Origin: a virus
DNA length: 64,000 nucleotides
Virus record (IMG/VR): IMGVR_UViG_3300044826_000112
Direction: 5' to 3' (one strand)
Part shown: one piece after another, positions 1-64,000 of the stretch
Layout of the letters: every line of letters begins with the position of its first letter
Numbering within the stretch: position 1 is the stretch's first letter
Notes under the pieces: generated by a model
What the model saw: the letters and a program-made list of their open reading frames with translations, nothing else
Database searches by the model: none
Told to the model about the DNA's origin: nothing
Position numbers and translations under genes: made by a program

Positions 1-3000
1 CTGCAGAAATACCTGCATAAGAACCATCTGCCTGTGTAGTGGTACGGAAACCGTTAGCAGCAAGACCGGTCAGAACACCAGTAAGGGTTGCTCCGCTCTT
101 AGGTACGGCGGCGGCTGCTAGATCATACGCAGTTTTCACGGCAGCTGAAGTTGCGGCCATAGTTGCACTGGTGCTGTTTGTCGCACTGCTCAGCTGAACG
201 ATACCCGCTGCAGACACAGAAGCTACCGGTACGCCGGTAATCTGAGCCCATGGGTGCGTGTGAGCAGCCGGAGTGAACGTAGTAGGAACGTTCAGAAGCT
301 CGGTGTAATCAACACGATCCAGCTTGGTATAAACCTGAGTCCAATCAGTCCAAGATCCGCCAGCAGCTTTAGCACGCAGCATAAGCTTGTTGGCATCGCT
401 CAACATGATTTGACCGCTTACGTCACCATGCAGGTTCAGCACGTTACCGTAATCAAGCGGATATCCGTTAGCAAACGCCTGGACCATAGACAGACCTGTA
501 TAGGTCGGATCTGTAGTACCTGCCCATGCAGTTTGACGTCCTTGACTGATCACGTTGTAGTGGTTGTGAGCACTTGGCGTGAAGGTAGCTGGCTTATCGG
601 TGATCTCACCCCAGATGTGGGTGTGAGCACTTGGAGCAAACTCAGTCGGCTTGTCAGTAATGTGAGCCCAAAGGTGAGTGTGGGCAGTCGGGGTGAATTC
701 GGTTGGTTTACCGGTCACCTCAGCATAAGTCGGCCAGCGAGTAGCTTCAGCCGGCTTGTTAGTCACGTTAGCCCAATCTGGCAGGTTACCAAGGGAGAAT
801 ACGCGGTTTGCACCGTCGAATACGCCTTGAGCCAGGATAGTCCCACGGAACTCCCAGTTGTTGCTGTTGTTGGCGTTACGAGCAGTCCACTCACGAACAC
901 CTGCCGCAGTCTGACGGTATAGGATCAGGTTGTTCACACCGCCGCCAGCAAGGGCTACCCCTGCTGTGGATGCATCTGCAACCCCGCCGAATACCATACC
1001 GCCACCGATGGCGTTGCTTTTACCAACGTAGACTTCACCGGCACCAGTACCGTTACTGTAGGCGTTCAGGGAGCCTTTAACAGTAGATCCGTTACCTTGT
1101 ACGTTCACAGCTCGGCTGCTAGTGCTCGAGATGGTGATGTTGCCGGCCCCAGAGGAGTCAGCATCTGCACGATAGTAGCGACCATCGTGGTTGTGCGTAG
1201 TCAAAGAACGGTTGGTGATGTCAGTACGAATAGTCGTGATGACAGCCTGAGTGTTCAGCTTGGTGTTGAAGTTACCATCGTGGACGAAGTAGCCGATAGC
1301 CTGACCGTTGAACAGAGTGGAATCTACGGCCTTACCATTGATAGCCAGCTTGCCGTCAAGAGCCGCTTGTAGGCCTGCGATGTTGGCAATACCTAGGTTT
1401 TCCAAGTCGTGACGGTTCTGCTCGATGAAGTCTACGATCTCCTGAAGGCTGTTCAGGCTTTCGTTATCGACAGACATCAAGTTCTTCAGAGCGGCAATCT
1501 CGCCGCGAACAGTAGCAATGCCAGTAGAGGCATCCAGCTTCTCTTCGAAGTTACCATTGTGAGCGAAGTAGCCGATCTCTTTACCCATGAATAGGGCAGT
1601 ATCGGCAGCACGCTCAAGCTTACGCAGGTACTCTGTATCCAGCTGGGTGACACGCAGGTCAACGTATTCACGTTGTTCATCTACGTGCTGAGCGATACCG
1701 ATGATCTGAACGGTCTTGTTGCTGACGTCCAGAGACAACGCTTGCACTTCGTTACGAAGGCTACGAGTATCGTTGTTCAGCACCAGAGCTTCTGCCTTAG
1801 TATCTGCAAGAACCTTGTTGGTACTTACTACTTTGGCATCTAGATCAGCCTTGGCGACAACCAGATCATCGTTAAGATGCTGGATGTTTTGGTTCGCTTG
1901 GTTAGCCTGGTTGGTGTACTCCACCATCTGAGCTGTCAGAGTGGACACTTGAGACGCCAAGGACTCCGCAGAGGTGTTGGCAGTCTTAGCTGCACTGGTA
2001 GCTGCAGAGATTTGGTTGCGAACGTCTACGCTCAGAGTCTGGTAGTCCAGATTCAGCGTTGCGATGTTGGCATCTAGCTGAGTTAACAGCGAGTTAGCCT
2101 GGTCCAGCTTGATACCGGCAGCCTGAAGATCACTCTCCATGGCAGCTAAGCGGTTGGTCAGCTGGGTAGTAGTCGTGTTCACACTGGTAATCAGGTTGTT
2201 CACATCGCCGTTCACCTTGTTGACGTTAGCCTCAGCATCAGCAAGAGATGCGTTCAGCTGGTTGTAGGTGTTGGTGATCTGATCAAGCCGAGTAGAAAGC
2301 ACGTTAACGTCCACGACCAAAGAGTTGACCGTAGCGTACGCAGTGTTGGCAAGAGCCAGGGCATCCTTACTCTTGATGTCGCTTTCGTTAATGCGTTGGT
2401 TGATGGTGTTGATGTCAGCTACGCACTTAGCGATTTGATCGCTGATGGAGCTGATATTCGTGGCCGCAGTGACTACTTTCTGCTCCAGCACGCTCATACG
2501 AGACTCAAAGTCAGCTACGGATAGCTGGCTCTGTTGCAGATCAGTTGCTAGAGAAGTCAGTTGAGCACGCAGACCAGTAATGTCAGTTTCGGCCTGAGCG
2601 ATACGCCCCTGGATGTCACGTACCTTGATATTGGACGTGTTGATATCCGCCTCGATGGCTTTTGCAAGCACACCAAGGTTAGTGTAGAGGGTTTCCAGGT
2701 CTCGTTGAGCACCCTCAAGGGTGTCAAGTCGTCTGTCTAAGTCGTCTGCCTGAGTGTACATTCCGGCAAGGTCGTTACGAAGCTTCTGCGATTCTTGCAT
2801 GAACACTTCGTAAACGCCGGAGATGTCTTCTTGGGCTTGGTGGATGTCCTGTAAAGTCTTGTCTCTGACCTCTTCAAGGTCCGCTACCCCAGCATCAATC
2901 TTGTCGGTAGCGGCCTTGAGTTGAACGATCAGCGAATCCACATCGACGGAGACAGAATCGAGTAACGAGATCACGTACTTCGTCAGCTCGTTCGTAGAGA

Positions 3001-3058
3001 GAACAAGCTCGGACACTACTGTACGAGTCGGATCGTTGTACTTATTCTGGTCTGTCAT
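1..3058 (-). CDS. Long tail fibre protein (3'-truncated by the window edge; missing from the ORF track)
   Basis: Read manually on the minus strand from ATG 3058 (RBS AGGTG): MTDQNKYNDPTRTVVSEL..., a long coiled-coil N-half, then fibre repeats with HxH motifs (KPTEFTPTAHTHLW, KPTEFAPSAHTHIW, KPATFTPSAHNH, AAHTHPW) and GIVQLSSATNSTSATMAATSAAVKTAYD; no stop seen before position 1. Confidence 0.85.
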   Translation of the reverse strand, partial: MTDQNKYNDPTRTVVSELVLSTNELTKYVISLLDSVSVDVDSLIVQLKAATDKIDAGVADLEEVRDKTLQDIHQAQEDISGVYEVFMQESQKLRNDLAGMYTQADDLDRRLDTLEGAQRDLETLYTNLGVLAKAIEADINTSNIKVRDIQGRIAQAETDITGLRAQLTSLATDLQQSQLSVADFESRMSVLEQKVVTAATNISSISDQIAKCVADINTINQRINESDIKSKDALALANTAYATVNSLVVDVNVLSTRLDQITNTYNQLNASLADAEANVNKVNGDVNNLITSVNTTTTQLTNRLAAMESDLQAAGIKLDQANSLLTQLDANIATLNLDYQTLSVDVRNQISAATSAAKTANTSAESLASQVSTLTAQMVEYTNQANQANQNIQHLNDDLVVAKADLDAKVVSTNKVLADTKAEALVLNNDTRSLRNEVQALSLDVSNKTVQIIGIAQHVDEQREYVDLRVTQLDTEYLRKLERAADTALFMGKEIGYFAHNGNFEEKLDASTGIATVRGEIAALKNLMSVDNESLNSLQEIVDFIEQNRHDLENLGIANIAGLQAALDGKLAINGKAVDSTLFNGQAIGYFVHDGNFNTKLNTQAVITTIRTDITNRSLTTHNHDGRYYRADADSSGAGNITISSTSSRAVNVQGNGSTVKGSLNAYSNGTGAGEVYVGKSNAIGGGMVFGGVADASTAGVALAGGGVNNLILYRQTAAGVREWTARNANNSNNWEFRGTILAQGVFDGANRVFSLGNLPDWANVTNKPAEATRWPTYAEVTGKPTEFTPTAHTHLWAHITDKPTEFAPSAHTHIWGEITDKPATFTPSAHNHYNVISQGRQTAWAGTTDPTYTGLSMVQAFANGYPLDYGNVLNLHGDVSGQIMLSDANKLMLRAKAAGGSWTDWTQVYTKLDRVDYTELLNVPTTFTPAAHTHPWAQITGVPVASVSAAGIVQLSSATNSTSATMAATSAAVKTAYDLAAAAVPKSGATLTGVLTGLAANGFRTTTQADGSYAGISA

Positions 3059-3067
3059 TGGTTCACC

Positions 3068-4108
3068 TTATTTGGCGTCGATTTGTGCCTTCAGATCCTT
3101 GACTGCTTCAATCAGCAGAGCAGCCAGCAGACCATAGTCTACCGTCAGATCCCCGTCGATTTCCACAACTAGTTCTGGCAGAACTGCTTGTACTTCCTGG
3201 GCGATAACACCAATGGACGGACGTCCACTGTTCTTCCAGTTGAAGCTGTAGCCGTTAAGCCCATCAAGCTTGTCCCAAACCCCTGCCAGCTTCTGGATGT
3301 TGTCCTTCAGACGGCGGTCGGAGTAAGCAGTGATGTTGCTACCTGCAGAGATGGTGGACGAAACGGTCAGGATACCGTTAACGTTGATACCTGCAGAAGT
3401 GGCCTGAGCACGGCTGGTAGAGCCGTAGTACAGGTCAGATTCCAGCTTGTCGTACGCAGTCTTGACAGCCTTAGAGGTTGCCAGAGTGGTAGAGCTGGTG
3501 CTGCTTACGGAGTCTGAGCGGTTGTTGAACAGAGCATCTGCATAGGAGCGAGCAGCTGCGGCATCAGAGATACCCTTAGCAGCTTGCTGAGAAGCAACCA
3601 GAGCTGCGTCGTAAGTCACCTTCACCGCCTTGGAAGTTGCCAGAGAGGCAGAGCTATCAAAGGTTGTGGAGTCTGACTTGGCGTTAGGCAGGTTAGCCCA
3701 ACGGTCGTACGCAGCATCCGCCTTAGTCTGAGCGTTGATAGCACGAGTACGGGCGTCTTCAGCACGGTCGTAAGTGGTCTTGACCGCCATAGAGGTAGCC
3801 AAAGTGTTGCTGTCAGCCAGAGACACGGAGTCAGACTTGCTGTTAGGCAAGTTAGTCGTCGCGTTAGCAGCATCTTGAGCCAGTGTGTAAGCGGCATTCG
3901 CACGGGACAGAGCTTCTACACCCTTATCGTACGCCACTTTGACAGCGGAGCTAGAACCAACAGTAGTGGTTGAAGTGCTGTTTACGGCGTTGGAAATGCT
4001 CGTCTTGGCAACTTTAGCGTCAAGAGCAGCCATTAAGCCTGGGATGTTTTCAACCTGCAGGACCCCCAGACGGTCACGTAGCAGATCTTGAAGTCTTACT
4101 TGAGACAT
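3068..4108 (-). CDS. Tail fibre protein with C-terminal intramolecular chaperone (peptidase S74-like)
   Basis: Four SDSVSSTSSTTLATSKAVKTAYD-type repeats; C-terminal SDRRLKDNI...GVIAQEVQAVLPELV...VDY motif; likely start MSQVRLQ at 4108, overlapping the upstream stop. Confidence 0.85.
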   Translation of the reverse strand: MSQVRLQDLLRDRLGVLQVENIPGLMAALDAKVAKTSISNAVNSTSTTTVGSSSAVKVAYDKGVEALSRANAAYTLAQDAANATTNLPNSKSDSVSLADSNTLATSMAVKTTYDRAEDARTRAINAQTKADAAYDRWANLPNAKSDSTTFDSSASLATSKAVKVTYDAALVASQQAAKGISDAAAARSYADALFNNRSDSVSSTSSTTLATSKAVKTAYDKLESDLYYGSTSRAQATSAGINVNGILTVSSTISAGSNITAYSDRRLKDNIQKLAGVWDKLDGLNGYSFNWKNSGRPSIGVIAQEVQAVLPELVVEIDGDLTVDYGLLAALLIEAVKDLKAQIDAK

Positions 4109-4818
4109 TACAGTACCCACTCAAAGTTGTTCCAGATCAGACGTACTTCTTCGCCAGGAACATCGACGAGGATAGAAGTAGCTTCACCACGAGCAGTGTT
4201 GATCTTCGTGGTAGACGCATGAGTGTTAACTACCGGTACCGCGGCACGAGTAGCTTCCAGCACGACACTGTCACCACGAGCCAGACCGGTCGGGTTAGGC
4301 AGGTAGAAGTTACCGTTGGCGTTCAGCATGTACTTCTTACCGCCAGCAACAAGGCTACCGGTAGCGTCACGATACTCAACAGAGCCGGATTCCACACGGG
4401 AAGCGTTGGACTGGTCGATCCAGTTAACGCCGTCGGAAACGAACTCGTACTCACCCTTGTTCTTGATGTCCAGGTTACTAACTTGGCCACCACCACGGGT
4501 AAGGATCACACCGGACAGGGCTTTTACTTTAACGACGCGGTCAGACAGAAGGATCTGTACCTTACGGCCGATTGCGTGACCTGGCAGAGTGATCGTGATG
4601 TTTGCTGTCGGATACAGCTTTTGCACTGGTGCATCTGGGCAAGTGTAGTTGGTTCCAATCTGTTTCCAGTCCCAACTCTCCACGTTACCAAGAGCTTCTT
4701 CCAGGGCGATGATGCGACGTTGGTTGTCTACGATGGTTGCAGACAGTGCGTCCAGGTCGCTGTCAGTTGCAATTTGAGTAGAGGCTCCCGCCTCTTGCAA
4801 CAGAGTTAATCCAGCCAT
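4108..4818 (-). CDS. Putative tail/baseplate-associated structural protein
   Basis: GAGG RBS, co-oriented with the fibre genes, beta-rich repeats (ITITLP, NFYLPNP...GDSVVL). Confidence 0.5.
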   Translation of the reverse strand: MAGLTLLQEAGASTQIATDSDLDALSATIVDNQRRIIALEEALGNVESWDWKQIGTNYTCPDAPVQKLYPTANITITLPGHAIGRKVQILLSDRVVKVKALSGVILTRGGGQVSNLDIKNKGEYEFVSDGVNWIDQSNASRVESGSVEYRDATGSLVAGGKKYMLNANGNFYLPNPTGLARGDSVVLEATRAAVPVVNTHASTTKINTARGEATSILVDVPGEEVRLIWNNFEWVL

Positions 4819-4907
4819 GATTTACCTCTCTTAGGGGTGTTTACAGGAATCCACATATGAGGATTTTAAGGTATAACTACCATGTAACCCTTTACTAAGG
4901 AGGTTGT

Positions 4908-5381
4908 ATGGCACCAACGCTAAATCTGAATAACGTCCACATGTACACGGACGGCTCTTGTAAGAACAACCCAGGCCCGGCAGGCTGGGGTCTGTATGTC
5001 CAATTTCCCGATGGCGGCGAGGAAAGACTCTGTGGTCCAGCTGGCATGCGTTCAACCAATAATCGTGGTGAACTCATGGCGATGATTGAGGCGCTGCGGA
5101 AAGTTGAGTTTTTAGAGTCCTCTGGGTACCTAGACGACCGCCAAGTCGATGTGTATACTGACTCGACTTACGTGAAGAATGGGCTCTTGGAGTGGGGACC
5201 CGGCTGGGCCCGCACTGCATTCCGAGGGGTGAAGAACAGTGACCTCTGGGAGGTTGCCTACCCGCTCTTCCTCTCTATCCGTCATACTATGAACATCTAC
5301 TGGGTCAAAGGTCACGCCGGCACCCCGGGCAACGTCATAGCTGACGAATTGGCAAATCAAGGGGTACTAATGAATGTTTAA
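4908..5381 (+). CDS. rnhA: Ribonuclease HI
   Basis: YTDGSC.NNPGPAGWG, TNNRGEL, YTDSTYV, KNSDLW, WVKGHAG.PGN..AD motifs. Confidence 0.95.
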   Translation: MAPTLNLNNVHMYTDGSCKNNPGPAGWGLYVQFPDGGEERLCGPAGMRSTNNRGELMAMIEALRKVEFLESSGYLDDRQVDVYTDSTYVKNGLLEWGPGWARTAFRGVKNSDLWEVAYPLFLSIRHTMNIYWVKGHAGTPGNVIADELANQGVLMNV

Positions 5382-8247
5382 GGAAATCAAAGAGCAGGTC
5401 GACTTTCTCGAGCTGTACAACTTCTATCTGGGCGACGAATTCCCACTGAAACAAGCCACATCTGACACCATCATGACAGAAGATGACGTGTGTCCGTGGC
5501 ATGGCGGTCATGGAAGCTTCCGCATCAAGTATGTAGAAGATGACCGTGAGCAGCAGTATGCGAACTGCTTTGGCCATTGCCACTTCGATGGTCCGGCAGA
5601 CCACATCGAGTTCGTACGTCGTACTCTCGGTCTGGACTCCGCACGTGAAGCGGCAGAGCGTATCATTGCAGACTTCAAGCTGGACATCCAAAGCGGCATG
5701 TCTGTAAGCCAGAAGATCTTCTTCGCAGCAGCTGAGTATTACCGGGATGCCTTCCTGCTGACTAATCGTCCACAGCCGAACTTGCAGGGTAAGACTCCTG
5801 TTCAGTATCAAATCGAAAACCGAGGCCACCTCGAGAGTACGCTTAACCGCATCAACATCGGCTGGACCGATGGTGGTCTGTGTGCTCACCTGTTGTCTTT
5901 AGGTTTCAGTCAGGACTCCATCATCAACTCCGGCTTGGGCCATATGGTCAAAGTTCGTGGACAACAGACGGAAATCTTGATCGACTACTTCATGGCCGGA
6001 TGCTTTATCTATCCGCACTATGTACAAGGACGCCCGTCGGACTTCACCATCAAGCACATGCCATTGCCTGGTAAAGAGCGGAAGGAGTATCGCCTCAAGA
6101 ACTCCTATCGCCTGAACAACCCAGTGTTCTACGGGATGGAAGACCTCAACAGTGGCAAGATCGCTATCGTTGAAGGTGAGAACGACCGGGCGTCTCTGCT
6201 TGATGCCAAGTGGGACGGCTGCGTGCTGTGCTGCAACGGTCAGCTGAAGAACGAACAGCTCAAGTACATCCAGGATAAGCTCGCTGACCGTGAAATCTTC
6301 ACGTTCTTCGATGCTGACGAAGCCGGTACCAAGTACATCGAGAAGATGTGGAAGGTAGCCGCAGCAGGCCGTATCCCGAACCTCTATCAGTTCGGTGTGC
6401 CGGAAGAGAAGTACAAGGATATCGACGACTTCATCAAGAATGAAGGACGTGGTGCCTTTATCCGCATGATTGAGAGTGGTGAGTTCCTTCTGGAACGTCC
6501 GTCTGATGAAGAGGTAGTTGAGGTGTCCGTAGAGAACCGCGGCTCCAAGTCTATCCTCGTCAAGAACGGTCGCTACTACGCAGTCAAGGTGGACAACGAA
6601 GGCGGTGAGCGTCACATCGAAATCTCCAACTTCATCATCAAGCCGCGTAACACCTACGACTATGTCGAACAGGGTATGCTGCTGCGTGAGGTTGTGGTGG
6701 TTCGCTATGATGGCCGTAGCTCTCGCCCGATGACCATCGACTCAGCCCAGAAGACCAGCCTTCGTCTGTTCAAACAGAAGATGGCGGACATCATGGACTG
6801 TGCGTTCAAGGGTACCGAGCAAGACCTCGCCAACATGTGGGACTTCATCCAAGAGACCAGCAAGGAGCGGAACGTGCAAATCGTTCATGGTATCGGGCAT
6901 ATCCCGTCCATGAAGGGTTGGCTGTTCGGTAACGTGTACGTCTCCGAAGAGGGTGCCATCATGACTCCTGATAATGAAGGGGTTATCTGGGTTCAGCAGG
7001 ACACCGGCATCATGGCTAGGTCTCCGTCTGGTTCCAGTATTGGTGTGGACGTACCGTGCCTCAAGACAGATATCGGCCCGCACGATGTAGAGGGCTTCCT
7101 CGACTATCAAGGCAAAGTCCTGCGAGCTTTCGTAGGTGCTGCCGGTAGTATCGGTGCAGGTTTGACTATGCTGGCTTGGAGCCGAATGCAGGCAGAGTCG
7201 GATGCCATTCACGCTTCCTTTAACTTCGTGCCGTTCCTGCACTACTGGGGTAAGCACGGTAAGGGTAAATCCACTATGGCAGGCTGGCTGACCGGCATGT
7301 GGGACATGCACAACAAGGGTGTGTTCACCGTGGGCAACCTGCGTTCCACCGTAGGCTTCGAGCGTCTGGCGGGCTACTATCGTAGTCTTCCGATGGCGAT
7401 TGATGAACTGCGGGCTGACGAGCAGGCCTTGAAGTACTCGGATATCTGGCGTGGTTACTACAACCGCTACAGCCGTGTGATGGCTAGCCGTGAACTGGAA
7501 GGTGGTGTGAAGGTCAATCCTATCCACTCCAACTTCATCTTCTGCGGCCAGGATACCTTCGCTGACCCGGCTATGGCTAAGCGTTGTGTGACCTTGAAGA
7601 TGCCTGAGATGGGTGGTGACGCCCCTGCGTTTAACTTCCTGACCAATGAGCACGATGTGGGGAACTTCTCCCGTCTGGGCTTCCATTGGATTCTGGAAGC
7701 AGCTCGCGACGGTACTCCTAACAACCTCAACGGGATTCGTGAGTATGAGGCTACCTTGGAAATCGAGGACAACCGGGCACGTCTGAACTGGTCTGTGGTC
7801 GGCTTCTATGCCGAGCGTCTGGCCAAGCTCTACTATCCGGACTTCGACTTCAAGAAGTTCATCTACTCCTGCCTGAACGAGACCATGGAAGACGTGGCGT
7901 TGACTGACCTGTCCAAGACCTTTTGGCAGGCCGTAGCAGTACTGATGCAAGACGAGATGAAGAACCCGTTTACCGACGGTGACTTCAAGATCTTCAACAA
8001 CCAACTGCGGATGTGGTCCACTTCGGTAATCCCGAAGGTGCTGGCCAACCATGTAGTTCCTATGAAGGGGTTCTCTGCGTCGTCTGTACGCAGTGCTCTT
8101 GCAGAGGAGCCGTACTACGCCGGCAAGATCAAGTGCCGGATGCACAGCTCTACTAGCCCAGTCTCGACTGACATCTTCGAACCTTCGAAGGTAGAGGATG
8201 AGAACTTCAAGCTGGTAATGTCTATGTTCGCAGGCGGTACAGCTTAA
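5374..8247 (+). CDS. Primase-helicase fusion (Zn finger + TOPRIM + P-loop NTPase)
   Basis: CPWH...CFGHC Zn finger; IVEGEND and FFDADEAG TOPRIM motifs; Walker A GKHGKGKS; Walker B MAIDE. Confidence 0.85.
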   Translation: MFKEIKEQVDFLELYNFYLGDEFPLKQATSDTIMTEDDVCPWHGGHGSFRIKYVEDDREQQYANCFGHCHFDGPADHIEFVRRTLGLDSAREAAERIIADFKLDIQSGMSVSQKIFFAAAEYYRDAFLLTNRPQPNLQGKTPVQYQIENRGHLESTLNRINIGWTDGGLCAHLLSLGFSQDSIINSGLGHMVKVRGQQTEILIDYFMAGCFIYPHYVQGRPSDFTIKHMPLPGKERKEYRLKNSYRLNNPVFYGMEDLNSGKIAIVEGENDRASLLDAKWDGCVLCCNGQLKNEQLKYIQDKLADREIFTFFDADEAGTKYIEKMWKVAAAGRIPNLYQFGVPEEKYKDIDDFIKNEGRGAFIRMIESGEFLLERPSDEEVVEVSVENRGSKSILVKNGRYYAVKVDNEGGERHIEISNFIIKPRNTYDYVEQGMLLREVVVVRYDGRSSRPMTIDSAQKTSLRLFKQKMADIMDCAFKGTEQDLANMWDFIQETSKERNVQIVHGIGHIPSMKGWLFGNVYVSEEGAIMTPDNEGVIWVQQDTGIMARSPSGSSIGVDVPCLKTDIGPHDVEGFLDYQGKVLRAFVGAAGSIGAGLTMLAWSRMQAESDAIHASFNFVPFLHYWGKHGKGKSTMAGWLTGMWDMHNKGVFTVGNLRSTVGFERLAGYYRSLPMAIDELRADEQALKYSDIWRGYYNRYSRVMASRELEGGVKVNPIHSNFIFCGQDTFADPAMAKRCVTLKMPEMGGDAPAFNFLTNEHDVGNFSRLGFHWILEAARDGTPNNLNGIREYEATLEIEDNRARLNWSVVGFYAERLAKLYYPDFDFKKFIYSCLNETMEDVALTDLSKTFWQAVAVLMQDEMKNPFTDGDFKIFNNQLRMWSTSVIPKVLANHVVPMKGFSASSVRSALAEEPYYAGKIKCRMHSSTSPVSTDIFEPSKVEDENFKLVMSMFAGGTA

Positions 8248-8255
8248 GGTGCATT

Positions 8256-8477
8256 ATGATCTCCTCATGGGTCTTAAAAGTCTCTCATAGTGAAGTGTTC
8301 GTTAAAGGCTATCTGGCTAGACGACGCTTGATTATTCAGGGGCGCGTGGATGGAGACCCCGATTGGGGTCTCATATTCGATCAACTTGTGCAATACTATC
8401 ACGTAGATGATGTAAGCATGGGTGGAACAATCATGAAGGCGTTCAACGCCGTACAGACACTTAAGGAGAAACGCTAA
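8256..8477 (+). CDS. Hypothetical protein
   Basis: ORF in operon, RBS AAGGT. Confidence 0.55.
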   Translation: MISSWVLKVSHSEVFVKGYLARRRLIIQGRVDGDPDWGLIFDQLVQYYHVDDVSMGGTIMKAFNAVQTLKEKR

Positions 8478-8722
8478 TGGCACTATGGATGAAGGTTGAT
8501 TTCAGAACGGCACTTCCTGTTGACGGCAATGAGGATGCGCTTCAGCTGCAGAAGTATCAACTGAAGTTCAAACTGACCACTAAAGATCTTCATGACACCC
8601 GTCATGAGACTTGGAAAGCCAGGGTTCAGGAGGTCCTCCATCAATGGGAAGGGCGTCCAGAGAACTGGCCGGTAATGGTCCTTGGGACCGAGATCATTGA
8701 ACAGGAGGACGAAGAACAATGA
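8477..8722 (+). CDS. Hypothetical protein
   Basis: AAGGAG RBS, translationally coupled. Confidence 0.65.
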   Translation: MALWMKVDFRTALPVDGNEDALQLQKYQLKFKLTTKDLHDTRHETWKARVQEVLHQWEGRPENWPVMVLGTEIIEQEDEEQ

Positions 8723-9381
8723 TCGATTTAGAAGCAGCCCGCAAGGCGATTCACTTTGTAATGCCCGACTCTATCTTTATGTGTGACCTGGAGACTGTGG
8801 CCCTGACTGAGGATGCGTACATCCTCTCTATCGGCGGCCTGGTGTTCAAGCCATCTGAAGGTATCGGCGGGATCATCGATGCTGACGGTAAGTTGATCTG
8901 CCCTAGCTTTGAGATCTTCATCTCTGGCGAAGGCCAAGAAGGCCGCTTCCAGGACCCCAACACGGTTAAGTGGTGGGATGGTCAGCCGGCATCTAGCCGG
9001 GAGCTGATGTTTGGTCCTGATACTCCTCGCATGAGCCTGGAGCAGGGGATCGACTTCATGCTGGCGTTCCTGGACAAGACCAAGCCTACCCACGGCTCGG
9101 CCAACTCCCCGTCGTTCGACTTCAACATCCTGAAGCACGCGATGCGTCCGTACACCAAGAAGTTCAACTTCCCCTTCTGGAACGAGATCGACTACCGCTC
9201 CATCGAGAGCTTCGTATTCGGTACCAACGTCCGTAAAGAAGGCATGCCGTTCCACTTCGGGACCAAGCATACTGCCCTGGATGACTCCATCTCCCAGGCA
9301 ATCGCCCTGTGCTACATGTATCAGTGGCGTCGTGAGATCGATCAGGCTTACGGCGGTGGTGCCCGCACTCGCGGCGGCTGA
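8719..9381 (+). CDS. DEDDh 3'-5' exonuclease (exonuclease VIII/RNase T-like)
   Basis: CDLET, ANSPSFD, HTALDDS motifs. Confidence 0.8.
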   Translation: MIDLEAARKAIHFVMPDSIFMCDLETVALTEDAYILSIGGLVFKPSEGIGGIIDADGKLICPSFEIFISGEGQEGRFQDPNTVKWWDGQPASSRELMFGPDTPRMSLEQGIDFMLAFLDKTKPTHGSANSPSFDFNILKHAMRPYTKKFNFPFWNEIDYRSIESFVFGTNVRKEGMPFHFGTKHTALDDSISQAIALCYMYQWRREIDQAYGGGARTRGG

Positions 9382-9435
9382 CCTGCTCACTACATATGTA
9401 CCATGCAGGTATAAGTGATGTAGGAGGGCAACACT

Positions 9436-9708
9436 ATGCTTACTACATTACTTCTCACAGTGGCAGTTTCGGCTGCCACTCCTCAAGAATCTTGCCAGCT
9501 GGAAGCCAACAAAGTCTTCGTTCACGAAGTCGTGCAGGTAACCAACGGCAAACCCCTGATGCTCACCCGTGTTGGAACTTGTGACAAAGGCGATCCAATT
9601 AACATCGTGGAAAAAGAAGTGGTGGTATATCGATTACCTCCGCAGAAGCCTCTCGTCCCCAAAACCGGTGGTGACTACGAATACACAGCAGTCTTGGAGA
9701 TTAACTAA
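9436..9708 (+). CDS. Hypothetical secreted protein
   Basis: AGGAGG RBS after a GGTATAAG promoter; signal-peptide-like N-terminus. Confidence 0.6.
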   Translation: MLTTLLLTVAVSAATPQESCQLEANKVFVHEVVQVTNGKPLMLTRVGTCDKGDPINIVEKEVVVYRLPPQKPLVPKTGGDYEYTAVLEIN

Positions 9709-10694
9709 TGCACGAACTACATGATGCGTATGAGGAAGTAACATTTGGCGGTCATCACAAGAGTGACCGCACTGGAACCGGGACGATCTCCCGGTTCGGT
9801 AACTTCAAAAGTTATGACCTCTTCCCCAACCGTCTTCCTTTAGCTACCGGCAAGAAGACGAATATCAAAGCCATTGTTCGTGAGCTTGAATGGTTCTTCC
9901 GCGGCGAGACCAACATCAAGACTCTCGACTCAAAGATCTGGGATGAGTGGGCCGATGAGAACGGCGAGCTAGGCCCGATCTACGGCAAGCAATGGCGTCG
10001 TTGGGAAGACATCAAACTGTGTGATGCCGGTGTCGAATCCATGTGGGAAGCTGCAGGTTACAGTGCTATTGGCACTACTGAAGATGGCCAATTCGTCATG
10101 CGTCGTGAGATCGACCAGATTGCCAAGGTCATCGAGCAGCTGAAGACCGATCCAGACTCTCGCCGCATTCTCCTGTCTGCCTGGAACGTAGGTGATCTCG
10201 AGCAGATGGCTCTGAACCCCTGCCATGTACTGGTCCAGTTCTACACTCACGAAGCTACTCTCACTGAGCGTCGTATCTACCTGCGTGAAGTTGTCTCCAC
10301 AGAGAAGCTGAACTACATGGATACCGCCAGCCTCACTCATGAGCAACTAGATGAGCTGAAGATCCCTCGCCGTATGCTGAGCAGCATGCTGTATCAGCGT
10401 TCCGGTGACATGTTCCTTGGGGTTCCTTTTAACATCGCCAGTTACTCCATCCTGACCCACCTGCTGGCCAAGGAATGTGGTATGATTGCCTATGAATTCA
10501 AGCATATCATCGGCGATGCTCACGTGTACTCTAACCACCGCGAGCAGATCGATCAGTATCTGGAGCTGCCAATATATAAGTGCCCATCGATCACTTTCGA
10601 CGCCGATACTACTGTCGAGAACTTCTGCTTCGAGAAGATGCACGTTCACGACTATATCCACGGCCCCGTCATTAAAGCACCAGTGGCCGTCTGA
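9708..10694 (+). CDS. thyA: Thymidylate synthase
   Basis: DRTGTGT, LGPIYGKQWR, DSRR, ALNPCH, YQRSGDMFLGVPFNIASY, GDAHVY. Confidence 0.97.
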   Translation: MHELHDAYEEVTFGGHHKSDRTGTGTISRFGNFKSYDLFPNRLPLATGKKTNIKAIVRELEWFFRGETNIKTLDSKIWDEWADENGELGPIYGKQWRRWEDIKLCDAGVESMWEAAGYSAIGTTEDGQFVMRREIDQIAKVIEQLKTDPDSRRILLSAWNVGDLEQMALNPCHVLVQFYTHEATLTERRIYLREVVSTEKLNYMDTASLTHEQLDELKIPRRMLSSMLYQRSGDMFLGVPFNIASYSILTHLLAKECGMIAYEFKHIIGDAHVYSNHREQIDQYLELPIYKCPSITFDADTTVENFCFEKMHVHDYIHGPVIKAPVAV

Positions 10695-10722
10695 TCAGGT
10701 ATAAGTAACGTAGGAGGAATTT

Positions 10723-11811
10723 ATGGCTCAATATCCAGTGTTGTATAAGAAGGATCGAAAAGGTCGTGTCCGAACCTGGACTGCATACGTCAGCCCGATG
10801 CCCGATGGATCTGCTGTATTGGGCACTTCTTCAGGGTTGCTCGGAGGTAAGATGGTGGTCCAAGAGATCGCCATCACTGAAGGGAAGAACATTGGGCGTT
10901 CCAATGAGACTACTCCACTCGAGCAGGCTCATAAGGAGGCGGCAGCTCTCGTTCAGTTCAAGATCAACCGTGATCGTATGGCTGAAACCTTGATTGACGA
11001 CGACGAGATTCACCCTGCACAAGCCCAGTACTACAACAAGTATGCATACAAGTTGCCTGAGATCGTCATCGCTCAGCCAAAGCTGAACGGTATCCGAGCC
11101 TTCATCCGCAAGATTGAAGGTGAGATCCTGGTATTCTCCAAGCGTGGCGTCCGCTACCCAGTAATGGAAGCCAAGTTCGGAGCATACCTGAAGGTGATGA
11201 TGCGGGATGGTGAGATTCTGGATGGGGAGTTCTACATCCATGGCGTTGCTCTTCGTCTCATCGGGTCTGCAGTTAAGAAGCAAGGTCCTCTTACCCCTCA
11301 GGTGGAGTTCCATGTCTTCGATATGCCATCCCTACGGGTACGAGCAGAAGACCGTCTTCGTGCGGTTCATGAGCGGTTCCATAACACGGCCACTCGTGGT
11401 GCACAGATCATGGTCGTACCATCAGAGAAGATCAACAAGGCTGACTGCCCGGTGTACCGTCGCCGCCAGGAAGACTTGGGCTTCGAGGGTGCGATGTACC
11501 GCGATCCTGATGGTGAATACGAAGGCGGTGTTCGTGGTTACACCATCATGAAGGATAAGGATGAGTTCGATAGCGAGTTCCTCTGCATCGACACAACTAT
11601 TGACCGAGAAGGTCAAGGTCTCCTAGTCTGCGTGATGGATAATGGCGGTACCTTTGAGGTCCGTATGACCGGTCCGGATGCTGTCCGTACCGATATCGTT
11701 CAACATCCTGAGAACTGGAAAGGTAAGATGATCACCGTCAAGTACAACGATGTGCTCGATAGTGGGATTCCCCAATTCGCTCGAGGGATTGCCGCAAGGG
11801 ATTATGAGTAA
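10723..11811 (+). CDS. ATP-dependent DNA ligase
   Basis: Motif I QPKLNGIRA, LDGEF, FHVFD, EGAM, C-terminal OB fold (GKMITVKY...PQF). Confidence 0.88.
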   Translation: MAQYPVLYKKDRKGRVRTWTAYVSPMPDGSAVLGTSSGLLGGKMVVQEIAITEGKNIGRSNETTPLEQAHKEAAALVQFKINRDRMAETLIDDDEIHPAQAQYYNKYAYKLPEIVIAQPKLNGIRAFIRKIEGEILVFSKRGVRYPVMEAKFGAYLKVMMRDGEILDGEFYIHGVALRLIGSAVKKQGPLTPQVEFHVFDMPSLRVRAEDRLRAVHERFHNTATRGAQIMVVPSEKINKADCPVYRRRQEDLGFEGAMYRDPDGEYEGGVRGYTIMKDKDEFDSEFLCIDTTIDREGQGLLVCVMDNGGTFEVRMTGPDAVRTDIVQHPENWKGKMITVKYNDVLDSGIPQFARGIAARDYE

Positions 11812-12020
11812 TGCAATGTAGCTGTGGTGGTACTGCAAAGGGTGTCGATCAGGAACGCACCAAGAAAGGTGTTGTTCTTGCTAGACTGACTTACAACGAG
11901 TGCACCTCCTGCGGGAGAGTGTCGGATGCAGATCTGTTCAAACTCAATGAGAAGTCGGGGGAACTCGAGTACGTAACATCTGGAAGGCCGGGTCCGCATT
12001 GGGCGGATCACGGTTTCTAA
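11811..12020 (+). CDS. Small Zn-ribbon protein
   Basis: CSC...CTSC; coupled to the ligase gene. Confidence 0.55.
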   Translation: MQCSCGGTAKGVDQERTKKGVVLARLTYNECTSCGRVSDADLFKLNEKSGELEYVTSGRPGPHWADHGF

Positions 12021-12164
12021 CAAAGGGCCTTCGGGCCCTTTTTAGTCAATAATGGGGATTTCGCCCTGGTATAAGTAAAGTACAGGAGAGATAACCACAA
12101 AGGTGATCTATCCTTTAACCACTATAATGAGATTCAAAAAGAAACACTTTAAGGGAAAACGCAA

Positions 12165-12302
12165 ATGAAAAGATACGTAGCTATTCTGTTGATCGTCGCA
12201 TTCGGTGTAGCCGGCAACATAGACTACCAAGATCAACTCTATCGTCAGTGCAAAGCTAGTCAACCTGACGACATCAAGGCCTGTGTGGAGAATTCAAAAT
12301 GA
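12165..12302 (+). CDS. Small hypothetical membrane/secreted peptide (45 aa, not in track)
   Basis: MKRYVAILLIVAFGVAGNIDYQDQ...; RBS AAGGG; overlaps next start. Confidence 0.5.
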   Translation: MKRYVAILLIVAFGVAGNIDYQDQLYRQCKASQPDDIKACVENSK

Positions 12303-12610
12303 TCCAACAGATCCTTGCAGACCGAAAAATTCCCACGTTGCCGTGTGATCTTCAGTATCTCGACGCGGCAACTATAAGTATCCTGTTCCACAACCCATCT
12401 GATTCTCTGGATGCGTGGGCAGTTAGACTTCGCAGTGGCGAGGTCGTACTATTGATTCCTGACACAGAGGATAAGGCGTGGTTGTTCGTAGAGGAAGAGG
12501 GTCAGATCTGGATCTTAGGCGATGACGGCATACGTGTCCGAATGACTAGAGCTCAAATCGAATCCCGGATAGATGAACCTCTGAGACGCTGCCGACATCG
12601 TCTGCGTTGA
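12299..12610 (+). CDS. Hypothetical protein
   Basis: GGAG RBS. Confidence 0.55.
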   Translation: MIQQILADRKIPTLPCDLQYLDAATISILFHNPSDSLDAWAVRLRSGEVVLLIPDTEDKAWLFVEEEGQIWILGDDGIRVRMTRAQIESRIDEPLRRCRHRLR

Positions 12611-12681
12611 GTGGTGTGGTGTAACTAAGAGAGGTCAACTCTCTTTTTTACCTAAAATCACCCCAACGATAGGAGATTTGT

Positions 12682-13305
12682 ATGGACTGGACTGAACTAG
12701 ACATCGACCAAGCTGCAGAAGAAGTTTGGAAAAGAAACCACACACGCACAAAACTTGATACAATCAAGGCGATGATGCGTGGAGAAAAGGAGACACCACA
12801 TGCCCTTACAGGTTATAGACGAGATGCTGATTTCAAACAGCAACAGATCGCTCTCGGACAGGTTGCTGAACGACTGGCTGCTGCCCGCCTTGACAAGCTT
12901 GACCCTACTGCACGTCATTTGCTCGCTCCCGATAACAACAACAGCCGTGATATCTACGTTGCTCGGGGTGGGAATCTGGCACCTGATCAAGGCTATCAGG
13001 TTAAAGTGGGTGACCCGAACGAACACATCTACTATACGCTACGTGACAGACTCCGATCAGGAAATAACGATTCAATCATCCTCGACGGGAGTCTCTATCA
13101 CTCAGGGTCGCTACAAGGGTTCACTCCATATAAAGGTGAAACCTTAAAGCAGCTGCTGGATGAGACTGGTACAGAGGTGATCGGGATGCCTGGGCTGACC
13201 TCGTTGGCCAAAACTATCCGGGATCGAGAGGCTTCTAACAGTACTCTGGAACGTGGAATGCTAAAGATCGTTGAGATTGCAAAAAAACTTCGATATGGCT
13301 ATTGA
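12682..13305 (+). CDS. Hypothetical protein
   Basis: AGGAG RBS. Confidence 0.65.
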   Translation: MDWTELDIDQAAEEVWKRNHTRTKLDTIKAMMRGEKETPHALTGYRRDADFKQQQIALGQVAERLAAARLDKLDPTARHLLAPDNNNSRDIYVARGGNLAPDQGYQVKVGDPNEHIYYTLRDRLRSGNNDSIILDGSLYHSGSLQGFTPYKGETLKQLLDETGTEVIGMPGLTSLAKTIRDREASNSTLERGMLKIVEIAKKLRYGY

Positions 13306-13329
13306 CACAACGATCCTATGAGCTATTAT
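13302..13329 (+). promoter_or_regulatory. sigma70-like promoter
   Basis: TTGACA-N16-TATTAT. Confidence 0.55.
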
Positions 13330-13353
13330 GAGCATACTTCCTCAACAACCTAA

Positions 13354-13581
13354 ATGGTGAATGACATGAACGCTCGTAAAGCTCGCTTTGTAAAACCTTC
13401 TGGCTCTACCTACGAAGTACGTCCTGTAATGCCCAAGGGCAAAACCGGCCGTTACGGTAAAGCTCCGGAGAGCATCCGCCTCCAGGCCGCATCCTCTGAA
13501 GATGCAATCCGCCGGGCCGTAGTTTCTGGGTTCATCCCCAGCAACACCGTGATGCAGTACTACGAAGCTGCCCTGATTTAA
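13354..13581 (+). CDS. Hypothetical early protein (probable start at the second Met)
   Basis: Follows a sigma70 promoter and precedes a terminator. Confidence 0.6.
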   Translation: MVNDMNARKARFVKPSGSTYEVRPVMPKGKTGRYGKAPESIRLQAASSEDAIRRAVVSGFIPSNTVMQYYEAALI

Positions 13582-13660
13582 GATTTGCCCGTTTTGATGA
13601 CATAGCTCCCCAGCTTCCCCCGGTGGTCCTCCTCAGCCCCGGGGGCTTTTTCTTTGTGCG

Positions 13661-13990
13661 ATCGACACATGTGTCTGGTCACTTTGAGTCCTCACCACAC
13701 CGCATATCGTTGATTCCATAGGCTTTTTAAGGCCGATGTGTCGGTTGTGTCGATTGTTCCACCCCAAAATACATACTCCTTTCCTTAGAACACCCAATGT
13801 GTCTTATTCTATATATCTCTCTATCTCTCGTAAGGAAAATAAAAATAAATAAATAAGAGGGGCGGTTAGGGATTTTCATGTACGGGGTGTTTTTGGGCCC
13901 TGGAACACCGACACATCGCACACATCCGACCGGTTTTCATTGAGATACTCAAGAACTCCTAATCGACACATCGAAAAGTGCCTGGAACAC
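13661..13990. repeat. Origin-like element, copy 1 (core 13734-13925)
   Basis: Near-identical to 39016-39208; CGACACAT/ATGTGTCG motifs in inverted orientation flank an AT-rich core. Confidence 0.85.
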
Positions 13991-14056
13991 ATACGTGCAC
14001 ATTTAGGCAGATCCTTGGTATAATAACTATGTAGCGATCTTACTAAGGGAGGACGC

Positions 14057-15418
14057 ATGGCAGTCGTCAAAAAGCTCAAGCCAATTGATATGACTCTTGA
14101 GCAACTATATGCTCATGAGAAATTCACACCTACTATCCGTAAAGCAATTCTCCTCAAGGAGGACTTCAGCAAGATCCAAGTGGACTATTGCGACAAGGTC
14201 TGTACTGTACCCAGTCGTATGAAGTGCCCGGACAACGTGTATCTGCAAACGTTCGATGAGCCGGTAGATATCCTGATTCTCCAAGAGCAAGTCCCTCTTG
14301 ATGAGAAGTGGAAAACCGGTCAGCAGGTCAACCGTATTCACCGCAAGATCATGGGCTACATGATGAACCAGGTGAATGACACCAACTTGTCTGTGGCATA
14401 CCTAGATCTCGTTAAGTGTCCGAACAAGTTCAACCCTGTGAAGGGTAAGCACAAGAATGCTACTGCTACGCAGATGGCGTCCTGTGCACCTTATCTTTAC
14501 GAGCAAATCCGGCAGGCTCGTCCAAAGGTAATCGTCAGTACCTCATCTGTGGCAACGAAGGTGCTGGGCTTGAAGAAGTCCAACTACAACAACCGTGGAG
14601 AGTTCCATCTGACAGACATCCCAGGCCTGGACTACCAGGTACCTGTGGTTCTGACTCTACACGCTTCTGTTTTAGTCATGATCCGGCAGAACGCCTCAGG
14701 CAAGATGTACGGTCCTGACTTCTTCTCAGTCATCCGTCGCGACTTCCAGAAGGCATGCGATCTGGCCAACCAGAAGTATGCAGCTGGTGATGTCCGCCTA
14801 GCTATTCAGCAGCTGAAAGCCAGGGGTGCAATCCAGTACTGCAAGAACATGGATGACGTTAAGAAGTACTATAACGAAATCATGGCCTTGCCTGAGAACG
14901 CAGTGTTCTCCTGGGATACGGAAACGACATCTCTCGACCCATGGTCAGACGATGCTCGACTCCTCTGCTCGCAGTTCGGATGGCGCCGGCCAGATGGCTC
15001 TCTCATTGGGGTATCCTTCCCGCTTTGGCACAAGGACAACCCGATGAATCCAGATATCATCTGGGACTATGTAGTGGACATCTTGATGCGGCCTAACCCG
15101 AAGGTTGGCCACAACGTCAAGTTTGATATCGTGTTCACTGAGGTGACCACAGGTATCCGTCCGGTCAACGTCTGCTTCGATACTCTGCTATGTGCTCACA
15201 GCATCAACAGTGGTATTCAGCAGAACTATAGCCTGAAGACTGTCATCTGGGATTGGACTCCGGAGACTGGCCTGGGCGGCTATGAAGACCTTCTGGATGA
15301 AAGTCTGACCGAGGAGCAGGTTGCCCTCATCAAGGCGGAGCTCAAGAAGGAACGTGACGCCAAGAAGGCGTTGGGATTAACCGACTCCGACGACGAAGAA
15401 GAGGAGTCAGAAGAATGA
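14057..15418 (+). CDS. DNA polymerase A, N-terminal part: UDG-like domain + ExoI/ExoII of the 3'-5' exonuclease
   Basis: LVKCP...CAPYLYEQI...RPKVIV...VLTLH (family-4 UDG-like); WDTET (ExoI); GHNVKFD (ExoII); DTLL..H...SLK; ends in an acidic tail. Confidence 0.85.
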   Translation: MAVVKKLKPIDMTLEQLYAHEKFTPTIRKAILLKEDFSKIQVDYCDKVCTVPSRMKCPDNVYLQTFDEPVDILILQEQVPLDEKWKTGQQVNRIHRKIMGYMMNQVNDTNLSVAYLDLVKCPNKFNPVKGKHKNATATQMASCAPYLYEQIRQARPKVIVSTSSVATKVLGLKKSNYNNRGEFHLTDIPGLDYQVPVVLTLHASVLVMIRQNASGKMYGPDFFSVIRRDFQKACDLANQKYAAGDVRLAIQQLKARGAIQYCKNMDDVKKYYNEIMALPENAVFSWDTETTSLDPWSDDARLLCSQFGWRRPDGSLIGVSFPLWHKDNPMNPDIIWDYVVDILMRPNPKVGHNVKFDIVFTEVTTGIRPVNVCFDTLLCAHSINSGIQQNYSLKTVIWDWTPETGLGGYEDLLDESLTEEQVALIKAELKKERDAKKALGLTDSDDEEEESEE

Positions 15419-15780
15419 GGATGTTCTTGATGGTTTTTCTACTGTTCGCCCTGTACTGCGGTGTCCTGTACCTGATCTGGTACAAGTTCAAGCAGCCAAG
15501 CTACGTGGGTATGTTGGATAGGCTCTATAAGGAGTTCCCGAACTGTGAGTTCGTGATCCTTTATGGGGCCAAGTCGAAAAAGCCTTACGGCTTTACATTC
15601 GAGCCCAAACTGAGTATGCTCCTTATCGTTGACATGGAATCTCTCAATCGCTTCCACAGGCCTCCAGAGCCTATGATAGCTTCTCCATTGGGGACTGATG
15701 AGATTCATGAGTTCGAGCTGATCGACTACATAAAGGAGAAACTCAATGTCCCTCAATCGCGACATCCAAATTCTGGTTGA
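15415..15780 (+). CDS. Hypothetical membrane-anchored protein
   Basis: N-terminal hydrophobic helix; GAGGAG RBS. Confidence 0.6.
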   Translation: MRMFLMVFLLFALYCGVLYLIWYKFKQPSYVGMLDRLYKEFPNCEFVILYGAKSKKPYGFTFEPKLSMLLIVDMESLNRFHRPPEPMIASPLGTDEIHEFELIDYIKEKLNVPQSRHPNSG

Positions 15781-16042
15781 CGATATCGGTGCCGTACTGG
15801 ACCAAGCCGGCGTACCTACTACTGACCAGCAAGGCCGCGGTATGAACACCTTCGCTCGTGTGAACCTGGTTCTGCAGTTCAATGCGAATCTGCAACAAGG
15901 TCTGAACGATGCCAACGCAGGTCTCGGCCTGCTGGGTGAGATCCTCGAGAAGCACGGTCTGAACCGTGAAGAAGAGCTGGCAATCCTCTTGGAAGACAAG
16001 AAGGCTGCCGAAGCTGCCAAGGCAGAAAAACCCGCTGAGTAA
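15746..16042 (+). CDS. Hypothetical protein
   Basis: AAGGAG RBS; followed by a terminator. Confidence 0.7.
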   Translation: MSLNRDIQILVDDIGAVLDQAGVPTTDQQGRGMNTFARVNLVLQFNANLQQGLNDANAGLGLLGEILEKHGLNREEELAILLEDKKAAEAAKAEKPAE

Positions 16043-16093
16043 TCAGCAAACCACCATAAGGCCCTTCGGGGCCTTTTCTTTTGGAGAGTAAAA

Positions 16094-16384
16094 ATGGAAA
16101 ACGTTGCAATGCCCCGTACTGCAGAGCCTATCGCTCCGGCTCTGGATAAGATCAAAACCCATCCCAACAACTGCCTGTTGGTAATCGACTTCGAAGCTTC
16201 CGGCCAAGGCACCATCGGACGCATCGTTAAGAGTGACGTAGGTGAGTATGCCGTCGGCACTAAAGTAGCGTTTCGTCGCAGCCCCTCTCAAGCCCTTCTG
16301 GGATTCGTAGAGGGTCAGCAAGAACCGCGTGTACTTCGCATCATCGTACACGCCCGTCAAATCATGGCAGTTATCGAGGAGTAA
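16094..16384 (+). CDS. GroES-like protein (divergent)
   Basis: GRIVK..., YAVGTKVAF, IIVHARQIMAVIEE parallel GroES GEVVAV/VKVGDKVLF/ILRESDILAVIE. Confidence 0.45.
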   Translation: MENVAMPRTAEPIAPALDKIKTHPNNCLLVIDFEASGQGTIGRIVKSDVGEYAVGTKVAFRRSPSQALLGFVEGQQEPRVLRIIVHARQIMAVIEE

Positions 16385-16386
16385 TC

Positions 16387-16881
16387 ATGCAAGGTCGTGA
16401 CTATCTCTTGGGCGTACAGCCCATCTCTCAAGTAATCGGTGAGATTATTCATCCAACCGATCCCCTGTTCTCTCAGATCCCCGGCATGTATGCCGTCAAG
16501 GTTCTGTCCCTGCCGATTCTCCCAAGCATGTACGAGGATATCTCTCGTAGTGCTGCGAGTGTTCTCTCGGTAGGTGACATCATCCTGGTCAGCGGATTCA
16601 CTACTGTGTACACCGATGAGCAGCTGCGTTCTGACGCAGCAGAGAACTCCTGGAACAGCGTTATAACTAGCGAGCTTCGCTACACGCAACGTCTGATAGA
16701 GGAGACTCGAGACGGTGGGGCTGAAGTTGGACATCCCGTGGCTGTAGATGATTCTCCAGTGCTTAACGGAGATCTGGCTCAAGCTACCATCCGTCGTTCT
16801 ATCGAAGACGATGTAACCCTGTACGCATCTATTAACCCGAGCAATATCTTCGGGAAGGTGTTGCAAGGTTGTGCTCGTTGA
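16387..16881 (+). CDS. Second GroES-like protein with insertions (tentative)
   Basis: AVKVLSL, LSVGDIILV, SINPSNIFGKV. Confidence 0.35.
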   Translation: MQGRDYLLGVQPISQVIGEIIHPTDPLFSQIPGMYAVKVLSLPILPSMYEDISRSAASVLSVGDIILVSGFTTVYTDEQLRSDAAENSWNSVITSELRYTQRLIEETRDGGAEVGHPVAVDDSPVLNGDLAQATIRRSIEDDVTLYASINPSNIFGKVLQGCAR

Positions 16882-16948
16882 ACTATATTATCCCAAGTGC
16901 GGAGTTGACCGCCTAACTACAACTTACCCTCATCTAGGAGTTGACCTT

Positions 16949-18199
16949 ATGAGTAAGAAAGCCACCCTTGCCGTGATCTTTGGTCGCTGGCAGCCCCTCC
17001 ACAACGGCCACCTGACCCTGTTTCAGGAAGCCGTTAAAAGTGCCAAGCATGTTCTCGTGTTCGTTGGCTCTTCCAATAAACCCCGTACCCCACAGAACCC
17101 GTTCTCAGCTGAAGAACGTATCGACATGATCTACAAGGTCTTCGAGAGCGGTCTCGAAGAGCAGCTTGAAGGCATGTACGACGTCGTCCCTTTGCCTGAC
17201 TCTTACATGGATTCCGTGTGGAGTACTGACGTTCGCCGCCTGGTTAACTCCTTTGCGTGTGACGTCGTTGCTGATTACGGTGATGAGATCCTCGATTCGG
17301 ATATCCTCGTCGTAGGTCACGAGAAGGATGACTCCAGCTACTATCTGAACATCTTCCCTGAGTGGAACGTGAAGAAAGTGCCGAACTTCAATGGCTTGAA
17401 CGCCACTGATATTCGTAACGAGCTGTTCAATCGTAAGCGTCCGGTAGACCCAGGATTCACTAACCGCATCGCCAAGTACTTGGCAGTGTGGTGCGGTAAG
17501 TCTGAGACTGAAGTCCAGATGTTCATGGACACTCGTCTGCGGAAGGACCTGCCTGCCCAAGTCGATCCTAAGGCCTCTGAGGAGCTCTCTAAGCAACTCC
17601 GACCGCTGGACCTAACCTACCTATCCATCAACGTGCCGGAAGGCGTACGCGAGTTCCTACGCGGTTACATGACTACAGACTCATACTTGGACATGATCGA
17701 GGAGACCTTCTCTTATGCATGCAACAAGATGACCTGGGGTCTGGCTCCGTACGCTCCTACCTTCGTGACTGTCGATGCGGTAGTGACCATGAAGGGTCAC
17801 GTACTGTTGATCCGTCGCAAGCAGTCTCCTGGCCGCGGCCTGTGGGCTCTGCCTGGCGGGTTCATCGATCAGGAAAATCCCCTGGTCGACAACGTGATTC
17901 GCGAGCTTCGTGAGGAGACTCGCATCTCCATCCCGAACAACAAGCTCAAGGACTGCATCACCAAGATGATTACTGTGGATGATCCGTACCGCAGTAAGCG
18001 TGGCCGCACTATCACCCATGCTGCTCACATCGATCTGGACAAACTCCCTGATAGTGACATTCAACAGCTCCCGACCGTACGCGGTTGTGACGATGCCGAG
18101 AAGGCACGCTGGTTCACCTTCAGTGAAGTTCTGGATTTCGGCTCTACCCTGTTCGAAGACCATGCAGAAATCATCAAACGTCTCGTATTCAGCAAGTAA
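16949..18199 (+). CDS. nadM: Bifunctional NMN adenylyltransferase / Nudix ADP-ribose pyrophosphatase
   Basis: GRWQPLHNGH, NPFSAEER, GHEKDDSSYYL, NATDIR; Nudix WALPGGF...RELREET; DPYRS.RGRTITHA; FEDH. Confidence 0.93.
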   Translation: MSKKATLAVIFGRWQPLHNGHLTLFQEAVKSAKHVLVFVGSSNKPRTPQNPFSAEERIDMIYKVFESGLEEQLEGMYDVVPLPDSYMDSVWSTDVRRLVNSFACDVVADYGDEILDSDILVVGHEKDDSSYYLNIFPEWNVKKVPNFNGLNATDIRNELFNRKRPVDPGFTNRIAKYLAVWCGKSETEVQMFMDTRLRKDLPAQVDPKASEELSKQLRPLDLTYLSINVPEGVREFLRGYMTTDSYLDMIEETFSYACNKMTWGLAPYAPTFVTVDAVVTMKGHVLLIRRKQSPGRGLWALPGGFIDQENPLVDNVIRELREETRISIPNNKLKDCITKMITVDDPYRSKRGRTITHAAHIDLDKLPDSDIQQLPTVRGCDDAEKARWFTFSEVLDFGSTLFEDHAEIIKRLVFSK

Positions 18200-18209
18200 G
18201 GAAACTGCT

Positions 18210-19736
18210 ATGAACACTATGCAAAACTCTCTCGTTAACCTGTACCGCTCCCACATCCAGGCCGGCCACGTGCGTGTCGAAATGAACGGCATCGCCCGGG
18301 AATTCGAACGCATGTTCAGTCCGAACCGTAACGTTCTGACCAATGCCGACGGCTACAAGTACAGCCAGTACCTGCAATACCCTGAAGGTACCACCTACGT
18401 TGCTTCCTACATCGAAGCTCGTGTCGGTGCCAAGCACAGTCGCATCCTCTGGTGTGGTCTGCAGGCTTTCCTGAAGGAAACTCTGACCGTCCGTATCACC
18501 AAGAAGATGGTCGACAAGATGGCCAAGATCGCCAAGTCTGCAGGTGCTCCGTTCAACTACGATGGCTTCATGCGTATCGTGAACGAGTTCGACGGCCGTT
18601 GGCCGCTGCGTATCCGTGCTCTGCCGGAAGGTGCAGTAGTCAAGCCTGGCACCGTACTGGCTCTGGTGGAGAATACCCACCCGGACTTCTTCTGGTGCAC
18701 CTCCTTCATCGAGACTATGCTGCTGCGTGCGGCCTGGTACATGACTACCGTAGCTACTGTCTCCAAAGACATCTACGACCTGTGCCTGGGTACTCTGGTC
18801 GAGTTCACTGACCTGAAGGGCGAAGCTCTGAAGATGGTTCTGAAGTTCATGCTGAACGACTTCGGTGCACGCGGTGCTTCCTGCCACGAAGCTGCGGTAC
18901 TGGGCGGCATGGGTCACCTGATGACTGGTTTCCGTGGTTCTGACACTACTGAAGCCTCTGAGGGTGCCGAGCTGTACTACAACCACAACATCGAGGAAGA
19001 TGCTCCGACCAAGACCGTACCGGCCTCTGAGCACTCCACCGCTGCGTCCGAAGGTGAAAAGGGTGAACATATCTTCAACTCCCGCATGATCAAGGCGTTC
19101 GGGGATGGCTTCATCTTCGCCTCTGTATGTGACAGCTTCGACCACTTCAAGAACGTGGCTGAGAACTGGCTTGGCAAGAATGCAGTAGAAGTCATGAACA
19201 TGAATGCCCGTCTGGTTATCCGTCCGGACTCTGGTGATCCTGTAGACATGGCTCTGGCTACTGTGGAGCTGCTGGATGAGAAGGTGGGTTCCACCCCGAA
19301 CTCCAAAGGCCTGAAGGTCCTGCATCCGAAGTTCCGTGTGATCTACGGTGACGGTATCGACTACAGCACTATCCTGGCCATCTTCACCGCTCTCATCGAG
19401 AACGGTTACTCCCCGGAGAACATCTGCTTCGGTATGGGTGGGGCTCTGCTTCAGAAGTGCGACCGTGACTGGGAACGCTTCGCTATGAAGGCCTGTGAGC
19501 TGGAAGTCATGGGCGTCAAGCGTCACGTCGGTAAGAAGCCGAAGACTGATCCTTCCAAGACCTCCAAGTTCGGCATCTACACGCCGCACCTGGTAGACGC
19601 GGAGATTGTCAACGTGGCTGCAGATGGTCCGGTTCCGGAGGGTGCCGTGGAAGTCTTCCCGGTAGTATTCGAGAACGGCTTCCTTCTGAAGGACTGGAGC
19701 CTGGACGAGATCTCCTCGTTCTCTGCCATGCAGTAA
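18210..19736 (+). CDS. nadV: Nicotinamide phosphoribosyltransferase (NadV/Nampt)
   Basis: DGYKYSQYLQYP, DFGARG, PASEHS, IRPDSGDP, YGDGID, FGMGGALLQ..RD...AMK. Confidence 0.93.
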   Translation: MNTMQNSLVNLYRSHIQAGHVRVEMNGIAREFERMFSPNRNVLTNADGYKYSQYLQYPEGTTYVASYIEARVGAKHSRILWCGLQAFLKETLTVRITKKMVDKMAKIAKSAGAPFNYDGFMRIVNEFDGRWPLRIRALPEGAVVKPGTVLALVENTHPDFFWCTSFIETMLLRAAWYMTTVATVSKDIYDLCLGTLVEFTDLKGEALKMVLKFMLNDFGARGASCHEAAVLGGMGHLMTGFRGSDTTEASEGAELYYNHNIEEDAPTKTVPASEHSTAASEGEKGEHIFNSRMIKAFGDGFIFASVCDSFDHFKNVAENWLGKNAVEVMNMNARLVIRPDSGDPVDMALATVELLDEKVGSTPNSKGLKVLHPKFRVIYGDGIDYSTILAIFTALIENGYSPENICFGMGGALLQKCDRDWERFAMKACELEVMGVKRHVGKKPKTDPSKTSKFGIYTPHLVDAEIVNVAADGPVPEGAVEVFPVVFENGFLLKDWSLDEISSFSAMQ

Positions 19737-19822
19737 ACCTCAAAGGGCCCTACGGGGCCCTTTATTTTTACCCACCAACTATGCCTCATTTCTCGGTATA
19801 AGTACTCTGAGGAGGGCCACAT

Positions 19823-20650
19823 ATGACAGCCTTAGATATCGTAATGGGATTGGATCCCGAGTTCCACATACGTGATGTAGTGGACAAACTGAAAATAGTG
19901 AGGACTTTCCAGGGCAAACTGAATGGTTACAACCTGGACCTCATGATCCCCATCGAGGACCGTGACGGAGAAATCAGTCACATGTCAGCTGCTCAGATCT
20001 CTGGGCGTACTCGCCAGGTGATCAATGAGGAGTTAACCGCAAGAGAGAACTACCTGCTCCAGGAGACGGGCATTCTTACCTCTCTTCGCACCTATCTCTC
20101 AGTCTCTCCAGAGCTCGATCGTCACCACGTAGATGATCTGTTCGAAGAGCTGCGAGAGTATGCCACTCCGGCATTGGCAATAGCAGACGAAATGACTGGT
20201 CCGATGATAGTCGGTCTCATCTTCTCACGGCTGAAGATGCGTCACTTCATTGAGAATGGTCAGTTCGAAGACCCTTACTTCCTGACGCAGATCGACTTCC
20301 CGATGTACGAACGTCGGCAGTTGGTCCATGCGGTACTGCGAAGTGGCGGTATGGGTTTTGTAGTTGAGAGCTACAAGAACCGCTTGATGAAGTACGATTT
20401 GGACTCCCTATCTGTGATAGATCGGCGTGTTAATCACTATCTCACACGGATGTTTTCTGAGATAATGGAAATCCGTAAAGGTGGTGAATCCTATCTCGAG
20501 ATGCGTGACATCAACATCTCTCGGGATGACGAGAGTCGCATCCTGCGACTGCTCGAGCAGATGGAAGCCGAGACTCCCTTGCATGGCGATGAAGTCATAT
20601 TCGGGCTGATCTCTGATTGCTATCTGCAGGGGTTCAACCTGTTCAAATAG
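19823..20650 (+). CDS. Hypothetical protein
   Basis: Own GGTATAAG promoter and GAGGAGG RBS. Confidence 0.7.
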   Translation: MTALDIVMGLDPEFHIRDVVDKLKIVRTFQGKLNGYNLDLMIPIEDRDGEISHMSAAQISGRTRQVINEELTARENYLLQETGILTSLRTYLSVSPELDRHHVDDLFEELREYATPALAIADEMTGPMIVGLIFSRLKMRHFIENGQFEDPYFLTQIDFPMYERRQLVHAVLRSGGMGFVVESYKNRLMKYDLDSLSVIDRRVNHYLTRMFSEIMEIRKGGESYLEMRDINISRDDESRILRLLEQMEAETPLHGDEVIFGLISDCYLQGFNLFK

Positions 20651-20680
20651 GGCCCTACGGGGCCCTCAACAGGAGGAAAT

Positions 20681-22243
20681 GTGAGAAAACATAAAGGGTT
20701 CACGTATGAGTGGTACGACTACGACGCTCTGATGACGTATGCGGCTATCGATAACTACGTGACAAGTGCCATTCTGGCGGCCATGTGGCCAACGCTCAAT
20801 GAGCGACGAGACTACACTTTCTTTAAGCGTGGTCAGGCTCAAGTCGTGAAGACTCCGTCTATTCGTAATGAACAGTTGGAGGTCAAAAAGCTGGCGTTAG
20901 ACTTCGTGTGCGATATGGAAGTGGCAGGTATGGCTTACGACATCCCTGCTAACCGACGTATGCATCAAGCCATGTTGGAAGACTTGGCGATTACTGAGGA
21001 TCAGATCTTCACCGCCATCGGTAAGCGGATTGATCTGAACTCCGGTGCTGCTCTGGGTGATTTTCTTTACCGTGAACGCGGTTTTGACGTCCCTCTGCAG
21101 ACGAAGAGTGGTGGCGATTCAACATCTGGTGATGCTCTGAAGGCTCTGCACAAGATCCACGAGCATGACTGGCTGAAGGACATCATCAAGCGTAACGACG
21201 TGCACGCTATGCATGGCAACTTCATCAAGACCTATGTAGAGGACTGGGTGAAGAGCGACGGTCGGATCCATCCTCAGTACAACCTGTTCGGCACCAGTTC
21301 GCACCGTATCAGCTCCAGTGAGCCGAACCTGCTGAACCTGCCGCGTGGCTATTACGGCTACAACATCCGGGAACTCTACATCACTGTCCCGCCGATGGCC
21401 TTCCTGACCTTCGACTTCTCCTCGTGTGAAGTGAAGATCTTGGCGGCCCTCTGTAAGGATGAGGCAATGATGGATGCCTGTGCGAAGGGTTGGGACTTCC
21501 ACTCCTTCACCGCATCGATGATTGCAGGCGTACCGTACGAGGACTTCGTTAAGATTGCTAAGGATGAAGACCATCCGGAGCACAAGAAGTACAAGGGAAT
21601 CCGTCAGGATGCCAAGGCGACCACCTTCGGTCTGCTGTATGGCTCCACTGTAAACGGTATCGCCATGAACCTTGGCAAGTCCCTGGAAGAGACCCAGAAG
21701 ATCGTGGATACCTACTTCCGCTTGTTCCCGAAGGTAAAAGACTTCATCGAAGACTGCCACAAGATGGCTCTGGCCAACCAGTTCGTCTTCTCGCCATTCG
21801 GTCAGAGAAAGATGGAGTACGGTGCTCAGGACGTCTTCCGTGGCACTGCCGTGTACAACGCTGCTCTGCGGAACAGCCAGAACGTATCCATCCAAGGTCC
21901 GGCTTCTACTTTAGGTCTGATTGTGTTCGCCAAGCTGAACGAAGAGCTCAAGAAGATTGGTGGCCGGGCAATCTGTACGGTATACGACTCGGTGGAAATC
22001 GAAGTCCCGATGAATCGCATGGCAGAAGCCATCGAGCTCGGCTTCTACATGATGGATGACTGGCCTGTCGAGAACTTCGACTGGTTGGACTTCAAGATCG
22101 GTGCGGATGCTGAAATCGGTTGGGATTGGGGTAATGTACACGGCGTCAAACGTGGCATCACCCAAGAGAAGTGTGAAGAAATCCTCTCTGCAGCCAATGA
22201 AGAGAAGTATGTGACCTCCCGTCTGGTACTGGCGGCGGCGTAA
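20681..22243 (+). CDS. polA: DNA polymerase A, C-terminal part: ExoIII + polymerase domain
   Basis: YAAID (ExoIII); DGRIHP, RISSSEPNL.NLPR; motif A DFSSCEVKILA; motif B R..AKATTFGLLYG; motif C VYDS; own AGGAGG RBS with GTG start. Confidence 0.92.
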   Translation: MRKHKGFTYEWYDYDALMTYAAIDNYVTSAILAAMWPTLNERRDYTFFKRGQAQVVKTPSIRNEQLEVKKLALDFVCDMEVAGMAYDIPANRRMHQAMLEDLAITEDQIFTAIGKRIDLNSGAALGDFLYRERGFDVPLQTKSGGDSTSGDALKALHKIHEHDWLKDIIKRNDVHAMHGNFIKTYVEDWVKSDGRIHPQYNLFGTSSHRISSSEPNLLNLPRGYYGYNIRELYITVPPMAFLTFDFSSCEVKILAALCKDEAMMDACAKGWDFHSFTASMIAGVPYEDFVKIAKDEDHPEHKKYKGIRQDAKATTFGLLYGSTVNGIAMNLGKSLEETQKIVDTYFRLFPKVKDFIEDCHKMALANQFVFSPFGQRKMEYGAQDVFRGTAVYNAALRNSQNVSIQGPASTLGLIVFAKLNEELKKIGGRAICTVYDSVEIEVPMNRMAEAIELGFYMMDDWPVENFDWLDFKIGADAEIGWDWGNVHGVKRGITQEKCEEILSAANEEKYVTSRLVLAAA

Positions 22244-22373
22244 AATATAGATGTAAGTCTCCGCACCTGTTGTCCCGACAGGTCACTTCTCTTCACGTAA
22301 GATCCACAAGGCCCCGCAAGGGGCCTTTTACTTTGGCCTAAAATATAAGCGATGACTTATTCGGAGGATAACT

Positions 22374-22544
22374 ATGAAGAAGATGATCATCGCTATGATG
22401 CTGTCTGCATCCGTGGTCCTGATGGGCTGTGGTGCTTCCGAGCCGACTGTTCTTGACCAGAAATGCGTCGAGATCCAGAAGGCCCGTGGTACTGCTGAAT
22501 CCCAGATCAAGTCCATGTGCACCCGTCCTGCTTCCGCACAGTAA
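22374..22544 (+). CDS. Small lipoprotein (56 aa, not in track)
   Basis: GGAGG RBS; MKKMIIAMMLSASVVLMG-C lipobox. Confidence 0.65.
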   Translation: MKKMIIAMMLSASVVLMGCGASEPTVLDQKCVEIQKARGTAESQIKSMCTRPASAQ

Positions 22545-22597
22545 GCAGGTCTACCCTCAAGGGCTCCTTCGGGAGCCCTTTTCTTTTGGAGAAACAA

Positions 22598-24049
22598 ATG
22601 GAAATTGTACAAGTCCGTGCAGGTCATGCTACTAACAGCTCTTCCTGTCACTCAATCATCTATCTTCCTGGTGGCGCTAGCGATGATGAAGCGGGGTGCG
22701 ATCAGGATTTCGGATGGGAATGGTTCACTCTCGGCAGTCGTGAAGCCAAAGCCCGCTATGCAGCCCAGTCCTTTAGGAACTTGCTGAGCGATGAGATCTT
22801 GGAGAAGCACCTCGGTGTAGCTCCTGATCCTGAAGGTTACATCGATCATGAATCTGCAGGCCTGCTCGGCTGGGTTCGTGATGAAGAGGATCTGATCAAG
22901 TTCGTCCGTCTGTACCTGGATAATGAGAGCATTGTGATCACCGGCGGTAACGATAACGATGATAGTGGTCCGGTGCCTGTTGGTCAGAGCGTTCCGAGCT
23001 ACAGTTCTCTTAACAAGTGGCGGGATGGTGATAATTACTTGATTATCTACGATCCGGTGACTGGCAACAAAACCCACTTCGCCAAGGGTGACTATCAGAT
23101 CGGGGATGTGCCGGCAGATTTCCCCGAACTTGTTGACCTTAAGATCTCCGACTACTGCGATCTCGGTTGCTCGTTCTGCTATCAGAACAGTACCCGCCGC
23201 GGCAAGCATGGTGATCTACAGGTGATCAAAGATGTCATCTCCAAGCTGGGTCATCTCGGTACCTTTGAGATTGCCATTGGCGGCGGAGAGCCTCTGCAGT
23301 ATCCGCATCTGGAAGAAGTTATCCACCATGCCAATGCATGTGGGATAACCGCCAACTTCACCACCAAAGACTACAAAGCTCTGGCCAAACGTAGCGATCT
23401 GATCCACTACATAGGCGGCGTAGCTGTATCGGTCGCTACCCCAGAGGAAGCCAGAGAAGCTATTAAGTGGTTGGCCGATCTGACCACGGAAGAACGGTCA
23501 CGAGTCAGCTTCCAAGTACCGGTAGGGGCACAGACTTACGAGCAATTCGTTGAACTCATGGCTACCATCGCCTGCTACTCTGTCAACCGGGTGACTCTGC
23601 TGGGTTACAAGCAAGTGGGTCGTGGCACTGCCAGCAAGTACCACAGCTTTGAGGATAAGCTTGGGGATATCTTCTTCAAGCAAGAACCTTATAGCTGGGA
23701 TGAGACTCGCTTCTACACCGCGGCCGTGTACCCAAGGCTGAGCGTTGGGATTGATACTCAGTTGGCCGTGAAGGCTCCTGGGTTCATCGCCAAGCTGCCC
23801 AGCCAGGTAGTAAACAAGGTCGTCATGTACAAGGAAGGCCTGCACAGCTGCTACATCGATGCCGTTCGCCAAGAGATTGCACCGAGCAGCTACTGTGACA
23901 AAGAACTCTATCAAACCCTCGTAATCGATCAAATCGGAGATATTTTCAATGAAATCTCTTCTGCAGCTTGTGAAGACGCCCTTCGTAACAACGCTAGCGG
24001 TAGCACTGTCGTACCCAGTAGTGATTCAGATAGCGGCGAAGCTGTGTAA
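22598..24049 (+). CDS. Radical SAM protein
   Basis: CDLGCSFC (CxxxCxxC), GGGEPL; N-terminal RAGHATNSSSCHS domain. Confidence 0.85.
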   Translation: MEIVQVRAGHATNSSSCHSIIYLPGGASDDEAGCDQDFGWEWFTLGSREAKARYAAQSFRNLLSDEILEKHLGVAPDPEGYIDHESAGLLGWVRDEEDLIKFVRLYLDNESIVITGGNDNDDSGPVPVGQSVPSYSSLNKWRDGDNYLIIYDPVTGNKTHFAKGDYQIGDVPADFPELVDLKISDYCDLGCSFCYQNSTRRGKHGDLQVIKDVISKLGHLGTFEIAIGGGEPLQYPHLEEVIHHANACGITANFTTKDYKALAKRSDLIHYIGGVAVSVATPEEAREAIKWLADLTTEERSRVSFQVPVGAQTYEQFVELMATIACYSVNRVTLLGYKQVGRGTASKYHSFEDKLGDIFFKQEPYSWDETRFYTAAVYPRLSVGIDTQLAVKAPGFIAKLPSQVVNKVVMYKEGLHSCYIDAVRQEIAPSSYCDKELYQTLVIDQIGDIFNEISSAACEDALRNNASGSTVVPSSDSDSGEAV

Positions 24050-24572
24050 CCATAGCATCAACGCCTTCATGGCCTTCTGGTTATCCGTCAGTGTGGTCGC
24101 ATTCTTCATGATAGATTGCCGTAAGTCCCTGAAGGAAACCCGGTTCTATCGAGATCACTGCAATCGCAGCCTCCTTAAGTCTTACATTCCGCCAGAGGAT
24201 TACAGCCGCGGCTTGGTGATGACTGCCATACAGTCCTTCATCTATAGCATGCCTATGTTGGCTCTGGGATTCATCACACCATTTGACGACAACGGATTGA
24301 GAGTCTTCTGGGGTTTGATGGTCATCCTGGCAGTCATCTACGGCAACATAGGTGCCTGGTACAGCTCCAAGCGCTGGGAGATAGCTACTTGGAAGCAGTT
24401 CGGGCTGACCTGCTGGGTACCTCTGCCGATGCTGCTTGTAGTTATCATGTGGCTGATGATCTTCAACGTTAACGTTAACAATGAGATCACCATCATCTTT
24501 GCGAACATGATATCTAGCGGGCTGTCGGTCCTGGCAATCCTTTACTTCCGCAGTGGCATGAGGAAAAGCTGA
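23949..24572 (+). CDS. Multi-pass membrane protein
   Basis: Several hydrophobic helices. Confidence 0.6.
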   Translation: MKSLLQLVKTPFVTTLAVALSYPVVIQIAAKLCNHSINAFMAFWLSVSVVAFFMIDCRKSLKETRFYRDHCNRSLLKSYIPPEDYSRGLVMTAIQSFIYSMPMLALGFITPFDDNGLRVFWGLMVILAVIYGNIGAWYSSKRWEIATWKQFGLTCWVPLPMLLVVIMWLMIFNVNVNNEITIIFANMISSGLSVLAILYFRSGMRKS

Positions 24573-25153
24573 TGGATAAGTTCTTTATGATCAAGAGGTC
24601 CTGGTGGACCCCTTTCATTGTAATGATTAACGTTACCCTCACCAGGATGGGTTTTCATACTCATATTGCTGGCCCGGAATTCGTAGTGATTCCAGCATTG
24701 GCCCTTATCCTAGTATTCCTCCCGGGCATAATTCAGTATGCATTCGTGGGGGCATACGCGGTGGGAGGCTTTGCTTCGGCGTCTGGATGGGCTCCGGAGG
24801 GGTATTTGATAGCCATCATCTTGGGTAGCGGAATCTTGTGCTTGGCCGGCTGGTTTAAGTGCAAGGAGATCTTGTTCAACCCGGAAGGTCTCAATGCTAA
24901 GTCCATCAAGCATGTGCAGGATACCTCCGATACGCTACGCCTAGCTCTTCTAGTGTTTCCCCTCGCCGGATGGGCTGCCCTAGGAGGCTGGTATCTGGAC
25001 TTCGAGTTCACATACCGCATGGCCATAAGCATAGCCGCGGTGTATCTGTTCGTAATCATGGTGCTCGGGCTGAGTCTCCTGTCCGACGTATACACTTTCT
25101 CAACTGGTAAAACAAAGGAGTACGTAGAAAATGTCGATAGCTGTTGTTACTAA
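24572..25153 (+). CDS. Multi-pass membrane protein
   Basis: Several hydrophobic helices; coupled to upstream gene. Confidence 0.6.
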   Translation: MDKFFMIKRSWWTPFIVMINVTLTRMGFHTHIAGPEFVVIPALALILVFLPGIIQYAFVGAYAVGGFASASGWAPEGYLIAIILGSGILCLAGWFKCKEILFNPEGLNAKSIKHVQDTSDTLRLALLVFPLAGWAALGGWYLDFEFTYRMAISIAAVYLFVIMVLGLSLLSDVYTFSTGKTKEYVENVDSCCY

Positions 25154-25805
25154 CCTCAAAGCAATGCCCTACAAGGCCGAGCGTATCGCTGCAGCATCTC
25201 TTATGCTGACGGTACTGATCCTCCCTCAGTACTTCCTCCATGGGTTCGACTACATGGGCTGGTTCCTGAAGGTCGGTATGGTCCTCTGGTACATCTACCT
25301 CCCGCTGGCTATCGATCACGATATGATTGATAACGACGGAATGAAGAACATCTGGGTGGCCCCTCTGATCACCGGTCTGTTCATGCTGCCGATATCCTTC
25401 GCCCAGCAGTACACAGTCGGGTTCCACGTCGTAGCCTCATTGGCATTCGTGGTGTCTACCATTCTGATCGAAGGCTGGTGCAACATCCAGGTTAACCGCA
25501 AGGTTCTCTTCGAGCTGAACCCGAAGGTTAGTCTGTATGAGTACGAAGATACCAAGTACGGAGTCCTCGGGTTGGTTGTAATAGGAGGGGTTCTCAGCTT
25601 CGTATCCGGTATGGAACCTATGATCGTAGCGTCATTCTCTCTGGGCACCTTGATCTTCATCGCGGTAGAGACCGTCAAGATCAACGACACTTTCAAATCC
25701 TACATCAACTCCGAACGCAACCGCATCGAGCGAGAAGAGCGAGAAGCTCAGGCGAAGGAGTTGGAAAAATTCATGAACATAGATGACGAGGAATACTATG
25801 ACTGA
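25131..25805 (+). CDS. Multi-pass membrane protein
   Basis: About 6 hydrophobic helices; AAGGAG RBS. Confidence 0.65.
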   Translation: MSIAVVTNLKAMPYKAERIAAASLMLTVLILPQYFLHGFDYMGWFLKVGMVLWYIYLPLAIDHDMIDNDGMKNIWVAPLITGLFMLPISFAQQYTVGFHVVASLAFVVSTILIEGWCNIQVNRKVLFELNPKVSLYEYEDTKYGVLGLVVIGGVLSFVSGMEPMIVASFSLGTLIFIAVETVKINDTFKSYINSERNRIEREEREAQAKELEKFMNIDDEEYYD

Positions 25806-26094
25806 TACCGTATTGGCCGTATGCGAAGTGTACGACCGTGAGAATGAGCCGGATTGGGGTGTGCGGCACGACCCTTGTGGCATTCTGATCGGCGTCTCTA
25901 GTGAGGCTTTGGAAGCTCAGAAGAGGGAGATGGCTAAGCGTGATACTGCTAACTTCTCCTACGAGTACAATCCGATCAAAGTGTTCCGCACTTCGAACAT
26001 GGAGATTGCCCGAGAGGTAATCGAGAACCAGGTGCTGCACGTGGTCAACAACGATCGCGTGAAGTGGATCATGTCCGAGCTCAAACCGTTCTGA
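25798..26094 (+). CDS. Hypothetical protein
   Basis: GAGGA RBS before MTDTVL. Confidence 0.6.
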   Translation: MTDTVLAVCEVYDRENEPDWGVRHDPCGILIGVSSEALEAQKREMAKRDTANFSYEYNPIKVFRTSNMEIAREVIENQVLHVVNNDRVKWIMSELKPF

Positions 26095-26226
26095 CCATGA
26101 TCTTTATCATCCAGTCCTTACTCAAGAGCATCCTAGTGATGCTCTTTTCACTTCTACTCGCGACCTACGGCATGGTCTACGCGATCGTAGAGGATGATCC
26201 AATCACTCAAATCAAGGAGGTCATTC

Positions 26227-27183
26227 ATGTGGAATGACGTAGAAGTACTCACCTCTTCCAATGAGAGCGTCAAGAAGTTCATCTTCAAGAAGCCCAACGC
26301 TATCGCCGAATCGGTACTGTACAAGTACCCAACCTACGGTGAGCGTACCGTCATGTGCATCTCTGTGATGTCCGGATGCCCGGTAGGCTGCACCTTCTGC
26401 GGTACTGGCAAGTTCTATGGTCGCAACCTGACTGACCTGGAGATCGTCTCCCAGGTTCGTGAGATGCTGTCCGTGATCGAGCAGGAAGAGCCGGATCTCG
26501 ACATCACCGATATCAAGCGCTTCCAGATCATGTTCATGTCTATGGGCGAGCCGCTGCTGAACATGCATAACCTCGAGCGTGCGATCAATGTGCTGAACGA
26601 CATGACTGAAGGTAAGGCCGCACTGCTGGTCTCCACCATCGGCCCGTCTGCCGGCGACTGGTTCGTCTTCAACGGTCTTTCCAAGAAGTTCCCGCAGATC
26701 GGCCTGCAGTTCTCTATCCACGAGAGCACCGACGAGGCCCGTAACAAGCTCATTCCGTTCCGCCACAAGTTCACCTTGGAGCAAATCGCTAACCACGGTG
26801 AGGCCTGGCACAACCTTACTGGCCGCAAGCCGTTCTTTAACTACTGCGTCCATGAAGGTAACTGCTCGGATGCCGATGTCACCCGTCTGACCTTGTTGTT
26901 TGATCCGAAGGTCTGGGAGTGCACCTTGTCGGTTGTGTGTGAGGCTGATTCCAATATGGCCGATGCTGTGAACCATAACCTCGACATGATCAATGAGTTC
27001 TCCGGTAAGTTGGTTGCACGGGGCTTCAATACCCGAGTCTTCAACCCTGCCGGCCAGGACGACATTGGTGGTGGCTGCGGTCAGCTGTGGCAAGTCCAGA
27101 AGTTTGCTGAAGAAAACCCTAAGGCCATGCGTCGGTCTGCAGGTTGCCTCCACGCTGAACGCGATGGAAATTCAGTATCCTGA
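26227..27183 (+). CDS. RlmN/Cfr-like radical SAM RNA methyltransferase
   Basis: CISVMSGCPVGCTFCGTG, MSMGEPLLN, GQDDIGGGCGQL. Confidence 0.8.
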   Translation: MWNDVEVLTSSNESVKKFIFKKPNAIAESVLYKYPTYGERTVMCISVMSGCPVGCTFCGTGKFYGRNLTDLEIVSQVREMLSVIEQEEPDLDITDIKRFQIMFMSMGEPLLNMHNLERAINVLNDMTEGKAALLVSTIGPSAGDWFVFNGLSKKFPQIGLQFSIHESTDEARNKLIPFRHKFTLEQIANHGEAWHNLTGRKPFFNYCVHEGNCSDADVTRLTLLFDPKVWECTLSVVCEADSNMADAVNHNLDMINEFSGKLVARGFNTRVFNPAGQDDIGGGCGQLWQVQKFAEENPKAMRRSAGCLHAERDGNSVS

Positions 27184-27547
27184 GGAGTTTGGGATTGATC
27201 GAGATGGTGAGCCGAAGTTACGCATCAAGTGTAAATGTGGTGAGTATGCTTACCAACGCAACCGATGGCGCAAGACAGGACATCTTTACTACTACTCCTG
27301 TACTGGTTGTGCTGCACGTGTGTCCTTCGACCCATTAGATGGAATCCCAAGAGGTACGCTGGCCGATACGGAGACGAGGAACCTGAGACGAAAGCTGTCG
27401 ATGGGGATCTCTAAGCTCAAGCGTTTCGGCCTGTATGAGCAGTTCCGCGAGAAGACCAAAAAGCGTTTCATCATGATCGGCTACCTAGGTAAAAAGGAGC
27501 TGACCAAGCTGAATGCTTTGGTTGAAGGGTTAATCGAGGGGTCATAA
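27164..27547 (+). CDS. Zn-finger protein (DUF3268-like)
   Basis: CKC...YSCTGC...PRGTLAD..TR.LR. Confidence 0.5.
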   Translation: MEIQYPEEFGIDRDGEPKLRIKCKCGEYAYQRNRWRKTGHLYYYSCTGCAARVSFDPLDGIPRGTLADTETRNLRRKLSMGISKLKRFGLYEQFREKTKKRFIMIGYLGKKELTKLNALVEGLIEGS

Positions 27548-27599
27548 TGACCCCTTTTTTAGGTATAAGTAGTGTGAGGATGATTAACTAGAGGAAGTG

Positions 27600-28205
27600 A
27601 TCATGGACCAGTATGTACCTGTACCTGAAGGCTGGGCCTTCAAGATTTTCAAGTGGGTTTGCATCTTGCTGACATTGGCATGGTGTGGCTTTATGCTTAC
27701 CGGCTGCTCCAGTAAACCGGTTATCCCGCAGACGCAGGAGGAGAAGTATGCGTACACTGTTGAGAAGAGCGAGGAGGCTCTGGACGATGAAAGATGTCGA
27801 TATCCAGATGGAAGCTACAATCTCGCACCAGATTGGGTTTGTGAGGATAAGGGCGGCCTGGAATCGGTCAGCAGCTTCCCTAAAGGTGTCGCCGGTGTTC
27901 AACACGCCAAGAACCTTGCGATCGCCCATGGGCTTCGGGAGATTGCCCTTCGCACGCAAGCGAAGATCCAGTCATCTCTTAAAGCGTATACGTCTGGCGG
28001 TAACCACCTGGATGAAGACGTTATCAAGATGACTGTGAACAAGACTATCCAAGGTGCCAGGGTGACCAACATGATCACCAGCCCTGACGGAGATGTTTAT
28101 GTTCGTATCGTGGCCAAAGGGGTTTCCGACTACATCTCTGACAAGGGACAGCGGGAAGCCATTGAGAAAGCATTCGAAGAACTGAAGGAGGAGAGTGGTG
28201 GTTGA
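27600..28205 (+). CDS. Putative lipoprotein (LPP20-like)
   Basis: LTGC lipobox, APDWV, AKNLA...A. Confidence 0.55.
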   Translation: MMDQYVPVPEGWAFKIFKWVCILLTLAWCGFMLTGCSSKPVIPQTQEEKYAYTVEKSEEALDDERCRYPDGSYNLAPDWVCEDKGGLESVSSFPKGVAGVQHAKNLAIAHGLREIALRTQAKIQSSLKAYTSGGNHLDEDVIKMTVNKTIQGARVTNMITSPDGDVYVRIVAKGVSDYISDKGQREAIEKAFEELKEESGG

Positions 28206-28914
28206 TACCATTAAGGAACTGTGCGTGAAGTTCCAGGACTACCACGCTGTAACCCTACTGGACGAGCATGGTGACCGCTGGGTCACCGTGCCATCCATGG
28301 TCATCAGCTTGGGTATGGAGAGCTTTGAGACAGACTTCCCTGTGGAGATGCGTCTCTCGGCAAATGAGGCGGTACCGGTAATTCCAGTATCGATGATCTC
28401 CAAGCTTATCCCTACGAAAAAGGCGGCAGTGCTTCAGGGGAAACTGGAAGCTGAATGGCTGTTCTTCTTCGGCTATGTCAAAGGGCCTAAGGGTGAAGGG
28501 GCTAGCCGTAAGGCTAACCGTGAGAGCCTGCACATGCTCAAGAAGTCTATCCGCCTCGTAAGCCTGCTTCGTGAGAAGCATGGTTTGGACAAGATTGACA
28601 TCGACAAGTACCTGGAGGACTCGCTATACCGAGAGTTGCTTGGTATCATGGGCTATGCTCAGCCTGTGGACTGGGAGGATCTATCTCAATGGGAGTTGCA
28701 GAATCTGACATTCGTTCAGAATGCGTTCTCCTCATCGATCCTTCTCTACTTGAGCCAGGAAGAGATGCACGACCTGATCAAGCCTGAAGAGTGCCTGACG
28801 GTACTACTGCAGCGGCTCAGATGGGATATGAGCAAGACTATGAACAGCATGTTCATGGCGCAAGAACTCTCTGTGAAGCTTGGCGAAGTCGCCGAGTTTC
28901 AAGGGGAATACTGA
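28195..28914 (+). CDS. Hypothetical protein; possible distant paralogue of the 33996-36788 antirepressor-like proteins
   Basis: Shares W..LS..E...Y/T and helical C-terminal pattern with 33996. Confidence 0.5.
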   Translation: MVVDTIKELCVKFQDYHAVTLLDEHGDRWVTVPSMVISLGMESFETDFPVEMRLSANEAVPVIPVSMISKLIPTKKAAVLQGKLEAEWLFFFGYVKGPKGEGASRKANRESLHMLKKSIRLVSLLREKHGLDKIDIDKYLEDSLYRELLGIMGYAQPVDWEDLSQWELQNLTFVQNAFSSSILLYLSQEEMHDLIKPEECLTVLLQRLRWDMSKTMNSMFMAQELSVKLGEVAEFQGEY

Positions 28915-28959
28915 GGCCTTCGGGCCTCACTTTTATGTCCAAAAAGGGGTATAACCAAT

Positions 28960-29172
28960 ATGAAGATCCACAAGATCACGCCTGATCGCATCTATTTTGT
29001 TATGGATTCCGGGGCGTATGGCTCGATCGCCCGCAAGGACCTCGTCAAACTTCGCATTGCGAACATGGCAGTAGAGCCTATGGAGATCGATGGGCGTCGA
29101 GGAGGATGTATTGTAGAGGGCCACATGAAAAACTATATGGAGATGGCAAATGGAAGCAGCAGTCTTGAGTGA
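28960..29172 (+). CDS. Hypothetical protein
   Basis: ORF directly after a GGTATAA motif. Confidence 0.5.
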   Translation: MKIHKITPDRIYFVMDSGAYGSIARKDLVKLRIANMAVEPMEIDGRRGGCIVEGHMKNYMEMANGSSSLE

Positions 29173-29932
29173 TCTTCACTCTGATCATTGGAGAGGTACT
29201 GGTAACATCCTTGATCTTTTACATTTTGATAAGGATAAGGTCGAGGCAGTATTCGTTGCAGGGGATGCTGGGGAGTGGATCGGCGGTATGGGCGAAGACA
29301 ATCCTATGGTTGTCCGTGTGTTCGAACCTTTGAACCGCCTGGGAGTCCCAGTGTTCAGTGTAAGTGGTAACCACGAGTACTACTACACAGATCTCCTCCA
29401 GGTAGACAAAGAGATGGAGGAAGTAAGCCATCTGTTTGAGAACTGGCATCATCTGCAAGGTGGCCAAAGCCGGCTGCTGGGTGATGAATACGCTGTCATC
29501 GGGGCCACTTTGTGGACTCCATTGGCAGGTATGGGCAACCCTATCCGCAGTAAGCGTGGCATGCGGGATATGAATGACCGCAAGTACATCAAGATTGGCG
29601 GGAAGAAGTTCGACTACAAGCAGGTAATTACCCTCCACGAAGCCCATTTGAAGGGCATCCAGGAGGCTTTGGAACGCCACAAGGACCGCAAGTGCATCAT
29701 TATGACGCACCACGCACCGTCCTATAAGCGTATCCCTAAGCGTTACATGTTCGATGCTTGCAACATCGCCTACGCTTCCGAGGTAGCTAACCAGATTCAG
29801 GCCCACGCCTGGATCTCAGGGCATATTCACGAAAGCTTTTACATGGAGATCAACAACACCCTCCATATCTCAAACCCACTTGGCTACCCTGGTGAGGGCC
29901 TGCCGGTATTTGAAGGAACTTACACGTTATGA
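29150..29932 (+). CDS. Metallophosphoesterase
   Basis: SDLH, AGD, GNHEYY, THHAP, GHIH. Confidence 0.9.
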   Translation: MEAAVLSDLHSDHWRGTGNILDLLHFDKDKVEAVFVAGDAGEWIGGMGEDNPMVVRVFEPLNRLGVPVFSVSGNHEYYYTDLLQVDKEMEEVSHLFENWHHLQGGQSRLLGDEYAVIGATLWTPLAGMGNPIRSKRGMRDMNDRKYIKIGGKKFDYKQVITLHEAHLKGIQEALERHKDRKCIIMTHHAPSYKRIPKRYMFDACNIAYASEVANQIQAHAWISGHIHESFYMEINNTLHISNPLGYPGEGLPVFEGTYTL

Positions 29933-31074
29933 AACTCAAAAAGATCGATGTGCTAGACAAGCCGTATCAGATCTACGCAGAAGTGCTGGAATCTGGTGCA
30001 ATTGACCAGTTTGTCGACGTAATGGGTCAGGCAGACGTCCGCCAGGGTGCCTTGATGGCGGATGCTCATTCTGGCTACGTACTGCCGATCGGCGGCGTAG
30101 TGGCTACTGAGGGGACCATCTACCCGTCTTTCGTAGGTTATGACATCGGCTGCGGCGTATGTGCAGTCAAGATGAACATCAAACGGGAACAGATCTGGGA
30201 TAAGGCAGCCGAAATTCGCGACGCCATCTACAAGCAGATCCCCGTCGGCTTTAACAAGAACCCTCTGGAGCGTCATGCTCGTGTCCGTAAGCTTCTCAAG
30301 GAGCTGAAAGGCAATCCTACCAAGGTCATCACTGAAGACCTGTGGGGCGAAGCCGTTCTGGGCTGCGGCACCCTAGGTGGCGGTAACCACTTCATCGAGA
30401 TCGGTTATGACGAGAACGATGACATCTGGGTAATCGTACACTCCGGCTCTCGTAGCCTGGGCTTTGGCGTAGGCGAGCACTACATGAAGCTGGCTGCCGG
30501 TCGCGATCGCAAGTTCGAAGGTCTCTACAGCCTGCATGAGCACTCTGATGTCGGTAAAGACTACATCAACGATCTGGATTACTGCCTGGCATACGCCCTG
30601 CTGTCCCGCAAGATCATGGTTAGCCATACCTGCAACATCCTCAAGGACTTCGTTGAGGGTGCCGAGGCGATTGCCGACACCTGGATTAACCGCAACCACA
30701 ATCATGCGGAGAAGAAGGGTGATGTGTGGATCCACCGTAAGGGTGCGACCCATGCTGAACTCGGTATGATGGGCGTTATCCCTGGTAACATGCGGGATGG
30801 CTGCTTCATTACCCGTGGTAAAGGTAATCCGGCGTCCCTGTACTCCAGCTCTCACGGTGCCGGGCGCGTAATGTCCCGGGCGAAAGCCAAGGAAGCAGTC
30901 AATCTGGAGCAGCTGGCGGAGATGATGAAAGATGTACCTGGTGCGTCCGTACGTCCCGGCGTCATCGACGAGGCCCCGGCTGCGTACAAGAACATCTTCG
31001 AAGTCATGGAGCTTCAGAAGGACCTCCTGGAAGTGGTTCACCACGTCAAACCTATTGTCAACGTGAAGGGCTAA
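29929..31074 (+). CDS. rtcB: RNA 3'-phosphate/5'-OH ligase RtcB
   Basis: MADAH.G..LPIGGV, VGYDIGCG, GTLGGGNHFIE, HSGSR, HNH, HRKGAT, PGNM, SSHGAGR, DEAP.AYK. Confidence 0.95.
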   Translation: MKLKKIDVLDKPYQIYAEVLESGAIDQFVDVMGQADVRQGALMADAHSGYVLPIGGVVATEGTIYPSFVGYDIGCGVCAVKMNIKREQIWDKAAEIRDAIYKQIPVGFNKNPLERHARVRKLLKELKGNPTKVITEDLWGEAVLGCGTLGGGNHFIEIGYDENDDIWVIVHSGSRSLGFGVGEHYMKLAAGRDRKFEGLYSLHEHSDVGKDYINDLDYCLAYALLSRKIMVSHTCNILKDFVEGAEAIADTWINRNHNHAEKKGDVWIHRKGATHAELGMMGVIPGNMRDGCFITRGKGNPASLYSSSHGAGRVMSRAKAKEAVNLEQLAEMMKDVPGASVRPGVIDEAPAAYKNIFEVMELQKDLLEVVHHVKPIVNVKG

Positions 31075-31107
31075 TTGTAGAATTCCTCTAGAAATGGAGG
31101 AAATCTC

Positions 31108-31260
31108 ATGGCTACACTCACTAAGGCAGACAAAGAACGCGAAATCCCGGATAAAAAGTGGAGCGATGACAAGATCATCGCCTACCTGAAGCAGGTAAAA
31201 GGTATGCCGGAGGACCGGGCGTACTCTTTCTTGCGGGGATGGAAGCAAGTATCAGCATAG
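31108..31260 (+). CDS. Small hypothetical protein (50 aa, not in track)
   Basis: GGAGG RBS; MATLTKADKEREIP...; followed by a terminator. Confidence 0.6.
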   Translation: MATLTKADKEREIPDKKWSDDKIIAYLKQVKGMPEDRAYSFLRGWKQVSA

Positions 31261-31294
31261 CGACCTTCGGGTCGCTTTTCTTTTGGAGAGAACT

Positions 31295-31807
31295 ATGAAT
31301 CCCTCACTTTTGTCCTACTTTAAGCACCTGATGGGCTTCGATGTCAGCATGGCAAAGAGCTTCTACGAGACCTGTCTGGCAGCCACCAAGCAGTACTACT
31401 GCATGGATATAGATTGCCTCAAGTCAGTAATCGTGAAAGATGGTAAAGGCATCAACGAATCCAACAACTACGACGACATCCTGGCTGTAGTCGATCGCAT
31501 GCTGGCGGATAACCCTGAATCTGATGACCCGAATAAGCCTTACAAGCTCATTCAGGAGTTCAAAGCAGGCATCAAGGCCTGGGTCGAGTCTGATTCCATC
31601 CGTAAATCCTTCATGGCCGCCGAAGAAGGCCAGCATACCTACGATCAAGTATTCGTATGGGGTGACTGGAGCTTCGACATCTGGTATTGGCCGGTCGAGA
31701 AGGTCATCAAGCTGCACGGCAAAGACATCCCGCTGATCGCAGAAGACGTAGCCAAAATGGCTGATATCCTCAAAGAACTCGTAGGAGATGAAAATGGATC
31801 TGTTTGA
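31295..31807 (+). CDS. Hypothetical protein (C-terminus similar to the next gene)
   Basis: FVWGDWSF...KLHGKD. Confidence 0.65.
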   Translation: MNPSLLSYFKHLMGFDVSMAKSFYETCLAATKQYYCMDIDCLKSVIVKDGKGINESNNYDDILAVVDRMLADNPESDDPNKPYKLIQEFKAGIKAWVESDSIRKSFMAAEEGQHTYDQVFVWGDWSFDIWYWPVEKVIKLHGKDIPLIAEDVAKMADILKELVGDENGSV

Positions 31808-32303
31808 ACTGTATCGTGCCATCCGTCGCCATAATCCCAACATGGCAATCCGTATGCACCAAGACCTCTTAGCACTCCGTGAACGCGGGATTGCTATCGA
31901 GATCGATACGGACGATGACTTCTATGTGGAGTTCCAGAACGAGGATGAGGAGGAGATGGGTGGCTTCACCATCAAGTCCTTCTCTGAGTTGCGTGATGCG
32001 TTGAACCTCCGAGTGCCAGAAGAGAAGGTGTACGACTCTCGCAAAGAGGCCGTGGCCAGGTTCTTCAAGGAAGCCATCGATGACTTCACGACTCAAGAGG
32101 TCCACCTCCTCAAATATGCGGAAACTCATGGGGTATACACCCATCGTTTCGATTGGGGTAACTGGTCCATGACTGCAGATATCAAGCTGCCCATCAAAAC
32201 CTACCGCCTCTTCGGCCAGGATTATGAAGTCACCGATGAGGTAATGGCTCGTATCAAGGAGGATGTGGAATGCCTACCTACACCGGAAGAGTCCGCTCAA
32301 TAG
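31788..32303 (+). CDS. Hypothetical protein
   Basis: FDWGNWSM...RLFGQD. Confidence 0.65.
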   Translation: MKMDLFELYRAIRRHNPNMAIRMHQDLLALRERGIAIEIDTDDDFYVEFQNEDEEEMGGFTIKSFSELRDALNLRVPEEKVYDSRKEAVARFFKEAIDDFTTQEVHLLKYAETHGVYTHRFDWGNWSMTADIKLPIKTYRLFGQDYEVTDEVMARIKEDVECLPTPEESAQ

Positions 32304-32626
32304 TTCTCCCCGTCGAGAGCTATGAGAAGCACAAAGAGGTCGTCGACAAGTACCTGGATGGCTACAAGGTGGAAACCTACATTGGCCACAGTACGAGATG
32401 GCTTCACGTCATCAACCCCAACTTCGACTGGGAGTCCGAGTACCGCATCGCCGATGATGCTACCCGGATCCTCCCAGGACAGAAATGGCGGCACAAGAAG
32501 GTCGCCAACTTTTGGGTTACCGTCACAGGGATAGGTCTTGGAGTTGTGCACTACCAGGACCTGCACCAGTATCTTCATTACTGCAGTTTCGAGGAATTCT
32601 ATGCCAGATACGTTCGTATTCCCTAG
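32270..32626 (+). CDS. Hypothetical protein
   Basis: AGGAGG RBS. Confidence 0.6.
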   Translation: MPTYTGRVRSIVLPVESYEKHKEVVDKYLDGYKVETYIGHSTRWLHVINPNFDWESEYRIADDATRILPGQKWRHKKVANFWVTVTGIGLGVVHYQDLHQYLHYCSFEEFYARYVRIP

Positions 32627-33089
32627 AGACTTGATCGAGGTAGATTCGGTATTAGCCACCAGCGTCCTTGCGGACGCTGTCTACAAGGAAATCCGCAGCC
32701 GCGGAGGCTTGTTCTGCTTTGAAATCCACCTGACCGGTTTCAGCAGACTACCTGCAAGTGCCAAGGTTACCCGCTTCTACAGCGATAACCAGAACTTCGA
32801 AAGCTTCCTCAATGGTATTGCCGTCGCATATGACGATGGCTTCCTCCTGGATACGTATCAGCCGCTCTCGGAAGTGATGCGTAACATGATGACTACCCTC
32901 ACTGGATCATCCATCGGCCGTGTCATGATGTCTATCACGACACCTCACGGATTGATCGAGCTGAAGGCAGTGTATCGAGGAGATCTATTCGTCACCTTAG
33001 GTACTGGTGGTAAAGCCTCTGGTACCAGGGTGACTGTTAAGTCAGAAGACGCCCACAAATGGTTCAAGGATAACGGTTATGAATGCTAA
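32601..33089 (+). CDS. Hypothetical protein
   Basis: GAGGA RBS before MPDTF. Confidence 0.55.
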   Translation: MPDTFVFPRDLIEVDSVLATSVLADAVYKEIRSRGGLFCFEIHLTGFSRLPASAKVTRFYSDNQNFESFLNGIAVAYDDGFLLDTYQPLSEVMRNMMTTLTGSSIGRVMMSITTPHGLIELKAVYRGDLFVTLGTGGKASGTRVTVKSEDAHKWFKDNGYEC

Positions 33090-33525
33090 GAATTTTCTGG
33101 AAGTATGGTCCGCCCTCCCGTTTGAAGAGCTGAAGAAGAGCTTGGCGGTCGAGGCCGCCCGGGCTTTCCGCAAGACTCTTCATGTGGCCATCCTCAATAA
33201 GCACGAGCTGGCTCGCTACAACGGTGATGAAGATGAGGCGATCATTACTGACCTTACCACTCCGGATATCATCATAAACAAAGGGAACATCCTGAAGGAT
33301 ATCTTCTCGCACCACCTCAGTGATGACGAGATGATCCTGCTCAACAACATCTGTCAGGAGCTGATGAGCTCTCTGCTGCGTGTAACCTCCCGGGCTGAGT
33401 GTCGGGTAGATCTGAGCGATAGCATCGTGGCGGACATTGCCGTCGTGGTAGAAGATCAGGCGCTCATCACCTGGAACAACATGAATATTCGCATCAACCG
33501 TAGCGATCTGGAGCAAATTGCATGA
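33079..33525 (+). CDS. Hypothetical protein
   Basis: Coupled ORF. Confidence 0.6.
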   Translation: MNAKNFLEVWSALPFEELKKSLAVEAARAFRKTLHVAILNKHELARYNGDEDEAIITDLTTPDIIINKGNILKDIFSHHLSDDEMILLNNICQELMSSLLRVTSRAECRVDLSDSIVADIAVVVEDQALITWNNMNIRINRSDLEQIA

Positions 33526-33944
33526 AGAACATTTCCCTGACAGAAGCCGAGAAGCTGTACGCAGATGGCCTGGATGCTCTGTACGAGGAGCTGCTGGATG
33601 GTGTTTCGTTCAACCACTATGTGAAGGTTGAATGTGGCCTCCTGCAGTCGTTCAACCCGATCGACGTATCGTCTACAGATACCTGTGATCTGTACGACGC
33701 CATCCGTGAACGCAAGGACTTGCCTCCGATCGTCCGTACCATCGCCATGGAGCTCATCAGCCTGGCCGAGTCTCTGGACATCAACGTGTGGCCGGTAGAC
33801 CTGACCGGCAGCAATGGCACCTATGTGGTCAAGGTCCACAAGTCCAGCGAACCGAGCCACACTGTGGTGTTGGATAGCGGAGAGTCCGTCACGTTCACTC
33901 TGCAGGAAATGTCCATCCGCGGTGTTTACGCTCACGCCAACTAA
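33522..33944 (+). CDS. Hypothetical protein
   Basis: Coupled ORF, GGAG RBS. Confidence 0.6.
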   Translation: MKNISLTEAEKLYADGLDALYEELLDGVSFNHYVKVECGLLQSFNPIDVSSTDTCDLYDAIRERKDLPPIVRTIAMELISLAESLDINVWPVDLTGSNGTYVVKVHKSSEPSHTVVLDSGESVTFTLQEMSIRGVYAHAN

Positions 33945-33995
33945 AGTAGATTCCTTGGTATAAGAACTGTGTAATCGAATAACATGAGGTCTAGC

Positions 33996-34685
33996 ATGGA
34001 TACCCATAAGGTTGAAGTTGTGGACGTCATGGGATTGAAGGTGGCGACCTTCCGTTGTGAGACCGGGGAAATCCTGGTCTCCCTTCGCGACATCTTAGAG
34101 GCTAGCCTTTCTGATGTCGCCGAAGAGATCGCCTTCCTCCGGTCTCCTGACGGTCTAAGTGTACTCAAAGCGATGAACATCTACCCATCTCACTGCTACC
34201 ACAATGGGATGTATGAAGAGGGTTTGTTCATTCCGCACGAGTATGTGAACCACTATATGTTCTCCATCCAGAAGCCTGGAGAGGAGATCGACACTCTGCG
34301 GATGTACCTGTCCGCGGAGATTGCAAGACACTGGGCGAAGATCAGCAACTCGGCTGCTGGATATACGCCTCAACAACTGCGTACCTACGTGATGCATGCG
34401 TCAGACGAGAAGCTGGGGATGGCCCTGAGTGGGTTCAACCTGGACAATCATGACGAGGTCATGCAGACGCTGCGTCAGTTCGCTCTGAAGGAGCTCGGCT
34501 ACCCGTACCTGTGGGATAAGCTGTCGCCTATCGAGATGGACATCTACAACGCGGTGCTCTCAACGATGGGCTCACTGCTCTTCAAGTGTCAGCAAGAGAT
34601 GTTGAGCGTCGAGGAATCCATGGAGATGATGTACCAAGAGGTGCAGAAAGTCATCACTGGGTTCAAGTCGATTGGACCTGCATAG
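33996..34685 (+). CDS. Divergent antirepressor-like (P22 Ant N-terminal type) protein
   Basis: Similar N-terminal layout; IP...VNHYMFSI resembles LP...LNAFLFSI of the neighbouring genes. Confidence 0.55.
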   Translation: MDTHKVEVVDVMGLKVATFRCETGEILVSLRDILEASLSDVAEEIAFLRSPDGLSVLKAMNIYPSHCYHNGMYEEGLFIPHEYVNHYMFSIQKPGEEIDTLRMYLSAEIARHWAKISNSAAGYTPQQLRTYVMHASDEKLGMALSGFNLDNHDEVMQTLRQFALKELGYPYLWDKLSPIEMDIYNAVLSTMGSLLFKCQQEMLSVEESMEMMYQEVQKVITGFKSIGPA

Positions 34686-34980
34686 TACATATGTATGGTG
34701 CAGGTCTGGATATACGTATGTACACTCAGATGAATCCACATATGTACATTCACGAATCACGATATCATGATTAGCCAAATTGGCTGGATCTGCGTCATGG
34801 TATCGTGATTCAGACCTGTTCAACATTTTTGCATATGCAGGTATAACTACAGTGTAGAGACGTCTACGCCGGTCACGACTCCGGCGACCGGCTTCTTGTT
34901 TTTCCCAATCGGCGGATGGTGATACCACCATTCGCCAAATCAGTAGTTTCGTGAATGGTGATAAGACCATTCGCCAAAGG
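34686..34980 (+). promoter_or_regulatory. Structured intergenic control region (palindromes, long hairpin, promoter, terminator-like hairpin, duplicated hairpins)
   Basis: ACATATGT-type palindromes; 17-bp stem; GGTATAACT at 34840; repeated ATGGTGATA..ACCATTCGCCAAA. Confidence 0.6.
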
Positions 34981-34987
34981 AGAGATC

Positions 34988-35884
34988 ATGATCAACCCTA
35001 TCAAAGTATATCGTCAAGATGTGACTGTCGTTAACTTCTACGGCCAAGAGATTGTGACCGTAATGCTGGAAGAGCTTGGCACTCCGGCGATCTTCGCCAA
35101 GCCTCTTGTTGAGAACCTCGGTATTGACTGGAAGAACCAGTATACCAAACTCATGGAATCTCCGCGGTTCCAAGCTATCGTCGTCAGTGTGAAAGCCCCG
35201 GATGATGACCGTGTACGTGAGCATCTGGTACTGCCCATCCGTACACTGAACGCCTTCCTGTTCAGCATCAACCCGATGAAAGTGCCGGAAGACAAGTTCA
35301 TGCAGATCGAAGGCGAAGACATCTCTGTGCGTGACAACCTGATCAAGTACCAGTCTGAGTGCACCGTAGCTCTGCACGACTACTGGATGCATGGCATGGC
35401 GATCAACACCCGCGTCAATCCGTCTGACATCCGCACTGAACGCAAGCTGGGCCCGGTAACCTACAGCCGGGGTCGCATTGAGCGTGTCCTACCGAAGTTC
35501 ATGGACTACGCGGCCAGCATCGGTCAGCCGCTTGAGCGTGGCATCCTGATGCAGGGCCTGTGCGTAGCCATCGCCGAGTATGTAGGTGCCATTGCCTACA
35601 ACCCGGAAAACATGACCGTTGTACGTCTGGAGCCTCTGGGCGCCCAAGGCATGCAGCGTGTCGAGTCCAAGCTGTCCGGTCGCGATCAGTGGCTGGTAGC
35701 GATCATCGAGAACGTGTTCTGCAACGCAATGACCGAAGCCATGCACCAGCAGGCAGATGTCACGCAGTTCCTGACCACGCTCGACGTGATGATCCTGGAC
35801 ACTGTGACCAACCTGGGTCACCACTTCGTAACCTGCAGCTCTACCTTCAACAAGGGCAACGGGTTTCTTTCTGCAATGGTTTAA
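34988..35884 (+). CDS. Phage antirepressor N-terminal domain (P22 Ant-like) protein
   Basis: NFYG..., KPLVENLGIDWKNQYTKL, FLFSINPMKV, LIKYQSEC..ALHDYW. Confidence 0.8.
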   Translation: MINPIKVYRQDVTVVNFYGQEIVTVMLEELGTPAIFAKPLVENLGIDWKNQYTKLMESPRFQAIVVSVKAPDDDRVREHLVLPIRTLNAFLFSINPMKVPEDKFMQIEGEDISVRDNLIKYQSECTVALHDYWMHGMAINTRVNPSDIRTERKLGPVTYSRGRIERVLPKFMDYAASIGQPLERGILMQGLCVAIAEYVGAIAYNPENMTVVRLEPLGAQGMQRVESKLSGRDQWLVAIIENVFCNAMTEAMHQQADVTQFLTTLDVMILDTVTNLGHHFVTCSSTFNKGNGFLSAMV

Positions 35885-35942
35885 TCCACCCTGGGAGGCC
35901 TAAGGGCCTCCCTCTCTAATATCGTAAAACTGAGGAATCGAT

Positions 35943-36788
35943 ATGACTACTGAATACATCCGCCACAGCAATGTACGTGCCGTTAACTTTTACGGGGATA
36001 TCCTCCCGACTGTTGACTTTATCAACCCGGATGGGCAGCGTGAGATTGGCGTAATCGGTGCCGCTTTGGCCCGTGGCCTGGGTCTGGAGTGGAACCGCCA
36101 GCTGCAGAAGCTGACTTCCGGTGACCCTCGCTTCATGGCCTTCACCGTTAAGGTGCAGACTGAGAAGCAAGTGCGTGACATGGCGGTCATCCCGCTGCGT
36201 TTCCTAAACGCCTACCTGTTCTCCATCAACCCGATGAAGGTTGCGGAAGACCAGATGGTTGAGCTGTCGAACGGCGAGAAGGTTTCTGTACGGGAGAAAC
36301 TGATCCGCTACCAGTCTGAGTGCACCGTTGCACTGCATGACTACTGGATGCACGGTACCGCACTGAACCTGCGTCCGGTTCCGCATGACGTTACCTATCC
36401 GTTCCGTGATGCCCGCATCTCCAGCCGTCCGCAGCTGGTAGAAGCCGTGAAGAAGTACGCCAAGTTCCACAAAGCGTGCCTGCGTCTGGATATCGACGAT
36501 AGCGACCTGGCCGAGAGCCTGTATCAGCCGATGCTGAGCATGATCCACCAGGTGAACTGCGTTGCTCTGGAACATGAAGAAGCTGCCCTGTCCGGCCGGG
36601 ATGCAGCTATCGTCGCGTTCTCTGAACTGACCGTAGCGACCATCCTGAACCATCTGGTTGCACACGACATCCTTGAAGAGGGTGACATCGTGGGCTTCTG
36701 TGAAGGTCACCTGGTCAAACACCTGCAGGAAGTGGGTGACAAGTTCCTGGTTATGGGTGATACCCTGCCGGCGGACCTGACCAAGTAA
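35943..36788 (+). CDS. Phage antirepressor N-terminal domain protein (paralogue)
   Basis: NFYG, GLGLEWNRQLQKL, YLFSINPMKV, LIRYQSECTVALHDYWMHG (nearly identical block to 34988). Confidence 0.8.
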   Translation: MTTEYIRHSNVRAVNFYGDILPTVDFINPDGQREIGVIGAALARGLGLEWNRQLQKLTSGDPRFMAFTVKVQTEKQVRDMAVIPLRFLNAYLFSINPMKVAEDQMVELSNGEKVSVREKLIRYQSECTVALHDYWMHGTALNLRPVPHDVTYPFRDARISSRPQLVEAVKKYAKFHKACLRLDIDDSDLAESLYQPMLSMIHQVNCVALEHEEAALSGRDAAIVAFSELTVATILNHLVAHDILEEGDIVGFCEGHLVKHLQEVGDKFLVMGDTLPADLTK

Positions 36789-36832
36789 CAGATTAGGGGG
36801 ATTCGTCCCCCTTTCTTTTAGGAGCGGTTGCT

Positions 36833-37588
36833 ATGAGTCTATTCGATGACATCCCTTTAACTCCACAGAGATTCCCTCCGCACGCCTTACGGATGCCAGA
36901 GTCCAACGTGATGTCGGATGATCGAAACTACCAGATGCGTAGATCGTCTATCATTGCGAACTGGCAGGCGGCATTTGATGCGTCCAGGAAGGAAAACAAG
37001 CCGCCCAAGTATGAGGTGCAGCAGGTAGAGGCCGTTAACCTCGTGCTTGCAGGCATCTTGATGTACAACTCCATACCAGAACCTAATCCGACGCTCCGCA
37101 TGCAGAGATTCCTGGATACGATGGATGTAGGCGGGTATCGGATGGGTAGAACCAGGATGGGTACACCTTGGGCGTCTGTGTTCATCCGGAATATCCAGTA
37201 CAGCATGGGTAAGTATGTGCCGAACAACGTACGCTTCCCCGAGTTAACCCTACTGGGATTGGCTATTCGGCCGAACATGCAGAAGTTCTACGAGTTCATG
37301 CATCGCGACATGCGTATGCCTACCTTCGTGGATAGGCTTGCTGCTAATGGTTGCCGTGTGAACTTCTTGCGGCAGCCTAATAGTAGCTTGATGATGCTGA
37401 CGGATTACTTGCAGTTCACCCACTCGATCGAGCTAGGTGAGCTGGAGGCTTACTTCAACAGGCGTTTTGACAGGAACTTCTTGCAGTATCTAGAGGCTAC
37501 TCGAAATGCACCCGGTAACGTACGTATGCCAAGTCCATTCCCACCTCCAGATTTCGATGGGGATGTGATGGTGTTGATGGAAGAGTAA
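36833..37588 (+). CDS. Hypothetical protein
   Basis: AGGAG RBS; ends at a bidirectional terminator. Confidence 0.65.
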   Translation: MSLFDDIPLTPQRFPPHALRMPESNVMSDDRNYQMRRSSIIANWQAAFDASRKENKPPKYEVQQVEAVNLVLAGILMYNSIPEPNPTLRMQRFLDTMDVGGYRMGRTRMGTPWASVFIRNIQYSMGKYVPNNVRFPELTLLGLAIRPNMQKFYEFMHRDMRMPTFVDRLAANGCRVNFLRQPNSSLMMLTDYLQFTHSIELGELEAYFNRRFDRNFLQYLEATRNAPGNVRMPSPFPPPDFDGDVMVLMEE

Positions 37589-37592
37589 AACA

Positions 37593-37620
37593 AAAAGGGT
37601 CCCGAAGGACCCTTTTCTTT
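37593..37620. terminator. Bidirectional intrinsic terminator
   Basis: AAAAGGGTCC-CGAA-GGACCCTTTT between convergent genes. Confidence 0.8.
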
Positions 37621-37629
37621 AACTACCGA

Positions 37630-37905
37630 TTAGGCGTTGACGGAACGCTTGAACTCGGTACCCGGCTTGAAGTGCGGGGCAGTGCGAGCTGCGATGTCCA
37701 TGGCTTCGCCAGTCTGCGGGTTACGACCTTGACGGCCGGCACGAGCACGGCTGGAGAAGGTACCGAAACCTGCGATACCAACAGTTTCGCCCTGAGCAAC
37801 GGTGTCAACGATGGTGTCGATAGCAGCGTTCAGGAAACGAGCAGCTTGTACCTTCGGTACGGACAGATCTTCGGCCAGCTTGGTGATCAGATCACTCTTG
37901 TTCAT
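37630..37905 (-). CDS. hup: HU-family DNA-binding protein
   Basis: MNKSDLI...GFGTF...GRNPQTGE...P.FKPG; promoter TTGACA-N17-TATGAT at 37986-37958. Confidence 0.95.
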   Translation of the reverse strand: MNKSDLITKLAEDLSVPKVQAARFLNAAIDTIVDTVAQGETVGIAGFGTFSSRARAGRQGRNPQTGEAMDIAARTAPHFKPGTEFKRSVNA

Positions 37906-38173
37906 GATGTCATCCTTTAAGTTGTGGATCAGTGACGTTGTTTGGTTTACAGTATGGATCATAGCTAGGTCCAAAAAGGTTGTCAACAGTGGAGTGTAAA
38001 AAAATTGTCTAGAACAGAACGCTTTAAGCAGATGAATGATATGTCCTTGATGTCTAAGAAGAAATTGGAGATTAAGGCCATGGCTCGTGCTAGAATGCCC
38101 CAGGTTTCGCAGCAGATCGATGAAACGCTGAGTCGAGTTGCTGCTCTTAAAGAGAAGATGAAAGGAGAAGAAG

Positions 38174-38950
38174 ATGTTACGACTAGCGAGGATTAAGGGT
38201 GGTAGCCACCTGTATGGGCTCAATAACGCTGACTCTGACAATGATTTCTACGAGATTGTTGCTCTGAGTCCAGCTGAGCTCGCATTTGACATCATCAACC
38301 TTCGTCATGGGGAGGCTGTAGGCCCTGGTGAGGTGGATGATCACGAGATCGATGTGGTGACTCTGTGTAATGGCTACTTGGACACCATGTGGGCCCTGGA
38401 GCTTCTGTTCGCAGAGCCAGAGGCTGACTACGAGGTGGCTCCTGAGTGGAACCGTCTGCGTGACATGCGTAAGAACCTGTGTACACCTGCACTGGTCCAG
38501 CAGACTTACTTCCGTCTGCAGAACTGCGTCAGCCAGTATGCCTCCTATACTCGTCCGACAGCTGATCAAGAGGGTGTGTGGAAGGTAGCTGAGAACTTCA
38601 GTACCAAGCCGGTTAACGCTCGGAACCTTGCACACGCATATCGCATGGCTGTCCAGCTGATGAACTACATCACTACTCGTGATCTGTTCGGCACAACCTT
38701 CACTCTGAACCGAGAGGCTTACCATCGCCTCAAGAGTAATGTGGTGACGGTAGAGGACGTCAAGGAGTGTCTGCAGACCCTGGTAGGTTTGGGTATGCTG
38801 AAATCCCAAGGTGTAGGCATCAGTAGTGAGTTCTATGAGAGCCCGGAGACCAAAGTAGTCCTCTGGGGAATCGTGAACACCACCACGGTGGCTGCTATCG
38901 GAACCGAGAGTCCAGCCATCGAGTACTTCCAATCGACACATGACGAGTAA
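38174..38950 (+). CDS. Predicted Pol-beta-like nucleotidyltransferase
   Basis: GSHLYGLN..DSDND; LELLF; K...R.LAHAYR. Confidence 0.65.
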   Translation: MLRLARIKGGSHLYGLNNADSDNDFYEIVALSPAELAFDIINLRHGEAVGPGEVDDHEIDVVTLCNGYLDTMWALELLFAEPEADYEVAPEWNRLRDMRKNLCTPALVQQTYFRLQNCVSQYASYTRPTADQEGVWKVAENFSTKPVNARNLAHAYRMAVQLMNYITTRDLFGTTFTLNREAYHRLKSNVVTVEDVKECLQTLVGLGMLKSQGVGISSEFYESPETKVVLWGIVNTTTVAAIGTESPAIEYFQSTHDE

Positions 38951-39285
38951 ATGTGTCGGGTAACTTTGGGTCCCTAAGGGGACCCAACTTATTGATTCCA
39001 TTAGCTTTTAGCTAGCGATGTGTCGGTTGTGTCGATTGTTCCACCCCAAAATACATACCCCTTTCCTTAGAACACCCAATGTGTCTTATTCTATATATCT
39101 CTCTATCTCTCGTAAGGAAAATATAAATAAATAAATAAGAAGGGGCAGTTGGGATTTTTCATGTACGGGATGTGTTTGGAGGGTGGAACACCGACACATC
39201 GCACACATGGATCCTCGGAATGGCTTGATTATGGACAAAGCGACTGGAACACTGCCTGGAACAGACTCATAGTTACCCGACACAT
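38931..39285. repeat. Origin-like element, copy 2 (core 39016-39208)
   Basis: Near-identical to 13734-13925. Confidence 0.85.
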
Positions 39286-39344
39286 CATCTTTTCGAAATT
39301 TCTTTGAAATAGTGTTGACGCCAGAAACGACCTACAGTATAGTG

Positions 39345-39508
39345 TTCCTAAGTGGACCGCTAGATAGAGGGTTATCCTTCAACTGTAATGAAACCCAATC
39401 TCCCTTTATCGCCTCTTTGTTCACCCTTGACTTCGGTCATTGAGTAAATTCAAGTCAACGAGTGGGTTTAACCCCAGAGATCGTGTAGGCCTCTGGGGTT
39501 TCCTTTTT
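39345..39508 (+). ncRNA. Candidate stand-alone sRNA
   Basis: TTGACG-N17-TATAGT promoter (39315-39343); no credible ORF; terminator AACCCCAGAG...CTCTGGGGTT-TCCTTTTT. Confidence 0.45.
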
Positions 39509-39538
39509 GGGCTTCCGGCTGGGTATAAGTACTATGTA

Positions 39539-39604
39539 GCGGATAGCTCAGGTGGTGAGAGCACTGGACGTGTCCAGGGGTCGGGGGTTCGAGTCCCCCT
39601 CCGT
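39539..39604 (+). ncRNA. Mini tRNA-like RNA without an anticodon loop
   Basis: TAGCTCAG.TGGT.AGAGC D-arm; GGGGG-TTCGAGT-CCCCC T-arm; 5-bp acceptor; CTGGA-CGTG-TCCAG; own promoter. Confidence 0.7.
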
Positions 39605-39705
39605 TTTCTTTTAGTTTCCGCACATGTTCCTGGTATAAGTACTTCGAGAAGGAAACAGCTTCGTTATAGCTGTTATCCCCCATTCTACCTACGAAGGAGT
39701 GTGCC

Positions 39706-41139
39706 ATGAAAACCAAACTGATACTCGCAACCATCCTGTCCATGGGCCTGACCGCATGTGGCGGTGGCGGCGGAAGCGACAACTCTACCCCAACCCCCAA
39801 GTCTGCCATCCAGGGCAAAGCCATTGATGGTTACATCAAAGGTGCCACTGTGTACCTGGACCTGAACTTCAACAAACAGCTCGACGCCGGCGAACCTAGC
39901 GTGATCACCACTGATCTTGGCGACTACCGCATGGAGCTCACCCAGGCACAAGAGCAGTGTGCCGAGTACGTACCTCTCGTGGTAGATGTACCGGTCGGTG
40001 CAGTAGACCTCGACACTGGTGTGGTCGAGCAAGCCTACCAGATGGTTCTGCCGCCGAAGTTCACTCCGATCTCCGACGATGACCTCCTGCACGTCACCCC
40101 TCTGACCACTGTACTGTGGAGCTATGTGGAAAAGCAGCTGTCCAACGACGGCTCCCTGACCTGCCAATCTGTAATGGCCAACCAGCAGACCCGGGAGAAG
40201 ATCGCATTCGAACTGCGTGAGTCTACCAACCGTGTGGTCAAGCACTACAACATCTCTGAGCAGAAGCTGTATGACGACTACATCGCCTCTGGTGACGCTG
40301 AAACCGCCACTCTGGCCATGGAGATCGTTCGTGGTCTGCAGGCTTCCTTCAAGGAAACCGATGAGCTGAAAAAGGCTAACCCGACTGCGTTCTATGCGTA
40401 CGTCGAGTACCATATCGGTGACATCCGGGATAACGATGGTGCCTACACAGATGCCTGGTACAAGGAGCAGGGTGTCTACTGGGATGACCGTGCTATCACC
40501 AAGCTGGACAAGGTCTCTGCAGACTTCACCCAGGTAGTGCGTCCGCTGATCTATAGCGAGCGTCTCTTCCGCAAGACCGGTGACTACAAGTACGTCAACG
40601 AGTACGTCCTTGAGTCCCGCAATGGGGATGACACTCCGTACAGCTGTGGCGTTCGTGAGTCTATCGAGCACGTCGTTGCCAACAAGGCTTACGAGATCTC
40701 CAACCTGGTGGCCTTCCAGGCCGACACCTTCGAGGAGTGTGTAATCGATAACTTGGGTGAAGCAGTAACCCAACGTATGGCATCCGTGACCGACACTGTA
40801 GATGGCGTCAAGAGCATTGCTGAGTTTCAATACGATCGTCAGGCCGGGTCCTTCCCGTTTCTGAATGATTGGATTGATATGGGTAACAGCCTGGCTTCCT
40901 TCAACATGTCTGATCTGGCCACTGCCCTGGAACAGCTGCCGTATGGCTTCGAGGATAACACCGTTGAGCCTAACGCTTCCCACTGGTCCAAGACTCAGGA
41001 GTCTACCGACGCAGCAGGCGTAACCACCCGTATTCAGTTCACTGATCTGAATGCATACACCAAAACCGTAACTCAAGCTGATGGTACCTACGTTGTCCAG
41101 TGTGGCACCGACGGCATCACTTGGGGTACTTGCAACTAA
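39706..41139 (+). CDS. Large surface lipoprotein (bacterial-like)
   Basis: LTA-C lipobox, GGGGGS linker, GKAIDGYIKGATVYLDLN.N..LD.GEP, HVTPLTT. Confidence 0.75.
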   Translation: MKTKLILATILSMGLTACGGGGGSDNSTPTPKSAIQGKAIDGYIKGATVYLDLNFNKQLDAGEPSVITTDLGDYRMELTQAQEQCAEYVPLVVDVPVGAVDLDTGVVEQAYQMVLPPKFTPISDDDLLHVTPLTTVLWSYVEKQLSNDGSLTCQSVMANQQTREKIAFELRESTNRVVKHYNISEQKLYDDYIASGDAETATLAMEIVRGLQASFKETDELKKANPTAFYAYVEYHIGDIRDNDGAYTDAWYKEQGVYWDDRAITKLDKVSADFTQVVRPLIYSERLFRKTGDYKYVNEYVLESRNGDDTPYSCGVRESIEHVVANKAYEISNLVAFQADTFEECVIDNLGEAVTQRMASVTDTVDGVKSIAEFQYDRQAGSFPFLNDWIDMGNSLASFNMSDLATALEQLPYGFEDNTVEPNASHWSKTQESTDAAGVTTRIQFTDLNAYTKTVTQADGTYVVQCGTDGITWGTCN

Positions 41140-41229
41140 TAGCAGGGGCCTTCGGGCCCCGTTCCACCTACTACAAGGCTCATTTCTGGTATAAGTAATA
41201 TGGGAACATGAGCTAAGGAGGATTACGTA

Positions 41230-41619
41230 ATGGCTACAGTAAACCCAGAGGTGGTTACGGGTGCCCTCCTCAAAGAACTAATAAAGAAGAGTAACGTCAG
41301 CATTACCCGGATGGCTGGCAAGTTAGACAAAACCCGTAGCAGCCTTCTGGCTGCCCTTAAGTGCAGTAACTCAAAACCCTCTGATGACGAGGTTACTGCC
41401 ATACTCAACATAATCGGAGTAACCAGAGAGGAGTTCGAGTTTCAGAAGAAGCTCATCCTCGATGGCCTTGAGAACCAGTTCGGTATCAAGGCTCAATTCA
41501 GCGGATCACTGGCAGACGGTGATCAGCGTCGTAAAGTGCGTGGCCTAGTGCAACACCTGTATGTAAACCGGAGCATAGGATATAGACCACAAGCTCTGAA
41601 TTACAGGCCTGTGTGCTAG
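41230..41619 (+). CDS. Putative XRE/HTH DNA-binding protein
   Basis: LKELIKKSNVSITRMAGKLDKTRSSL...PS. Confidence 0.55.
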   Translation: MATVNPEVVTGALLKELIKKSNVSITRMAGKLDKTRSSLLAALKCSNSKPSDDEVTAILNIIGVTREEFEFQKKLILDGLENQFGIKAQFSGSLADGDQRRKVRGLVQHLYVNRSIGYRPQALNYRPVC

Positions 41620-41712
41620 AGAAAATAGAGGGGCAAACATTGCCTCTCTTTTTTAGTTGACAGCAAGCCAATCTTTGAGCATAGTGTCTCCTGAAACCTT
41701 TAGGAGATCATT

Positions 41713-42588
41713 ATGATCGCGAAAATCACCTCTACCCCGGATTACCGTCCTGACCTGCGTGGCTGTATGGATCTGCGGGATTTCTTCGAGCAAAACACCA
41801 TGACTGGTCGTTTCCGTGACTGGATCCGCCGTCGTGTAGTTCCGGCTTTCGAGCATACCGCTGGTGTTCTCTACCAGTACAACAAGTATGATGGCTGCCC
41901 GGAAGAACTGGCTGGCTCCGTACGTGAACTGAACTACTACGTTCGCCCAGAGGGCATCCCGACCGTAGTCACCCTGGCTGGTCTGGATATGCCTGCTGCT
42001 GCAGCACCTGTTGAAGCTCCCGGCCAACCTGAGGCCGCTGGTGGCGTCAGTGGTGAGAGCATGCTGTCTCTTATCCTGGCTGCTAACAAAGAGCTGGCTG
42101 AGCGGATGGCGTCTCTGGAATCCCTTCTGGTTACGAAGGGAGACCGCAACATCTCTGAGAATGCCCCCGGTCTGCCGGCTCGCAAAGCTGAAGTAGTCGA
42201 CACTGGTAACTCATTCGAGTTCCTGCTGAAGACTCACGGTTTCTCGAACAACCACATGTACGAGTACCGTCGTAATGGCGTGAAGCGTAGCAAGCTGTAC
42301 AACATCTGGCGTGCTACCGTGGACAAGACCTTCCCGAAGAAGCCTGCGTGGCTCGACGTCACCAAGCCGTTCGAAGTGCATCTGCAGTTCGGCTACCTGG
42401 AAGGGTTCGACGTTCACAACTTCGTGAAGAGCTCGATCGATGCGTTGGCCACCGTCTGGGGCTTCAACGACAAGATCGTTCAGAAGGTCTCAGTGGAGGG
42501 TGCTTACGTAGCACCGACAGCGGCACTAGATGCTAGCTTCCATCTGAAATCGAAGAACGCCTTCATCAGATACGTAATCAAGCAGTAA
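41713..42588 (+). CDS. AntA-like DNA-binding domain fused to a RusA-like nuclease domain
   Basis: DLRDFF...FRDWIRRRV; DVHNFVKSSIDAL....FND. Confidence 0.5.
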   Translation: MIAKITSTPDYRPDLRGCMDLRDFFEQNTMTGRFRDWIRRRVVPAFEHTAGVLYQYNKYDGCPEELAGSVRELNYYVRPEGIPTVVTLAGLDMPAAAAPVEAPGQPEAAGGVSGESMLSLILAANKELAERMASLESLLVTKGDRNISENAPGLPARKAEVVDTGNSFEFLLKTHGFSNNHMYEYRRNGVKRSKLYNIWRATVDKTFPKKPAWLDVTKPFEVHLQFGYLEGFDVHNFVKSSIDALATVWGFNDKIVQKVSVEGAYVAPTAALDASFHLKSKNAFIRYVIKQ

Positions 42589-42674
42589 GCCAAAAGGCCC
42601 TCCTCGGAGGGCCTTCTTCATGGTATAAGTACTTCGTGGTGAGTGGGTGACGTGGAGGTTGGAGGAAAAACTTA

Positions 42675-43052
42675 ATGAGCGTCTTTGAATACCTGCAGAA
42701 ATACTATGAGTACCGCTGGAGCTCTCCCGAGTTCAAGTATGAAATCACTTTGATCCTGGGGTTGGTCTTCTTGAATAGTGCTATCTTGGCATTGATCATG
42801 AAGGTCAGACGGAATCTATCTGACGCCCCTATAGTCTTCGTTCCTATCATGCTGATCTTCATCTTCCTGTCTATGCCTATGGGCTTCGATATGTTCGTCG
42901 GCGTGCTGGCTATCTGTGCATCGTTCGTCTCGATCACCGTATATGAGGCTCAGATGGCGGCAATTAGACGTATCGAAGAGGAGATGTTTATCCATGATCT
43001 AAAGGAAATCAGCTTAATGATGTGGAAAAAGCCTCTCTGGAGGTGTGATTAA
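42675..43052 (+). CDS. Membrane protein
   Basis: Three hydrophobic helices; own promoter. Confidence 0.6.
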   Translation: MSVFEYLQKYYEYRWSSPEFKYEITLILGLVFLNSAILALIMKVRRNLSDAPIVFVPIMLIFIFLSMPMGFDMFVGVLAICASFVSITVYEAQMAAIRRIEEEMFIHDLKEISLMMWKKPLWRCD

Positions 43053-43064
43053 AGAAAAGGGGTG

Positions 43065-43092
43065 TTGACACCCTTTTTTAGTATGCTATAGT
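43065..43092 (+). promoter_or_regulatory. sigma70 promoter of the tRNA/ncRNA operon
   Basis: TTGACA...TG-C-TATAGT. Confidence 0.65.
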
Positions 43093-43100
43093 GGCATCCT

Positions 43101-43275
43101 AGTTTCTCAAGTGGGTGGGCATATGATCCTCATCATGGATGTACAATACGGTGAAACGAATTGTGCGGCCGGATTACTGCAATAGGGATTGACAACCCTA
43201 CTGAGATTGTGAGAAGCTTGCCTGGTAAACATCGGAAACCCGATTGGGTTGTCGCTGTTGATCAGTTAGCACGAA
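43101..43275 (+). ncRNA. Candidate structured leader RNA
   Basis: AGTTTCTCA/TGAGAAGCT closing stem with internal hairpins; no ORF. Confidence 0.4.
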
Positions 43276-43277
43276 AC

Positions 43278-43354
43278 GGAGCTGTAGTTTAGATGGTGAA
43301 AATGCCTGCCTGTCACGCAGGAGACCGCGGGTTCGAGCCCCGTCAGTTCCGCCA
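43278..43354 (+). tRNA. tRNA-Asp(GTC)
   Basis: Cloverleaf, CCA end. Confidence 0.93.
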
Positions 43355-43782
43355 AAATCTTAAGATCAGTACCCAATCTCCCGCCAGCTAACGGGAGATT
43401 AGGATGACCGAGAAACCCTTCGTTGCGGGGTAAGGTTTTACAGTGGCACAGCCAAGCCTTCCTGTCTCTAATCCTGAGATGGTAAGAATCCCTGAGGTAG
43501 GGGACTGTAAGATCCTAGGACACTCATCATATTGGATGATACTGAGCACAAACTCGTTGAGGGTATGCAAATTCCCTCTCTGGCCTTCGGGTCAGGTGGC
43601 CGAATAAAAGCCTAGCATGGGCGTTAAGGCAATCTACTGGGGATGACCTCCCCTTGTCAGGCACCGTGAGGTGTGAGATCCGCCAGAGGGAATCTGGAGT
43701 AGAGATACGAGGTAGCAATACATGCACCTAGGTCGTCGGTAGCACAGGAATCCGACTCCTTTGGGTGCTGATCTTAAGGTTT
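43355..43782 (+). ncRNA. Large (~430 nt) structured ncRNA of unrecognised family
   Basis: 22-bp terminal stem (2 G.U pairs), many internal hairpins, located between two tRNAs, no sense ORF. Confidence 0.75.
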
Positions 43783-43794
43783 TGAAAGTTTCAT

Positions 43795-43871
43795 CTGTCC
43801 GTAGCGCAGTCTGGTAGCGTGCTCGATTTGGATTCGAGGGGTCGAAGGTTCAAATCCTTCCGGGCAGACCA
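43795..43871 (+). tRNA. tRNA-Pro(TGG)
   Basis: Cloverleaf, CCA. Confidence 0.92.
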
Positions 43872-43878
43872 ATTTAAT

Positions 43879-44070
43879 GTCCCATATGCACGGCTAGTCT
43901 CAAATGCTCTTCCATCCACGTGGGTTGAGTCAGTAATGGTAAAAGGCGAGATAGGCTTGGAGTGCAGGTGAAAGGCAGAAGGGCCTACTAGTAAGCTAGA
44001 CTACGTGGATTAGCTGAAGACAGGAAGATACGTTGAGTAGTCAAAGGTTCGACTCCTAAGTGGGACGCCA
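43879..44070 (+). ncRNA. 192-nt tRNA-like RNA
   Basis: GTCCCAT/GTGGGAC acceptor + G-CCA; AGG-TTCGACT-CCT T-loop; large internal domain. Confidence 0.7.
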
Positions 44071-44077
44071 ATTTGAT

Positions 44078-44153
44078 CGATGTGTAGCTTAACAGGTAGA
44101 GCATCTCCTTCATACGGAGCAGGTTGTAGGTTCAAGTCCTACCTCATCGACCA
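44078..44153 (+). tRNA. tRNA-Met(CAT) (elongator Met or Ile2 not resolved)
   Basis: Cloverleaf, CCA. Confidence 0.85.
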
Positions 44154-44160
44154 GAACAGT

Positions 44161-44237
44161 TGGGATATCGCCTAGTTGGCCTAAGGCATCGGACTTTGAC
44201 TCCGATATCGTTGGTTCGAATCCAACTATCCCTGCCA
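44161..44237 (+). tRNA. tRNA-Gln(TTG)
   Basis: Cloverleaf, CCA. Confidence 0.92.
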
Positions 44238-44244
44238 GATTACT

Positions 44245-44320
44245 GGGGAAATAGCACAATTGGCAGTGCACCTGCTTTGCAAGCAGACGGTTGTGGGTTC
44301 GAATCCCATTTTCTCCACCA
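44245..44320 (+). tRNA. tRNA-Ala(TGC)
   Basis: Cloverleaf, G3.U70, CCA. Confidence 0.92.
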
Positions 44321-44326
44321 AACAAT

Positions 44327-44409
44327 GCGGATGTGATGGAATGGCAGACATGCTACGCTTAGAACGTAGTGCCTAGTGCGTGTGAGTTCGAGTCTCACCA
44401 TCCGTACCA
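44327..44409 (+). tRNA. tRNA-Leu(TAG)
   Basis: Cloverleaf with variable arm, CCA. Confidence 0.92.
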
Positions 44410-44542
44410 CATTTGGTCCCGGGAGGGATAGCCCCGATAGGCGAAGACGAGAGGACGGATCCTCTTGCACCAAACCAATCCTTAAGGCCTCCTTTGGTAT
44501 AAGTCTTGTAGAGAAGACTTATGGCTTAGGAGGCCTTGTCGT

Positions 44543-44959
44543 ATGTGCTATTCCAAAGAACTCATTGAGTACTGGAGTCAACATCTCGAGGCCTACTTCT
44601 TCAACGAAGAGGACTTGGTAGTCTATCAGGTAATCGAAGGGTTGGAGTCAGCCTTCCTATCAGAGGTCACGGTACTCGGCTACTTGTTGCCAAGGTTGAT
44701 GATGTTGAATGCCGACCAGAGCGACTATCAATCCATAGTCGTGGTCACCAGCGTAGCTTCGAGCCTAGCTATGTCGATCTTGATAGGCATGAATCCAGTA
44801 CAAGCACTATCCGATACTCTGACTGGAATGTCTCTGGCTATGCCGAGGGATTACTTAGATCAGGTAGTTGCAGATAACCAAGATATGATCAACCAATTGA
44901 CTCGCCGGTTGATTTCTATCCGTCAAAACAATCCCCTTATTCTTGGAGGTGACCAGTGA
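44543..44959 (+). CDS. Hypothetical protein
   Basis: GGTATAAG promoter, AGGAGG RBS. Confidence 0.6.
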   Translation: MCYSKELIEYWSQHLEAYFFNEEDLVVYQVIEGLESAFLSEVTVLGYLLPRLMMLNADQSDYQSIVVVTSVASSLAMSILIGMNPVQALSDTLTGMSLAMPRDYLDQVVADNQDMINQLTRRLISIRQNNPLILGGDQ

Positions 44960-45558
44960 TCCACCAAACTTACTCCCGTATTGCCGCCATCCTGGACAGC
45001 GACATGGAACAAGCCGATAAGCTCGGCAAGCTCTGCTCGATGTTCATGGTTCACGACCTCTCGGAGATCTCTCTCCCAGAGCCTACCTCTCAGCTCGAAG
45101 AGGACACTCAGCGTAAATTCAACATGTTCCTTGCAGATGTGGCTGTGGATACAGTCCGTACGGTGATCACCCCGCAAGTTGTAGAGGAACGGTTGGATTA
45201 CGCCTATACTGTAATCAGCTCGTATGTCCACGATCCACGTCTGTTCACTCCGCTTGTAATCCTCTGGGCGGCAGGACGGATGTCCCGCATGGGAATGGAG
45301 CCTGGACTATGCTTTACCCGCATCCTGGACGCTGTGTACAACAGCGAACGTAAGGACTGCCGGTATGATTTGAGATATACTTTCCGGGACAAAGATGTCC
45401 TTCGGGCTCTCGAGTCTGTGAAGACCGCAACGCTTGTCGACCCAGTCGTCAAGTTGGACTTCCTGCTGGGCCTGAAGCAGATTCTGACGTACCTGAAAGA
45501 TCGAGACCGGGACTTCCGTAAAGGACTGACCCTTAACCTAGTGGAGAAAATGCTATGA
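44956..45558 (+). CDS. Hypothetical protein
   Basis: GGAGG RBS, coupled. Confidence 0.65.
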   Translation: MIHQTYSRIAAILDSDMEQADKLGKLCSMFMVHDLSEISLPEPTSQLEEDTQRKFNMFLADVAVDTVRTVITPQVVEERLDYAYTVISSYVHDPRLFTPLVILWAAGRMSRMGMEPGLCFTRILDAVYNSERKDCRYDLRYTFRDKDVLRALESVKTATLVDPVVKLDFLLGLKQILTYLKDRDRDFRKGLTLNLVEKML

Positions 45559-46133
45559 CCTTAGATGATGCCGTAGAACTGATCAGTGAGAATCACCCCA
45601 CTGTTCTGATGAACCGGCTTCACGAGGCGGAACTTGCGGACGGCTTTCGGGCCGCCCGCGATTCCATCGACGTGAACGCTTTCCTTTACCAGCTGATCCT
45701 GCGTGCTACCGGCAATAAGGTAGACGACGAGGTCCTGCTGGCCAAGCAAGAGACCTTCATGAACTTTTACGTATTCACTAACCCTGTGGATACTGAAGGT
45801 ATGCCGACTGTGTACGACCTGAGCCAAGAGGCTGAACTGGTAGAGGGCGAGAAGTACAACTTCCTATGGCCTCAGTCAGTTAAGCTGATGCTGGCCCTGT
45901 CTACTCTGACCAAGCTGGAGTCTGTTGCAGAACATCTCCTGGCCTGGTCCGTAGAAGTAGGTGCAAGCTTCAGCCAGATGGTTACCATCCTGACTGACGA
46001 AAAGGTCCGGGAAGTGGTTGCCAAAGTGCTTCCGGAAGACAAGCATGACTGGATCCTCAAAGCTGTAGTAGAGGAAACCGCCGGCAGCAAGAAGAAAATC
46101 ACTGCTGCGAAAAAAGCTATTGGTGTAGCTTGA
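45555..46133 (+). CDS. Hypothetical protein
   Basis: GGAG RBS, coupled. Confidence 0.65.
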   Translation: MTLDDAVELISENHPTVLMNRLHEAELADGFRAARDSIDVNAFLYQLILRATGNKVDDEVLLAKQETFMNFYVFTNPVDTEGMPTVYDLSQEAELVEGEKYNFLWPQSVKLMLALSTLTKLESVAEHLLAWSVEVGASFSQMVTILTDEKVREVVAKVLPEDKHDWILKAVVEETAGSKKKITAAKKAIGVA

Positions 46134-46171
46134 CAGAAGGGACTGCAGGAGCTATCCTGCAGTCTCATAGT

Positions 46172-46246
<75 letters not shown>

Positions 46247-46252
46247 AATTGA

Positions 46253-46327
46253 CGCGGGTGGGAGGTAAGGTATCTTACTGTCCTCATAAGGCAGAACAAG
46301 CAGGTTCGATTCCTGCACCCGCTACCA
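46253..46327 (+). tRNA. tRNA-Met(CAT), initiator-like
   Basis: C1 unpaired, A11-U24; lacks the three-G-C anticodon stem. Confidence 0.8.
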
Positions 46328-46332
46328 GTTCT

Positions 46333-46416
46333 GGATGCATAGGCAAACGGTTAAGCCAGCGGTCTGTAAAACCGTAGCCCTCGGGCTTCTTGGTTCAAAT
46401 CCAAGTGTATCCACCA
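46333..46416 (+). tRNA. tRNA-Tyr(GTA)
   Basis: Cloverleaf, variable arm, CCA. Confidence 0.92.
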
Positions 46417-46420
46417 AATT

Positions 46421-46498
46421 GGGTTCTTAGCTTAAGATGGTCTGAAGCGGTGGACTGAAAATCCACAGAACTCGGTTCGAGTCCGAGAGAACCCACCA
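46421..46498 (+). tRNA. tRNA-Phe(GAA)
   Basis: Cloverleaf, CCA. Confidence 0.92.
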
Positions 46499-46499
46499 T

Positions 46500-46577
46500 G
46501 TGTACGTAGCTCAGATGGTCCAGAGCTCCCGGATGTGACCCGGAAGGTCGTGAGTTCAAATCTCACCGTACACCCCA
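46500..46577 (+). tRNA. tRNA-His(GTG)
   Basis: Cloverleaf, C73, CCA; -1 base is T. Confidence 0.9.
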
Positions 46578-46583
46578 AATGAC

Positions 46584-46660
46584 AGGAGATTAACTCAGCT
46601 GGTCAGAGTGCTTTCCTTACAAGAAAGAAGTCGTCGGTTCGATCCCGACATCTCCTACCA
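46584..46660 (+). tRNA. tRNA-Val(TAC)
   Basis: Cloverleaf, CCA. Confidence 0.92.
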
Positions 46661-46737
46661 ATCCCCTCCCCACCCGCCCACAACCCGAAATTAGATCGGG
46701 ACCTGTCGGCGGGTTTTTTCATTTAGGAGTTTTGAAA

Positions 46738-47226
46738 ATGATCCAACATACCCGCGGTAATGCAATCTCTCTGTTCCTCAAGGATAACGACCCCTGTGCC
46801 TTTGCCCATGGGGCTAACTGTCTGTGCCGTATGGAGCGGCAAACTGGTATCGCATATGAAGTGAAGATGCGACTGCCAGATCTGTGGGAAGCCGATCAGG
46901 CTACTGAACCTGGTGACCGTAACAAGCTCGGCACTGCATCCTTCAAGATGTGGGAAGGTTACGATGGAGTTGTCGATCATATAGCCTACAACCTATACAC
47001 GCAGTACTCCAACTTGGACGAGTCCGACATGTTCGACTACGACGCCCTTCGCTTGTGCTTCCAGCGTCTGCAGGATCACATGCTTCGGTTTGACATCCCC
47101 AAGGTGTACATCCCGAAGATTGGAGCCGGCCTCGCTAAGGGTGATTGGTCTAAAATCCTTACGATAATCGAAGAAGAGACTCCCGACATCACTGTCGTTG
47201 TAGTCGAATATGACCCGGGGGCATGA
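46738..47226 (+). CDS. Macrodomain (ADP-ribose binding/hydrolase) protein
   Basis: AHGANC...GIA, NLYTQY, DYDALR, IPKIGAGLAKGDW. Confidence 0.85.
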   Translation: MIQHTRGNAISLFLKDNDPCAFAHGANCLCRMERQTGIAYEVKMRLPDLWEADQATEPGDRNKLGTASFKMWEGYDGVVDHIAYNLYTQYSNLDESDMFDYDALRLCFQRLQDHMLRFDIPKVYIPKIGAGLAKGDWSKILTIIEEETPDITVVVVEYDPGA

Positions 47227-47248
47227 CCCCCATTTTTTAGGTGGCTCT

Positions 47249-48097
47249 ATGAAGAAACAATCATCCGTCCTAGCAGTTGCAGCTGGGGCACACATTGCCC
47301 AGAACGTACTGGGCTCCCGACTGGTTAAGTCAGTCGGGTTCAAACAGAATACGGCGAAGAGTTTCCTGTCAGGTGCTACAGCCCGCGTAGGACGCTCTGG
47401 GACGCTCGCAGAGACCGCCAAATCGATGGGCTATGGCGTAGCAGCCCCAGAGGCTGTGATCGCTCAGAATCGTGCCTACGAGGCTGGACAGAAGGTCTAC
47501 CGGAAGCTCCGTACCAACGGGGTGGATGTGAACAAGATGTCCAAACGTGATCTGGCTCTGGCACGTATGGAGCTTCGTGGTAAGCACTCCACTGTGGACT
47601 ACCATCTGAAGAAGAAAGGTGTAAACAACCCGTTGATCAACACGCTTCGCTCCCAGGTAAGTCCAGGTATTCGCCAGAACATTACCAGAGAGAACACGCA
47701 CTCCAGCCATCTCAAGGAAGTACTGAACAAACCTATGGGTAACAAGCTGCCTCACAGTGGTAAAGCAGTAGCGACAGCCAACGTAGCTGCAGCTGCAGTT
47801 GAGCCGGTAGCAGGAGCCTTTAACGGTGCCAAGTACGCCCTTGAGTCTAAAGCTGTTGCCAAGACGCGGTTCGGTAAGTGGGCTGACAAGAAGTTCGTAT
47901 CTGATCCTCTGAAGAACGCCTACGAGCAAGGGAGGAAGGGTATCGAGCGTAATCCGATTAAGGATGCAGCCCACAAGTATCTGGTTAACGGAGCGGTAGG
48001 TGAAGGCATCCAGGGTGCCCACAAGGCCGGCTTGCAGGCTCGAAGTGATGCTCTTGCAGCTTCTGCACGCCAACTCAAGGCACCGAAGAAGGTATAA
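47249..48097 (+). CDS. Highly basic hypothetical protein (possible virion-internal protein)
   Basis: K/R/A/G-rich, acid-poor; composition like 50743-52811. Confidence 0.6.
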   Translation: MKKQSSVLAVAAGAHIAQNVLGSRLVKSVGFKQNTAKSFLSGATARVGRSGTLAETAKSMGYGVAAPEAVIAQNRAYEAGQKVYRKLRTNGVDVNKMSKRDLALARMELRGKHSTVDYHLKKKGVNNPLINTLRSQVSPGIRQNITRENTHSSHLKEVLNKPMGNKLPHSGKAVATANVAAAAVEPVAGAFNGAKYALESKAVAKTRFGKWADKKFVSDPLKNAYEQGRKGIERNPIKDAAHKYLVNGAVGEGIQGAHKAGLQARSDALAASARQLKAPKKV

Positions 48098-48122
48098 GTA
48101 CCACAGTAAGGGAGGCAACACT

Positions 48123-48263
48123 ATGAAACTTATCCTATTTCTATTCATTCTTGGGCTTCTCCTGGGTTACCGGGAGGATCGTAAAGTCAAAAAGCAGCAA
48201 AAGGAGTGGCGTAATGCAAAAAAGAAACCTGAGAGTAACGAACAAGAACGTCCACCTAAATAA
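48123..48263 (+). CDS. Small membrane-anchored protein
   Basis: GGAGG RBS, MKLILFLFILGLLLG. Confidence 0.55.
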   Translation: MKLILFLFILGLLLGYREDRKVKKQQKEWRNAKKKPESNEQERPPK

Positions 48264-49005
48264 GCTGTTGGCAGCTGGATTGACGGCAATGATCGTTCAC
48301 CCTACTGCCCCGACGGCGGAAACGTTCAAGTTCAGTTACCGGAGGTTCCGAGAGAAGACACCAGACTCAGTTACCTGGCACAATGAGGAAGATGACTGCT
48401 ATGTTAGCATGGTACTTAACCCACTGCCGATCGAGCGGATGCCGGAATACATCTCACGTACAGGTAACTACCTAGGCGATAAAGATCTCATCCACTTCGT
48501 GTATGTACTGCAAGAATCCGGAGAGTACATATATGACGGGCAAGTCTTCGATGATGTTCATGAAGACGTTCTCCGTGAGGAGATGAGTAGAAACTACAAG
48601 TACAAAAGGGCATTCTTCGCAACTGACATTGCGAATCTGTCTTCTTCTAAAGGTCAATGTGCTCACTTCCTCTGCAAAGAGGTGGGTGAGATGCCTGACA
48701 CTGCAGAGTTATGCAATGATGTCAGCCAAATGGAGCCTTATGATGTGGTATACATCGGGCATCGTGGCGGCGTTATGGCCTGCACTCTCACTAACTTCTT
48801 CCAAATGATCGATCTTAAAGACGTACGCAACATCGTGGCTGATGAGCCTGGTATGACGTACATCGTTGAGAACGGTCGGGAGGTTGTACAAGAAGTAGAA
48901 GACGTAGATACACCCGGTATCATGCTCCTCTGGAATGACACGTTCTTCAATAAGGAAGACACTTGGCATCTGGAAGAGAGTATCGGTAACGAAATCTATT
49001 CATAA
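48214..49005 (+). CDS. Hypothetical protein
   Basis: AAGGAG RBS. Confidence 0.65.
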   Translation: MQKRNLRVTNKNVHLNKLLAAGLTAMIVHPTAPTAETFKFSYRRFREKTPDSVTWHNEEDDCYVSMVLNPLPIERMPEYISRTGNYLGDKDLIHFVYVLQESGEYIYDGQVFDDVHEDVLREEMSRNYKYKRAFFATDIANLSSSKGQCAHFLCKEVGEMPDTAELCNDVSQMEPYDVVYIGHRGGVMACTLTNFFQMIDLKDVRNIVADEPGMTYIVENGREVVQEVEDVDTPGIMLLWNDTFFNKEDTWHLEESIGNEIYS

Positions 49006-49018
49006 TTTGGGGGAATAT

Positions 49019-49753
49019 ATGAAGCGTAATGTTTTGGTAGAGATGGCGACTAAAAATCCCGGCTGCGATATCATCTTGGTATTGACCGGTACGGATATAC
49101 CCACTCCTACGCTCATCAAGGCAGCTGAAGCAGTACTGGAATCCAAAGTCCGGTCAACCTATAACGCAGGCCCTGACTCTGGTATCCGGCTCATGGCAGT
49201 GGATAAGTGCGATGGACTTGAGAGCGTTCGCAATCGCAACTTCGAATTCACCCGCACCACCAAAGGCTGGCCTCATATCCGCGTTCCTGCTGACTACATC
49301 TTGATGTATCTGTTCGACGTGAAGGATATGATCACCTTCGAGACTATGTGCAGCGACAACGTAGTCGAGATCGTGGACATGGAAACTACCAGCCCTGACA
49401 CAAAGATCATCATGTCCGGAGTGAACATGTTGCCTATATGCAGGGGTAATATGCAGGTACACAAAGTACCTGTCGAGCCAGCTAAGGATGACAACATACC
49501 GGAGCCTCTCAAGCTTCTGTGCCGTATGGCTGTCAAATCGCTGTTCGCCATGACCAACGTCCATAACGTGCCGGCCGGGTTCTTTGAGAACCTAGCAGAA
49601 TCGTTCATGCTTGGACCGCATAACGGACGCATGGACCGTTATGACATGACATTCCGGAGTAATGAGGGTAGTTCCTCTGAGGACTTCAAAGATCTGACAA
49701 TCGAGCAAGTGTTCGCACTCTACGAGTTACGCAACACGACAACGATCCAGTAG
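49019..49753 (+). CDS. Hypothetical protein
   Basis: GGGGA RBS. Confidence 0.65.
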   Translation: MKRNVLVEMATKNPGCDIILVLTGTDIPTPTLIKAAEAVLESKVRSTYNAGPDSGIRLMAVDKCDGLESVRNRNFEFTRTTKGWPHIRVPADYILMYLFDVKDMITFETMCSDNVVEIVDMETTSPDTKIIMSGVNMLPICRGNMQVHKVPVEPAKDDNIPEPLKLLCRMAVKSLFAMTNVHNVPAGFFENLAESFMLGPHNGRMDRYDMTFRSNEGSSSEDFKDLTIEQVFALYELRNTTTIQ

Positions 49754-49827
49754 ATCTAATAAAAAGAGGGACTTATGTCTCTCTTTTTAGTTGCAAACCC
49801 CCAGACCCTTTGTTAGGATGAATTGAC

Positions 49828-49903
49828 CCTGGAGTAGCTCAGCAGGTAGAGCGAACGACCGATAATCGTTAGGTCACTGGTTCGAACCCAGTCTCTAGGA
49901 CCA
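49828..49903 (+). tRNA. tRNA-Ile(GAT)
   Basis: Cloverleaf, CCA. Confidence 0.92.
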
Positions 49904-49907
49904 AATT

Positions 49908-49983
49908 GCATGTATAGCTCAGTAGGTAGAGCGAGACGTTGCCAACGTCTAGGCCGTCGGTTCGAGACCGTCTACATGCTCCA
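49908..49983 (+). tRNA. tRNA-Gly(GCC)
   Basis: Cloverleaf, U73-CCA. Confidence 0.92.
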
Positions 49984-49984
49984 A

Positions 49985-50059
49985 GCATGATTAGCATAAT
50001 GGTAGTGCGACTGCCTTCCAAGCAGTTAGGTGACAGTTCGAGTCTGTTATCATGCTCCA
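49985..50059 (+). tRNA. tRNA-Gly(TCC)
   Basis: Cloverleaf, U73-CCA. Confidence 0.9.
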
Positions 50060-50116
50060 ATTTCTGCCCGGCCGGGGGTTTCGCCTCCTTTACCTCGGTT
50101 GGGCTTCTACATCACT

Positions 50117-50205
50117 GGGGGATGCTCACGCTAGCGGATTCCAAATCCGTCGACGTTAAATATGCGTGTGGTCGTCGTTGGGTTCGATTCCTACATCCTC
50201 TGCCA
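50117..50205 (+). tRNA. Atypical tRNA-Trp(CCA) lacking a D-arm, with an enlarged variable arm
   Basis: GGGGGAT/ATCCTCT-G-CCA; GCGGA-TTCCAAA-TCCGT; TTCGATT T-loop. Confidence 0.7.
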
Positions 50206-50260
50206 CTTTCCTTATCCCTCTCTTTTAGCTATGATCTCCTTAACCAAAAGGAGAATCCGC

Positions 50261-50734
50261 ATGCAAATCCAACAAGTATTCGTTGCAAACACTATCGTCA
50301 AGGAAAGCGACGAGATCGTCGATTTCACCGCTATGACTCCCGTACTGACGTACCTGGAGAAAGTCATTCCAGATGACGGCCTGATGTCGTGCGTTGTCGA
50401 CTATGACGATGAAGATATCAAGTACACCGGCGTAGACGTCAATCTCGGCAGAATGAACGGGAAGTTGGTCTTCACTGTATCCAAGGACCGTATCCTCTTG
50501 CCTCAACACGAAATCTCCTTCGTACCCTATCTGACCGAGGAAGGGGTCCCGCAGCTCATGATTTCAGTTCCGCCTGGCCGCATCGAGAAGATCGGCATGG
50601 AGGCCCTTGAGAAATACTACAATGACCACCTCGAGTTCGTACAGGTGATGCTGGGTCATTTCGCCTTGTTTGCGGACTTAAACTCTAAGAACGAACTAAA
50701 GGAGTTCATCGAGACTACACGGACATACCATTGA
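50261..50734 (+). CDS. Hypothetical protein
   Basis: AAGGAG RBS. Confidence 0.7.
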   Translation: MQIQQVFVANTIVKESDEIVDFTAMTPVLTYLEKVIPDDGLMSCVVDYDDEDIKYTGVDVNLGRMNGKLVFTVSKDRILLPQHEISFVPYLTEEGVPQLMISVPPGRIEKIGMEALEKYYNDHLEFVQVMLGHFALFADLNSKNELKEFIETTRTYH

Positions 50735-50742
50735 GGTGAGAG

Positions 50743-51390
50743 ATGAGTGATCTACTAGAACTAGCGAAAGGTCTGCACAAGCAGGCCAAAGAAGAAAAGA
50801 GCGGTAAAGGTGCAGGTTGGGCAGCAGGCCTGGGTACCTATATTGCAGGTGCCAAGATGAGCAACAAGGGGAACCGCAAGCTTGTGGCTACCGGTGGTAA
50901 GAGCAAGGCCGCCCGCATACTGAGTGGTATCGGAGCTGCTACTGAATTCGGAGCTATCCCGCTCGGTATCCAAGTTAAGCGTAACATCGAGAAGAAGGCT
51001 GTTGAGAAAAAGAAGAAAGAGCAACCTAGCATGCTACGCCCAGGTGTAGTTGCAGGTATCGCTACTGCTTCTGGTGCCACAGCAGCCAGAGCTACAGGCT
51101 CAGCCATGATGCATCGTGCTGCTAAGTCTACGGTGGCAAACTCTTACCGCCCTACTGATGTAGATCGTAAGAATGTCAAAGGCTTCTATGAAAACGGTAA
51201 GTACGTAACCGGTAAAACCCCAGGGCTTCAAGCAGGTCGCGTCAAAGATATTGCCTCAAAGTCTAACAAACTTATGTCCAAAGGGATGAAAGTCAGTAAG
51301 TACGGTACGGCCGCTCTTATTGCATCTCCAGTTGTTGGTGCATTAGTCGGCAAGGCTCATCGCATGATGACCGAGAAGAAGGATAAGTAA
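50743..51390 (+). CDS. Basic L-x-K-x-A family protein with Gly/Ala-rich hydrophobic segments
   Basis: MSDLLELAKGLHKQA...; internal IEKKA. Confidence 0.65.
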   Translation: MSDLLELAKGLHKQAKEEKSGKGAGWAAGLGTYIAGAKMSNKGNRKLVATGGKSKAARILSGIGAATEFGAIPLGIQVKRNIEKKAVEKKKKEQPSMLRPGVVAGIATASGATAARATGSAMMHRAAKSTVANSYRPTDVDRKNVKGFYENGKYVTGKTPGLQAGRVKDIASKSNKLMSKGMKVSKYGTAALIASPVVGALVGKAHRMMTEKKDK

Positions 51391-51399
51391 GGAGATTCT

Positions 51400-52128
51400 A
51401 TGTCCCTAGTCGATATCGCTCTTGGCCTGCACAAGCAGGCCGAAGAGAAGAAAAAGAAGGAGCGTCATGAAGGGTTGACTGCTGGCGGGGCTATTTTGGC
51501 CTCCAGCGGTGCCCAGCAACGTCTGATGGGTTACGAAACCGTTCACCATGGTACTCCTAAGCATGAGAACGTCATGTCTATCAAGAAGCATGGCATTAAA
51601 AAGTCCCATGCTGGTACCGGTGCTGGTGCTGCTGACATGGCCGTTGGTCACGTAGATAGAGATAATCTCAAAGGTCGTGTCTTCACTACTACCAACAAAG
51701 GCTATGCAAGTCACTACACTAAAGGCAATCTCTTTGAAGGCCCAGATATTCGCAAAGTGGTAACTGCTCACGTCCCTTATCGTGCCAAATCTCGTCTACA
51801 CACCGACAAGATCATGCATGAAGCAGCTAACGGTGTCGGCGTAGGTAAGAACATGGGTCAAGCTGAACGGGCTAATGCTAAGCGTCTGCTGAAACAGACT
51901 CGTGTGTATAAGCACGGCATCAAGACTCGCTTCATCGAAGGCGGTAAAGATTACGCCGGTAAGAAGCAGTTCCTGAACGCCGGGCATATGCGTCGTTATC
52001 TGTCCCAAGCAGGTGGTAAGGCACGTTTCGCTACTGGTGTAGCCCAATCAGCTGTCTCAGCCGGTCTCGGTGCTCTGACTCTGCGTAACGCTGCCAAGAC
52101 ACTTAAAGAGAAGAAGGAAGCTAAATGA
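51400..52128 (+). CDS. Basic L-x-K-x-A protein with an ADP-ribosyltransferase-like core
   Basis: GLHKQA; VHHGT....SIKKHG; GRVFTT...YA.HY. Confidence 0.55.
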   Translation: MSLVDIALGLHKQAEEKKKKERHEGLTAGGAILASSGAQQRLMGYETVHHGTPKHENVMSIKKHGIKKSHAGTGAGAADMAVGHVDRDNLKGRVFTTTNKGYASHYTKGNLFEGPDIRKVVTAHVPYRAKSRLHTDKIMHEAANGVGVGKNMGQAERANAKRLLKQTRVYKHGIKTRFIEGGKDYAGKKQFLNAGHMRRYLSQAGGKARFATGVAQSAVSAGLGALTLRNAAKTLKEKKEAK

Positions 52129-52811
52129 ACGCTCTACTAAAGATTGCCTCTAAAAAGAGGGATGATGATAAGGTGAATAAGAAGGCCGTCGTAGCAGGCG
52201 GCCTCTTGGTCCATATGAATGCTGGCAAGGTTGCCCCGCGTGTTATCGGCTACCACAAGATGTATCACGGCACAGGTGCTCATAACGTTGAGAGCATCAA
52301 AAAGACTGGCTTAGATCCTAAGTACGGTGGCAAGACTGGCGGTGCAGCTGATCTACATGGCCTGGATTCGTTCAAGAAGAACAGTTCTGGGAAAGTCCAC
52401 ATGTCTCCTCATAAAATATCTGCTCGGATGATGGCTAACTTCGTTGATCTCAAGAAGGCCAATCCTAACATGGACAACACGCATGTCATGAAGGGGGCCA
52501 TGAAGGGAGCTATGACCGGGAAAGGTAACGTCTTCACTATTCACTTGTCTGAAGGGCAACACCGACGTCTGAAGAATGATCCCGATATGGGAGGTGCCAA
52601 GACTTTCCACCAGAAGATCCGCAAGGAACAGCTTCAAGGCGGCGTCAAGGGCATGGCTTCCGTAGTCAACAAAGGTACCTTGAAGCGTCACTTCACGACC
52701 AAGCACGGTTTAAAGCGTGTGGCTCACGGTCTGGGTAACGCAGGTGCTGCCGCTTTGGGCGCCAAGATGCTCTACGATCAAGCAAAAAAGCTGAAGTCCA
52801 AGAAGGATTGA
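52125..52811 (+). CDS. Basic L-x-K-x-A protein with an ART/Tpt1-like core (paralogue)
   Basis: LLKIA; MYHGT....ESIKKTGL; GKVHMS....A. Confidence 0.55.
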   Translation: MNALLKIASKKRDDDKVNKKAVVAGGLLVHMNAGKVAPRVIGYHKMYHGTGAHNVESIKKTGLDPKYGGKTGGAADLHGLDSFKKNSSGKVHMSPHKISARMMANFVDLKKANPNMDNTHVMKGAMKGAMTGKGNVFTIHLSEGQHRRLKNDPDMGGAKTFHQKIRKEQLQGGVKGMASVVNKGTLKRHFTTKHGLKRVAHGLGNAGAAALGAKMLYDQAKKLKSKKD

Positions 52812-53045
52812 TGGTATAAGTAATGTGTCAAAGGAGATACATTATGAACGACCAACCTAAAACCCCTGCTACTACTTCAGAGTCAACTGCTAGCCAAGCT
52901 ATAGAAGCCTATCGTAAAGAACACCCCATCCGCTACTATGTAGGTGGTTTCATTGGCAGCATCGTTGCCGTATTCAGAAAGAGACCTTGATGGTCTCTTT
53001 TTTAGTTGGTATGATGCTGATGTCTAATTAACCAAGGAGACATCA

Positions 53046-53273
53046 ATGGAAAACCAACATCGCAAGATCACCGGGTATCGGGAGCTGTCCGAAGCTGAAG
53101 TTGCTCTGATGAACAAGCTCAAGGAGCACGGTAACGAGATAGGCTTCATCCTTGATCAGATGGCTACCGACGCCTCTCTCGATCAACGCTGTGTGGCAAT
53201 CGCTAAGACCCAGATCCAGACTGGCATGATGTTTGCCATCCGGGCTGTTGCTCAACCTACTACCTTCTGCTAA
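53046..53273 (+). CDS. acb2: Anti-CBASS protein Acb2 (cyclic oligonucleotide sponge)
   Basis: MENQHRKITGYRELS..E...MN..K ... IAKTQIQTGMM.AIRAVAQP matches the Acb2 family signature. Confidence 0.88.
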   Translation: MENQHRKITGYRELSEAEVALMNKLKEHGNEIGFILDQMATDASLDQRCVAIAKTQIQTGMMFAIRAVAQPTTFC

Positions 53274-53282
53274 GGAGTCATC

Positions 53283-53546
53283 ATGGTCATCATCACTGTA
53301 ATTCCAAAATCCGTTCCCATGGACCTACTTCGTTATGATGGCCATAATGAAGCAGAACTCCAGGAGTTCACCGGGCTGGAGACAGCAAAGGCTCAATCTC
53401 AAAACGGCTCGCCCGTTGCCTTCATGTTCCATGCCGCAGGTCCTCGTCTGGCCCAAGTCGGTGAGTACGTCAACAAGTTTGGCATGACGTACACCGAGAC
53501 CACCCTTCGTAGCGGCTACCAGATCGTCGATACGGAAGACGTGTAA
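53283..53546 (+). CDS. Hypothetical protein
   Basis: AAGGAG RBS. Confidence 0.6.
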   Translation: MVIITVIPKSVPMDLLRYDGHNEAELQEFTGLETAKAQSQNGSPVAFMFHAAGPRLAQVGEYVNKFGMTYTETTLRSGYQIVDTEDV

Positions 53547-53574
53547 AATATCTCTGTGATATAGGAGATTTACC

Positions 53575-53880
53575 ATGGATAATGTAGAAAATCTGGTTAA
53601 AGTTGCGAGAGAGCTGAAGTCGAATGAGCGAAAGGGTACTGTAGGTACTTCTGCGTATAATGGTGCTAAATACGGTGCTCGAGCAGGGGCTGTGTTAGGG
53701 GCTATTGGCGGTCTGCATTCGATGCGAAACCCTCTAGGCGCTATGATCGGAGGTGTAGGTGGTACGATTGCGGGAGGTGTAGCAGGCGGCGTAGCTGGTG
53801 TTAACTACGGTGCGGCACGTGCTCTCTATCGTGACGCTAAAGATCTCAAATCGGTTCACCCTAACAGGCTGAAAGACTGA
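53575..53880 (+). CDS. Glycine-zipper protein with an L-x-K-x-A N-terminus
   Basis: LVKVA; GAVLGAIGG, GGVGGTIAGGVAGGVAG. Confidence 0.6.
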   Translation: MDNVENLVKVARELKSNERKGTVGTSAYNGAKYGARAGAVLGAIGGLHSMRNPLGAMIGGVGGTIAGGVAGGVAGVNYGAARALYRDAKDLKSVHPNRLKD

Positions 53881-53974
53881 TAAAAGTAGTTGACGTGCCT
53901 CCACTCGTTTTGATAGAGTGTTCGTACGGTTAAACCTACCCTGTGATCGGTTCGCTGAAAGCAGGGTTTTCCCC

Positions 53975-54051
53975 GGATCAGAAGCACATGAGGCATGTGC
54001 GGACGCCTGTTAAGCGTATGGTAGAGGGTTCGAATCCCTCCTGGTCCGCCA
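53975..54051 (+). tRNA. tRNA-Asn(GTT)
   Basis: Cloverleaf (A8 instead of U8), G73-CCA. Confidence 0.85.
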
Positions 54052-54059
54052 ATTTCTAT

Positions 54060-54194
54060 GCTCCATCAAGGTTTGCTTTGCAGGGAAGGATCCCTTCGAA
54101 GCGATATGGGTACGGTAGTGAGCTTGTTCGAACATCTCGAGTAAGTAGTGCTAGCGAGGTACCGAGACTGCGGGTTCGATTCCTGTGTGGGGCG
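54060..54194 (+). ncRNA. ~135-nt tRNA-like RNA
   Basis: GCTCCAT/GTGGGGC acceptor, GCGGG-TTCGATT-CCTGT T-arm, no encoded CCA. Confidence 0.55.
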
Positions 54195-54203
54195 GTTCAA
54201 TTT

Positions 54204-54279
54204 GCTGGTTTAGCTCATCTGGTAGAGCGGCTCTCTTGTAAAGAGCGGGTGGCGGGTTCGAGTCCTGCAACCAGCACCA
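54204..54279 (+). tRNA. tRNA-Thr(TGT)
   Basis: Cloverleaf, CCA. Confidence 0.92.
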
Positions 54280-54289
54280 AGATTTCAAT

Positions 54290-54365
54290 GCGTCCCTAAC
54301 TCAATGGTTAGAGTGCCTGCCTCTTAAGCAGAACGTTCTGGGTTCGAGTCCCAGGGGACGTACCA
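54290..54365 (+). tRNA. tRNA-Lys(CTT)
   Basis: Cloverleaf, CCA. Confidence 0.92.
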
Positions 54366-54370
54366 AATAC

Positions 54371-54458
54371 GGAAGAGTGGCGAAATGGTAGCCGCGTCAG
54401 CTTGGAAAGCTGTTGTCCTTTACGGGGCATGAGGGTTCGAGTCCCTCTTCTTCCTCCA
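54371..54458 (+). tRNA. tRNA-Ser(GGA)
   Basis: Cloverleaf, variable arm, CCA. Confidence 0.9.
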
Positions 54459-54556
54459 CTTCAGAAACCCGCTTCGGCGGGTTTTCCTTTTTGTGGCCCT
54501 TTGGGGGTATAAGTACTCCGTAGGAAGGCCTACATACTAACAAAAAGGGAAATCCC

Positions 54557-55150
54557 ATGAACAAAAATACTATCAAGTTGATCTCCTCCTTCTCATTGAG
54601 CATGGTGTCCGGGGAAGACATCCCGTTCGTTCGCATGAAAGAGATCTCCATCGAAGACCTGCAAGATGATCTTGCGTGGTGCGACCTCGTGTCCCATGTA
54701 AGCGTTCCAGAATTAGCTACCATTCTGACTCACTACATCGGCCGCCCCATCGAGGTCAACCGCTCCGCCGTGCGTCTCAAGGGCAACCGCCTGATTGTCG
54801 CCAAGGTATATGGCGGCCGACTGGAAGCCGGTATGACTCAGCTGCCTGGTGGGATGATTCTCCGCTTGGTCGAGGTGTATCTCAACAAGCCTAACCTGGT
54901 GCGATTCCCTGCTGCACAGGCCTCTGAGATGCCAGCATGGCCGGTCGAACACATTCACCCTGAAGAGCCGACCACCATAGGCATCGACTGGGAGAATGGA
55001 GAGATCACCATCATGACGGTCTCAAAGACCCTCAACGGTGACTTTGCGGCCTTTGTACAATCCCGTACCGGTCATGAGAATGACTGCTACATCGTGGACT
55101 GCGGTGAGCAGACCTGGCAATCCGTGATCAACAAGGAGATGGAGGCATGA
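54557..55150 (+). CDS. DUF1874/AcrIII-1-like domain plus C-terminal extension
   Basis: SFSLSM, LATIL...IG..IEVNR..V.L, GGRLEAG.T.LP. Confidence 0.6.
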   Translation: MNKNTIKLISSFSLSMVSGEDIPFVRMKEISIEDLQDDLAWCDLVSHVSVPELATILTHYIGRPIEVNRSAVRLKGNRLIVAKVYGGRLEAGMTQLPGGMILRLVEVYLNKPNLVRFPAAQASEMPAWPVEHIHPEEPTTIGIDWENGEITIMTVSKTLNGDFAAFVQSRTGHENDCYIVDCGEQTWQSVINKEMEA

Positions 55151-55692
55151 AGCAAGTACTAGCGTTCCGTCTGGAAGCCGGCGAGACTCTATGTGGACTG
55201 CTGGAAGATTGCCGCAATATGGGGATCCACCTGAAGGCTCATACTGAGCTGCCTGGCGGATTGCATCTCTTTGAAGACCGGGAGCCTGCAGTGATCCAGC
55301 TGTCGGCCTGCGAGATCACTATGGAAGATCGCATGGCGTGGGACTTCTCGGCCCGTAATCGAGATAGCCGTCGACCCTTCTACCGGATGCGGGGAACCGT
55401 TGATCCTCTGGTTGATATCTTCCCATTCCCGCCGATCATGAAGTTCTATGTCGAAGGGGTTGAAGTAGAGGTGTCAGTCAACTTCATCAACAGCAAAGGT
55501 GGTGGAGACAGTCTGCAGATGCACCATAAAGGCGAGTTGATAGCCTCTACTGGTGCCACTATGGGCAAGTGGGTGCTGAGAATAGGTGGGTTCCAGGAGT
55601 ACAACTCCAATCCCACCCTGGTCAAAGCAGCTATGACTGCCATCAAGTTCTTGGATGAGAAACTCTACGATGATGTAGAGGATGCAGCATAA
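55147..55692 (+). CDS. Hypothetical protein
   Basis: Coupled ORF. Confidence 0.6.
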   Translation: MKQVLAFRLEAGETLCGLLEDCRNMGIHLKAHTELPGGLHLFEDREPAVIQLSACEITMEDRMAWDFSARNRDSRRPFYRMRGTVDPLVDIFPFPPIMKFYVEGVEVEVSVNFINSKGGGDSLQMHHKGELIASTGATMGKWVLRIGGFQEYNSNPTLVKAAMTAIKFLDEKLYDDVEDAA

Positions 55693-55756
55693 AGAGAGGG
55701 CCTCGTGCCCTCTTTTAGTTGACCTGCATGTCTCGTTTAGGTATAGTTCTGTTCAC

Positions 55757-55832
55757 GGGTCGCTAGCTCAATGGTAGCAGCAAGGTGCTTTTAACGCCGA
55801 GGTTCTGGGTTCGAGTCCCAGGCGTCCCACCA
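55757..55832 (+). tRNA. tRNA-Lys(TTT)
   Basis: Cloverleaf, CCA; promoter TTGACC-N17-TATAGT at 55719. Confidence 0.9.
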
Positions 55833-55838
55833 AATTAT

Positions 55839-55934
55839 GGAAGAGTCATCCGAAATTGGTATCGGTCCAGTCTTGAAAACTGGTCATCGGGCTAGTACCC
55901 CGTTGTGTGAGTTCGAGTCTCACGTCTTCCGCCA
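55839..55934 (+). tRNA. tRNA-Ser(TGA)
   Basis: Cloverleaf, long variable arm, CCA. Confidence 0.9.
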
Positions 55935-56012
55935 CTTTAGGCTAGGTCTGCTGGAGAAACGATAAGATACTCCTGTCTATAAAGGTTCCTAGTCGCCACT
56001 TGGAGATGCAAT

Positions 56013-56198
56013 ATGTCCAACGTCACCATCCGTACCTTCACCCCTTACATCAACAAACTCCGAAAGGAAGCAGAAGACCTTCGCAATGACACCCTGGTGA
56101 GCATGGCCGAAGGTATTCGTAACGAGATCATGGCCAAGCGCCTTGATGAAATCGCCAACGACATAGAGAATCTTGCTGATGCTACACAGTACTCATAA
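56013..56198 (+). CDS. Hypothetical protein
   Basis: GGAG RBS. Confidence 0.55.
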   Translation: MSNVTIRTFTPYINKLRKEAEDLRNDTLVSMAEGIRNEIMAKRLDEIANDIENLADATQYS

Positions 56199-56804
56199 GA
56201 CCTACTGGTTGGGCCTCTATGGAGGCCTTCTTCGCGTAGGAGCTGTAGAACTACGCCTCAACGGCAATGCTATCGGCCAAGATGATTGTCCTATGGCAGA
56301 CTTCCTGGATGAGATAGGCAAGAAAATCCAGTTCATCCAGGACACTGACGTCGAACTGCTGTGCTACATATGGGAGCTGCAGAAGGAATACAAGAAGTTG
56401 AGGCTTCACCGCTTCTCCATGCTTCCTGACCAATCCTTTGAGCTCAAGCAGGCAGAACGACTCAGAGGCATCATCGAGATGCTCAAGAAAATCAGACGAG
56501 GAGATATGGCATGCTTCCTTTTGGATCAAAAAGAACCTACGGGGATTGCATCGTTACGAGATACCGTAACGGGGGCAAAGTCCACATTCGGCTAGGAGCT
56601 GTTAACAAAGCTGTTGGCCGCCGCCTGTCCAAATCGGACAGAATCATCCACCAACTCGAGGATATCCCTCATGATGCCTTACGGATCTAAACGTACCCTC
56701 TATGGGCTGCACAATCGCAGCGTCAAACGTGGCCGTTTCTATGGAACAGTTGAGAAGAAACACCCTCGCCAAGAGGGTAAGAAGCAGATCAAGGAGCAGC
56801 TGGA

Positions 56805-57059
56805 ATGATCACCGGGGTAAGTCTCTTACTCCCATGGGGTGAACAGATCGACCTGCCAGCTCCCCATAGACATCACGATCTTCTTCACGAGTACTTCGTG
56901 AACAACGGGCAGAAAGTACCGCCAGGTACTGCCCAGGGTTTTCACGATGAGAAGTATCGCTTCTACACTCGGGAGAAGGCTCGGGAGTATGCCCTTAAGT
57001 GCGGGCAGGTCACCACTACGCAGCATTCTAAGAAGCTCTTCTCGGAGGACTTGTGGTAA
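56805..57059 (+). CDS. Conserved-looking small phage protein
   Basis: PHRHHD...QGF....RFYTRE.A...A..CGQ...LFSEDLW. Confidence 0.6.
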   Translation: MITGVSLLLPWGEQIDLPAPHRHHDLLHEYFVNNGQKVPPGTAQGFHDEKYRFYTREKAREYALKCGQVTTTQHSKKLFSEDLW

Positions 57060-57436
57060 AGTGGTTCGTGCGGCTTGACCCGCCTGAGATGAGAGTACAG
57101 AACTACCCATGGGGAGTCTGGCTAAATGGATTCCGCGATAGTACCCATGAATCTAAGTGGCTTGCTGAGCAAAGGAGAGACGAGTTGAACAGACGTGAGA
57201 AGATGATCGCCAAGGCTGACCTGATTGTAGGTGCCACCTACAGAGGTCACTGCCGCAACGCCGAAAAGGCTATGTGGAACGGCAAGAAGTTCGAGTACAT
57301 CCGCCATAAGTTCTCCTTCGAGTACTTGGAGACTATCTGCCATCCGGATGATGATCAGGAGTTCGACGTGTTCTATCCGTACGAGCTCCTTGAGGAGGTC
57401 CCTATGCTTACCAACTGATAACCATAGGAGACTAGC

Positions 57437-57685
57437 ATGTCTAGAACTACCCGTAGAACCAAAGGCTACCAAATCGCTGCTGAATACGATACTCGCAATA
57501 TGTTCCATCGGGACATTCAATGGAGCCGCTACCATGAGGGCACCAAGCGTTATATCAAGCAGCACGGAGTAAGAAGTACGTTCCGTCAGGAGTTGCACAA
57601 CGCTATTCGTGATGGTAGATTTGAGGACTTCTATCCTACTGCGGGATTGGCCCAATACCTCAAAGCGTGGAGCTGGGGGATTTAA
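57437..57685 (+). CDS. Small basic protein (MSRT.RR family)
   Basis: AGGAG RBS; paralogue of 57736. Confidence 0.65.
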   Translation: MSRTTRRTKGYQIAAEYDTRNMFHRDIQWSRYHEGTKRYIKQHGVRSTFRQELHNAIRDGRFEDFYPTAGLAQYLKAWSWGI

Positions 57686-57735
57686 CTAAGGAGGTGACAT
57701 ATGACTCTTCATTGACAACCATAGGAGAAAGTCAA

Positions 57736-58023
57736 ATGTCGAGAACATATCGTCGTAAAAGCGGACAGCAGTGCAGCCTGATCGGTGTTCCGGGATGGAT
57801 CGATGAGACCATCGAAGAGTACAACTCCCCGTGGCTCAAGAAGTTCCACTGGGATCGCAACAAGTATACGTGCCACAACAAGATCAAAGGCTATCTGCGT
57901 TGGACTGGTAACCGTAGCTCCTTCCGTCAGGAACTGCGTGAAGCCCTGAAGACCGAGCGTGTAGAGGATTTCTATCCGCACAAGTCCATGAACAAGTTCA
58001 AGCAGGCCAGCTGGGTCCTCTAA
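57736..58023 (+). CDS. Small basic protein (MSRT.RR family)
   Basis: AGGAG RBS; RSSFRQEL...EDFYP shared with 57437. Confidence 0.65.
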   Translation: MSRTYRRKSGQQCSLIGVPGWIDETIEEYNSPWLKKFHWDRNKYTCHNKIKGYLRWTGNRSSFRQELREALKTERVEDFYPHKSMNKFKQASWVL

Positions 58024-58069
58024 CCTAAGCCCTCTTCGGAGGGCTTTATCGTAACTAAAGGAGAAGGTA

Positions 58070-58744
58070 ATGGAACTTACACTTAGCTTTAACGGAATCA
58101 CCAAGACTCTGACTCCGATTGACGTCGATGGGCGTACTATGTACGACCTGAACGAGATCTGGCGTGAGTGGAATCTCTCCGTAACTGAACGCCCTGCCCA
58201 GTGGCGGAGCAAGGATCGGGCTGAGTTTTCCCGGACTGCAGATTTGCAGTCCAGAAGAAACGGACAACGAGAGCAAACTTTAGCTACCCAGCTGGCGGTC
58301 TATGCGTACGCCATGTGGGTATCTGTTGAGTTCTACCGTGCTGTAGTGGAGTGTTTCACGGCAGTCGCTAACGGACAACTGGAACAGGCTCAAGCTATCA
58401 CCGCCAGGGTCACCAAAGCAGAAGCATATGAAGTCCTCGAGACCAGTAAGCGTCCGCTTAACAAGATCCGCAGCTGGTTCGATCGTTTCGACGGCGACGT
58501 AGCTGAAGGTGTAACTGAGATCCTGGATGCCATCTCTGGCTGCCAGACCGTCACTCGTAGTCAACGCGAACGCTTCACCGCCTCTCTGACCGCTGCTGTT
58601 AATGAGTGGGAAGAAGGCCAAATCCATGGCGGTGTCCGTGGGGTTCGCCTCTCCGGCGTCATGCTGGAAGCTGAAACCGCCCGCTTGAACATCGTCAAGC
58701 GTGAACGCTACTGGGCCCGTCGGGCCGCCAGTGCTGCTAAGTAA
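58070..58744 (+). CDS. KilA-N-like DNA-binding protein
   Basis: MYDLNEIW...RPAQWR...AYAMWVSVEFY. Confidence 0.7.
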   Translation: MELTLSFNGITKTLTPIDVDGRTMYDLNEIWREWNLSVTERPAQWRSKDRAEFSRTADLQSRRNGQREQTLATQLAVYAYAMWVSVEFYRAVVECFTAVANGQLEQAQAITARVTKAEAYEVLETSKRPLNKIRSWFDRFDGDVAEGVTEILDAISGCQTVTRSQRERFTASLTAAVNEWEEGQIHGGVRGVRLSGVMLEAETARLNIVKRERYWARRAASAAK

Positions 58745-58812
58745 TAAGAGCCCTCTTCGGAGGGCTTTTCTATTGACATAAACTACAGTAGATAACTGTA
58801 GGAGTATGTGTA

Positions 58813-59118
58813 ATGGTAGACTTCCTCATTCTTTTAGCTATCGTTGTAGCTGTTCTGCTGACGATCATGAAGGTCTTCCCGTCGCACACCGGAGCATCCA
58901 GATACGCTCGCAACATCCTTATCGGGCTGGATCAGCTCATCAACGCCATTCTGTTCGGCGATCCTGATGAGACTCTATCTTCCCGTATCGGTAAGGCTGC
59001 CGAGCATGGGCACTGGTTTGCGATCATGATGAGCCGATTCCTCGACTTGTTCGAGAAGGATCACTGTAAGAAGAGTATGGAGTATGATGAGGGTAAACGG
59101 AACCTATTCAAGGACTGA
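58813..59118 (+). CDS. Membrane protein (DQ..N...GDPDET.SSR family)
   Basis: NILIGLDQLINAILFGDPDETLSSRIGK...DHC. Confidence 0.6.
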   Translation: MVDFLILLAIVVAVLLTIMKVFPSHTGASRYARNILIGLDQLINAILFGDPDETLSSRIGKAAEHGHWFAIMMSRFLDLFEKDHCKKSMEYDEGKRNLFKD

Positions 59119-59313
59119 CATCGAAGAGGTGGCCAGAAGACTTGGATGGTGGGACGTCGACTACATCGACCGATTGCTTCAAGGACAGGCTTTTGATCCT
59201 GATGACATGCAGTTCGTTCTCAGAGAGCTAGAGAAAGTAAGACCAACAGGGGGCCATTAGGCCCTCTTTTTCTTGGTATAAGAAATACAGGAAGGTCTTA
59301 CTCAGGAGAAGTT

Positions 59314-59712
59314 ATGAAAGACGAATACCTTGATGTCATCAAGTACTTCAAGCAGGAGGAGAAGAACGAGGCACGCAAAGGTCTCTACGACGATGTCACC
59401 AACCACATTCTCCACGGGACTGATATAGAGACCTTGGCGTTCGACAAAACGTTGACTCCATCAGTCCGTAACCTGGCACAACAGATGATTCGCAGTGCAT
59501 CTTGCTTGGACATCAAGCCTCGAGAGGAGAATATAAACCGCCTCTGGTTGTCCACCATCAGAGGGTTAGTATACGACGACTACTACAACGCCTGTCGCAA
59601 GTTCATAGAGACTGGTGATGGGGAACTCTACATCGAAGAACATTGCCGATCATTCCGGCTGTTCTGGCATGCAACCATATTCTCCAACGTATGGAGGCCT
59701 AATGATAGGTGA
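59314..59712 (+). CDS. Hypothetical protein
   Basis: Own promoter, AGGAG RBS. Confidence 0.65.
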   Translation: MKDEYLDVIKYFKQEEKNEARKGLYDDVTNHILHGTDIETLAFDKTLTPSVRNLAQQMIRSASCLDIKPREENINRLWLSTIRGLVYDDYYNACRKFIETGDGELYIEEHCRSFRLFWHATIFSNVWRPNDR

Positions 59713-59839
59713 TGACGAAAGTTGGGGCTCTAGCTCCTACCAAGAAGACGAAGATGGGTTCGAGATAGTCGATCCTGAAGAGACACGTCCGGAAGATTCC
59801 GGATTCATCCCACCTGAAGAATTGGAAGGTATTGCATGA
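59702..59839 (+). CDS. Small acidic protein
   Basis: GGAGG RBS; MIGDDESWG... Confidence 0.5.
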   Translation: MIGDDESWGSSSYQEDEDGFEIVDPEETRPEDSGFIPPEELEGIA

Positions 59840-59964
59840 ATTACGAAGAAGACGATCTCCCAGATGACGAAGAAGATGAGATTGACACTAGCCTGCCGTA
59901 CGACGAAGACGAGTACAGCGATGAAGACCAGTACGACGACGTTGTAAAGCTCATGGAAGGCTAG
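59836..59964 (+). CDS. Very acidic micro-protein (42 aa, not in track)
   Basis: MNYEEDDLPDDEEDEID...; coupled ATGA overlap. Confidence 0.55.
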   Translation: MNYEEDDLPDDEEDEIDTSLPYDEDEYSDEDQYDDVVKLMEG

Positions 59965-60031
59965 TCAGTATCTCGAAGAAAGCCTCTGGGCTTTCTTTTA
60001 GCTAATCTCAGTGTTACAATGCGAAGCAACT

Positions 60032-60117
60032 GGAAGAGTGGCAGAATGGTATTGCAGCACCCTGCTAAGGTGTAGGCCCGAAAGGGTCTGTGGGTTCGAA
60101 CCCCATCTCTTCCTCCA
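60032..60117 (+). tRNA. tRNA-Ser(GCT)
   Basis: Cloverleaf, variable arm, CCA. Confidence 0.9.
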
Positions 60118-60130
60118 ATTTAGAGGCCTT

Positions 60131-60301
60131 ATGGAATTCATCAACCCTACTGTAGAGATTGCGTACATCGATGCCCAGCTGGGCGTGTACCATCAGTACC
60201 TGACTGCCAGCGCCGGCAAGCCTGATCCTAAGGGCAAAATCGCTGAGGTCCAGGCTAAGGTAGACGAACTGAATCGTCGTAAGGCTGAACTTCAAGGTTA
60301 A
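60131..60301 (+). CDS. Small hypothetical protein between tRNAs
   Basis: GAGG RBS, MEFINPTVE... Confidence 0.55.
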   Translation: MEFINPTVEIAYIDAQLGVYHQYLTASAGKPDPKGKIAEVQAKVDELNRRKAELQG

Positions 60302-60302
60302 A

Positions 60303-60386
60303 GCCGGTATGGTGGAATGGCATACACAGCGTACTTAAAATGCGTCGCCTTCGGGATTGTGGGTTCGAATCCCACTACCGGTACCA
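60303..60386 (+). tRNA. tRNA-Leu(TAA)
   Basis: Cloverleaf, CCA. Confidence 0.92.
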
Positions 60387-60573
60387 ATCATGGTATAAGT
60401 ATCATGGAGTCGATTAAGGCTTAGTCTGACTCTTCTCAAGTGTATGAGTGTTTTCCCCGGGGTCCTCACGTTTCGAGGACCTTTCTTTTTGTCAACAAAT
60501 TGGGTAATACCGGTATAACTATGTTGTAGGGAACCTACACTTTCTTTTTCGTTAATCAAATGGAGTAAACATC

Positions 60574-61029
60574 ATGGCACTTTTCGGCCTGTTCCGTAAG
60601 AAAGCATCCAAGGCAGCTGTTGAAATGGCTGAGAACATGAAGAAGATGGAGAACCGCGATCTCCTGCAGGCGTTCGTCGGCGGCGGCCTGCTGATCGCTT
60701 CTGCCAACGATCAGAAGATCTCCCCGGATGAAGTCGCTACCTTGGAGAAGATGATCAACGCCTCTCCTGCCATGAGCCACTTCGGTTCCGAAATCTCCGC
60801 CACCATCGGCCGCGTCATGGCTCAGTTCGATGCCGGCTATGCCTACGGCAAGATGCAAGTCCTGCGTGAAATCGCCGACGTCAAGTCCTCTGAAGAAGAG
60901 AAGACTGAAGTCATCGTTGGCATGATCGTCATGGCTGCCAAAGAAGATGGCATCGACGATAAAGAGCTGGCAGTGATCGACGAGATCGCTCGCAGCCTGG
61001 GCGTTCAGTACAAGCAGTACCTGCCGTAA
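60574..61029 (+). CDS. TerB-like (tellurite resistance family) protein
   Basis: NRDLLQA...LIASAND.KIS.DE; AAKEDGIDDKELAVIDEIARSLG. Confidence 0.7.
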   Translation: MALFGLFRKKASKAAVEMAENMKKMENRDLLQAFVGGGLLIASANDQKISPDEVATLEKMINASPAMSHFGSEISATIGRVMAQFDAGYAYGKMQVLREIADVKSSEEEKTEVIVGMIVMAAKEDGIDDKELAVIDEIARSLGVQYKQYLP

Positions 61030-61092
61030 TCTTTACCTATCAGGTAGAGATTCTAAAAGGGGGCCAATGGCCCTCTTTTTAGTGGAGGATAT

Positions 61093-61353
61093 ATGTCCCC
61101 TGAAGTCATAACTCCTTGGGTTCTGTTTGTAGTAACCTTGCCTGGCCTAGTGGTGCTCATAATCCTGTTCATTGCGGCTTTTCGGGCTAATACTGTCCTA
61201 AAGAGAGTCATCACAATGCAGGAATATGAGATAGGTATGGTTCGCAAAGAACTCAATGAAGCCACTGCCTTGGCGGAAACTCGCCGAGTCATCCTGATTG
61301 AAAAAGACCGGAGATTGAAAGAATGCCCACATTGTTCTGGATCGCAATCGTAG
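61093..61353 (+). CDS. Membrane-anchored hypothetical protein
   Basis: TM helix, C-terminal CPHC. Confidence 0.55.
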   Translation: MSPEVITPWVLFVVTLPGLVVLIILFIAAFRANTVLKRVITMQEYEIGMVRKELNEATALAETRRVILIEKDRRLKECPHCSGSQS

Positions 61354-61928
61354 CCCTGTTGGGTATCGCCTATCTAGTGCGTGTATACCGTATGGGCGAG
61401 CTGCAGAAGGAAATGAAGCAGATGGCTGCTATCAACAAGCAGCTTGAAGATCGCAACTACATGCTTGAGATGCAGGTGTCACACCTGAACCTCAGTATGA
61501 AAGACCAAAAGAGCACCCTGACCAAGCTCAAAGAGATGGTCGATAGACTGAGCCCTAAGCCGAAGGAGGAGAAACCTGTTGATAACCAAGGCTTTAAAGG
61601 CCCTAAGAGCAAAACTGCTCCAGTTACGCAAACGCCCACCCACCAAGCGACCAGTTCGTCACACCGGCAGGATCGGGTAGACAACAGCATCTACGTGGCA
61701 GACCCTATGTCTCCACTCAACCCGTTGAGCCCGATGTATCAGAACCAACCAACTATGCGGGACGATACCTCGGTGCACAGCAGTCATCGTCATGATGACA
61801 CTCCATCACACCGTTCTTCGGTGTGTTCCGATGATTCCTCAACAAGGAGCAGTGGATATGATTCCTCGCCAAGCTATGACTCCGGCAGCAGTTCTGATTC
61901 TGGCTCTTCTGGCGGCGGTTGCGATTAA
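61323..61928 (+). CDS. Membrane-anchored coiled-coil protein with a Ser-rich tail
   Basis: TM, coiled coil, SSSDSGSSGGGCD. Confidence 0.65.
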   Translation: MPTLFWIAIVALLGIAYLVRVYRMGELQKEMKQMAAINKQLEDRNYMLEMQVSHLNLSMKDQKSTLTKLKEMVDRLSPKPKEEKPVDNQGFKGPKSKTAPVTQTPTHQATSSSHRQDRVDNSIYVADPMSPLNPLSPMYQNQPTMRDDTSVHSSHRHDDTPSHRSSVCSDDSSTRSSGYDSSPSYDSGSSSDSGSSGGGCD

Positions 61929-62221
61929 CCCCGTAGTGCTGATGCTGTCCGTTCTCACGGATGCACTTTGCTCGGTGTTCGTCGTGTACGCCCTCTTTCA
62001 GCTCAATAAGAGCTGCAAAGAGACTCACTTCACCGGATACGTGGTTATCCTGTCCTTTCTGACCATGATGACCTTTGTGTCTACACCGTTCTATCTGATG
62101 TCTGCAATGCTCGATGGATTCATGGCGATTGCCATTCTGATCGCCCTGATCCCTATCCTGCAGGACATCCGCAAAGCTTAACCAAAGGCCCCTAGTGGGC
62201 CTTTATTTTTTAGGAGCATTT

Positions 62222-62899
62222 ATGGACTTCATTAAGAAGCATCCGCGGACCTACCACCATCCCCTCTCTCCCGGCAAGGGTGCGGATGACAAGACCGCCT
62301 ATAACGTTGACAGCGACTTCCATGGGTTGGAAGTGGTTGTGCTCGAGAAGATGGATGGCGAGAATACCAACATCTATCGGCACGCCTGGCACGCCCGCTC
62401 TCTGGATACTCCGACAACTTCCTGGCGAGAGCTCGTAGCACGTCGTCAGAGTGCGATAGGAGGCTTCCTGGAGCCACGGGAGTGCATCCACTGTGAGAAC
62501 GTATTGGCTCGCCACTCGATCGCTTACGATGCGTTACAGAGCGATCTGTATGCATTCAGAGTTCGCATGGGCGACTACATGTTGTCCTGGGATGATACTG
62601 TTGAGCGGATCAATGAGCTCAATGCAATGGTAATGGATTGGGAGATGCCCGAGTTCTTCATTGCCATCCCGAAGGTTCTCTACCGCGGCCCATATAGCCC
62701 TGATCTGGTGCATAAGATCCAGTTCAACCCGAACACCTCGGAGGGCTGGGTGATGAGTAACGCACATGCATTCCCTATCGGCATGTACTCGTGCAACGTC
62801 ATCAAGTACGTTCGTGAAGGGCATGTACAAACTGACGAACATTGGACCAATCAGGAGATAGTACGCAATGGAATCCAGTACCCAAGCATTCCCTCGTAA
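62222..62899 (+). CDS. ATP-dependent RNA ligase-family protein
   Basis: KHPRTYH, EKMDGEN (motif I), HARS, EGWV, KYVR..HVQTD.HW. Confidence 0.75.
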   Translation: MDFIKKHPRTYHHPLSPGKGADDKTAYNVDSDFHGLEVVVLEKMDGENTNIYRHAWHARSLDTPTTSWRELVARRQSAIGGFLEPRECIHCENVLARHSIAYDALQSDLYAFRVRMGDYMLSWDDTVERINELNAMVMDWEMPEFFIAIPKVLYRGPYSPDLVHKIQFNPNTSEGWVMSNAHAFPIGMYSCNVIKYVREGHVQTDEHWTNQEIVRNGIQYPSIPS

Positions 62900-63704
62900 G
62901 GTAATAGTCAACCCGTTGACCTCGCAGATCTTGAAGTCTCACAAAGAGACTTCCTTCGATAACTACTTCGACTGGCGGTATCGGACACAAGAGAAGGAAA
63001 AGCTTCTGGAGATTCGGGCCATAGAGTTCCCTAAGGATGAATCCTACTTCTTGGCCGGCCCAGTGTGGTTTCAGGGCAAGACTTACGGTATGGCGTACTT
63101 CCAACATCAGGAGGATTGTAAGCCTATCGCTCAGTTAGAAGCTGAAATGATTGAGGAGTACGAGCACATCCGTAGCCTAACGTATATGCCTCACGAGTAT
63201 AAGGAGCAGTTCTACAAGTATCTGGATCCGCATGCTGACCGGGCTAACAATTGTGCCACGGAGATGTTCTATGATCCAGTGACTAAGACCTTCTTGTCGG
63301 CGTTAGATCTTCGCTTCGACGGAGCCAGGGAGATTGATAGCAAGATTATCACTAGGGCCAAGAAGCACTCTAGAGCAGAGGCGAGGAAGAGTAAGAAGAT
63401 GGGAACCTTCTGTGGTGCCTTTTGGACTACTCAGATTGCCGAAGATCGAATCCGCGATTACATCGGCAAGAAGGCAGTAGAGGCAACTCTTGAAAAGCAA
63501 CGAGAGGTAGCTCTCCAGATCAACGAGGAGAACCGTAAGGTGGCGTTCTGTAAAGAGCGGCCATATCTGCTGTACCTCCTCGGTACGGATGATGCGTCTT
63601 ACACCAAGACCTTCGCGACCGAAGACGAGATGTACAAGTTTGCTGACCGCATCAAAGGGGCCAGCAGTGAGTTCGTAACCAGTCAGATGACTTTCACTAA
63701 CTAA
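62868..63704 (+). CDS. Hypothetical protein
   Basis: AGGAG RBS. Confidence 0.6.
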   Translation: MESSTQAFPRKVIVNPLTSQILKSHKETSFDNYFDWRYRTQEKEKLLEIRAIEFPKDESYFLAGPVWFQGKTYGMAYFQHQEDCKPIAQLEAEMIEEYEHIRSLTYMPHEYKEQFYKYLDPHADRANNCATEMFYDPVTKTFLSALDLRFDGAREIDSKIITRAKKHSRAEARKSKKMGTFCGAFWTTQIAEDRIRDYIGKKAVEATLEKQREVALQINEENRKVAFCKERPYLLYLLGTDDASYTKTFATEDEMYKFADRIKGASSEFVTSQMTFTN

Positions 63705-63713
63705 GGATCAGTT

Positions 63714-64000
63714 ATGAAATACGAAGTGCACGTAACCGTAGATGCAGAAGGAATCTCCATCGAGGATTTCCGAGAGGCCTGCTGGAGACTCAAAGTCAAA
63801 CCTATCGAGATCATCCTCAAGGAAGGGACTGAGATGAAGGACTTGATGACCTCAGGGACTCGGGATTTCGACGATGACAAGAAAGCCTTCGATTGGGCCA
63901 AGGAACAAGAGGAGTTCCTCAATGCTAACGGATTCAAAGTCCTGCGGGTCAAGATCGAAACCCAACCGGAACATCCGCTGGCCCCGAAGACTCGCAAGGA
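63714..64000 (+). CDS. Hypothetical protein (truncated by the window edge)
   Basis: AAGGA RBS; MKYEVHVTV...RVKIET. Confidence 0.55.
   Translation, partial: MKYEVHVTVDAEGISIEDFREACWRLKVKPIEIILKEGTEMKDLMTSGTRDFDDDKKAFDWAKEQEEFLNANGFKVLRVKIETQPEHPLAPKTRK

Follow-up and report, generated by a model that had tools for sequence, protein, structure and literature searches.

The window analysed here, a stretch of 64,000 nucleotides, is metagenome-derived and comes from an uncultured phage with a genome of about 175 kb. It encodes its replicative family-A DNA polymerase in two open reading frames (ORFs), 14057-15418 and 20681-22243, with the break inside the proofreading domain. The initial annotation had described a polymerase cut in this way, with about 5.3 kb and seven genes between its halves, and this layout was confirmed: the ExoI and ExoII motifs lie in the upstream gene, ExoIII lies in the downstream gene, and 5,262 bp with seven ORFs separate the stop codon of the N half from the start codon of the C half. 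A megablast search of the polymerase region against phages returned zero matches. The features of the locus are as follows.

14057-15418, plus strand: N-terminal subunit, 453 aa, UDG-like domain and first two-thirds of the 3'-5' exonuclease domain
14189-14692, plus strand: family-4 UDG-like domain (Pfam PF03167, PDB matches, conserved residues)
14912-14926, plus strand: ExoI, WDTET, aa 286-290; D287 and E289 clade-invariant
15107-15127, plus strand: ExoII, GHNVKFD, aa 351-357; D357 clade-invariant
15296-15415, plus strand: acidic tail, 40 aa following the conserved GGYEDLL, with DSDDEEEESEE at its end and a net charge of about -11
15415-15780, 15746-16042, 16094-16384 and 16387-16881, plus strand: four small ORFs, no family match
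16949-18199 (likely start), plus strand: NMN adenylyltransferase-Nudix fusion (NAD+ salvage; PF01467, PF00293), 44% identical to Arash gp160
18210-19736, plus strand: nicotinamide phosphoribosyltransferase (PF18127, PF04095), 49% identical to Arash gp157
19742-19763, plus strand: terminator-like GC-rich hairpin, stem GGGCCCTACGGGGCCC
19823-20650, plus strand: unnamed ORF, 275 aa, no family match
20671-20676, plus strand: ribosome binding site AGGAGG, 4 nt ahead of the GTG start
20681-22243, plus strand: C-terminal subunit, 520 aa, ExoIII helix with thumb, palm and fingers
20738-20752, plus strand: ExoIII, YAAID, aa 20-24; Y20 and D24 invariant in 32 C halves
21602-21643, plus strand: motif B (O-helix), RQDAKATTFGLLYG, aa 308-321

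In the N half, Pfam places PF03167 at residues 103-212 (27.5 bits against a cut-off of 24.3), and the PDB matches of this domain are family-4 UDG/UdgX entries titled “Phage SPO1 DNA polymerase-related protein” (E 7e-4). By both searches, the family-4 UDG homology sits N-terminal to the exonuclease domain, as in UDG-PolA. Four cysteines (C45, C49, C121 and C143) are conserved and the histidine of UDG motif B is kept: where HPS is expected, the window reads LHAS and the clade consensus is LHP. Motif A (GE.PG) cannot be recognised; the Pfam match begins only at profile position 40, and in this region the clade consensus keeps nothing but a Gln. The exonuclease profile DNA_pol_A_exo1 (PF01612) matches residues 264-395 and covers only positions 6-122 of its 173, thus the end carrying ExoIII is absent from the N half. 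ExoI and ExoII align to Klenow by phmmer, and their carboxylates D287, E289 and D357 are invariant in 26 N halves. The protein is 47% identical to gp168 of Salmonella phage Arash and 43% identical to gp0209 of Vibrio phage D69.

The downstream gene was said to carry its own AGGAGG ribosome binding site and to start with MRKHK; the site is present, while translation begins at a GTG codon that is read as M. Its product has just 7 residues ahead of the conserved TYE, matches DNA_pol_A (PF00476) with E 2.6e-59 over profile positions 5-380 of 381 and finds Taq, Bst and Klenow in the PDB with E-values down to 1e-42. Motif A (DFSSCEVK) lies at aa 245-252 and motif C (VYDSVE) at aa 434-439, and D245, R308, K312, F316, Y320 and D436 show no or almost no variation in the clade alignment. 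Motif C thereby departs from the usual HDE. All three polymerase motifs of family A are hence found in the C half, and ExoI to ExoIII are all present but distributed over two proteins.

The same break point was found in the window, Arash, D69 and more than 20 IMG/VR contigs. Among the window, the two named phages and 20 IMG/VR loci, the N halves end shortly after GGYE(D)LL with an acidic tail, and the C halves open with a short basic head followed by TYE.Y...L..YA.ID. Every viral locus with sufficient upstream flank, as well as three complete genomes, holds exactly one N half upstream on the same strand. The split form is widespread: the best 120 relatives of the C half are all 440-600 aa long and carry PF00476 alone, and representatives of the N half (E < 1e-40) mostly measure about 390-500 aa, the exceptions being, among others, some shorter fragments and the fused P0144 and P0147. 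The initial annotation had proposed a comparison with unsplit orthologues, and such forms exist: P0147 (858 aa) is colinear with both halves, its residues 7-375 corresponding to the N half and 381-856 to the C half, and L027 is a single ORF of 932 aa, likewise colinear. In a quick tree the fused forms are nested, but the branch to the outgroup measures 4.3 substitutions per site and some forks are open, so the split may be ancestral or may have arisen repeatedly.

The two-gene polymerase is a true gene fission rather than the product of an intron, an intein or a misassembly: the two ORFs have their own stop and start, fused homologues are colinear with them, and neither intron nor intein was detected, in agreement with what had been read from the sequence at first. 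Splicing machinery is active in the lineage, where relatives carry group I introns in the same polymerase gene, among them one at the codon of F316 in motif B (21626-21628 in the window, which has no intron there), and a cis- or trans-spliced intron or a split intein might join the halves into one polypeptide. This is nevertheless very improbable. The Rfam scan of 13000-24000 (E <= 1) found no intron at either junction of the window, and none was found by Rfam at the split junction of 14 related loci, although these searches do pick up group I introns at other places in that gene. Pfam found no intein (Hint) domain at the window junction, and the C-half head is too short and the N tail too low in complexity to hold one. 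Moreover, seven ORFs occupy the interval, and the two that encode NAD+ salvage enzymes are shared with Arash. The joint of 15418 to 20681 was also absent from RNA-library contigs, weak evidence as contigs drop rare forms, the libraries may contain DNA and uncovered bins carry no information. A programmed frameshift fusing the two products, conceivable for relatives with overlapping genes, is irrelevant to the window because of the 5.3 kb between its two genes.

As the window is metagenomic and has no isolate, an assembly artefact or a decaying pseudogene was also considered, and we regard either as extremely improbable. Wastewater contigs from independent studies span both junctions (X4 covers 15279-17013 and 19448-21592, X7 covers 14388-15939 and 19380-20808), which speaks against the misassembly raised in the initial annotation; the two-gene layout is also present in Arash, a cultured phage, and in IMG/VR genomes that are complete and have terminal repeats, and both polymerase ORFs are intact and conserved.

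The NAD+ salvage pair represents the only two of the seven intervening ORFs recognisable by Pfam, and both are conserved in Arash. The five unnamed intervening ORFs, D69 gp0208 and Arash gp155 and gp156 gave zero Pfam or PHROGs matches, and when the unnamed genes between the halves were compared by BLASTP among the window, Arash and D69, no similarity was seen. In the same Pfam and PHROGs search, Arash gp167 gave only a marginal match to the unannotated phrog_11135 (E 0.0019). The GGGCCCTACGGGGCCC stem of the 19742-19763 hairpin is repeated at 20650-20665, just 5' of the C-half ribosome binding site, and a scan for sigma-70 promoters showed no enrichment over shuffled sequences.

Separate expression of the halves had been suggested to tune proofreading and uracil sensing. 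The arrangement in relatives speaks against this, as there the genes are in some cases fused, in others overlapping by 8-11 nt and in others 0.3 to about 9 kb apart. In T4-like phages, genes in pieces arise from free-standing homing endonucleases (Aeh1 nrdA/mobE; split gp43), a situation resembled by the relatives L012, L013 and L019, where an HNH endonuclease-like gene lies exactly at the junction. The window differs in having no endonuclease gene at its junction, and since a sister locus, L011, is also split without one, the endonuclease may postdate the split. From the variable spacing and the HNH genes at the junction, we argue that the 5.3-kb distance looks like a later, secondary insertion of genes and not a regulatory design.

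An acidic C-tail and a basic N-terminus had been proposed to help the halves assemble. The charge pattern itself holds: among 20 paired loci, the N tails are net negative in 20/20 and the C heads net positive in 17/20. The correlation between N-tail and C-head charge (rho -0.38, p 0.10, 20 paired loci with kinship ignored) adds nothing beyond this pattern of signs. An adaptation to the split is not what the pattern reflects, because the acidic stretch is present inside a fused orthologue as an internal disordered linker homologous to the tail of the window, and is thus inherited. In the sub-lineage of the window the tail reaches 40 aa, more than in most relatives, and a separate function for it is conceivable. 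The AlphaFold2 model was made for the fused orthologue L027, not for the two chains of the window; it reached a pLDDT of 93.3 and a pTM of 0.90 and superimposes on Klenow with a target-normalised TM of 0.87. Its single sizeable low-confidence stretch (about 405-430) is the acidic linker where the break falls, ahead of the ExoIII helix (439-459), and the only other dip is one block of about 10 residues near residue 55.

Catalytic residues are invariant on both sides of the break; hence the best reading, already put forward in the initial annotation and here drawn from conservation across a deep clade, is a two-subunit enzyme whose proofreading site would be assembled in trans. We put the probability at roughly 0.85 that the window belongs to an Arash-like large phage with a naturally split UDG-PolA, the products of which are reassembled into a composite enzyme. 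In the proposed course of events, an ancestral single UDG-PolA gene would have been cut between ExoII and ExoIII, in an acidic, disordered loop on the surface of the exonuclease domain, and the two products would since be translated separately. The N subunit, with the UDG-like domain and ExoI/ExoII, would supply D287, E289 and D357, and the C subunit, with the ExoIII helix and the polymerase domain, would supply Y20 and D24. Most likely the halves associate without a covalent bond to give one Klenow-like enzyme whose proofreading site is built from both; we infer both this physical association and the shared active site. The junction would then have become an intergenic landing site, taken by an HNH homing-endonuclease-like gene in some relatives and filled in the Arash-like sub-lineage, including the window, with 7-13 genes, the NAD+ salvage pair among them.

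Alternatively, the halves might act independently and form no stable heterodimer, the C half as a proofreading-deficient polymerase and the N half as a free UDG-like or DNA-binding factor or a crippled exonuclease. The 5.3 kb and the terminator-like hairpins between the genes would fit such independence, as would the treatment of Arash gp168 by its annotators as a stand-alone “uracil DNA glycosylase” detected by mass spectrometry. We nonetheless consider it quite unlikely, as the invariance of the ExoIII Tyr and Asp in the 32 C halves and of the ExoI/II carboxylates in the 26 N halves makes little sense if the site is never assembled. In addition, fused L027 was modelled as one compact Klenow-like unit, the 8-11-nt gene overlap in many relatives suits translational coupling, and PolAs need the exo domain for stability (PMC10201439). 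It is likewise rather unlikely, though slightly less so, that the phage exploits the split, with the lone C subunit serving as an exonuclease-less polymerase and a separately transcribed N subunit docking through acidic tail and basic head to switch proofreading on. If true, this would give the phage a stoichiometric fidelity dial, with the lone polymerase available for instance for early, fast or modified-base-tolerant synthesis.

Split polymerases in general are already known, and the composite enzyme proposed here is another variant, not a new principle. The layout of the LUZ24-like phages (Bruynoghevirus) is shared with Arash and the window: separate exonuclease and polymerase genes lie on one strand (gp25, “DNA polymerase exonuclease subunit”, and gp34/gp36, “DNA polymerase part II”), with eight unrelated genes (about 2.3 kb) between them, and the polymerase part is interrupted again beside an endonuclease gene. 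However, LUZ24 gp25 (169 aa) has all three Exo motifs (YDLEGD, GHNILDYD and YCLQD), whereas the N half of the window lacks ExoIII. [quoted passage not shown] In S-SBP1-like T7-type cyanophages, PolA underwent fission without intron or intein, attributed to a 1-nt frameshift that left the exo and pol genes overlapping; exposure to solvent is predicted for the new termini (Czernecki et al. 2023, PMC10201439). This fission was called the first PolA split there, and a split UDG-PolA was not reported (PMC10201439). Several relatives of the window share this type of overlap (8-11 nt), yet the S-SBP1-like split is described as separating whole exo and pol domains in adjacent genes of the T7-like subfamily, unlike the break of the window between ExoII and ExoIII.

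[quoted passage not shown] In the quick tree, with its very long outgroup branch, the clade of the window forms a deep branch separate from them. A further parallel is the split PolB of PhiKZ, for which experiments demonstrated a stable 1:1 polymerase/exonuclease complex of DNAP-N and DNAP-C (PMC13648687). As in the window, the split is intradomain and the genes are far apart (PMC13648687); in contrast, this enzyme belongs to family B, and its break falls within an insertion of the palm domain, outside the exonuclease active site. Together, the S-SBP1-like fission (PMC10201439) and the PhiKZ complex (PMC13648687) show that a mechanism of split and reassembly is feasible.

Our analysis corrects the annotation of Arash, in which gp168 (“uracil DNA glycosylase”), gp154 (“DNA polymerase nu”) and gp152 (“DNA polymerase theta”) are pieces of one polymerase, the latter two being exons that flank a group I intron. 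The break marks a place where a Klenow-like fold tolerates splitting, and this could help in engineering split polymerases. Natural splits in family A, so far placed at domain boundaries, now include one that passes through the proofreading active site, and a large, mostly uncultured phage clade retains this split through deep divergence. Its members provide a natural series of states, from fused and overlapping genes through an endonuclease at the junction up to a separation of 9 kb with metabolic genes, which is usable to study how a gene fission becomes fixed and how the new intergenic site is filled.

The polymerase is encoded in the window by two reading frames. Pfam matches and motif positions confirm both frames and the motifs read from them in the initial annotation, except for the start codon of the downstream frame, which is GTG.

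14057-15418, plus strand: N half, 453 aa; Pfam UDG domain (residues 103-212), DNA_pol_A_exo1 (residues 264-395), ExoI (WDTET, aa 286-290) and ExoII (GHNVKFD, aa 351-357)
16949-19736: NAD+ salvage pair (NMNAT-Nudix, NAMPT)
20681-22243, plus strand: C half, 520 aa; GTG start 4 nt 3' of AGGAGG; ExoIII (YAAID, aa 20-24)

Of the 173 positions in the Pfam exonuclease profile, the N half matches only 6-122 and thus lacks the ExoIII end; its C-terminal end is DSDDEEEESEE. A clade orthologue of this half aligned with the Klenow fragment over ExoI and ExoII. The C half spans nearly the entire Pfam DNA_pol_A profile (E 2.6e-59), carries motifs A, B and C and matches Taq, Bst and Klenow in the PDB. Motif C (window 21980-21997) reads VYDSVE versus the usual HDE, with D436, S437 and E439 invariant in the clade. 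The gene directly 3' of the C half (22517-24049) encodes a radical SAM protein whose N terminus carries a long extension. In the UDG-like domain, C45, C49, C121 and C143 (window 14189-14491) are invariant or nearly so clade-wide, a sequence pattern that fits the [4Fe-4S] cluster found in family-4 UDGs. Since UDG motif A is not conserved across the clade, the domain may serve DNA binding rather than base excision.

In agreement with the initial annotation, neither junction bears signs of an intron or intein. An Rfam E-value scan of window 13000-24000 revealed no introns, a negative that carries weight because the tool does pick up group I introns at other sites of the relatives' polymerase genes, and Pfam found no intein domain in either half. 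The C half has only seven residues ahead of its conserved TYE, and the N half ends in an acidic tail of low complexity. An intron or intein was rejected as the cause of the split. Misassembly was likewise rejected, as contigs from independent wastewater studies bridge both junctions (run X4, 15279-17013 and 19448-21592; run X7, 14388-15939 and 19380-20808).

The two-gene polymerase is a conserved trait of a clade. Its nearest cultured relatives are Salmonella phage Arash and the Vibrio phages D69, D181 and D148; the same architecture recurs in Arash, in D69 and in IMG/VR loci. In Arash, the N half is gp168 (annotated "uracil DNA glycosylase"), followed by thirteen genes including the same NAD+ salvage pair and then by gp154 ("DNA polymerase nu") and gp152 ("DNA polymerase theta"); these last two are exons, and the group I intron between them scores 58.9 bits in Rfam. 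The GenBank record (OQ632216.1 87636-98605) thus annotates one polymerase as three genes, and the Arash paper does not discuss a split or intron-bearing polymerase. The 61-aa gp153 sits inside the intron. In D69 a single 181-aa gene separates the halves, and an intron interrupts the polymerase where that of Arash is interrupted. The break point is identical in the window, Arash and D69: N halves end in GGYE(D/G)LL and an acidic tail, and C halves start with M, basic residues and then TYE.Y...L..YA.ID. In large protein databases, the best 120 C-half relatives (45-97% identity), on contigs of up to 172 kb, all measure 440-600 aa and carry no Pfam domain besides PF00476, and N-half representatives at E < 1e-40 are mostly ~390-500 aa, the exceptions including two fused proteins, P0144 and P0147, and some shorter fragments. 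Among 28 IMG/VR loci, every one with enough flank has its N half upstream and in the same orientation, and three complete genomes hold exactly one copy each. The window, from an uncultured phage of freshwater and wastewater metagenomes, carries 23 tRNA genes; a related contig (L014, 20774-21122) has a permuted tmRNA gene (RF04321, 109.6 bits) adjoining a tRNA cluster.

The suggested comparison with unsplit orthologues yielded fused chains. P0147 (858 aa) aligns colinearly with the N and C halves (residues 7-375 with N-half 12-413, 381-856 with C-half 6-487), only about five residues separating GGYEDEL from GKTYEDF. In P0144 the break site is likewise bridged, and the protein ends at motif B, the intron site. 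Locus L027 encodes a single 932-aa protein whose linker after GGYED is itself acidic (...KAKDLEEEGEEEED...), so the acidic tail seen in split forms is an inherited linker. The AlphaFold2 model of L027 (pLDDT 93.3, pTM 0.90), built on an alignment made up mostly of split halves, matched Klenow (1d8y) in Foldseek with a target-normalised TM-score of 0.87. Its one sizeable low-confidence stretch, ~405-430 (421-426 below 50), is exactly the linker, which places the cut in a predicted disordered surface loop; the only other dip is a single block of ~10 residues near residue 55. The ExoIII helix (439-459) follows the linker. The N-side alignment extends to Klenow residue ~467, and we take the break-site loop to be the Klenow loop before YAAEDAD.

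The Klenow exonuclease site comprises D355 and E357 (ExoI), D424 (ExoII), and Y497 and D501 (ExoIII). Their equivalents are D287, E289 and D357 on the N subunit, invariant in 26 N halves, and Y20 and D24 on the C subunit, invariant in 32 C halves. This invariance, the compact fold predicted for the fused orthologue and the fact that the two genes often overlap in relatives lead us to infer that the subunits would pair non-covalently, as a heterodimer whose proofreading site is composite. Charges are complementary (N tails negative in 20/20, C heads positive in 17/20); across the 20 pairs, tail and head charge were not significantly correlated.

In the window, 5,262 bp with seven ORFs separate the halves, two of them recognisable in Pfam (an NMN adenylyltransferase-Nudix fusion and a nicotinamide phosphoribosyltransferase). 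The related viral loci vary as follows.

Halves overlapping by 8-11 nt: L011, L015, L016, L022, L024, L030
Halves 0.3-3.6 kb apart: several loci
Halves 7-9 kb apart, NAD+ salvage genes between: Arash-like subclade (L005-L007, L018, L025)
HNH homing-endonuclease-like gene at the junction (phrog_374, PHROG "HNH endonuclease" families, E 1e-67): L012 2656-3294; L013 9211-9849; L019 8623-9234
Group I intron at the motif-B codon, polymerase domain: L001 (Arash) 2757-3028, minus strand; L002 2749-3267, minus strand; L026 10923-11188; L028 10962-11220
Second group I intron, further on: L028 11568-11866

The junction HNH genes overlap the stop of one half and the start of the other; in the sister locus L011 the halves overlap without an HNH gene. 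Both salvage genes lie 3' of the polymerase in L026 (13502-15757), and in L027 the downstream region gives a weaker match, to the phosphoribosyltransferase alone (NAMPT, 17278-18681); the cassette seems to change place inside the replication module. The highly variable spacing, the junction endonuclease genes in some relatives and a salvage pair that sits either within the gap or 3' of both halves indicate that fission opened a hotspot for insertions here, and that the separation was not designed for regulation. The initial interpretation is partly supported: the evidence favours a polymerase gene split inside its exonuclease domain, but does not support the gap as a means of tuning proofreading or uracil sensing. 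Terminator-like hairpins lie between the halves, which may thus be transcribed separately. The hairpin GGGCCC-TACG-GGGCCC occurs twice, 3' of the NAMPT gene with a T-run following (19745-19760) and directly 5' of the C-half RBS without one (20650-20665). The window has no intron at motif-B codon F316 (21626-21628); in close relatives from X4 and X7, loose ends fall exactly at 21627/21628, which suggests that strains differ in whether they carry this intron.

Fission by frameshift has been documented in S-SBP1-like T7-type phages (PMC10201439), and the 8-11-nt overlaps resemble that case. One indel would interconvert the fused and overlapping states, and in a quick, weakly rooted tree fused forms are nested among split ones. 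Split PolAs are already known from LUZ24-like and S-SBP1-like phages. In the former, eight genes lie between exonuclease subunit and polymerase, and LUZ24 gp25 holds ExoI, ExoII and ExoIII, whereas the window is cut inside the exonuclease domain. In the latter, the exo and pol genes are adjacent and described as a whole-domain separation, in contrast to the intradomain cut here, and the same survey describes the UDG-PolA type only as unsplit (PMC10201439). The present polymerase thus differs from known split PolAs in the site of its cut and in being of the UDG-PolA type. That intradomain splits can work is seen in the PhiKZ family-B polymerase, whose two parts, divided within a palm insertion and encoded by distant genes, assemble into a stable 1:1 complex (PMC13648687).

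Follow-up and report, generated by a model that had tools for sequence, protein, structure and literature searches.

Genomic context of the element

The window, the whole stretch of phage DNA analysed here (64 kb; G+C 51%), encodes a split family-A DNA polymerase, a primase, a nicotinamide phosphoribosyltransferase and an RtcB RNA ligase (29929-31074; Pfam PF01139, 289 bits), together with 23 tRNA genes that lie without exception on the + strand. Its closest named phages are Salmonella phage Arash, with a polymerase amino-acid identity of 62%, and the Vibrio phages D69, D181 and D148. The polymerase is divided between two genes about 5 kb apart (14057-15418 and 20681-22243), both of which match PHROG 17, at profile positions 481-782 and 795-1254, and the second of which is split again in Arash. 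Two neighbouring paralogues (34955-35884 and 35943-36788) carry a P22 antirepressor N-terminal domain (PF10547).

Within a run of tRNA genes, a structured RNA of 428 nt separates tRNA-Asp from tRNA-Pro, abutting the former (gap of 0 nt) and ending 12 nt before the latter. The tRNA calls on its two sides agree with the siting given in a preliminary description made from the sequence alone. Other tRNA pairs in the window are spaced by 1-8 nt without any spacer element, and five more tRNAs lie between the tRNA-Pro side of the element and the next ORF. The flanking features are:

43065-43092, + strand: sigma-70-type promoter-like site (TTGACA, 16 nt, TATAGT, TG before the -10 box; 11 of 12 matches)
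43278-43354, + strand: tRNA-Asp(GTC) with encoded CCA; the structured RNA starts at the next base
43355-43782, + strand: whole structured RNA, 428 nt, between tRNA-Asp and tRNA-Pro
43795-43871, + strand: tRNA-Pro(TGG), 12 nt 3' of the structured RNA

Judged from its sequence, the promoter-like site would drive the tRNA operon. A GC hairpin with a T-run (43060-43080), terminating the upstream gene, overlaps its -35 box, so that TTGACA lies in the hairpin loop.

Fold and closing stem

The element folds on the + strand with a minimum free energy of -167.4 kcal/mol (z = -4.75), and none of 100 shuffled sequences was as stable; the minus strand gave a weaker value (-149.5 kcal/mol, z = -3.84). An inverted-repeat search across 42500-44600 returned 43353-43376 / 43761-43784 as the longest repeat (24 nt, 92% complementary), in agreement with the RNA pairing and with the stem that had been described as closing the element, here 20-22 bp long. 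The two non-Watson-Crick positions reported for this stem are U.G pairs in the + strand RNA (columns 5/431 and 17/419), and since the same positions would be A.C mismatches on the minus strand, they fix the strand as +. The parts of the fold, all on the + strand, are:

43355-43374, + strand: closing stem P1, 5' strand; pairs with 43763-43782; 20 bp in all five sequences compared, 22-24 bp possible in the window
43376-43399, + strand: variable-stem hairpin whose loop contains an invariant AGCUA; covariation in 6 of 8 pairs (helix 2)
43401-43404, + strand: AGGA, partner UCCU at 43757-43760; helix 3, invariant in five sequences
43406-43437, + strand: outer P3-like hairpin GACC-GAGAA-ACCC...GGGGU-AA-GGUU; its 3' side GCGGGGUAAGGU is equal to the Rfam manA consensus gcggggUAAgGu
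43438-43510, + strand: outer P4-like domain, a 7-bp stem around three hairpins; 4 of 7 pairs covary in helix 6 and one in helix 9
43511-43519, + strand: 5' strand of the long-range helix GAUCCUAGG/CCUAGGUC; partner 43727-43734; encloses the inner core; 3 compensatory pairs (helix 10)
43553-43711, + strand: inner domain, closed by CUCGU/ACGAG; helices invariant or with one-sided changes only
43559-43578, + strand: GCAA-tetraloop hairpin of the inner domain
43579-43596, + strand: UUCG hairpin of the inner domain
43599-43630, + strand: inner P3, GAAUAA...UAAGG, in the inner domain
43633-43703, + strand: inner P4, a three-hairpin domain, in the inner domain
43735-43756, + strand: P6 hairpin GUCGG-UAGCACAGGAAUC-CGAC, the best-conserved manA feature; one C-G to U-A compensatory pair
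43763-43782, + strand: closing stem P1, 3' strand; supported by covariation and the inverted-repeat search

Conservation and covariation among relatives

Relatives were traced through homologues of two neighbouring proteins in a large protein collection, which pointed to contigs of this phage group in metagenome assemblies; four of the contigs (L076, L077 (= L078), L079 and L090) carry the element at the same site between tRNA-Asp and tRNA-Pro. The window and these relatives, which belong to one phage group and are 88-95% alike, were combined in a five-sequence alignment (A3), whose consensus fold comprises 137 pairs in 22 helices with standard pairs in 98.1% of cells. Changes on both sides of a pair were found in 16 pairs, compared with 1-3 when the 3' partners were slid by 1-3 columns, and 0 of 500 shuffles reached the observed values. 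These compensatory pairs are distributed over P1 (one), the first hairpin (six), the stem 43438-44/43504-10 (four), the hairpin 43489-43503 (one), the long-range helix 43511-19/43727-34 (three; CCUAGG/CCUAGG to CUCGGG/CCCGAG) and the last hairpin, 43735-56 (one). In P1 an A-U to C-G replacement is accompanied by two one-sided changes that retain pairing. All helices other than these six, including AGGA/UCCU and most inner helices, are invariant in A3 or vary on one side only. The element is a conserved + strand RNA fold with covariation in six helices.

Identity among the relatives amounts to 92-100% in the 3' domain and 84-95% in the 5' domain, against 66-97% in neighbouring protein genes; the RNA is thus kept about as tightly as the tRNAs. 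The relatives differ by 1-nt indels within the element, and across the five sequences no reading frame is kept, by which a coding potential of the element was ruled out. Fold, relatives and covariation together bear out the large ornate non-coding RNA that had been proposed for the + strand, and show it to be conserved; the reported lack of a sense ORF is likewise upheld, and the covariation suggested as a check was obtained.

Seven internal helices had been listed in the preliminary description, and six of them are part of the consensus fold. Compensatory changes among the relatives support the AATCTCCCG/CGGGAGATT hairpin, TTACAGT/ACTGTAA, TCCCT/AGGGGA and GTCGG/CCGAC, while the CTGGCC-TTCG-GGTCAG hairpin shows one-sided changes only and the GGGG/CCCC hairpin does not vary at all. 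The seventh, ATTCCCTCT..CTGGC with GCCAGAGGGAAT, is complementary in the window and is not upheld in the relatives: these read CTCCCGGACC for CTCTCTGGCC, which breaks CTGGC/GCCAG and keeps the local UUCG hairpin, leaving the seventh helix unsupported.

Searches beyond these contigs traced the element no further. A blastn comparison with 50,697 phage records returned tRNAs only or nothing, nhmmer found nothing in the Arash tRNA region, and a search of IMG/VR loci with the two neighbouring proteins yielded no relatives. A motif pattern for the 5' domain had 0 matches in IMG/VR; its three matches in JGI metagenomes lacked similarity and were discarded as chance. A covariance model of the 5' domain (R1) gave no match beyond the phage group, whether in Arash, in Vibrio phage D69 or in the 69 loci of cyanophages. 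Arash has a gap before its tRNA-Pro that folds only moderately (z = -2.6) and bears no relation to the element.

The 3' half resembles manA RNA

At its gathering thresholds Rfam lists only tRNAs in the window, and no RNase P, tmRNA or intron family gave a match, consistent with the signatures that the preliminary description had found lacking. Its suggestion that the RNA belongs to no known family has to be revised, and the Rfam search it recommended is accordingly clean only above the gathering score: below it lies a significant match to manA (RF01745), present in all four relatives too and reciprocal.

43580-43761, + strand: stretch matched by positions 1-192 of the Rfam manA (RF01745) model, 42.3 bits

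The match covers the full model at a score below the gathering score of 55.2, with E = 1e-9 in a local search and 1.6e-7 in a search of the whole 64 kb with both strands and all families. The relatives match in the same place with 35-41 bits. Retained in the alignment are the 5' hairpin, P3 with its GAAUAA (43602-43607) and UAAGG (43626-43630) internal-loop strands, P4 as a stem around three hairpins (43633-43703) and P6 with a 13-nt loop; missing from it are the closing stem GGGAG/CUCCC and the greater part of P5. P6, with its conserved UA..ACAG.AAUC loop, alone scores 14.2 bits against a model of canonical manA (R3), and it is the only part of the element that R3 detects.

As a reciprocal test, a model built from the element's 3' domain (R2) was run against canonical cyanophage loci, where it finds the manA position with 12-24 bits (E 8e-5 to 0.3); it did not match any of seven decoy loci carrying the search pattern by chance. 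Because the canonical loci had been chosen by a pattern drawn from the shared motifs, this test is only partly independent. In two of the pattern loci, L021 and L049, no manA appeared at E 0.1; the pattern there is a chance occurrence, and both were then used as decoys. The manA-like pattern also occurred at six loci in GTDB genomes, and one of the five searched further, on a Flavobacteriales MAG contig, is canonical manA. RF01745 had no credible match in the whole records of Arash and Vibrio phage D69.

At a sub-threshold level, these comparisons indicate that the 3' half of the element is homologous to manA. Judged by sequence and fold, the element is then best regarded not as a new class but as a large manA-family variant, uncatalogued until now, in a lineage far from the marine cyanophages. 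It shares with manA a phage-borne location, the P3 internal loop GAAUAA...UAAGG, a P4 around three hairpins, the UA..ACAG.AAUC loop of P6, a 5' sequence that reads by eye as variable hairpin, purine-rich closing strand and UGA in succession, and a position that is often flush with tRNA genes. It differs in its length (428 nt compared with about 195 nt), in a score below the gathering score and in an added 20-bp outer clamp; on the nested reading set out below, the closing stem would be shortened to AGGA/UCCU and P5 replaced by a covarying long-range helix around a second P3/P4 set and the GCAA and UUCG hairpins. Its host is an Arash-like phage with 51% G+C, whereas manA hosts are low-GC marine cyanophages. 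For 16 years manA has been catalogued as an orphan riboswitch candidate of these cyanophages; the present locus adds a covariation-supported relative, twice as large, in a quite different lineage (Arash-like, 51% G+C).

A possible nested layout of two cores

The order of parts in the 5' half was compared by eye with an alignment of canonical manA (A6) and is the same: the hairpin 43376-99, AGGA-UGA, a P3-like hairpin and the domain 43438-43510, continued by the helix 43511-19/43727-34 at the place of P5, by P6 and by the UCCU that pairs with AGGA. The hairpin 43376-43399 stands where canonical manA has its 5' hairpin (P1), and AGGA-UGA-CC-GAGAA with GCGGGGUAAGGU mirrors the canonical GGGAG-UGA-CU-GAAUAA with GCUGGUUAAGGU. 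Read in this way, the 5' half holds a variant copy of the P3 internal loop (GAGAA...UAAGG, 43410-43436) and a second P4-type stem with three hairpins (43438-43510) closed by four covarying pairs. In the outer layout, the invariant AGGA/UCCU (43401-04 with 43757-60) occupies the position of the manA closing stem and is proposed, from its sequence and place, as the counterpart of GGGAG/CUCCC. The covarying helix 43511-19/43727-34 lies at the position of P5, and a sequence profile of canonical manA places its 3' strand on the 3' strand of canonical P5. In the alignment to this profile it is the outer P3 and not the inner that lies collinear with P5 and P6, although weakly (E 0.26).

In this arrangement the inner P3/P4 set, which is the one aligned by Rfam, would lie inside an expanded P5 arm. 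Covariance-model searches of the 5' half fell short of significance: R2 matched 43399-43527 with 2.0 bits (E 0.09), and Rfam manA had no match there at E up to 10. With these tests below significance, an internal duplication was not accepted as a result, and we give the nested layout about an even chance. On the nested reading, the placing of a whole extra core inside one arm of a manA scaffold would be of interest for RNA assembly design.

Siting at tRNA genes and proposed processing

A sequence scan found no promoter or terminator within or beside the element. With five tRNAs before the next ORF, this suggests that the element is part of the tRNA precursor and is freed by tRNA maturation, so that release through processing of the flanking tRNAs, put forward in the preliminary description, is the natural reading.

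The same siting recurs in canonical manA. Among 69 canonical loci from IMG/VR, 10 have a same-strand tRNA within 0-7 nt of the Rfam boundary, four of them upstream and six downstream (L017, L022, L031, L032, L048, L053, L057, L066, L071 and L072; 168-188 bits). This argues for a processed stand-alone RNA rather than a gene-leader switch and makes the 5' UTR, cis-regulatory character of manA doubtful; no mention of tRNA adjacency was found in the papers on manA that were consulted. The location of catalogued manA in 5' UTRs does not apply to the element, which lies between tRNA-Asp and tRNA-Pro. The locus makes a clear genomic case for manA-class RNAs being independent products of tRNA operons and not gene leaders, and the canonical manA boundaries that are flush with tRNA boundaries lend it further support.

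Comparable RNAs exist in phage T4, where species 1 and 2 (rnaC and rnaD) are non-tRNA RNAs that are co-transcribed with the phage tRNAs and released by the tRNA-processing machinery. These stable RNAs resemble the element in lying within a phage tRNA gene cluster; they are much smaller and unrelated to it in sequence.

Proposed explanation and alternatives

We propose that the element is probably a stand-alone, trans-acting structured RNA of an Arash-like phage of about 180 kb, and an enlarged and rearranged relative of manA. It would consist of one manA scaffold (5' hairpin, AGGA/UCCU closing stem, P3, three-hairpin P4, P5 and P6), its P5 arm expanded around a second P3/P4 copy and a 20-bp clamp helix added outside. 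Transcription would proceed from the promoter at 43065-43092 within the tRNA precursor, and excision would follow from tRNA maturation, by 3' processing of tRNA-Asp and by RNase P at tRNA-Pro. The RNase P cut at the 5' end of tRNA-Pro would leave a 12-nt tail on the element; RNase III may also cut within P1, a helix of two turns, which would afterwards shield both ends from exonucleases. Self-assembly into RNA-only oligomers through loop contacts may occur, an idea that draws solely on the analogy with canonical manA in vitro; candidate contact loops are AGCUA, the GCAA and GUGA tetraloops, the CCU and GGGAA loops and the P6 loop.

That the element is instead an independent new class of large phage RNA, with a likeness to manA that is convergent or confined to a few motifs (the GAAUAA/UAAGG hairpin and the P6 loop), seems to us unlikely. 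Such a class would fit the score of 42.3 bits against a cut-off of 55.2 with closing stem and P5 unmatched, the detection of P6 only by the canonical model, and a 5' domain that matches nothing in Rfam, Arash, Vibrio phage D69 or the 69 cyanophage loci. It sits badly with a match that spans the full RF01745 model (E 1.6e-7) in every relative, that is reciprocal while decoy loci fail, and that is accompanied by helices and motifs in manA order, including the 13-nt P6 loop. We give hardly any credence to a remnant or cargo of a mobile element (an intron, a retron-type RNA, a homing-endonuclease target, for example). Mosaicism of the tRNA region, in which a tRNA-like insert of 206 nt and an ORF of endonuclease V type are variably present, would favour it, yet the element itself stands at the same site in all five sequences without presence/absence variation, matches no intron or ribozyme family in Rfam, and has neither an associated protein gene nor a target-site duplication.

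Two further explanations were considered. As a cis-acting riboswitch or leader the element would control read-through to the downstream tRNAs and genes, in keeping with the original proposal of manA as a 5' UTR riboswitch candidate (Weinberg et al. 2010, PMC2864571) and with a fold complex enough for a ligand pocket. A tRNA on each side, five more tRNAs before the next ORF, the lack of a terminator or sequestered ribosome-binding site in or after the element, the 20-bp clamp that joins its ends, and canonical manA RNAs flush with tRNAs on either side all speak against this; with no expression platform and tRNAs on both sides, a riboswitch role is very unlikely here. The element could also be a mere processing spacer, in which P1 is an RNase III site parting tRNA-Asp from tRNA-Pro and the interior has no function of its own. 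P1 is indeed a near-perfect two-turn helix flanking the insert, comparable to the stems that bracket rRNAs in their precursors. The interior, however, is conserved like the tRNAs and above neighbouring genes, it contains covarying helices and invariant loops, and other tRNA pairs in the window make do with 1-8 nt and no spacer, so that we rate a spacer slightly lower again than a riboswitch.

Possible assembly and comparison with known large RNAs

Canonical manA RNAs are reported to form RNA-only assemblies in vitro, resolved by cryo-EM as a 60-mer, a decamer and an octamer and held together by kissing loops and a GNRA loop-receptor contact; the study offers no biological role (Ren et al. 2026, preprint 10.64898/2026.07.01.735769). 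In our alignment A6 the invariant loops GUGGUG and UUACCA of canonical manA are mutually complementary. The corresponding loops of the element are an invariant CCU and GGGAA, and GCAA and GUGA tetraloops are present as well; the AGCUA loop is invariant and partly palindromic on a freely varying stem. No conserved loop-loop complementarity of more than 4 nt was found in the element.

The preliminary description had compared the element with GOLLD and ROOL, large structured RNAs of phages and prophages near tRNA islands that form RNA-only cages in vitro (bioRxiv 10.1101/2024.12.08.627333). The comparison carries over as far as siting goes, the element likewise being a large structured phage RNA in a tRNA island. 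It extends no further: the element is smaller and of other architecture, without a match in sequence or structure, and the Rfam models of GOLLD and ROOL had no match in the window, either at the gathering score or with E values up to 0.05.

A more far-reaching proposal, which we consider decidedly unlikely as it stands, is that the element is a subunit of a closed oligomer or RNA-only cage, made of two nested manA cores and produced in step with the tRNAs, within a phage RNA toolkit that includes the RtcB ligase, and that it might serve, for instance, to hold or shield tRNAs or RNA-repair factors. If this were true, manA-class RNAs would be a general structural RNA of phages, borne in tRNA operons well beyond the marine cyanophages. 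Relatives in the phage group infect culturable enteric and Vibrio hosts, and expression, processing and assembly are therefore directly testable with an isolate.

Other features of the tRNA region

The tRNA region is a mosaic. Two pieces of it, a tRNA-like insert of 206 nt and an ORF of endonuclease V type, are found in some relatives and lacking in others. The insert (43872-44077) lies in the interval between tRNA-Pro and tRNA-Met and has an acceptor-like stem (GTCCCAT...ATGGGAC), a GGTTCGACTCC T-arm and CCA, with about 130 nt in place of the D and anticodon arms and a fold z-score of only -0.7; ARAGORN made no call for it with introns allowed. The window, L077 and L090 have this insert; L076 and L079, where tRNA-Pro and tRNA-Met are 7 nt apart, do not. 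The ORF, of 159 aa and the endonuclease V family (PF04493), lies between the promoter and tRNA-Asp in L077 (3992-4471), L079 (3337-3816) and L090 (4017-4496), and is missing from the window (site 43176-43181) and from L076.

Directly 3' of tRNA-Lys(TTT), 55839-55930 give a sub-threshold match to tRNA-Sec (RF01852; 41 bits compared with 47, E 9.5e-5) and no ARAGORN call; this may be a long-arm tRNA or a tRNA-like RNA. Finally, a hairpin at 44484-44537, in the interval from tRNA-Leu to the ORF at 44543, has 24-nt arms that are 83% complementary around a 6-nt loop. An AGGAGG ribosome-binding site lies in the 3' arm of this hairpin, which may serve in processing or in translational control.

Follow-up and report, generated by a model that had tools for sequence, protein, structure and literature searches.

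An 89-nt element in the tRNA array of a phage is almost certainly a selected, tRNA-shaped RNA and not a pseudogene, and it is probably the functional tRNA-Trp of this phage, used in decoding, with a re-threaded and pseudoknotted core. The element lies at 50117-50205 (+ strand) of the window, i.e. the whole 64,000-nt stretch of viral DNA that was analysed (IMG/VR record IMGVR_UViG_3300044826_000112). Its D-arm is split and re-threaded rather than simply absent, the two strands of the D-stem flanking the anticodon arm. Both readings rest on sequence comparison, and the evidence that carries them is an alignment of eight distinct sequences (seven contig variants plus a copy in Vibrio phage 2.275.O) representing two lineages, in which, for many base pairs, a substitution on one side is matched by one on the other, so that pairing is kept.

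Architecture of the element

The element consists of consecutive segments of 7, 10, 17, 27, 17, 7 and 4 nt. Its features, with columns referring to the alignment, are the following:

50117-50124, + strand: 5′ strand of the acceptor stem (8 nt; columns 1-8), pairing with 50194-50201
50125-50126, + strand: 2-nt linker CU in place of tRNA positions 8-9, unpaired in the supported model; U 50126 is invariant
50127-50132, + strand: strand 1 of the rebuilt D-stem (columns 11-16), pairing with 50163-50168
50133, + strand: A joining the rebuilt D-stem to the anticodon stem, invariant in the 8 sequences
50134-50150, + strand: anticodon arm with a 5-bp stem and a 7-nt loop (GCGGA-TTCCAAA-TCCGT), including U33 and the CCA anticodon (50141-50143); loop positions 24-29 are invariant
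50152-50155, + strand: 5′ strand (GACG) of a putative, variable-arm-like extra stem, pairing with 50173-50176
50156-50162, + strand: 7-nt linker carrying most of the one-sided substitutions (columns 40, 41 and 44)
50163-50168, + strand: strand 2 of the rebuilt D-stem (columns 47-52), covarying with 50127-50132
50169-50172, + strand: UGGU, invariant in 8/8 sequences, including the 75%-identical Vibrio copy
50173-50176, + strand: 3′ strand (CGTC) of the putative extra stem, pairing with 50152-50155
50179-50193, + strand: T arm with a 4-bp stem and an invariant TTCGATT loop
50194-50205, + strand: 3′ strand of the acceptor stem (8 nt), discriminator G (50202) and encoded CCA (50203-50205)

The G73-CCA acceptor end, the anticodon arm, the T-loop and the 10 nt at the D position that a preliminary description of the sequence had listed were all found in place. 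These 10 nt (50124-50133) are unable to fold back on themselves, and the element is therefore without a D hairpin. The same description spoke of a tRNA with no D-arm, which is accurate for the hairpin but not for the stem, whose strands are split and moved. The strand at 50127-50132 enters the anticodon stem 5′ to 3′ through a single invariant A, with the polarity of canonical positions 22-26, while the strand at 50163-50168, located 3′ of the anticodon arm and followed by UGGU, has the polarity and context of canonical positions 10-13 followed by the D-loop with G18-G19. Judged from the sequence, the former is the counterpart of canonical 22-25 and the latter that of 10-13. The complementarity between CACGC (50127-50131) and GCGTG (50164-50168), on which the proposal of a substitute D-stem was based, was confirmed. 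By analogy, A 50133 would correspond to position 26; it lies opposite column 35 (50151), which is freely C, G or U, like position 44. UGGU may likewise stand in for G18-G19 of the D-loop in the elbow contact. The geometry suggests that five to six layers, an A.N layer and the 5-bp anticodon stem would add up to roughly the height of a normal D/anticodon stack.

The sequence 3′ of the anticodon arm includes a 27-nt insert (50151-50177), described initially as a 27-nt extra arm (CGACG...CGTCG). The insert is present, but its outer pair (50151-50177) is not kept, being C-G, U.G, G.G or C.U, and this leaves a stem of at most 4 bp. Within the 11 nt that separate the anticodon stem from the moved strand, GACG can pair with 50173-50176. 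Since these four base pairs cross the D-stem strand, they would create a pseudoknot with the order a-b-a′-b′.

A 7-bp acceptor does pair in the classical register (50117-50123 with 50195-50201, including G1.U72 and G3.U70), as first proposed. A different partition fits better, however. Columns 8 and 78 form a G8-C78 pair that is invariant in all sequences, whereas 62.78 is U.C or A.C in every copy; both columns 8 and 78 being invariant, there is no covariation between them. With this constant G8-C78 pair, and with 62.78 unpaired throughout, an 8-bp acceptor and a 4-bp T-stem, 12 bp in all, are the better reading.

Homologues and their distribution

Homologous loci were gathered from Logan by means of the proteins flanking the element (8 clusters for the downstream protein, 11 for the upstream one). 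The element was found in 22 related metagenomic phage contigs, in the form of seven distinct variants with no indels, and it was present in every related contig reaching its site. The contigs without the element at that site either ended earlier or contained two extra genes inserted there, with the element located farther upstream (L029, L099 and L103). The flanking proteins are 51-98% identical between contigs; where they have diverged to 51-76%, the element still shows at least 91% identity. Conservation between contigs is high throughout the tRNA block, spacer included; conservation alone is thus weak evidence, and the pattern of change counts more than its amount.

A blastn search of GenBank phages identified a distant, unannotated copy with 75% identity in Vibrio phage 2.275.O (MG592671, positions 169943-170031), a 349 kb phage. 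Its segments have the same lengths as those of the window's element (7, 10, 17, 27, 17, 7 and 4 nt). It carries A1-U72, G2-C71, G3-C70 and G73, together with a CUCCAAA loop identical to the anticodon loop of enterobacterial tRNA-Trp. ARAGORN detected no second tRNA-Trp in the tRNA regions of this phage.

No further members were found in IMG/VR, either by a sequence-pattern search or among loci sharing both flanking proteins. The pattern search of JGI metagenomes returned 66 matches and no member: the majority, inspected by eye, had a tmRNA-like 3′ end, and a few were other long-armed tRNA(CCA) genes. A single chance match, inside a coding region, and no member was obtained from GTDB genomes. 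On these searches, the Trp-type layout is a rare one, represented by one GenBank phage and one uncultured group.

Other unusual genes with a Trp anticodon were seen. JGI contigs L037 and L049 contain a tRNA(CCA) with a normal D arm and a variable arm of ∼20 nt, which forms another unusual Trp-anticodon class. Bacillus phage Z3 (PP003747, L113) has an unannotated tRNA-Trp(CCA)-like gene at ∼134978-135060 (minus strand), on which ARAGORN is silent and in which ∼28 nt, instead of 19, separate the acceptor and anticodon stems.

Compensatory changes in the helices

Among the seven contig variants, 16 of the 89 columns vary. Eight of these columns form four compensating pairs: 4-82 in the acceptor (G-C to A-U), 19-33 in the anticodon stem (C-G to U-A), and 12-51 (A-U to C-G) and 13-50 (C-G to U-A) in the D-stem. 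The last two, found in L031, L099 and L103, both lie inside the CACGC/GCGTG helix. Pairing is kept through wobble at 1-85 (G.U/A-U) and 3-83 (G-C/G.U), and four variable columns sit in the linker. Another variable column is the outer position of the supposed extra arm, which is C, G or U facing a constant G. When all eight sequences were considered, 10 of the 27 pairs changed on both sides yet stayed paired; none of 500 shuffles reached 10, and slid registers gave 0-1. The pairs changed on both sides are distributed as follows:

Acceptor: 2 pairs (4-82, 5-81)
Rebuilt D-stem: 4 of its six pairs (12-51, 13-50, 15-48, 16-47)
Anticodon stem: 2 pairs (19-33, 22-30)
Extra stem: 1 pair (38-58; C-G in the window, G-C in the Vibrio phage), the rest being invariant or broken once
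T stem: 1 pair (63-77; U-A in the window, G-C in the Vibrio phage)

Covariation of CACGC with GCGTG in homologues had been proposed as a check on the substitute D-stem; pairs 12-51 and 13-50 do change together, and so do 15-48 and 16-47. Column 47 is U, G, A or G, facing U, U, U or C, respectively. The D-stem of the Vibrio copy contains two adjacent U.U mismatches, and in the L031-type copies an A.C mismatch closes the anticodon loop. RNAalifold, run on the alignment only, predicted an 8-bp acceptor and a helix enclosing the anticodon arm. The helix formed by columns 11-16 and 47-52 is therefore supported, at the level of sequence, by compensatory change in two independent lineages (L031/L099/L103 and Vibrio phage 2.275.O), with the qualification that such events are not numerous and not all independent of one another: a single event may account for both D-stem pairs of L031. 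These changes and the RNAalifold helix together favour the substitute D-stem and the non-cloverleaf topology that had been suggested from the window sequence. As far as the alignment goes, all helices but the extra stem are shown to be well supported by compensatory change. The extra stem (50152-50155/50173-50176), of at most 4 bp and with one covarying pair, may form.

Two other foldings were considered. The minimum-free-energy structure, which is rod-like, was rejected: the helices peculiar to it lack compensatory changes and are disrupted in the Vibrio copy. A competing 7-bp pairing of columns 8-14 with 35-41, noticed by eye, may form in the Vibrio copy and is a caveat there; the window family cannot form it, and it is at odds with the constant G8-C78 pair.

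tRNA finders and single-sequence folding

ARAGORN in its bacterial modes made no call at the element, even with lowered thresholds and in intron mode, an outcome in keeping with the non-cloverleaf layout. Its mitochondrial mode produced two spurious predictions, a 51-nt and a 68-nt 'mt tRNA-Trp', in which the helix between the connector and the insert was taken as the acceptor stem. The Rfam tRNA model (RF00005) at its gathering score gave 23 hits in the window, the element not being one of them. The tRNA-Sec model (RF01852) scored the element at 28.7 bits (E 5e-4; threshold 47); the long acceptor stem, anticodon arm, extra arm and T arm were aligned, and 16 D-arm positions of the model fell on 6 nt. 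Compared with a cloverleaf elongator tRNA, the element has the acceptor with CCA, the anticodon arm and the T arm (TTCRANY loop, G53-C61), and lacks the D hairpin and a passing model score.

Folded as a single sequence, the element had a z-score of -0.17 relative to shuffles, and a 5-bp complement within 89 nt is unremarkable by chance. Since the single sequence does not rise above chance, the significance of the structure rests on the homologues.

A decaying tRNA-Trp pseudogene, which lost its D-arm, gained an insertion and acquired its apparent structure by chance, would also go uncalled by the detectors and fold no better than shuffled sequences. Such decay is very unlikely, given the ten pairs with compensatory changes, the invariance of UGGU and of the T-loop, the identical segment lengths in a 75%-identical copy from an unrelated Vibrio phage, and the lack of indels in the eight variants.

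Genomic setting

The window is phage DNA encoding a primase, a family-A DNA polymerase, a nicotinamide phosphoribosyltransferase and a radical-SAM protein. Its relatives in GenBank are only distant (Salmonella phage Arash and Vibrio phages D69, D181 and D148), with primases that are 35-37% identical. ARAGORN called 23 tRNAs in the window, as did Rfam, located between 39.5 and 60.4 kb and all on the + strand. No tRNA for Trp, Cys or Arg was among these 23 calls, which agrees with the initial claim that the element is the only Trp tRNA of the window. The element is preceded by a tRNA-Gly(UCC) that ends 57 nt 5′ of it, and followed, 55 nt downstream, by a gene for a 157-aa protein (start at 50261). 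In the ORFs of the window, TGG makes up 13.7 of every 1000 codons. Arash and D69, both distant relatives, contain an ordinary tRNA-Trp in their arrays, with acceptor and anticodon arms resembling those of the element; the tRNA-Trp of D69 scores just 37.7 bits and has an irregular D region.

The 57-nt spacer 5′ of the element differs from the remaining tRNA spacers in the arrays, which measure 1-10 nt. It contains a G+C-rich hairpin (50066-50104; 12 bp, 15-nt loop, -23.8 kcal/mol, z = -2.7) that shows no variation across the related contigs and is more conserved than the adjacent tRNA-Gly; it could be a processing or stability element. The tRNA-Gly(UCC) itself (49985-50059) exists as two alleles with ∼20 differing positions (that of the window versus that of L021, L022, L024 and L027) in a block that is otherwise near-identical, which points to mosaic exchange inside the tRNA array.

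Several other RNAs of the window depart from standard tRNAs. The one that ARAGORN calls 'tRNA-Ser(gga)' (39537-39608) is a tRNA-like RNA whose D and T arms are normal, but its anticodon stem (CTGGA/TCCAG) is closed by a 4-nt loop and it thus lacks an anticodon; repeated promoter-like motifs (GGTATAAGTACT) flank it. Positions 55839-55934 contain a class II tRNA-Ser(UGA) called by neither ARAGORN nor Rfam; it has D and T arms, a long variable arm and G-CCA, and pair 7-66 is a G.G mismatch. Two oversized tRNA-like RNAs (43879-44070, ∼192 nt; 54060-54194, 135 nt) have acceptor-like ends and T arms, with big inserts replacing the D or anticodon arms. A scan of the window for orphan T-arms returned only the element, the RNA at 54060-54194 and the tRNA-Ser(UGA), and no rewired tRNA-Arg or tRNA-Cys was found. 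The array of phage Arash (45000-64000) also includes atypical members: an amber suppressor-like tRNA with a CUA anticodon, an 84-nt long-arm tRNA(CAU), a tRNA(AUU) and a tRNA-like gene whose anticodon loop is abnormal. Stop recoding was considered for an in-frame TAG located between 19823-20650 and 20681-22243, and discarded: these are separate genes, with a ribosome-binding site of their own, and the polymerase homology begins after the TAG.

Probable tryptophan identity

The identity set of bacterial TrpRS, as known from E. coli, comprises the CCA anticodon, G73, A1-U72, G2-C71 and G3-C70. The initial proposal that the element carries TrpRS identity elements holds for the anticodon (C34 C35 A36, 50141-50143) and for discriminator G73 (50202), both invariant in the 8 sequences; the window nevertheless has G.U rather than A-U at 1-72, and G.U at 3-70. 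G2-C71 is invariant in the 8 sequences as well. Pair 1-72 is G.U in six variants, including the window, and A-U in two (L029 and the Vibrio copy), while 3-70 is G-C in 6/8 variants and G.U in two (the window and the L031 type). The 27 nt at the 3′ end of the element are 96% identical to the annotated tRNA-Trp of T5-like Proteus phages, which has G3.U70 too. The CCA anticodon, G73, G2-C71, the A1-U72 pair of two variants, the 96% match at the 3′ end and the lack of another Trp tRNA make the element most likely to be the phage's tRNA-Trp.

Some of these features are not exclusive to tryptophan. G3.U70 is the mark recognized by AlaRS, and SerRS ignores the anticodon. A change in the D-arm (G24A), the Hirsh suppressor, reportedly lets the E. 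coli tRNA-Trp read UGA. The element might accordingly be charged with Ser (on account of its long extra arm, G73 and G2-C71) or with Ala (through the G3.U70 of the window and the L031-type copies), or be a tRNA-Trp that also reads UGA in a Hirsh-like manner. This group of possibilities is improbable. G3.U70 is not conserved, 6/8 variants having G3-C70, and it occurs in the ordinary tRNA-Trp of Proteus phages; the extra stem, of just 3-4 bp, is anchored in the core, in contrast to the free arm of the Ser type; and TGA ends 35 of the 92 predicted ORFs of the window, with no gene seen to need TGA read-through.

The element could instead be a structured tRNA mimic with no part in decoding, acting as a decoy or sponge that draws off TrpRS, a modification enzyme or a host nuclease directed against tRNAs, or as a regulatory RNA among the other RNA tools of the phage. 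This phage does have other tRNA-like RNAs without decoding features (39537-39608, ∼43879-44070 and 54060-54194), tRNA detectors reject the element, and selection on its structure is compatible with such a role. A decoy, however, would not need everything that is kept here: a 7-nt loop with U33, the invariant CCA anticodon, the 12-bp stack, G73 and the CCA end. The element is, moreover, the sole Trp candidate in two phages with otherwise near-complete tRNA sets. A mimic is therefore considered unlikely, and decoding tRNA-Trp is the preferred reading.

Comparison with known tRNAs

The element shares with canonical tRNA-Trp(CCA) (the E. coli trpT type and those of Proteus phage Stubb, MH830339 32116-32191, and of Arash) a CCA anticodon in a 7-nt loop, G73, an encoded CCA and a G-rich acceptor. 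It lies in a phage tRNA array, and the 96% match to the Proteus phage genes covers its T arm and the 3′ strand of its acceptor. It differs from the canonical form in lacking a D hairpin, with D-stem strands that flank the anticodon arm, in having a 27-nt insert where a variable loop of 4-5 nt is usual, in its 8/4 rather than 7/5 stems, and in its 1-72 pair, which is mostly G1.U72.

The closest parallel in layout is a tRNA-Arg(UCU)-like gene of phage Felix O1 (NC_005282, ∼25951-26032; L118:2352-2433). It is 82 nt long and unannotated in RefSeq, scores 31.7 bits with RF00005 and is missed by ARAGORN. Matches to it were found in 263 GenBank phage records belonging to several families, mostly unannotated or mislabelled (as tRNA-OTHER, TERM or tRNA-Leu, or lying within an 'HNH endonuclease' CDS). 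In an alignment of seven sequences of this Arg type, Vibrio phage 1.101.O has CAC in place of the connector CTC and, correspondingly, GTG in place of the GAG located beyond the anticodon arm; an invariant TGGA comes next. In both types, the connector after the acceptor has its pairing partner on the 3′ side of the anticodon arm, and the resulting helix encloses that arm; both have a GUUAA-like linker after the anticodon stem, and an invariant GG segment after the moved strand, followed by the T arm. The Arg type differs in its Arg identity, A73, length of 82 nt, 7/5 stems and rebuilt stem of 3-4 bp. It also lacks the extra 4-bp stem, its fold being nested in contrast to the putative pseudoknot of the Trp element. 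No paper on the Felix O1 Arg(UCU)-like type was found in the literature searched.

(8/4) allo-tRNAs, 8/4 and 9/3 tRNAs, tRNA-Sec, tRNA-Pyl and armless mitochondrial tRNAs have been described (PMC7609411, PMC5389517). With (8/4) allo-tRNAs, phage (8/4) tRNA-Ser and tRNA-His, and tRNA-Sec (PMC5389517; RF01852), the element has in common the 8/4 stems stacked into 12 bp, the long extra arm and the occurrence in phage clusters. All of these tRNAs stay cloverleaves and retain a D hairpin, in many cases one with a long stem and a small loop, whereas the element does not. Animal mitochondrial tRNA-Ser(AGY) likewise passes from the acceptor stem to the anticodon stem without a D hairpin. In that tRNA a short, unpaired loop replaces the hairpin, and specialised mitochondrial factors work with it; the element, in contrast, rebuilds an equivalent of the D-stem at full length with a strand from the variable region, in a setting of bacterial translation. 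The full-text literature searched, which takes in few subscription journals, yielded no account of a tRNA whose two D-stem strands lie on either side of the anticodon arm.

Proposed function and significance

A functional tRNA-Trp of this kind would be cotranscribed with the neighbouring tRNAs and processed. The RNA is expected to fold into an L-shape in which the 8-bp acceptor stacks on the 4-bp T-stem, giving the 12 bp of any tRNA, while the 5-6 bp helix in the place of the D-stem would extend the anticodon stem. One strand of this helix (50127-50132) would come from the acceptor stem and continue into the anticodon stem, the other (50163-50168) being supplied from 3′ of the anticodon arm. 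The UGGU that follows would contact the T-loop as G18-G19 do, and the short extra stem (50152-50155/50173-50176) may clamp the two linkers, generating the pseudoknot. The host TrpRS would charge the RNA by way of the CCA anticodon and G73, and the charged tRNA would read UGG.

The re-threaded core might itself be an adaptation. TrpRS, EF-Tu and the ribosome would still accept such a tRNA, while host enzymes that recognize the D-arm or the core, such as tRNA-cutting defence nucleases, would be evaded; alternatively, decoding would be loosened as in the Hirsh mutation. This suggestion is a tentative one, and more doubtful than the assignment as tRNA-Trp.

To our knowledge, the textbook view is that every tRNA used by bacterial ribosomes is a cloverleaf. 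The known exceptions have altered stem lengths (tRNA-Sec, allo-tRNAs) or are mitochondrial. In its outer shape the element remains a tRNA, but it has a D-stem that is wired differently and a putative added pseudoknot, and its helices are maintained through compensatory change in two unrelated phages. The occurrence of the layout in a Trp type besides the Arg type argues for a general design and not a one-off. If the RNA is charged and used, the translation machinery would require the L-shape rather than the cloverleaf; current finders would be under-counting the tRNA sets of phages, which would affect analyses of codon usage and host takeover; and a new scaffold for orthogonal tRNA engineering would be at hand. 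Should the core prove to be an adaptation, phages would have arrived at a second way of folding a tRNA, distinct in topology and functional in bacterial translation.
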